From the NCBI GenBank assembly GCA_964615185.1, contig CAZTOS010000024.1:1-23409 (forward strand): a DNA stretch of 23,409 nucleotides, in the 5' to 3' direction. The notes under the pieces were generated by a model. It saw only the letters and a program-made list of their open reading frames with translations. It did not search any database and had not been told where the DNA came from. This stretch comes from an uncultured Thermococci archaeon. GTDB taxonomy: Archaea; Methanobacteriota_B; Thermococci; Thermococcales; Thermococcaceae. The position numbers and the translations under genes were made by a program. Below are positions 1 through 23,409 of this stretch, in pieces (position 1 is the first letter of the stretch; every line of letters starts with the position of its first letter).

Positions 1-567
<567 letters not shown>

Positions 568-640
568 TGCCCCTGAAAAAGGGGCTGGGCATTTGATAGG
601 CCAAATCCGCCTATGCACGGTCCTCAAGAATCATCTTTTC
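568..640 (+). other. rRNA operon 3' trailer: hairpin plus probable 3' strand of the 23S processing stem, then a T-rich end
   Basis: GCCCCT-gaaaa-AGGGGC hairpin at 569-585. GC content stays high to about 630, followed by TCTTTTC at about 635-640. The partner strand of the stem is outside the window, so the bulge-helix-bulge motif cannot be verified. Confidence 0.55.
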
Positions 641-729
641 TACAAGAGATTCCAAGATTTTGAAACTGGAAACTGTGCTAAAGTAAGATAGTTTTATAGG
701 TTACTTCCATAATTTGTTAGGGTGGTTAA

Positions 730-1203
730 ATGAAGCTGTTGATTTTAGATTTGGATGGCACTTTATGGGATCATGAGGATGCTTCTCAGCTTGTACCACC
801 TTTTGAAGTTCATGACGATACTGTGATTGATACCTATGGTAATGAGCTTTCACTGTTCCCAGGCGTTAGAGAATTCTTAAACTGGGCAAAGGATAAGTTC
901 ATCCTAAGTATAGCAAGCTGGAATATGGAAGAACTTGTTAGACCAATTCTTGAAGCTCTTGGGCTCTGGAATTACTTCCTCTTCCCTAAAATTGAGAATC
1001 ACCCAGACAAGGCAAGCATGATTTCAAGAACAGTTGAACAACTCAGGAATATAGGGTATGAAATTGATGAGATAATTTATATTGACGACAGAACGCTTCA
1101 TATTAAAGACATAAAAATGGAAATCCCAAATGTAAAGTTCATTCAAATGTGGGTTGATGTAAAAAGTTTTGAAGATTTGAGAAAAGTCTTGGAGGGTCTA
1201 TAA
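730..1203 (+). CDS. Magnesium-dependent phosphatase-1 (MDP-1)-like HAD-IIIC phosphatase
   Basis: Motif I LDLDGTLW, motif II IASWN, HPDK lysine and motif IV YIDDR; short capless HAD; GGTGG SD upstream. Confidence 0.9.
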   Translation: MKLLILDLDGTLWDHEDASQLVPPFEVHDDTVIDTYGNELSLFPGVREFLNWAKDKFILSIASWNMEELVRPILEALGLWNYFLFPKIENHPDKASMISRTVEQLRNIGYEIDEIIYIDDRTLHIKDIKMEIPNVKFIQMWVDVKSFEDLRKVLEGL

Positions 1204-1769
1204 TGGAACTTCTGGTTGTTAAAGACAAAAGAATTGATTACGATGGCTCCGCAATAAGAAGCCATTGGGCTTATAGAAATTTTGGGATTCTTGGAAACTC
1301 CATAGTTGTTTTCAGGGGCAAGTGTGATGTGAAAGTCGAAGAGATGATTGACATTGAAGACGTGAGAGCCCAAAAGGAAATCAAAAGCGATGATATGGTT
1401 CACTACGTAATCGAGGTTTTTGACTTTCCCAACGTCCTACTTGCATCAGCATTGCAAAAGCTGTTTATAGCAAAGATCTGCGAGCTTCTGTCTGAATACG
1501 GTGTGAAAACCAGACGAAAAGGAGACGACATATATATTAAAGACAGAAAGCTCAGTATCTCAATAGCAACTGTCTCTCCAGTCAGCATTAAAATCCACAT
1601 AGGCATAAACGTTGAAGCCAAAGGAATACCCAAAGATGTCAACGCTATTGGCCTAAGGGAAATCGGAATTGACGACATCGAAGCATTTATGGAAAAGACC
1701 GGGAAGGCTTTACAGGAAGAGTTCAACAAGGTGAAAAAAGACAGCTTAAAGGTTAGATGGGCTGAGTAA
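1203..1769 (+). CDS. DUF366 family protein (LplA/BirA-like fold, function unknown)
   Basis: YDGSAI-x-SHWAY, D-x-EDV, RRKGDDIY-x4-KLSISIAT and KIHIGINV motifs typical of DUF366. Start overlaps the upstream stop (TAATG). Confidence 0.85.
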   Translation: MELLVVKDKRIDYDGSAIRSHWAYRNFGILGNSIVVFRGKCDVKVEEMIDIEDVRAQKEIKSDDMVHYVIEVFDFPNVLLASALQKLFIAKICELLSEYGVKTRRKGDDIYIKDRKLSISIATVSPVSIKIHIGINVEAKGIPKDVNAIGLREIGIDDIEAFMEKTGKALQEEFNKVKKDSLKVRWAE

Positions 1770-2369
1770 TTACAAGATCCCCTTTATTAAAACTCCAACA
1801 AGAGGAACTGCTAAGTTATCATCAAGAAACCCTTGATACTCCGCCAATGTGAGTATCCCAGCCCAAATAACCTTTGATACAATCGAAGATTGTGGAAAAA
1901 TAATTGCCACTATTATGAGCGCGGAAATTAAGTAGCCTACGCTACCAATCCAATGCTTTCTGAGCCTAACATTGAATCCCTTTGCCCTAAAGTAGAAAAA
2001 CCTCAGTATTCCAGTGACACCATCACTTATTGCCATCACAAGAAGGATTACAATGGCATATTCTTTCTCAATGAACCAAACAACAGCTGCCGCTGAAAAT
2101 GCAAAGAAAACATCTCCATAGTTATTTCTTATTTGATACCAAGAAAGCTCATCCCTTCTTATATGGGTGAGCAACTGAAAAGCTCCAAATAACAATGCAG
2201 ATACTGCAAAAATTTCTCGAGCAATTAGCCCAGCATTATAAAACAATATAGCTGGAACAATGCTAAAATGAATTATCTTCCTGTTTATCCATGCATATTC
2301 TTCCCCAAGATACCTCGTTATCCATATTGCGAAGAGGATAAACGCCGCGGCAATCCCAGCATAGAGCAT
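1770..2369 (-). CDS. Integral membrane protein, dolichol/phytol kinase-like (CTP-transferase family)
   Basis: About 6-7 hydrophobic segments; RKIIH, AISDG-x-G, K-x-WIGS and DDNLAVP motifs resemble VTE5/Sec59-type polyprenol kinases. Confidence 0.65.
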   Translation of the reverse strand: MLYAGIAAAFILFAIWITRYLGEEYAWINRKIIHFSIVPAILFYNAGLIAREIFAVSALLFGAFQLLTHIRRDELSWYQIRNNYGDVFFAFSAAAVVWFIEKEYAIVILLVMAISDGVTGILRFFYFRAKGFNVRLRKHWIGSVGYLISALIIVAIIFPQSSIVSKVIWAGILTLAEYQGFLDDNLAVPLVGVLIKGIL

Positions 2370-2437
2370 GATTCCACCAAATGAAAAATTTAATAAGATA
2401 TTAATATACTTTTCGTCTGACGCCTAACATTAGGTAG

Positions 2438-3337
2438 CTAAAAGCCGAAAGCATTCTTGATATTTAAAAGAGCCCAATAGAAGTCATTGGAATGAACTAT
2501 AACAAAGTGCTCTTTTTCCTTACTGAGCTCTCCTCTTGACTTTCCTTCCAGCTCTCCATAAAGCCCGACAATCTTAATTTTTGGATATGTTGTTGAAAGC
2601 TTAAGCGTTATTCTTTCTGCCTTTCCTTCTCTCCATACTATGCCAACTTTTAAGCCAGCTTTTGTTTCCTTTCTCTTTTTCAAGCCCAACTTAAGATATG
2701 GTAAAACTTCCTTGTTTACTCTATTTTGCTCTGCCTTTTCGTTTAGGTACTCTTTAACCAGCTCAAATGACTCTAAGCTCAGATTGTAGCCAAAAACTGG
2801 GATGCCAAGATTTTTGGCTTTCCTTCCTTTATAGGAATAAACCTCAATCTCTTTCCCATTGCTTTTTGATGCAAAATACATGCCTTTTGGTCTTCCATTA
2901 GCAAATTGTTCGAGTTTTTCAATTATATCTCCAAAAGTATCAATAGGCAACGAAAAGCTGGCCCAAGTACTCCAGATTCTTGGAGGTACCCTCACAAAGC
3001 CTAAATCCTCAAGATGATATTGCTCAACTTCAAATCCCAATTTCAAGAACCCTTTCTCATTTATTAGCAGTTTCAATAATGCTCTTTCTGGACTAATTTC
3101 AACAAAATTACCGTTCTCTTTAATTTTCTTGCCCTTTAACAGCTTATCTTTTCTGAGTTTTCTACCTGTTTTAAATGCTGTTACAACCGGTATTGGAGTT
3201 GCAAAGCCCTTTTCTTTGTCATAGGGCACTTTAAATCCTGCTTTTAGAAGTTCTTCCTGGATTTCCAAAGATGCCGGAAAGAACACTTGAAAACTTTCAA
3301 GCTCATAGCTTCCCAGCTCTTTCCAAACCATTTTCAT
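2438..3337 (-). CDS. Hypothetical soluble, Lys-rich protein (start 3343, 3337 or 3331)
   Basis: About 300-codon ORF with native codon usage and a GGTG SD-like site; divergent from lysS. No family motif recognised. Confidence 0.8.
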   Translation of the reverse strand: MKMVWKELGSYELESFQVFFPASLEIQEELLKAGFKVPYDKEKGFATPIPVVTAFKTGRKLRKDKLLKGKKIKENGNFVEISPERALLKLLINEKGFLKLGFEVEQYHLEDLGFVRVPPRIWSTWASFSLPIDTFGDIIEKLEQFANGRPKGMYFASKSNGKEIEVYSYKGRKAKNLGIPVFGYNLSLESFELVKEYLNEKAEQNRVNKEVLPYLKLGLKKRKETKAGLKVGIVWREGKAERITLKLSTTYPKIKIVGLYGELEGKSRGELSKEKEHFVIVHSNDFYWALLNIKNAFGF

Positions 3338-3459
3338 CAACACCTTTGGTCTTATTTTTACTTTTTTTATTAGTCATGCACCTGCAACTTTATAAAGTTT
3401 TCGGAGAAAGAGCCAAAGCTTAAAAAACTATCTCTCATATTTACCAGCAGGTGGTGAGA

Positions 3460-5040
3460 ATGGTTCATTGGGCAGATTATATGGCTGAAAAGATAATACG
3501 AGAGAGAGGTTACAAAGAGGAATATGTTGTTGAAAGCGGCATAACCCCAAGTGGATATGTCCATATCGGCAATTTTAGGGAGCTTTTTACCGCTTACATT
3601 GTCGGTCATGCATTAAAAGATAAAGGGAAAAAGGTTAGGCACATTCACATGTGGGATGATTACGATAGATTCAGAAAAGTTCCAAAGAATGTTCCAAGCG
3701 AATGGAAAGAATACTTGACAATGCCGGTCAGTGAAGTCCCCGATCCTTGGGGATGTCACAACAGCTATGCAGAGCATTTCATGGAGCTCTTTGAAAGTGA
3801 AGTTGAAAAACTCGGCATAGAAGTTGATTTCCTGAGGGCGAGCAAGCTTTACAAGAGTGGAGAATATGCCAATGATATAAGAAAGGCTCTTGAGAATAGA
3901 GACAAGATAGTTGCAATTCTTAACAAATTCCGCGACATGGCAAAACAGCCTCATTTAGAAGAGAGATGGCAACCTGTTCAAATTTACTGTCCAAAGTGTA
4001 GAAAAGAGGCAGATTTTATCCAATGGGACGGTGAATGGAAGGTAAAATACAAATGCCCACGTTGTGGAAGTGAAGGAGAGACAGACATAAGGAAAGGAAA
4101 TGTAAAGCTGAGGTGGCGTGTGGATTGGCCCATGAGATGGGCACACTTTGGAGTTGACTTTGAACCTGCAGGAAAAGATCACCTGGCAGCTGGTTCGAGC
4201 TTTGATACTGGAAGGGAAATTATCAAAGCAGTTTATGGCAAAGAGCCTCCACTGACACTCATGTACGAGTTTGTTGGAATAAAAGGACAAAAAGGTAAAA
4301 TGAGCGGTTCAAAGGGCAACGTTATCTTACTTAGTGATCTCTATGAAGTTCTTGAGCCTGGAGTGATAAGATTCCTCTATGCCAGACACAGGCCAAATAA
4401 GGAAATTAAAATTGACCTCGGCTTAGGTTTGTTGAACCTCTACGATGAATTCGACAAAGTCGAGCGCATATACTTTGGTCTCGAAAAGGCAAAAAATGAG
4501 GAAGAAGAAATTGAGCTCAAAAGAACATATAAACTCTCAATGCCAAAGATTCCAGAACAGTTAGTCGCCCAGGCACCATTTAGATTCCTTGTCGTCCTTG
4601 TGCAGATGCCTCATTTGGATGAGGATAAAATTATTGAAATCCTTAAAAAGCAAGGCCATGTTCCACAAAATCTTACGGAAGAAGATACTGAAAGAATTAA
4701 ACTTAGGATTACGCTTGCAAAGAATTGGGTAAGCAAATACGCTCCAGACGCAGTGAAATTCTCAATCCTTCAAGAGCCTCCAAAAATCGAGGTAAGTGAG
4801 GAAATTAAAGAAGCTCTCAAGGAAGTTGCCGGATGGTTGGAGAAGAGAGAAGAGTTCAGCGTTGATGCGCTTAACAATATAATTTTTGATGCAGCTAAAA
4901 AGAGGAACATTCCAAGCAAACAGTGGTTCAAAGTTCTCTATCAGCTGTTCATCGGCAAAGACAGAGGACCGAGATTGGCAAGCTTCTTGGCTTCTCTTGA
5001 CAGGGAATTCGTAATCAGAAGGCTTAAGCTTGAAGCTTAA
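3460..5040 (+). CDS. lysS: Class I lysyl-tRNA synthetase
   Basis: HWAD N-terminus, SGITPSG-x-VHIGN (HIGH motif), two CPxC zinc knuckles, [17 protein letters not shown] (KMSKS motif) and GPRLASF. GGTGGTGA SD precedes ATG 3460. Confidence 0.98.
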
Positions 5041-5160
5041 TTTTCTGTTTTCGATTATATTTTGCTCAAAGAGAAGGAAAATCTCAAAATTTTCAGAAAA
5101 TCCCACATTTAACCCTGCAGTAGCTTTTTTAACAGTACATTCTAAATTTTTATGGTGATA

Positions 5161-5745
5161 ATGATGGAGTTTAATCTCATAATAGCTGGAGTTGGCGGTC
5201 AGGGAGGGTTAACTCTTTCAAGGATAATCGGAAGTGCTGCAATGCATGAAGGTTACAAGGTCAGAATAGGGGAAACACTTGGCATGAGCCAGCGATATGG
5301 TAGTGTTCTCTCATATCTGCGCTTTGGTGAAGACGTTTATTCTCCACTCATTGAAGAAGGTGAGGCTGATTTAATGCTCGCTTTAGAACCAGCAGAAGCC
5401 CTAAGAAATGCACGTTTCTTAAGCAAAAAGAGCTATGCAATTGTAAACGCCTACCCAATACACACAGCAACAACACTGGTAGGAAAAGAAAGGTACCCGG
5501 ATTTAGATGAAATAAAAGAAGCGCTCCTAAAGATTTGTCCTACTGACATGCTCAACTTCCAGGAGGTGGCAGATAAAATAAATCCAAGAACTATGGGTGT
5601 TGTAATGCTTGGCTATGCCTATGGAAAGGGTCTCATTCCGCTTAAGAAGGACAGTTTGAAAGAGGGAATAAAGGAGACACTCAAAGAAAAACTCTGGGAA
5701 ATCAACTTTAGGGCTCTTGAAGAGGGTATAAAATTAGTTCGTTAA
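5161..5745 (+). CDS. iorB: Indolepyruvate:ferredoxin oxidoreductase beta subunit (start 5161 or 5164)
   Basis: AGVGGQG, GETLGMSQRYGSV, ALEPAEALR and N-x-RA-x-EEG motifs; GGTGA SD. Confidence 0.9.
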   Translation: MMEFNLIIAGVGGQGGLTLSRIIGSAAMHEGYKVRIGETLGMSQRYGSVLSYLRFGEDVYSPLIEEGEADLMLALEPAEALRNARFLSKKSYAIVNAYPIHTATTLVGKERYPDLDEIKEALLKICPTDMLNFQEVADKINPRTMGVVMLGYAYGKGLIPLKKDSLKEGIKETLKEKLWEINFRALEEGIKLVR

Positions 5746-5877
5746 CTTTGCTTTTCTCATAATCTTTATATATTCTGTCCAATCTATATAGACATTGACT
5801 GCTGATAATCCTGATATTGAGGAGAATTGTGAAAATATTTACAAAACGATTGTAAGATAGTTCTCAAGGTGGTGAAA

Positions 5878-6792
5878 ATGGAGTTTAGAAAAATTCAATT
5901 TACTGGTAGGAGCTCCTACATAATTTCTCTTCCAAAAAAATGGATTAAGGAAAACAACTTAAAACAAGGAGATGTTGTGCCGCTGATTATTAACCCCGAT
6001 GGCTCAATAACGATATTCCCCAAAGAACCTAAGGAAATTAGCGAAAAGAAGGAACTAATAATCTCGGAGGAATACTCATCGGATATGGCTGTCAGACTAA
6101 TTATTTCAGCATACATTCAAGGCTATGATGTTCTTGAAGTCAAATTTACAAAGGAACTGCCTCACTACAAAGTCAAAATTAGAAAGGTGATTCAAAGCCT
6201 TCCAGGAGTGGAAATAATACTTGATGAACCTACAAGAATAGTTAGTAAAAGCTTGCTTGCCGATGAAGAAATAAACCTCAGGGAGATACTGGAGAGGATA
6301 AACTCAATAATAGTCTCCATGCTTGAGGATTTATACTTCATGAAAAAATCCCAGACAAAAGAATTAATCAGAGACATCAACGACCTTGAAAACGAGCTTG
6401 ATAGATTTTATTTCCTCACAATTAGGGCTGTCAATAAGATACTTTCCAAAAGGAGTTTAATTGAAGAAAGTGGAATTGTCAAGAGGAGTTTTGACTTAAT
6501 TGGAATCCTATTCATAGTCCGCAACATTGAAAGAATTGGAGATCACATCATCAGGATTGCTGAAAACTTTGATGATGACATTGATGTCGAGTACATAAAA
6601 GAGATGTACACTGAGATGCTCAGTCAAATAACCAAGAGGGATTTGAAGAAAATAGACTCCCTCATGCTTGCTCTAAAGGAAAAAATCGGACAGATTGACT
6701 ACAAAAAGTCCATTGCAATGGACAGCTATCGCAGAATTCTCGAATACTTGGAGAATATAGGGGAGACTATAATCAACATGGCACTAAGCTAA
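5878..6792 (+). CDS. Phosphate-uptake regulator-like protein (N-terminal AbrB/SpoVT domain plus PhoU repeats)
   Basis: RKIQFTG-x-SSYIISLPKKW (AbrB domain), SAYIQGYD, ENELDRFY, RNIERIGDH (PhoU); GGTGGTGA SD before ATG 5878. Confidence 0.88.
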   Translation: MEFRKIQFTGRSSYIISLPKKWIKENNLKQGDVVPLIINPDGSITIFPKEPKEISEKKELIISEEYSSDMAVRLIISAYIQGYDVLEVKFTKELPHYKVKIRKVIQSLPGVEIILDEPTRIVSKSLLADEEINLREILERINSIIVSMLEDLYFMKKSQTKELIRDINDLENELDRFYFLTIRAVNKILSKRSLIEESGIVKRSFDLIGILFIVRNIERIGDHIIRIAENFDDDIDVEYIKEMYTEMLSQITKRDLKKIDSLMLALKEKIGQIDYKKSIAMDSYRRILEYLENIGETIINMALS

Positions 6793-6854
6793 TCATCTTC
6801 CCGCTTCCACAACTTTTTTAACATTCTTAAATTCATTAAATAGCGGTGGTTTTG

Positions 6855-7775
6855 ATGGTTGCGATTATTGTTCATGGTGGAGCCGGCACTATCAAAAAGG
6901 AAGAAAAAATTCCAAAGGCCATTGAAGGAGTAAGAGAGGCAGCTTTAGCAGGGTGGAAAGAACTTAAGAGAGGTTCAGCATTAGATGCCGTTGAAGAAGC
7001 TATTAAAGCTCTGGAAGACAACCCGGTCTTTAACGCTGGGACGGGGAGTGTGCTGACTTTAGATGGCAAGGTCGAGATGGACGCCGCTATTATGAGAGGC
7101 AAGACCCTTGAAGCCGGAGCCGTTGCCAGCATATGGGGGGTTAAAAACCCAATAAGCGTCGCAAGGAAAGTTATGGAAAAGACTGATCATGTCCTCTTGG
7201 TAGGCGAAGGAGCTCTCAAATTTGCCCGTATAATGGGTTTTGAAGAATACGATCCTACAACTGAAGAGAGAATAGAGCAATGGAAAAAGCTTAGGGAAAA
7301 ACTCCTAAAAGAGGGCACAATTCCATACTGGAAGAAAATCAGCGAACTGATCAAAGAATATCCCGAAGTTCTGAGGAGCACAGTCGGAGCTGTTGCTTTT
7401 GATGGAGAAGAAATTGTTGCCGGGACTTCAACAGGAGGAGTTTTCTTAAAAATATTTGGTAGAGTTGGGGATACCCCAATAATCGGCGCTGGTACTTATG
7501 CCAATGAATTCGCTGGAGCATCTTGCACTGGACTTGGGGAAGTTGCAATAAAGCTGTCTCTGGCAAAAACAGCAGTTGATTTTGTCAGACTTGGGCTGAA
7601 TGCACAGAAGGCAAGTGAAGCTGCAATTGAGTTGGCAACCAAATACTTTGGAAAAGACACTATGGGAATAATCATGATTGACCGCGAAGGAAATGTGGGA
7701 TTCGCAAAAAACACAAAACATATGAGTGTTGCATATTTGAAAGACGGTATGGATGAACCCTTTGCAGGGATATAA
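6855..7775 (+). CDS. Plant-type L-asparaginase / isoaspartyl peptidase (Ntn hydrolase)
   Basis: IIVHGGAG, FNAGTGS, EMDAAIM, autocleavage site S|TVGAVA, TSTGG, GRVGDTPIIGAG and TGLGE. Confidence 0.95.
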   Translation: MVAIIVHGGAGTIKKEEKIPKAIEGVREAALAGWKELKRGSALDAVEEAIKALEDNPVFNAGTGSVLTLDGKVEMDAAIMRGKTLEAGAVASIWGVKNPISVARKVMEKTDHVLLVGEGALKFARIMGFEEYDPTTEERIEQWKKLREKLLKEGTIPYWKKISELIKEYPEVLRSTVGAVAFDGEEIVAGTSTGGVFLKIFGRVGDTPIIGAGTYANEFAGASCTGLGEVAIKLSLAKTAVDFVRLGLNAQKASEAAIELATKYFGKDTMGIIMIDREGNVGFAKNTKHMSVAYLKDGMDEPFAGI

Positions 7776-7777
7776 CC

Positions 7778-8980
7778 ATGCTAAAGGACTTTCCAAAAGA
7801 CATATGGTTGTTGCATTTTTCAACGTTTTTCTTCTTCCTTGGCATTGCATTAGTTTCTCCTCTAATTTCTCCTTTGGCAATCCTCTTAGGTGCAACTCCA
7901 ATTATTGTAGGCTCAATAACATCAGTTTCCTCGATAGTATCATTTTTCATGAAACCTTTTGGAGGTTTTCTTGGAGACCGGGGTTGGAAGTTTCATGTTA
8001 TGACGCTAGGTAGCATTTTAGGCGCTGTTGCTGGAGTCTTGTATGTACTGTCTGTCTCATTTGAAAATTTAACACTGTTTGCAGTTGGAAGAGGTATTCA
8101 CGGTTTTGCTATGGCTTTATTTTTCCCCTCCTCACTTGCAACAGCAATCGAATTAGCTCCCAAAGGTCGTGTTGGAGAAACCCTTGGTTGGCGTGGGATG
8201 ATGTTTTCTTTCAGCAATTTAATTGGACCAGCAGTCGGAGGTATAGTTGCAGATTATTTCGGCTTTCAATGGGCATTTGCTTTTACAGTCCTCCTTTCCT
8301 TGATTGCTGTCTTTTTTGTCTTGATAGTAGCCAGAATTGCTAAACATAACGATAGCAAAGTGTACAGAGACAGAAAACAAAAACTTTCATACAGACTCAT
8401 TTTAAATACCTTCTTTATCGTATCTTGTTTCTCCTTATTCTTCATGTCCCTAACATACAGTGGAACATTTACATTTCTCCCCGCATTTTATAAAGTGATA
8501 GGACTTGGAACCAGTGCTTTTGGAATATATGCAAGTATTATGGGTGGTTTTAGCCTTCTCACAAGAGTTTTCGGAGGAAGAGAAGCTGATAGGAGAGGTC
8601 CAACTCCCGTTGCAACTTTTGGATTTTCACTGCTCTTATTGGCCTATATCTTGTTAGCATTAAATCCAACTCCACCCAAAGCATATCTAAGCGCAATTCC
8701 TCTCGGAATGGGCTTTGGTTTTGCCGTTCCTTCCCTCCAAATGATGGCATTAGCTAAATTACCTCAGAAGATTAGGACATTTGGATCAAGCATCTACACA
8801 ATGTTCTTTGACCTCGGATATTTAGCCGGTCCCCTTGTTTTCGGATACATCTCTCAAATCAAACACAGCTATGAAGTCGTGTTTCCTATTTTTCCAGTAG
8901 TTACGTTGATACCTCTAATACTTCTGCAACTCCTAAGATTTTTAAAGGGAGAAATCAATCTAAGAGTAAGAAAGGTGTAA
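7778..8980 (+). CDS. MFS transporter (12 TM)
   Basis: Motif A in both halves (GFLGDRG; GREADRRG), GRGIHG, GPAVGG; 12 hydrophobic segments. Confidence 0.92.
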   Translation: MLKDFPKDIWLLHFSTFFFFLGIALVSPLISPLAILLGATPIIVGSITSVSSIVSFFMKPFGGFLGDRGWKFHVMTLGSILGAVAGVLYVLSVSFENLTLFAVGRGIHGFAMALFFPSSLATAIELAPKGRVGETLGWRGMMFSFSNLIGPAVGGIVADYFGFQWAFAFTVLLSLIAVFFVLIVARIAKHNDSKVYRDRKQKLSYRLILNTFFIVSCFSLFFMSLTYSGTFTFLPAFYKVIGLGTSAFGIYASIMGGFSLLTRVFGGREADRRGPTPVATFGFSLLLLAYILLALNPTPPKAYLSAIPLGMGFGFAVPSLQMMALAKLPQKIRTFGSSIYTMFFDLGYLAGPLVFGYISQIKHSYEVVFPIFPVVTLIPLILLQLLRFLKGEINLRVRKV

Positions 8981-8985
8981 GGAAA

Positions 8986-9942
8986 ATGCTGATAAGGGTT
9001 TCATATGGAACAGCTGTTGCAATGGGACTCCTAAAAGCAAAGATGCTTGCAAAACCAACAACAGCATACTTAATGACCTATCATAATGGAAGATGCATAA
9101 ATAACTGTGCTTTTTGTCCGCAAGCAAGGGAAAGTAAAGCGGATTTAAAAAAACTTTCTCGTATAACTTGGCCCGTTTTTGATCTCAGAACCGTCTTAAA
9201 AAAGCTTAAAGAGGGGGGATTCACAAGAATATGTCTTCAAACCATTGATTATGATGGACTGGAAGAAGATGTATTAGTGCTTCTTGGAGCTTTTTACAAT
9301 CTAAATTTGCCAATCTCTGTTTCTATAACCCCAGTTGATAAAAGGTATCTTAGGAAGTTCAAAGAGCTTGGAGTTGACTACATTGGAGTTGGACTGGATG
9401 CCGCAAGTAAGAGAATTTACACGGAAATCAAAGAGTCCCTATATTCTTGGGAAGAGATGTGGAAGTTTGCGGAGGAAATCATAAACATTTTTGGCGAGAA
9501 AAAAGCCTTCATTCATCTTATAATCGGATTGGGTGAAACTGACAGAGAGGCTTTTGAAACGATCCAGAGAGCATACGATCTCGGAGCAGAAGTATCACTT
9601 TTTGCTTTTACACCAATTAAGGGAACAAGGCTTGAGAATTCCAAACCTCCCAGCTTAAATAGATACAGAAAGATACAAATCGGGCATTATCTGATCAAGA
9701 ATTGCATAAAACAATTTGAGGAATTTGAATTCGATGAAGATGGCAATTTGTTAAACTTTGGGATAGACAAAAAGGATCTTGCAAACATTATTAAAGAGGA
9801 GACATTCATGACATATGGCTGTCCAGGATGCAATAGACCATACTACAATGAGAAGCCAAGTAAAGAACCCTACAATTATCCCATTAAGCCAGAAAAAGAG
9901 TATTTAACTGGTATCATTGAAAAACTGTTTAATGAGGTGTGA
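8986..9942 (+). CDS. lipS2: Radical SAM protein, LipS2 subunit of the archaeal two-component lipoyl synthase (TK2248-like)
   Basis: CINNCAFC radical SAM motif, LSRITWP, and C-terminal TYGCPGCNRP matching the recalled LipS2 TxGCPxC(N/D)RP motif. Gene order after asparaginase and MFS matches my recollection of T. kodakarensis. Confidence 0.82.
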   Translation: MLIRVSYGTAVAMGLLKAKMLAKPTTAYLMTYHNGRCINNCAFCPQARESKADLKKLSRITWPVFDLRTVLKKLKEGGFTRICLQTIDYDGLEEDVLVLLGAFYNLNLPISVSITPVDKRYLRKFKELGVDYIGVGLDAASKRIYTEIKESLYSWEEMWKFAEEIINIFGEKKAFIHLIIGLGETDREAFETIQRAYDLGAEVSLFAFTPIKGTRLENSKPPSLNRYRKIQIGHYLIKNCIKQFEEFEFDEDGNLLNFGIDKKDLANIIKEETFMTYGCPGCNRPYYNEKPSKEPYNYPIKPEKEYLTGIIEKLFNEV

Positions 9943-10456
9943 CTAATAATTTAAGTGCATCTTTCAACTCTGGAGTGGATATCTGCTTTAGAAATTCTGA
10001 CACATCTTTTGTCCCTTTTGCTATTGCAATTAGTCCTTTTACGAAGGCTTGTAGCTCTTTGTTATCTTCAAAGCTTCTACAAATCACATCCATATCTTTA
10101 CTGAAGACTCCCACATTTCCCTGTTCCCTCAATATAAAGAGCATATCTCTAACCCTGCAGATGCCAAGGAGATAAAGCTCTCTGGTTGGAGCATTGTACA
10201 AAGCTCTTAAAGCACACTTTACACTTCCTCTATAGTTATCTTCCTCAAAAAATGTTTCAGCGAGCTTGAAACATGCTTCAAAGTATATTTCAGGGAGTTC
10301 ATCCTTTGAAAGTTCCATTATCTTGTCAAGTTTTTTCTTCGCCTTTTCAAAATCCCGCTTATTGATAGCCTCTAAAGCTTCTCTAAAGAGTACAGCTATC
10401 TCACGTCTCTTCTCCCACACCTCAAACTTCTTTAAAAACTTTGGTCTCTCATTCAT
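9929..10456 (-). CDS. Hypothetical alpha-helical (TPR-like) protein (start 10456 or 10471)
   Basis: Helical pattern (EAINKRDFEKAKKKL; LAETFFEEDNYRGSVKCALRAL); directly downstream of rio2. Confidence 0.7.
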   Translation of the reverse strand: MNERPKFLKKFEVWEKRREIAVLFREALEAINKRDFEKAKKKLDKIMELSKDELPEIYFEACFKLAETFFEEDNYRGSVKCALRALYNAPTRELYLLGICRVRDMLFILREQGNVGVFSKDMDVICRSFEDNKELQAFVKGLIAIAKGTKDVSEFLKQISTPELKDALKLLVTPH

Positions 10457-10473
10457 CCTGCTTCGCCACATTA

Positions 10474-11430
10474 TTAATACTCATAGTCCTTATTATCTTT
10501 TTCTCTTCTACTCTCAAGTCTACTCTCAAGCCAAGCTTCATAAAATTCACTCCAGACCTCATCAAAGTTCCTTCTAACTCTCCATCTTCTGTGAAACGCA
10601 TTTAACAAAACAGATATATCCCTTTTTAAGTATTCAAGACTCTCTGGATATGCAGTTGGGAGATATTGAGGCCAGTCAATAATTAAAATATCATCATCTT
10701 CTGTTAAAACTATGTTAAATTCACTCATGTCAGAATGAACAATTCCAAAGCGCACTATCTTAAGGTATTCTTCTAAAACCTTATTGAGAATGTCCTCAGC
10801 CTCCTCTTTTGTCAAATCATCATCTCTAAGCTCACTTAGTTCAACACCTTCAACGAATTCCATCACTATTGCATGTCTGTTCCATGCTATGGGCTTTGGA
10901 ACTTTAGCTATAGGGGAAAGCAATTGCAAAGCCTCATGTTCTCTCTCAGCAACTAACCGTGAAATATAGAGCCAGCTTATGTGGTGTTTGTCAATGAAAT
11001 CTCTCCGATAAAGCTTAATTCTGGTAAAACTTGTTCTTCCAATGCGATTAAACTTCACCGCAACTTTTTCTCCTTGAGGAGTTATCCCAACATAAACATC
11101 AGCCTCTTTCCCAACACCAATCTGTGTCTGGCTTATTGCCTCGATAACACCTTTTCTTGCAAAGGCTCTAATTGCTAAAACATCATACCCATGAATTGTA
11201 AGTTGATAACCAATATAACCAATATCACTCCTCCTCCTTACAAGCATCCAGTTATCGAGTTTTCCTAAGCGATAAGAGGCAGTTTCAACATCAGTTCTCG
11301 CAAACTTGGCAATATCCTCTAAAGGCACCCATTGGTGATAACGCATATTCAGCTCTACCCCTCTCAATATTCGGAAATCTATATCTCTAAGATTATGATA
11401 AACTTCAAGAGCTATTAATTTGCTTACCAT
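10474..11430 (-). CDS. rio2: RIO2-type serine kinase/ATPase (small-subunit biogenesis factor)
   Basis: N-terminal winged helix (DFRILRGVE...GYQLTIHGYD), IGVGKEADVY, AVKF-x-R-x-GRTSF, HSDMSEFNI and IIDWPQ. Confidence 0.95.
   Translation of the reverse strand: MVSKLIALEVYHNLRDIDFRILRGVELNMRYHQWVPLEDIAKFARTDVETASYRLGKLDNWMLVRRRSDIGYIGYQLTIHGYDVLAIRAFARKGVIEAISQTQIGVGKEADVYVGITPQGEKVAVKFNRIGRTSFTRIKLYRRDFIDKHHISWLYISRLVAEREHEALQLLSPIAKVPKPIAWNRHAIVMEFVEGVELSELRDDDLTKEEAEDILNKVLEEYLKIVRFGIVHSDMSEFNIVLTEDDDILIIDWPQYLPTAYPESLEYLKRDISVLLNAFHRRWRVRRNFDEVWSEFYEAWLESRLESRREKDNKDYEY
10507..10530. repeat. Perfect 12-bp tandem duplication (TCTACTCTCAAG x2) in the rio2 3' end
   Basis: 10507-10518 is identical to 10519-10530; encodes LESR-LESR on the minus strand. 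Confidence 0.9.
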
Positions 11431-11521
11431 TTTTACCCCAGTAGGACTTTGGGGATTTATTTTTAAACTCTTGCCTACATCTAAGATAAATTTTTAAACG
11501 CTTAGCTTTCTATCTAAAAGC

Positions 11522-11915
11522 GTGCGGAAGAAGCTTCTGCTGCCCTTTCCCTTGCTGGATATTTAACCATGCCCATAGAATGGCTGTTCCACCCTTATTC
11601 CAATAATAAAGACCGAATTTGAAATCAACAACGCAGAAGCAAGACTTTTAATGACTGCCCTCCTTCTGCCTTATGCTCTAATCCAGTTAATATTCTTAGT
11701 TATTCACTTGCAAGTGCACTTTCTATTCAGTTGGACCAATACTCACAGCTTATACTGCAGATTAACCGACACATGAAAACAGGGGAAGTGTAATGGGGGT
11801 TTTGGAGCAACTCTCGATCCATATCTCCTTATTGACACCTTAAGCCATAAAGAAGCAATTCCATTGATGTATATAACCGCACTAATAATAATAGGAGCAC
11901 AAAAGAAAAGATCAA
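11522..11915 (+). pseudogene. Degraded MFS transporter with frameshifts and large internal deletion(s)
   Basis: GTG start (MRKKLLL) after a TTTTTAAA box at about 11491. Fragments in shifting frames: WIFNHAHRMAVPPL (11556-11597), IPIIKTEFEINNAEARLLMTALLLPYALIQ (11597-11686), then C-terminal-type FYSVGPILTAYTAD* (11721-11765), ENRGSVMGV and FGATLDPYL. Confidence 0.8.
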
Positions 11916-13111
11916 CCATACATAACCTCATGCATAGCTATTTGTTGGGCCAATCTCTGCTCTGAGCCAAATACCTTCTCCACAGCCTTCAGGAAATCCT
12001 CATGTGTTACGTACTCCCTTCTATCCCTAATGGCAAACATTCCAGCTTCTGTTGCTATAGCTTTAAGATCCGCGCCACTCGCTCCCTCTGTCATCTCCGC
12101 TATACTCCTAAGATCAACATTTCTGAGATTCATCTTCCTTGTATGAACCTTAAGTATCTCCAACCTTCCTCCGAAATCTGGCAGGGGCACTTCAATTAAT
12201 CTGTCAAACCTTCCCGGTCTAAGTAAAGCAGGATCTAAAATGTCCGGCCGGTTTGTGGCTGCTATAACTTTTACATTTCCTCTTGGATCAAAACCATCCA
12301 GCTCAGCTAATAGTTGCATTAGAGTCCTATTGACTTCCCTTTCTCCTCCGGTAGTCTCTTCCAATCTTTTGGCTCCAATAGCATCAATTTCATCTATGAA
12401 GATTATAGTGGGGGCTTTCTCTTTTGCCAGCTCAAACAGTTCATGTACCAATCGAGCACCTTCTCCAATGTATTTCCTCACAAGCTCACTACCGACAACA
12501 CGGATAAAGGTTGCATTAACTTCCCTTGCAAGAGCTTTGGCCATTAGTGTTTTTCCACATCCAGGAGGCCCATAAAGGAGAACACCCTTAGGTGGTTCAA
12601 TTCCAACCTTTTCAAACAGTTTTGGATGTTTAAGTGGAAGTTCAACTGCTTCTCTGAGTTCCTGAAGCTGCTTCTTTAATCCACCAATATCATTATACGT
12701 CACATTTGGTCTGTCAATAACCTCAAACCCAAGAACAGAGGGATCCTTCGGTGATGGCAGAATTTCAACAACAGCCATTGTCCTTTGGTCAAGGGCCACT
12801 CTACTACCCGGTTTCAGCTTTTCCTTTTCAATCCATGGAGCTATTCTAACAACAAATCTCGGTCCATTGTAATTCTGGACTATTGCCCTATCATCGTCAA
12901 GTATCTCAAGCAATGTTCCGGCAAAAGCCGGGGGTTGTCTTAATCTTGACATTTCCATTCTCAGGCGGGAAAGTTCTCTTTCAAGTCTCTCCTTATCTGC
13001 CTCAAGAGTTCTCACTTGAAGTTCAAGCTGTCTGATCCTTCTTTTTAGATAGATGATGTAATCATCATACTCGTCATGAGACTTAAGTCCCACATCATTA
13101 ATGTCACTCAT
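11912..13111 (-). CDS. pan: Proteasome-activating nucleotidase (AAA+ ATPase)
   Basis: N-terminal coiled coil and OB domain, Walker A GPPGCGKT, pore loop KYIGEG, Walker [32 protein letters not shown] and C-terminal HbYX (MYG). Confidence 0.98.
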
Positions 13112-13307
13112 AACTTATCCCCCCATAACTAATTTGGTGAGAAGAACTTTTAACTCTATTCCCGATTACCATTAGATTCGCCTAACCTTCACTTCTTAAG
13201 CTTCTTTATAAAGTTATTGGTATTATTTCAGTATATACTAACTCGACTCGAAATTCTTATTAAAGATGAATGCGTATATTTTAATGCTTAATCAGGAGGG
13301 TGGTTTA

Positions 13308-14057
13308 ATGAGAATAGAACTCAAGCTCAAACCCAGAGACGAAGGGACAATTCTTCCATTTAACTACAACTATGACGTCTATGTTCAAATTATTCAAAAA
13401 GTAGCCATAACCTCCCCTGAGCTTGCAAGATTGCTGGAAACTACTCATAAAGACTATTTCACATTTTCCAGGATTATGGTAAGAAAGAGAGAGCTAATCC
13501 CCGATAAGGGAATTAAAATCCTATCGGATGAGGTATGCCTCTACATCTCTTCTTCAGTTATTGATGTAATAAAATCTATAGTCGAGGGATTTATTGAAAA
13601 TCCCGTGCTCCAGATTGAAAATTCAACATTTATCATGGATGGAGTCAAGATTCTTCGAGAGCCCAAGATAAAAGATGGTACTCTCTTCTCCACTTTAAGC
13701 CCTATAATAGTGCGAACGGTAAAGCTTGAAGGCAATAGAATGAAAATTTGGGATCTGTACCCCAGTGAAGAGACATTTCATGACAAGCTCAGGAAGATAA
13801 TGCTAATGCGTTTTTCTGAAATTGAGGAGAGAATGCCCGAAGATAAAGATTTTAGAATCGATGTTATAAAGTACAAACCTGTTAGGATTAAAGTCAAAGA
13901 TACATACTTTAGGGGTTCTCTCATGGTATTTAGATATTATGGATCAAAAGAAATAGCAAAATTTGCTTATGAAAATGGATTTGGTGAAAAAACAAAATAT
14001 GGATTTGGAATGGTCAAAGTGATTGATGAAGAAGAAGCACAAAGAAGCCAAGAATAG
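13308..14057 (+). CDS. cas6: Stand-alone Cas6-family RAMP protein, probably non-catalytic (P. horikoshii Cas6nc type)
   Basis: LPFNYNY, FTFS, STLSPI and C-terminal Gly-rich loop GFGEKTKYGFGMV; AGGAGGGTGG SD before ATG 13308. Confidence 0.9.
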   Translation: MRIELKLKPRDEGTILPFNYNYDVYVQIIQKVAITSPELARLLETTHKDYFTFSRIMVRKRELIPDKGIKILSDEVCLYISSSVIDVIKSIVEGFIENPVLQIENSTFIMDGVKILREPKIKDGTLFSTLSPIIVRTVKLEGNRMKIWDLYPSEETFHDKLRKIMLMRFSEIEERMPEDKDFRIDVIKYKPVRIKVKDTYFRGSLMVFRYYGSKEIAKFAYENGFGEKTKYGFGMVKVIDEEEAQRSQE

Positions 14058-14919
14058 TCTCAATTGCCCAGACAATCGCAACAAGTTCATATTCCCTTAC
14101 CCTTTTTGCCCTCATTATTAAGCCTAAGAAGCTTAGATACGGTGGTGCTTTTAAGGTGCCATCTTCTAAGATCTCCGTTCTGCCCAGTGGTCGCCCCTTG
14201 AACTTTATTTTTGTCTTTAGAAGAAAATCAATCATATGGGGGACAAGGAGAATTGCCGCAAAGACCTCGACTTTGCCGAGTATCCCGACTAATCCTATAA
14301 GGGCACCCAGACTCAGGGTTCCAGTGTCCCCCGGGAATATCTTTGCTGGATATTTGTTCCACCATAAGAACCCAAGAGCTACAGCAAAACCAACAAAAGC
14401 TACTATTCTTGCATCTCCTGACGTTATCATTCCAAGAAAAAGTAACGCTATCGCAGAAGTTCCAACTTCAAGCCCATTAAAACCCGCAAGCATGTTAACA
14501 AGATTTGCAGAAGCCGTCACAAATAGAACAGCAAACAGATAGTATAGTGTTTTTAAATTGATTGTAAAAAGTAGGAGATTGATATCTTTGCTGATCTTTA
14601 AACTCAATAGAGGTAAAGAGACCAACAGAGACAGTAGAACTTTATGAGACTGTCTGAGATTCGTTAAATCATCAATGATTCCCACCACTCCAAAAAGGAG
14701 AAATACCAGCAGCACTGTCGGCAGATTACCAGTTAAAACAGGTGCCAAGGCTACTGAAAGAGATATTAAAATCGCAATTCCACCCATTTCAGGAATTTCT
14801 GGCTTATCCAGCTTATGTATGTCCTTCCCAACTATTCCCGCTTTTTTCATTATATCAGCAATATACAATGTCAAAATCAGCGAGAGGGATAACCCTATAA
14901 ATGCCAATGCCCAAATCAT
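14014..14919 (-). CDS. UDP-GlcNAc:dolichyl-phosphate GlcNAc-1-P transferase (MraY/GPT/AglH family)
   Basis: GKDIHK, PEMGG, GIIDD, NLVNMLAGFNGLE and YPAKIFPGDTG; multi-TM. Confidence 0.92.
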   Translation of the reverse strand: MIWALAFIGLSLSLILTLYIADIMKKAGIVGKDIHKLDKPEIPEMGGIAILISLSVALAPVLTGNLPTVLLVFLLFGVVGIIDDLTNLRQSHKVLLSLLVSLPLLSLKISKDINLLLFTINLKTLYYLFAVLFVTASANLVNMLAGFNGLEVGTSAIALLFLGMITSGDARIVAFVGFAVALGFLWWNKYPAKIFPGDTGTLSLGALIGLVGILGKVEVFAAILLVPHMIDFLLKTKIKFKGRPLGRTEILEDGTLKAPPYLSFLGLIMRAKRVREYELVAIVWAIETILGFFVLLLHQSL

Positions 14920-14975
14920 CTCTGATCCCCAAAAGAATGAGACAGCATAAAAGATAAACCCTTCGGTGATTTCAT

Positions 14976-16298
14976 ATGGACATAAAATTAGCGATCTTTG
15001 ATCTCGATGGAACTCTTATAGGTGCTCCCATGACTTTCATGGAAATCAAGGAAAAGCTGAGAGAAAAACTTCTCGAAATCGGTATTTCCCAAGAAATAAT
15101 AGGTGATCTCACACCTATGTATGAAAGCCTTTTCAGGATTGCAAAAGAAACAGGAAAAGACGTTAATGAACTGAAAAAGTTGCTTGAGGAACTGGAAGTT
15201 AAAAGAGTACATGAAAGCTTTCTGTTTGAGGGCACAAAAGATGTTTTGGACTTTTTAAAAACTAAGGGGATAAAGCTGGCAATTATGACAAGAAACTGCA
15301 GAAGTGCAACACTTAAAGCCTTAAAAATGCATGAGATAGAGGAATACTTTGAGCTCATCCTTACAAGAGATGATCTCCCATGGAATGAAGTCAAACCAAA
15401 TGAGATGCACATTAAAAGGATTCTTGAACATTTCAAAGTCCCACCAACAAAGGCCATGGTCATTGGAGACCATGGATATGACATCATTCCAGCAAAAAAA
15501 GTTGGAGCTTTAAGCATTCTGATAACGAGGCATGAAAGTGGAAGAATGAGCTTTTCCATTGAAGAAAAAGCAGATTTTGAAGTTCCAACTATGAGAGAAC
15601 TTCTACAACTTTTTCGTAGGATTCTGAATACTTATGTTGTCGTTCCGGCATATAACGAGGAACACACAATCGGTAAAGTCCTCGATAGCCTTCTTATGTA
15701 CTTTAAGCCAGAGCACATCATTGTAGTTAATGATGGTAGCAGAGACAAGACAAGGGAAATAGCGAAAAATAAAGGCGTCAGAGTTCTAACACATCTCGTT
15801 AACAGGGGACTTGGAGGAGCACTTGGAACAGGAATAAGATACGCTCTCCTTAAAGGAGCAGAGCTTATAATAACTTTCGATGCAGATGGACAGCACTTGA
15901 TTGAAGATGCACTCAGGGTTATGAAGCCTGTAGCTGAAGGAAAAGCTGATTTAGCTATTGGCTCGAGACTTAGGGGAGATGTAAGCCAAATGCCTTTTAT
16001 AAAACGTTTTGGAAACTTTATTCTTGATGCAATAACTGCGGTCTTTGCTGGCAGATATGTCAGTGATTCCCAAAGCGGATTAAGGTGCTTTAATAAAGGG
16101 TGCGCCTCTAAAATTAAAATAACATGTGATCGCTATGCAGTATCAAGTGAAATAATAATTGAAGCAAGCAAAAACAAGTGCAGAATTGTGGAGGTGCCCA
16201 TTAGGGCCATTTATACTGAATATGCTATGAAGAAAGGGACAAATGTGTTTGAAGGCATTAAAATAGCTTTAAATCTGCTTTTTGACAAACTGAGGTGA
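14976..16298 (+). CDS. Fusion of a HAD-IA phosphatase (about aa 1-215) and a GT2 polyprenol-phosphate glycosyltransferase (about aa 218-440)
   Basis: HAD motifs FDLDGTL, MTRN, KP and IGD-x3-DI. GT2 motifs VPAYNEE, VNDGSRD, NRGLGGA, FDADGQH, GSR and DSQSGLR. One uninterrupted frame. Confidence 0.9.
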   Translation: MDIKLAIFDLDGTLIGAPMTFMEIKEKLREKLLEIGISQEIIGDLTPMYESLFRIAKETGKDVNELKKLLEELEVKRVHESFLFEGTKDVLDFLKTKGIKLAIMTRNCRSATLKALKMHEIEEYFELILTRDDLPWNEVKPNEMHIKRILEHFKVPPTKAMVIGDHGYDIIPAKKVGALSILITRHESGRMSFSIEEKADFEVPTMRELLQLFRRILNTYVVVPAYNEEHTIGKVLDSLLMYFKPEHIIVVNDGSRDKTREIAKNKGVRVLTHLVNRGLGGALGTGIRYALLKGAELIITFDADGQHLIEDALRVMKPVAEGKADLAIGSRLRGDVSQMPFIKRFGNFILDAITAVFAGRYVSDSQSGLRCFNKGCASKIKITCDRYAVSSEIIIEASKNKCRIVEVPIRAIYTEYAMKKGTNVFEGIKIALNLLFDKLR

Positions 16299-16669
16299 TG
16301 GAGATGTTAGCAGTCCAATATATAGCTCTCGCAACAATACTTGGCCTGATGATTTATGTTCTGAGCAAATATGGAAGAAAAGAATTAGAGTGGAGAGATT
16401 TCATGTTCTGGGAAATCCTGCTTGTGATAATGCTGATAATTACACTTAAACCAGTTGAAATTTCACTTGAGGTCAAGCGAATTCTTGGACTTGGCAGGGG
16501 TTTGGATGCACTCTTCGTGGTTGCAATCGGAATAGGCTACTTAATGATATTCAGAGTTTATCTTGCAGTTGATAGAGCAGAAAGAGAGATAACAGAACTC
16601 ACGAGAAAGCTTGCAATAGAGCTGGGAGAAATCAATGAAAAGCTGGAGAAGATAAAAGAAAAAAGCTAA
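16298..16669 (+). CDS. DUF2304 family small membrane protein (GT2 partner; start 16295, 16298 or 16304)
   Basis: Three TM segments, LGLGRGLD motif and C-terminal coiled coil [11 protein letters not shown]; start overlaps the GT2 stop. Confidence 0.85.
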
Positions 16670-17223
16670 CTCTTGCCGCAAAACTCATTTGCAAAAAGTT
16701 CCTCCAGAAACATCTTGACTCTCTCTTTAGGAAGTCTGAACTGCCTTATTTTTATCATTCCCTTTTCCTGGGCCTCTTTAAGTAGTATCTCAGTTGCTTT
16801 ATTTGGGTACATTTCTTCATAGACTATTTCTTTTATCCCAGCATTTATCAAAAGCTTAAAGCATGTATCGCATGGAAAGTGAGTAACGTAAAGTGTTGCT
16901 CCTTCGAGGCTTATTCCCTTTCTTGCCGCCATTGCTATGACGTTCTGTTCAGCATGAACTGCTCTGTGACAATGCCCATCCACTATCAAACAACCAACAT
17001 CAATGCAGTGATCCATTCCTCTTGGAGCTCCATTATAACCCGTTGCAAGAATGTATCCATCTTTTACAGCAACAGCACCAACTCTTAGTCTCGGGCAGGT
17101 GGCTCTAAGCGAAACAAGCTTTGCTATTAGCATGAAATATTCGTCCTTAGTAGGACGAATCTTCTTGATCCGTTCCGCTTTTTTCTCATCAAGAACGATT
17201 TCAACGTTCACACTCTCACCCAA
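16666..17223 (-). CDS. dCMP deaminase family (cytidine/deoxycytidylate deaminase); start uncertain
   Basis: RP-x-KDEYFM, RATC-x-R-x-VGAV, TGYNG, HAEQN and PC-x2-C zinc motifs. Confidence 0.9.
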
Positions 17224-17259
17224 AGGAAATTAAGAAATGAGTTTTAAAAGAATTTTGAA

Positions 17260-18039
17260 TCACTTAAGAGTATCTCTAAATGCTCTTCCTTCAATTTCGG
17301 CAAGTATTTTCCATATCCTTTCATCATAAGTTGGGTGAGTATCCATAAGGCTTCTTTTTTGTTTCCTTTCAATATTAGGCTCTATTCCTGGCAAAGCTGA
17401 AGCTCTAACGTTTATTCTCAAATCTTCGTAGTATTTAAGTTCTTCAAGGGCTTCTTTAAGCGAGAAAGGTCTGTCCAGTAAGTATAAAGCAGTTTCATCA
17501 GCTTTAAACTCCCTTCTTTTTAAAAATTTGACTCTTTCAATTTCGTAGAGGATGCATAATCCAAAAGAGATGAGTGCAGCCATGGTGGTGTGAACAAAGA
17601 CTGTAATTATAGAGCTCAGAAAGAGCATGAGGTACCTCCCATATGCCACTAAGGGAAATATCACCGTGTCCCCGTTTTTTATATGTCCAATTTCATGAGC
17701 AGCAACACCTAAAATCTGCTCTTCGTCAAGAACCTCAAAGAGACCCAACGATAAAACTATGGAACTTCCGAAGGAATAAGCGTTGGGAATGTAATCATCA
17801 AGGATGTAAACATAGGGCATCCCTATTCCGGCTTTACTCGCCATTCTTGCTATACCCTCGTAAAGCCAAGGCATTTCCTCCCATTTAAGTCTGGAATAGT
17901 CCTTTGGAAGGGAATGTCTTGTTATCCAAATATACATTAAAAACAAGAACATGGCAGTAAAGAACACAACAGCTAACCCAAACTTGCCAAGATAAAACAC
18001 TGTAATGAGCAGCTGGGCAAGTACAATAAATCTCAACAT
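17260..18039 (-). CDS. Membrane zinc metallopeptidase, M48 (HtpX-like)/M56 (BlaR-like)
   Basis: N-terminal TMs, PNAYS, AAHEIGH (HExxH), REFKAD (third ligand) and THP-x4-RI. Confidence 0.88.
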   Translation of the reverse strand: MLRFIVLAQLLITVFYLGKFGLAVVFFTAMFLFLMYIWITRHSLPKDYSRLKWEEMPWLYEGIARMASKAGIGMPYVYILDDYIPNAYSFGSSIVLSLGLFEVLDEEQILGVAAHEIGHIKNGDTVIFPLVAYGRYLMLFLSSIITVFVHTTMAALISFGLCILYEIERVKFLKRREFKADETALYLLDRPFSLKEALEELKYYEDLRINVRASALPGIEPNIERKQKRSLMDTHPTYDERIWKILAEIEGRAFRDTLK

Positions 18040-18044
18040 CTAAA

Positions 18045-18410
18045 TCACTTCTTTATCTTCGACAGATATGCAAATGTCGCCTCTTTGAAGTTGCTCATTA
18101 ATGCATTTAGTATTGTTTCAACAATCTTTTTCTCAAACTCCTCCCTTGTTGTTGTTATGCTATAGACATACCTCATTCCACCTCTTCCTGTCTCAACACT
18201 CCTCTCCAAGAGTCCTCTCTCACACAAACGGTTCATCAGTATGCTGACTGTTGAGCGTCTCATATCTGGGTGCTTTTGCTTCATATATTCATAAACCTCT
18301 CCGGCTGTGGCTATTTTTACCTTCCACATATATTCCATAATTTCTGCTTCTAACGGTGGTAGAACTGCTTTTAGTCCCTCTTCATTCAACTTAAATTCAT
18401 GAGGCTCCAT
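18045..18410 (-). CDS. BlaI/MecI/CopY family transcriptional repressor
   Basis: LPPLEAEIMEYMW, A-x-EV, STVSILMNRL-x2-RGLL-x-R, Y-x-Y and TREEF; SD GGAGAGTGA. Confidence 0.9.
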   Translation of the reverse strand: MEPHEFKLNEEGLKAVLPPLEAEIMEYMWKVKIATAGEVYEYMKQKHPDMRRSTVSILMNRLCERGLLERSVETGRGGMRYVYSITTTREEFEKKIVETILNALMSNFKEATFAYLSKIKK

Positions 18411-18476
18411 TATTCATCACTCTCCTAAAAGTTATCTCGTATAGAGGATAAATAAACTTTATGTTTATATAGGTGA

Positions 18477-19250
<774 letters not shown>

Positions 19251-19274
19251 ATTTCCATTTTTTGCTTAATTTTT

Positions 19275-19290
19275 GATAAAACTTTTATAG
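19275..19290 (+). promoter_or_regulatory. BRE/TATA promoter, probably giving a leaderless transcript for the channel gene
   Basis: GATAAAAC-TTTTATA about 24 nt upstream of ATG 19313; no SD; preceded by the pyrH T-tract (about 19258-19263). Confidence 0.55.
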
Positions 19291-19312
19291 TTTTGCAGAG
19301 TAACATACATTC

Positions 19313-20845
19313 ATGTGCAAGATGGCTCATTTTGGGAACTGCGACCCTGAAACAGCTGACCAAGAGTACTGCATTTTTCATAAACCGGATAAAGATGAAA
19401 AAGAAGCAAGGGAGTTTTACAATAAGCTAGTTCTGAAGTTTTTTGGTTATGTACTTGATATCAAAAGCATTGCAGTAAGAAAATTAGAGAATTTTGAATA
19501 CAACCTTCATTTCTCTAAGAGTATTCCTGTGGGTGGCACTACATACTCCCACAGGGTAAACTACAGATTCGGGTTGTCCCTACGTTGTGAAAAGTTTGTA
19601 TTCCCCCAGATTCCTGTAGATGTGGAATTTTCCTTTAAGTATGCAATTTTTGAAAAGAAAGCAAACTTTAGATTGGCAACATTTATTGGCTACACTACAT
19701 TTGAAGGAGTTATATTCAAAAATGAGGCAATATTTGACTCTGCAATATTTAAAGGAAACACAATCTTTGAAAAAGCACAGTTCAATGGAGTAAGTAGATT
19801 TTCAGATGCAACGTTTGAAATGCCAGCGTACTTTGAGAATTCAGTATTTAATGGGAACGCTATTTTTGAGAGAACTGAATTTCGTAGAGAAACGTATTTT
19901 GAAAATACAACTTTTGGTAAAACAGCAAATTTTGATGAGATAATGTTCTTTAGCAAAGCAAACTTCCAGAAGTGCAGATTTCTGGAGGATGCAAAATTTT
20001 CTGAGGCGTATTTTGAATTAAGTAGTGACTTTGAAGGATGTATCTTTGAAAAATCCGCAGATTTTTCAGCAGCTACTTTCAACGGGTATGTATATTTTGA
20101 CAGAACAATATTCAAAGATGATGTTTCATTCGAGGGCGTTACTTTTAATGAGCCCATTTCATTCAAAGGAAAGCCTGAAGAATACAAATACAAATTCTAC
20201 GGCAAACTTGATTTTTCTCATGCGGATATTAGAAAAGGCATCGATATTGACATTCCAAGCAAATGGTTTAAACTTCCAGAGGCAGAAATCGAAGCCCGCC
20301 GTGTTCAGAGGATTAGCTATGAAAAAGAAGGAAAAAGGTACGAAGCTGACGAAATGTTTGTTCTTGAACGTCGTACTCTACGTAAATGGTTAAAGAGACA
20401 TGCTAAAGAAAGATTCAAAAATGCAGAGGGGATTTATTCAAAATTTGAATCGTTTTTGTACCTTTTATACGTATATTTCGCAACTATAACGGAAGCAGTC
20501 CTAGCGGATTGGATTTCTCGGTATGGAACTAAGTGGAGCCTTATACTGCTTAACTCCTTTGGAGTCATTGGAATAAATGCAATTTTGTACTGGGTACTCT
20601 CAGGATTTGCTAAGAAAACATTTTTGGGCATTCCAATAGGAACGATCTATACAGATGCTTCATCTCAGGGGCTTATTGGGTTCCTCAACGCTCTCTACTA
20701 CAGCCTCGTCACCTTCACCACATTAGGCTACGGTGACATGCACCCAACAGGTTGGTTAAAAATTGTTAGTGGTCTTGAAGCCCTCACAGGCGCAGTCTTC
20801 ATGGCACTTATAGTTGCAGTCATCGCAAGAAAGTGGATGTGCTGA
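19313..20845 (+). CDS. Pentapeptide-repeat protein fused to a C-terminal 2-TM potassium-channel pore domain
   Basis: N-terminal C-x7-C-x9-C-x2-H; about 16 tandem 11-residue Phe-periodic repeats (about 19622-20170); pore helix and filter LYYSLVTFTTLGYGD (TTLGYGD at 20717-20737) flanked by TM helices. Confidence 0.88.
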   Translation: MCKMAHFGNCDPETADQEYCIFHKPDKDEKEAREFYNKLVLKFFGYVLDIKSIAVRKLENFEYNLHFSKSIPVGGTTYSHRVNYRFGLSLRCEKFVFPQIPVDVEFSFKYAIFEKKANFRLATFIGYTTFEGVIFKNEAIFDSAIFKGNTIFEKAQFNGVSRFSDATFEMPAYFENSVFNGNAIFERTEFRRETYFENTTFGKTANFDEIMFFSKANFQKCRFLEDAKFSEAYFELSSDFEGCIFEKSADFSAATFNGYVYFDRTIFKDDVSFEGVTFNEPISFKGKPEEYKYKFYGKLDFSHADIRKGIDIDIPSKWFKLPEAEIEARRVQRISYEKEGKRYEADEMFVLERRTLRKWLKRHAKERFKNAEGIYSKFESFLYLLYVYFATITEAVLADWISRYGTKWSLILLNSFGVIGINAILYWVLSGFAKKTFLGIPIGTIYTDASSQGLIGFLNALYYSLVTFTTLGYGDMHPTGWLKIVSGLEALTGAVFMALIVAVIARKWMC

Positions 20846-20891
20846 ATAGATTTTTATATCCCTTCTTGCAATTTTCTTTTTGGTGATACCT

Positions 20892-22211
20892 ATGAGAATA
20901 GTTGTTGTTGGTTCTGGAACTGCTGGAAGCAACTTCGCGCTTTTTGCAAGGAAAATTGACAGAAAGGCTGAGATTATTGTCATTGGGAAGGAAAAGACCA
21001 TGCAGTACTCACCCTGTGCTCTGCCCTTCGTTCTTAGCGGAAAAATACCAAAGCTTGAGAACATAGTCATCTTTCCAAACAGCTTTTATGAGAAGCAGAA
21101 AATCCAACTGATGCTTGAAACAGAAGCAAAGGAAATTGACAGAGAAAGAAAGGTTGTAATAACAGACAAAGGTGAAGTTCCTTACGATAAGCTCATCTTG
21201 GCAACAGGTTCAAGGGCTTTTGTGCCTCCAATAAAAGGTGTTGAAAACGAGGGAGTTTTCACTCTAAAAAGCATGGATGACGTGAGAAAAATCAAAGCCT
21301 ACATCAAGGAGAGAAAACCGAAGAAAGCTGTTGTTATCGGTGCTGGCCTTATAGGGTTGGAAGGAGCTGTTGCTTTTAGAGAGCTTGGCATGGATGTTTT
21401 GGTCGTAGAGCTTTTGGAACATCTATTGCCAACTATGCTCGATAAGGACATGGCAAGAATTGTGCAACAGTACTTAGAAGAGAAAGGCATAAGCTTCAGG
21501 TTTGGCATTGGGGTAAGCGAGATAATTGGAAGCCCAGTCAGAGCTGTCAAGGTTGGAGACGAAGAAATCGAGGCCGACCTCGTTCTTGTGGCTACTGGAG
21601 TTAGAGCCAACGTTGATTTAGCCAAAAAAGCAGGTCTCGAAGTCAATAAAGGGATAGTTGTAAATGAGTATCTACAAACCAGCGATCCAGACATTTATGC
21701 CATAGGAGACTGTGCAGAGGTCTTTGATGCTGTGACAGGTCAGAGAACCTTAAGTCAGCTCGGCACTACTGCTGTGAGAATGGCAAAGGTTGCTGCTGAG
21801 AATGTCTTCGGCAAAAACGTGAAGTTCAAGCCCGTGTTTAACACAGCAATAACAGAGCTTTTTGATCTTGAAATTGGAACCTTCGGAATGACAGAGGAGA
21901 GAGCTAAGAGAGAGGGTATGAACATTGTTGTTGGAAAGTTCAAAGGTTCAACGAAGCCAGAATATTATCCAGGAGGAAAGCCAATTCACATTAAGCTGAT
22001 TTTCAGAAAAGAGGATAGAAGACTTATTGGAGCCCAGATAGTCGGCGGCGAGAGAGTTTGGGGCAGGATAATGACTCTTTCTGCTTTAGCACAGAAAAAT
22101 GCCACAGTTGAGGACATCGTTTACCTTGAAACTGCTTACGCTCCGCCGATAAGCCCAACCGTTGATCCAATAACCGTTGCAGCGGAGATGGCCTTGAGGA
22201 GGTTTAAGTGA
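20892..22211 (+). CDS. NADH oxidase / CoA-disulfide reductase family flavoprotein
   Basis: GSGTAG FAD fold, single redox Cys in [22 protein letters not shown](P)H fold, YAIGDC and YAPP dimerisation motif; GGTGA SD. Confidence 0.92.
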
Positions 22212-22251
22212 TTTTTCTCTTCTTTCTACACTCTCTTCTGGTGAACCTTCA

Positions 22252-22857
22252 ATGAGGGACATCTACATTCACAACGGCAAATTCACAGAAGAGCATAAAG
22301 GTAAGCTGTTCTTGGACGGTCGGAGAAGGGTAAAGTTAAGCAAGCTCATGACTTACATTTTGAGACACTCTCCGTGGGAATTCAACCTCAATCCAGATGA
22401 TTTCGGTTTTATTGAGCTTGACGAGTTCATTAAAGCCCTCAAAAGTGTTTATCCTTGGGTTGAAGAAGAGCACGTCAGAGCTGTTGTTGAGCTCGATCCA
22501 AAAGGGAGATTTGAAATCAGAGATGATAAAATTAGAGCACGCTATGGGCACAGCTATGAAGTGTTTTTAGACCACGAGGAAGATACGGAAAGCAGAATCC
22601 TTTATCACGGAACACCGCAGAAAAATCTGGACAGCATTCTGAAAGAAGGATTAAAGCCCATGAAGAGGAGGTTTGTTCATCTAACAAAGGATAAAACCGA
22701 AGCATACTACACAGGCTTAAGACACGGCAAAGATGTTGTGATTCTGGTCATTGATGCAGAATGCTTAAGAAGAAAGGGCTACAAGATATACAAAGCCGGT
22801 AAAAACGTTAGAATAGTTAAATACGTTCCGCCCGAGTGCATAGTGCTGTGGGAATGA
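22252..22857 (+). CDS. kptA: RNA 2'-phosphotransferase (Tpt1/KptA)
   Basis: LSKLM-x-[26 protein letters not shown]-x2-EGLKPM-x-R-x2-VHL, RHG and VPPECI. Confidence 0.95.
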
Positions 22858-23171
22858 TTGATTTCTGAAGTCTGAGCGTCAGAAAAAGGCAACCCGAGGG
22901 GAACCAAAGTTGATAGGAACATGATCCTAAAGCTGATTCCAGCCAAATATCCTTTAACATGAAACCAATGACCCATCCAGGGCTCATCATGGCATTTAGA
23001 AGTCCCATCGCCTGTGTTTTTCACTTGTCTTGACCTTCAACTACGTATGTCGAAGCGGAGCTGAGGCTCATTGACCACTTCCAGAGAACACACAAACTAT
23101 AATCATAAGCCAAAGACTCGTGGCGAATGCATGCCCAACAAAGCTTGCATAACCGCCTTTTCTCTCTTCAT
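22857..23171 (-). pseudogene. Degraded MFS transporter (start codon plus C-terminal helices; frameshifted and mostly deleted)
   Basis: Minus-strand AAAGG-TTTATAAA promoter (about 23206-23194) and ATG at 23171 (MKREKAV). Fragments in shifting frames: GYASFVGHAFATSLWLMIIVCVFSG, KWSMSLSSASTYVV, KTQAMGLLNAMMSPGWVIG, GYLAGISFRIMFLSTLVPLGL and FLTLRLQK, which read as MFS TM9-TM12. Confidence 0.75.
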
Positions 23172-23316
23172 TGCTCTCAATTTTCAAAAACGTTTTATAA
23201 ACCTTTGAACATTCAAAGAGAAATTTCATGGCGTAATTTAAGGAACTATTCTGCCCTGGTATATTTAGGCTTGCCTCAGAAACCTTTAAATATCCAGCAC
23301 ATTTCATTAATGCTGG

Positions 23317-23404
23317 GCGGGGGTTGCCGAGCCTGGTCAAAGGCGCGGGATTTAGGGTCCCGTCCCGTAGGGGTTCCCGGGTTCAAATCCCGGCCCCCGC
23401 ACCA
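23317..23404 (+). tRNA. tRNA-Leu(UAG), intron-less, long variable arm, encoded CCA
   Basis: Acceptor stem GCGGGGG (23317-23323)/CCCCCGC (23394-23400); anticodon stem CGGGA/TCCCG with loop TTTAGGG (TAG at 23353-23355); T-loop GTTCAAATC; discriminator A followed by CCA; TATA box TTTAAATA at 23285-23292. Confidence 0.97.
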
Positions 23405-23409
23405 GAAAC

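Follow-up and report, generated by a model that had tools for sequence, protein, structure and literature searches.

A near-universal non-catalytic Cas6 of the Thermococcaceae, a possible binder of crRNA repeat tails

The window analysed here, the whole 23,409-nt stretch of DNA that is contig C24 of the host genome G000, carries a gene for a Cas6 protein whose catalytic triad has been replaced. Comparison across genomes shows a core gene of the Thermococcaceae that is near-universal, inherited vertically and held under purifying selection (dN/dS about 0.08). Our best guess at its function, to which we assign a probability of roughly 0.45, is that the protein acts in trans, binding but not cutting the repeat tail that crRNA intermediates carry. 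The features on which this account draws are as follows, in window coordinates.

13308 to 14057, plus strand: non-catalytic Cas6 orthologue, 249 aa, tandem RAMP fold (profiles and AlphaFold model)
13295 to 13304, plus strand: Shine-Dalgarno sequence before ATG 13308, conserved among orthologues
13250 to 13263, plus strand: putative BRE/TATA promoter motif of its own (GAAAnnYTTATTAR), at 59 of 68 orthologue loci
13392 to 13394, plus strand: Ile29, replacing Tyr31 of PfuCas6; I, V, L or M in 68 of 68 orthologues
13437 to 13439, plus strand: Glu44, replacing His46 of PfuCas6; His in 0 of 68 orthologues
13446 to 13448, plus strand: His47 in the loop, present in 49 of 68 orthologues
13452 to 13454, plus strand: Asp49, replacing Lys52 of PfuCas6; Asp in 59 orthologues, Gly in 9
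13458 to 13553, plus strand: residues 51 to 82 (T-F-S-R..R.R, beta2-beta3), putative RNA groove
13977 to 14009, plus strand: intact Gly-rich loop in the sequence, G224 to G234 (GFGEKTKYGFG)
11912 to 13111, minus strand: pan, proteasome-activating nucleotidase (TIGR01242), divergent neighbour; arrangement ancestral, not constant
14014 to 14919, minus strand: glycosyltransferase family 4 (GT4) gene, GlcNAc-1-P transferase-like, convergent with a 44-nt 3' overlap

The Cas6-like open reading frame extends from 13266 to 14057 on the plus strand. Translation likely begins at ATG 13308, giving 249 aa, since this codon follows the Shine-Dalgarno sequence and BRE/TATA motif listed above and an MR(I/V) N-terminus is present in 68 of 68 orthologues. 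The first-pass annotation of this DNA had placed the gene in 13112 to 14057, a range that does contain it, although 13112 lies in intergenic DNA and is not the gene start. Its description of a full-length Cas6 with a strong Shine-Dalgarno sequence and an intact Gly-rich loop agrees with the profiles and the sequence: the protein matches Pfam PF01881 and PF21350, as well as TIGR01877 at 137.9 bits (cut-off 58.65). The AlphaFold model of the 249-aa protein (pLDDT 94) has a tandem RAMP fold and superimposes on 3QJJ and 3UFC with TM scores of 0.92-0.93.

A search of the 23,409-nt window revealed no arrays or further cas genes, as had been stated at first pass. The label of orphan given there suits the locus but not the genome, which carries at least three arrays (contigs C44, C71 and C80), a type I-B operon on C43 with a triad-bearing Cas6 (gene order cas6-cas8-cas7-cas5-cas3-cas4-cas1), and a type III cas6 adjoining csm1 on C131. 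The latter gene (L003) lies in two frames with an internal run of N, probably an assembly gap. Host crRNA processing is independent of the non-catalytic Cas6. Elsewhere in the window we observed the 3' end of a 23S rRNA gene (1-573), a tRNA-Leu (23317-23404), a 510-aa protein with pentapeptide repeats fused to an Ion_trans_2 channel domain (19313-20845, plus strand), and two minus-strand ORFs of 301 aa (2438-3343) and 199 aa (1770-2369) with no Pfam match.

The best PDB match is PfuCas6nc, the P. furiosus Cas6 paralogue of entry 3UFC, which we take to be locus tag PF0393 (318 bits, 59% identity, TM 0.93). Both proteins have lost the triad and fall in one clade with 100/100 support; the protein described here has a C-terminal tail 8 aa longer and a THK-DY loop in place of SPH-GY, and genus g3 loci lie away from pan. 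PhCas6nc of P. horikoshii (PH0350; PDB 3QJJ, 3QJL and 3QJP) follows at 289 bits, 55% identity and TM 0.92, so that the likeness to PhCas6nc noted at first pass holds for the whole PhCas6nc/PF0393 group (one clade, 55-59% identity). Active PfuCas6 (3I4H/3PKM; 112 bits) and the Cas6 of Thermococcaceae I-B operons share the fold and the Gly loop at about 30-35% identity, but are basic proteins (pI about 9.6) that retain Tyr/His/Lys, are encoded within cas operons and undergo exchange and loss. An alignment and phylogeny of Cas6 paralogues, proposed with the first-pass annotation, placed the non-catalytic proteins in a single clade (100/100 support, stem 1.77) with the triad in 0 of 68 members; this clade does not group with the Thermococcaceae operon Cas6 in either of two trees, whose deep branches lack resolution. 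Best match, clade, replaced triad and retained Gly loop together identify a non-catalytic Cas6; the marks of an active endoribonuclease of the PfuCas6 type, the triad and an adjacent cas operon or array, are both absent.

The published PfuCas6 triad is Y31/H46/K52 (PMC3652601), and we located it by alignment to 3PKM. The replacement by Ile/Glu/Asp that had been read by eye was confirmed at I29, E44 and D49. The triad count covers 68 of the 94 orthologues, which were extracted for it, together with the 30 best-matching operon-linked Cas6, to which genus g3 contributes none: the triad is complete in 0/68 and 30/30, respectively. That a complete triad also occurs among outside Cas6, in 31 of the 40 nearest clusters, indicates that its loss is derived. 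Where both genes occur together (23 genomes), non-catalytic and operon Cas6 are equally variable overall (0.68 vs 0.67 bits), whereas residues 22-50 (the active-site face, helix1-loop) have an entropy of 1.17 bits vs 0.46 in operon Cas6, and residues 51-82 one of 0.37 bits vs 1.12, alignment columns in this comparison not being independent of one another, so that its p-values are too strong. This shift suggests that the active-site face is relaxed while the strands of the putative RNA groove are constrained.

Among the 68 orthologues, K31, K228 and the Gly loop are almost invariant, and the median net charge is near neutral (+1, vs +12 in active Cas6). We further identified 33 invariant residues that differ from operon Cas6. 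As 23 of these 33 are shared with one or more of three outside Cas6 proteins, all of the triad type, one without the Lys, the conserved surface is probably mostly ancestral, and we do not take clade-specific residues as proof of a novel function. His47 was considered as a substitute catalytic His and rejected, since it is kept in just 49 of the 68 orthologues. The protein also differs from the His-less active Cas6 of the SsoCas6 type, in that Asp or Gly occupies the Lys52 position.

Thermococcaceae genomes carry an orthologue of at least 53% identity in 94 of 97 cases. The three misses (G059, G094 and G054) also lack pan and the GT4 gene, and are therefore likely assembly gaps; for this reason we set aside true gene loss in these three, in a search made without a positive-control genome. 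In the 79 good genomes, the orthologue is present in 78, operon Cas6 in 68 (at a threshold of our own choice, E below 1e-55, with two partial matches included), cas1 in 66, Cas7/DevR in 67 and type III RAMPs in 34. No match above 38% identity was found in 36 other genomes of the phylum, where the best match sits inside an I-B operon, and no copies were found among the viral contigs searched. Median dN/dS (Nei-Gojobori, pairs with dS 0.1-1.5) is 0.08 for the orthologue (418 pairs), compared with 0.128 for operon Cas6, 0.135 for GT4 and 0.05 for pan. Within genera, distances of the orthologue follow those of the GT4 neighbour with a rho of 0.87 (64 pairs), partly due to physical linkage, vs 0.48 for operon Cas6. 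One operon Cas6, that of genome G064 (L081), is 95% identical to that of G000 across genera, reflecting either recent transfer or bin contamination.

By eye, no cas neighbours were seen at the 68 orthologue loci (1.5-3 kb on each side). The deepest family member (48% identity) has the order pan/cas6/GT4, which is thus ancestral. The first-pass annotation had allowed for cas genes normally adjacent in relatives and only recently lost here; neither the 68 loci nor the deepest member have them. The domestication it proposed fits a gene that appears vertical, core, long unlinked from cas and under purifying selection. The CRISPR repeat pattern occurs in 94 of the 97 family genomes and is as widespread as the protein; a short pattern gave matches at background level and was uninformative.

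We then considered genomes lacking cas markers, in which retention of the gene and selection on it had been suggested as a check. In closed genome G020 and drafts G039, G058, G081 and G093, no cas1, DevR, RAMP or operon Cas6 was found, and the orthologue is kept intact. The non-catalytic Cas6 is the sole TIGR01877 match in G020, G039, G093 and G058 (the genomes searched), and cas3 above cut-off and PF05107 were negative in G020, G039, G081 and G093. On four cas-less terminal branches of the orthologue, 10 non-synonymous changes accompany 63 synonymous ones, and on their sister branches 17 accompany 63, giving no sign in these sequences of relaxed selection in lineages without cas markers.

Remnants of CRISPR persist in most of these genomes: a leader, five identical repeats and one terminal repeat in G020, a leader and two mini-arrays in G093, 10 repeat pattern matches in G058, and a leader and a repeat in G081. 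The last genome also holds a remnant of cas1 that has one frameshift and a single private residue, where intact cas1 genes have 0-6 private residues. Three patterns detected no repeats in draft G039. In G081 (L137, 4016-4400), the leader and repeat are fused to the last 89 cas1 codons, the scar of a cas operon deletion. As the repeats of G020 and G093 and the cas1 remnant of G081 have barely decayed, the losses in these three genomes look recent, G039 and G058 lying outside the dating. A gene outside the cas operon would persist for some time after a recent cas loss whatever its role, and retention is therefore weakened as proof of a non-CRISPR role.

The converse case is closed genome G026, where the orthologue is interrupted at residue 148 by a 23-kb inversion that takes in an apparent mobile element. 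This genome retains 99 repeats together with another two cas6 genes, and a correct assembly would mean that the gene is dispensable. The inversion (L078 3390 to L079 10623) contains tRNA-like genes and, by eye, integrase-, resolvase- and methyltransferase-like ORFs. In closed genome G015 (L122, 7586-12550), cas1, cas4 and cas3 accompany an array whose repeats belong to a second family; no cas7, cas5 or cas8 was found there, nor any cas6 except the dead copy.

Expression was followed in T. kodakarensis, where we infer the orthologue to be TK2253, a 750-nt gene divergent from TK2252 (presumably pan) that has the same 44-nt overlap with a convergent gene; TK0464 is presumably the operon cas6. According to data in PMC4247193, the primary TSS of TK2253 lies 24 nt upstream of the gene and 168 nt from that of TK2252. 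Raw reads in the five unreplicated, 5'-enriched libraries of that study give TK2253/TK0464 ratios of 2.6, 3.0, 17.5, 13.7 and 0.2, the last being the stationary-phase library, in which the order is reversed, and TK2253/TK2252 ratios of 0.2-2.2 (PMC4247193). TK2253 protein was found by mass spectrometry in one RPA2 pull-down (score 121; PMC2962436); the list is long and includes many ribosomal proteins, so that we read this entry only as showing that the protein is made, not as an interaction.

RNA binding and inactivity are properties shown for PhCas6nc only, not for the window protein. PMC3727216, a review, describes PhCas6nc as an inactive homologue with wrap-around binding of repeat RNA in the inter-domain cleft, and has the P. 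horikoshii orthologue grip the first ~10 nt of the repeat. The sequences show that an ancient Cas6 of an ordinary Tyr/His/Lys lineage lost its active site early in the Thermococcaceae, and that the dead copy settled between pan and GT4 with its own promoter and has been inherited vertically since. Its beta-sheet groove may still grip the repeat, which is unstructured and family-wide, by its first ~10 nt. As the cut made by active Cas6 lies 8 nt from the end of the repeat, the bound site would stay on the 22-nt 3' tail of the 1X crRNA. There the dead copy could serve as an in-trans cap or hand-off factor that stabilises the 1X intermediate, frees the less abundant active Cas6 for recycling by occupying the tail, and serves whichever horizontally exchanged effector a strain carries. 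PMC4436667 reports that 1X intermediates carry 22 nt of 3' repeat, that effector complexes are without Cas6, and that Cas6 departs before or during effector loading, and PMC4666368 that 1X intermediates accumulate or persist without effectors.

The triad pattern, the entropy shift, the repeat in 94/97 genomes and the excess of TK2253 over TK0464 in four of five libraries all count for this cap model, as do repeat binding by PhCas6nc, 1X biology and the recent date of the cas losses. Against it stand the lack of cas linkage since the deepest member, the intact gene in cas-less lineages, the near-neutral charge, the split copy of G026 alongside retained CRISPR, and the stationary-phase ratio of 0.2.

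The main rival is that the protein is an exapted household RNA-binding protein for a host single-stranded RNA (an mRNA motif, an sRNA or a processing intermediate) and that repeat binding in vitro is a leftover. We regard this as a serious contender, though less probable than the cap model. Presence in 78 of 79 good genomes, vs 68 for operon Cas6, 66 for cas1 and 67 for Cas7/DevR, counts in its favour, together with vertical inheritance (rho 0.87 vs 0.48) and a dN/dS of 0.08 vs 0.13 for operon Cas6 and 0.135 for GT4. So does retention in closed G020, where cas1, cas3, cas7, RAMP and other cas6 were not found; the PDB title of 3QJJ, which mentions different RNA substrates, and the ribosomal-protein-rich pull-down also point this way. 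However, four of the five cas-less genomes are drafts, four of the five hold repeats (G020, G081, G093 and G058), and the dated losses are recent. A scan of the host genome made without a shuffle control gave scattered near-matches to the repeat and no prominent repeat-like target, and the surface is mostly not new, 23 of 33 distinguishing residues being ancestral. The fuller claim, that a Cas protein was domesticated family-wide as a sequence-selective non-CRISPR host RNA binder selected independently of immunity, is somewhat unlikely.

Improbable, in our assessment, is a competitive brake or sink that binds pre-crRNA repeats or viral single-repeat mimics and so limits or buffers processing by active Cas6. 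It would use the same binding site, with a transcript level above that of the active enzyme, and viral solo repeat units are suspected of inhibiting host CRISPR (PMC8730458); yet T. kodakarensis crRNAs are abundant and constitutive, and the viral contigs searched hold no copy. Slightly less credible still is a slow or atypical nuclease, one relying on basic residues (K31 and K228) in the manner of His-less Sulfolobus Cas6 and processing orphan arrays in trans. Active Cas6 without the His is known (PMC3727216, PMC3652601), and both lysines and the Gly loop are almost invariant; but the same papers and PMC3902920 call the Pyrococcus orthologues non-catalytic or inactive, Asp or Gly stands in for Lys52, no region varies more than the active-site face, and a basic residue at position 31 is common to active Cas6 and hence no gain.

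The neighbourhood bears on a last proposal, made at first pass, of co-regulation with proteostasis through the divergent pan gene. The convergent GT4 gene is the most constant neighbour (60/68 loci), whereas pan lies divergently at 40 loci and, at 5 more, downstream in the same orientation; from the other 23 it is absent, two of these being limited by contig ends. Adjacency is thus broken in 26 of 66 loci, including all g3 and g5 loci examined and part of g4, which argues against obligatory co-regulation. The BRE/TATA motif has a single exact match on the plus strand of the window and occurs, with at most one mismatch, at its 59 loci with or without adjacent pan, the nine loci without it being all of genus g3. 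A functional partnership with PAN is very improbable: the divergent layout is ancestral, but the gene has a separate promoter, the T. kodakarensis start sites are 168 nt apart and the read ratio varies about tenfold. Between rio2 and pan, a 480-nt ORF-free gap (11431-11911) may be a decayed gene remnant, several relatives having a transporter-like gene there. In three genomes (L035, L055 and L062), a transposon-like ORF, presumably TnpB-like, lies immediately upstream of the dead cas6.

Proteins of this type have been in the PDB since 2012, and named database entries wrongly annotate the non-catalytic Cas6 as an endoribonuclease. In the open-licence literature we found no assigned role, functional study or family-wide survey of it, and the Cas6 passages of PMC3737340, PMC13676074, PMC12934983, PMC3973734 and PMC8730458 do not mention the gene. 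Relative to that literature, two points appear to be new: a near-universal vertical core gene that exceeds every true cas marker in retention, and its transcription above active Cas6, by raw reads in four of five T. kodakarensis libraries. The nearest parallel is one of analogy only, to Cbp1 and Cbp2, which bind repeat DNA and are unrelated to Cas6. They are host-encoded, cas-unlinked CRISPR modulators of Sulfolobales and Thermoproteales with suspected extra cellular roles (PMC3973734).

A structural curiosity thereby becomes a one-gene knockout question in T. kodakarensis, with natural contrasts at hand in G026, where the gene is split and CRISPR is present, and G020, where it is intact and no cas gene was found. 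Its answer would bear either on the way crRNA intermediates pass from Cas6 to several effectors, or on the exaptation of a Cas protein.
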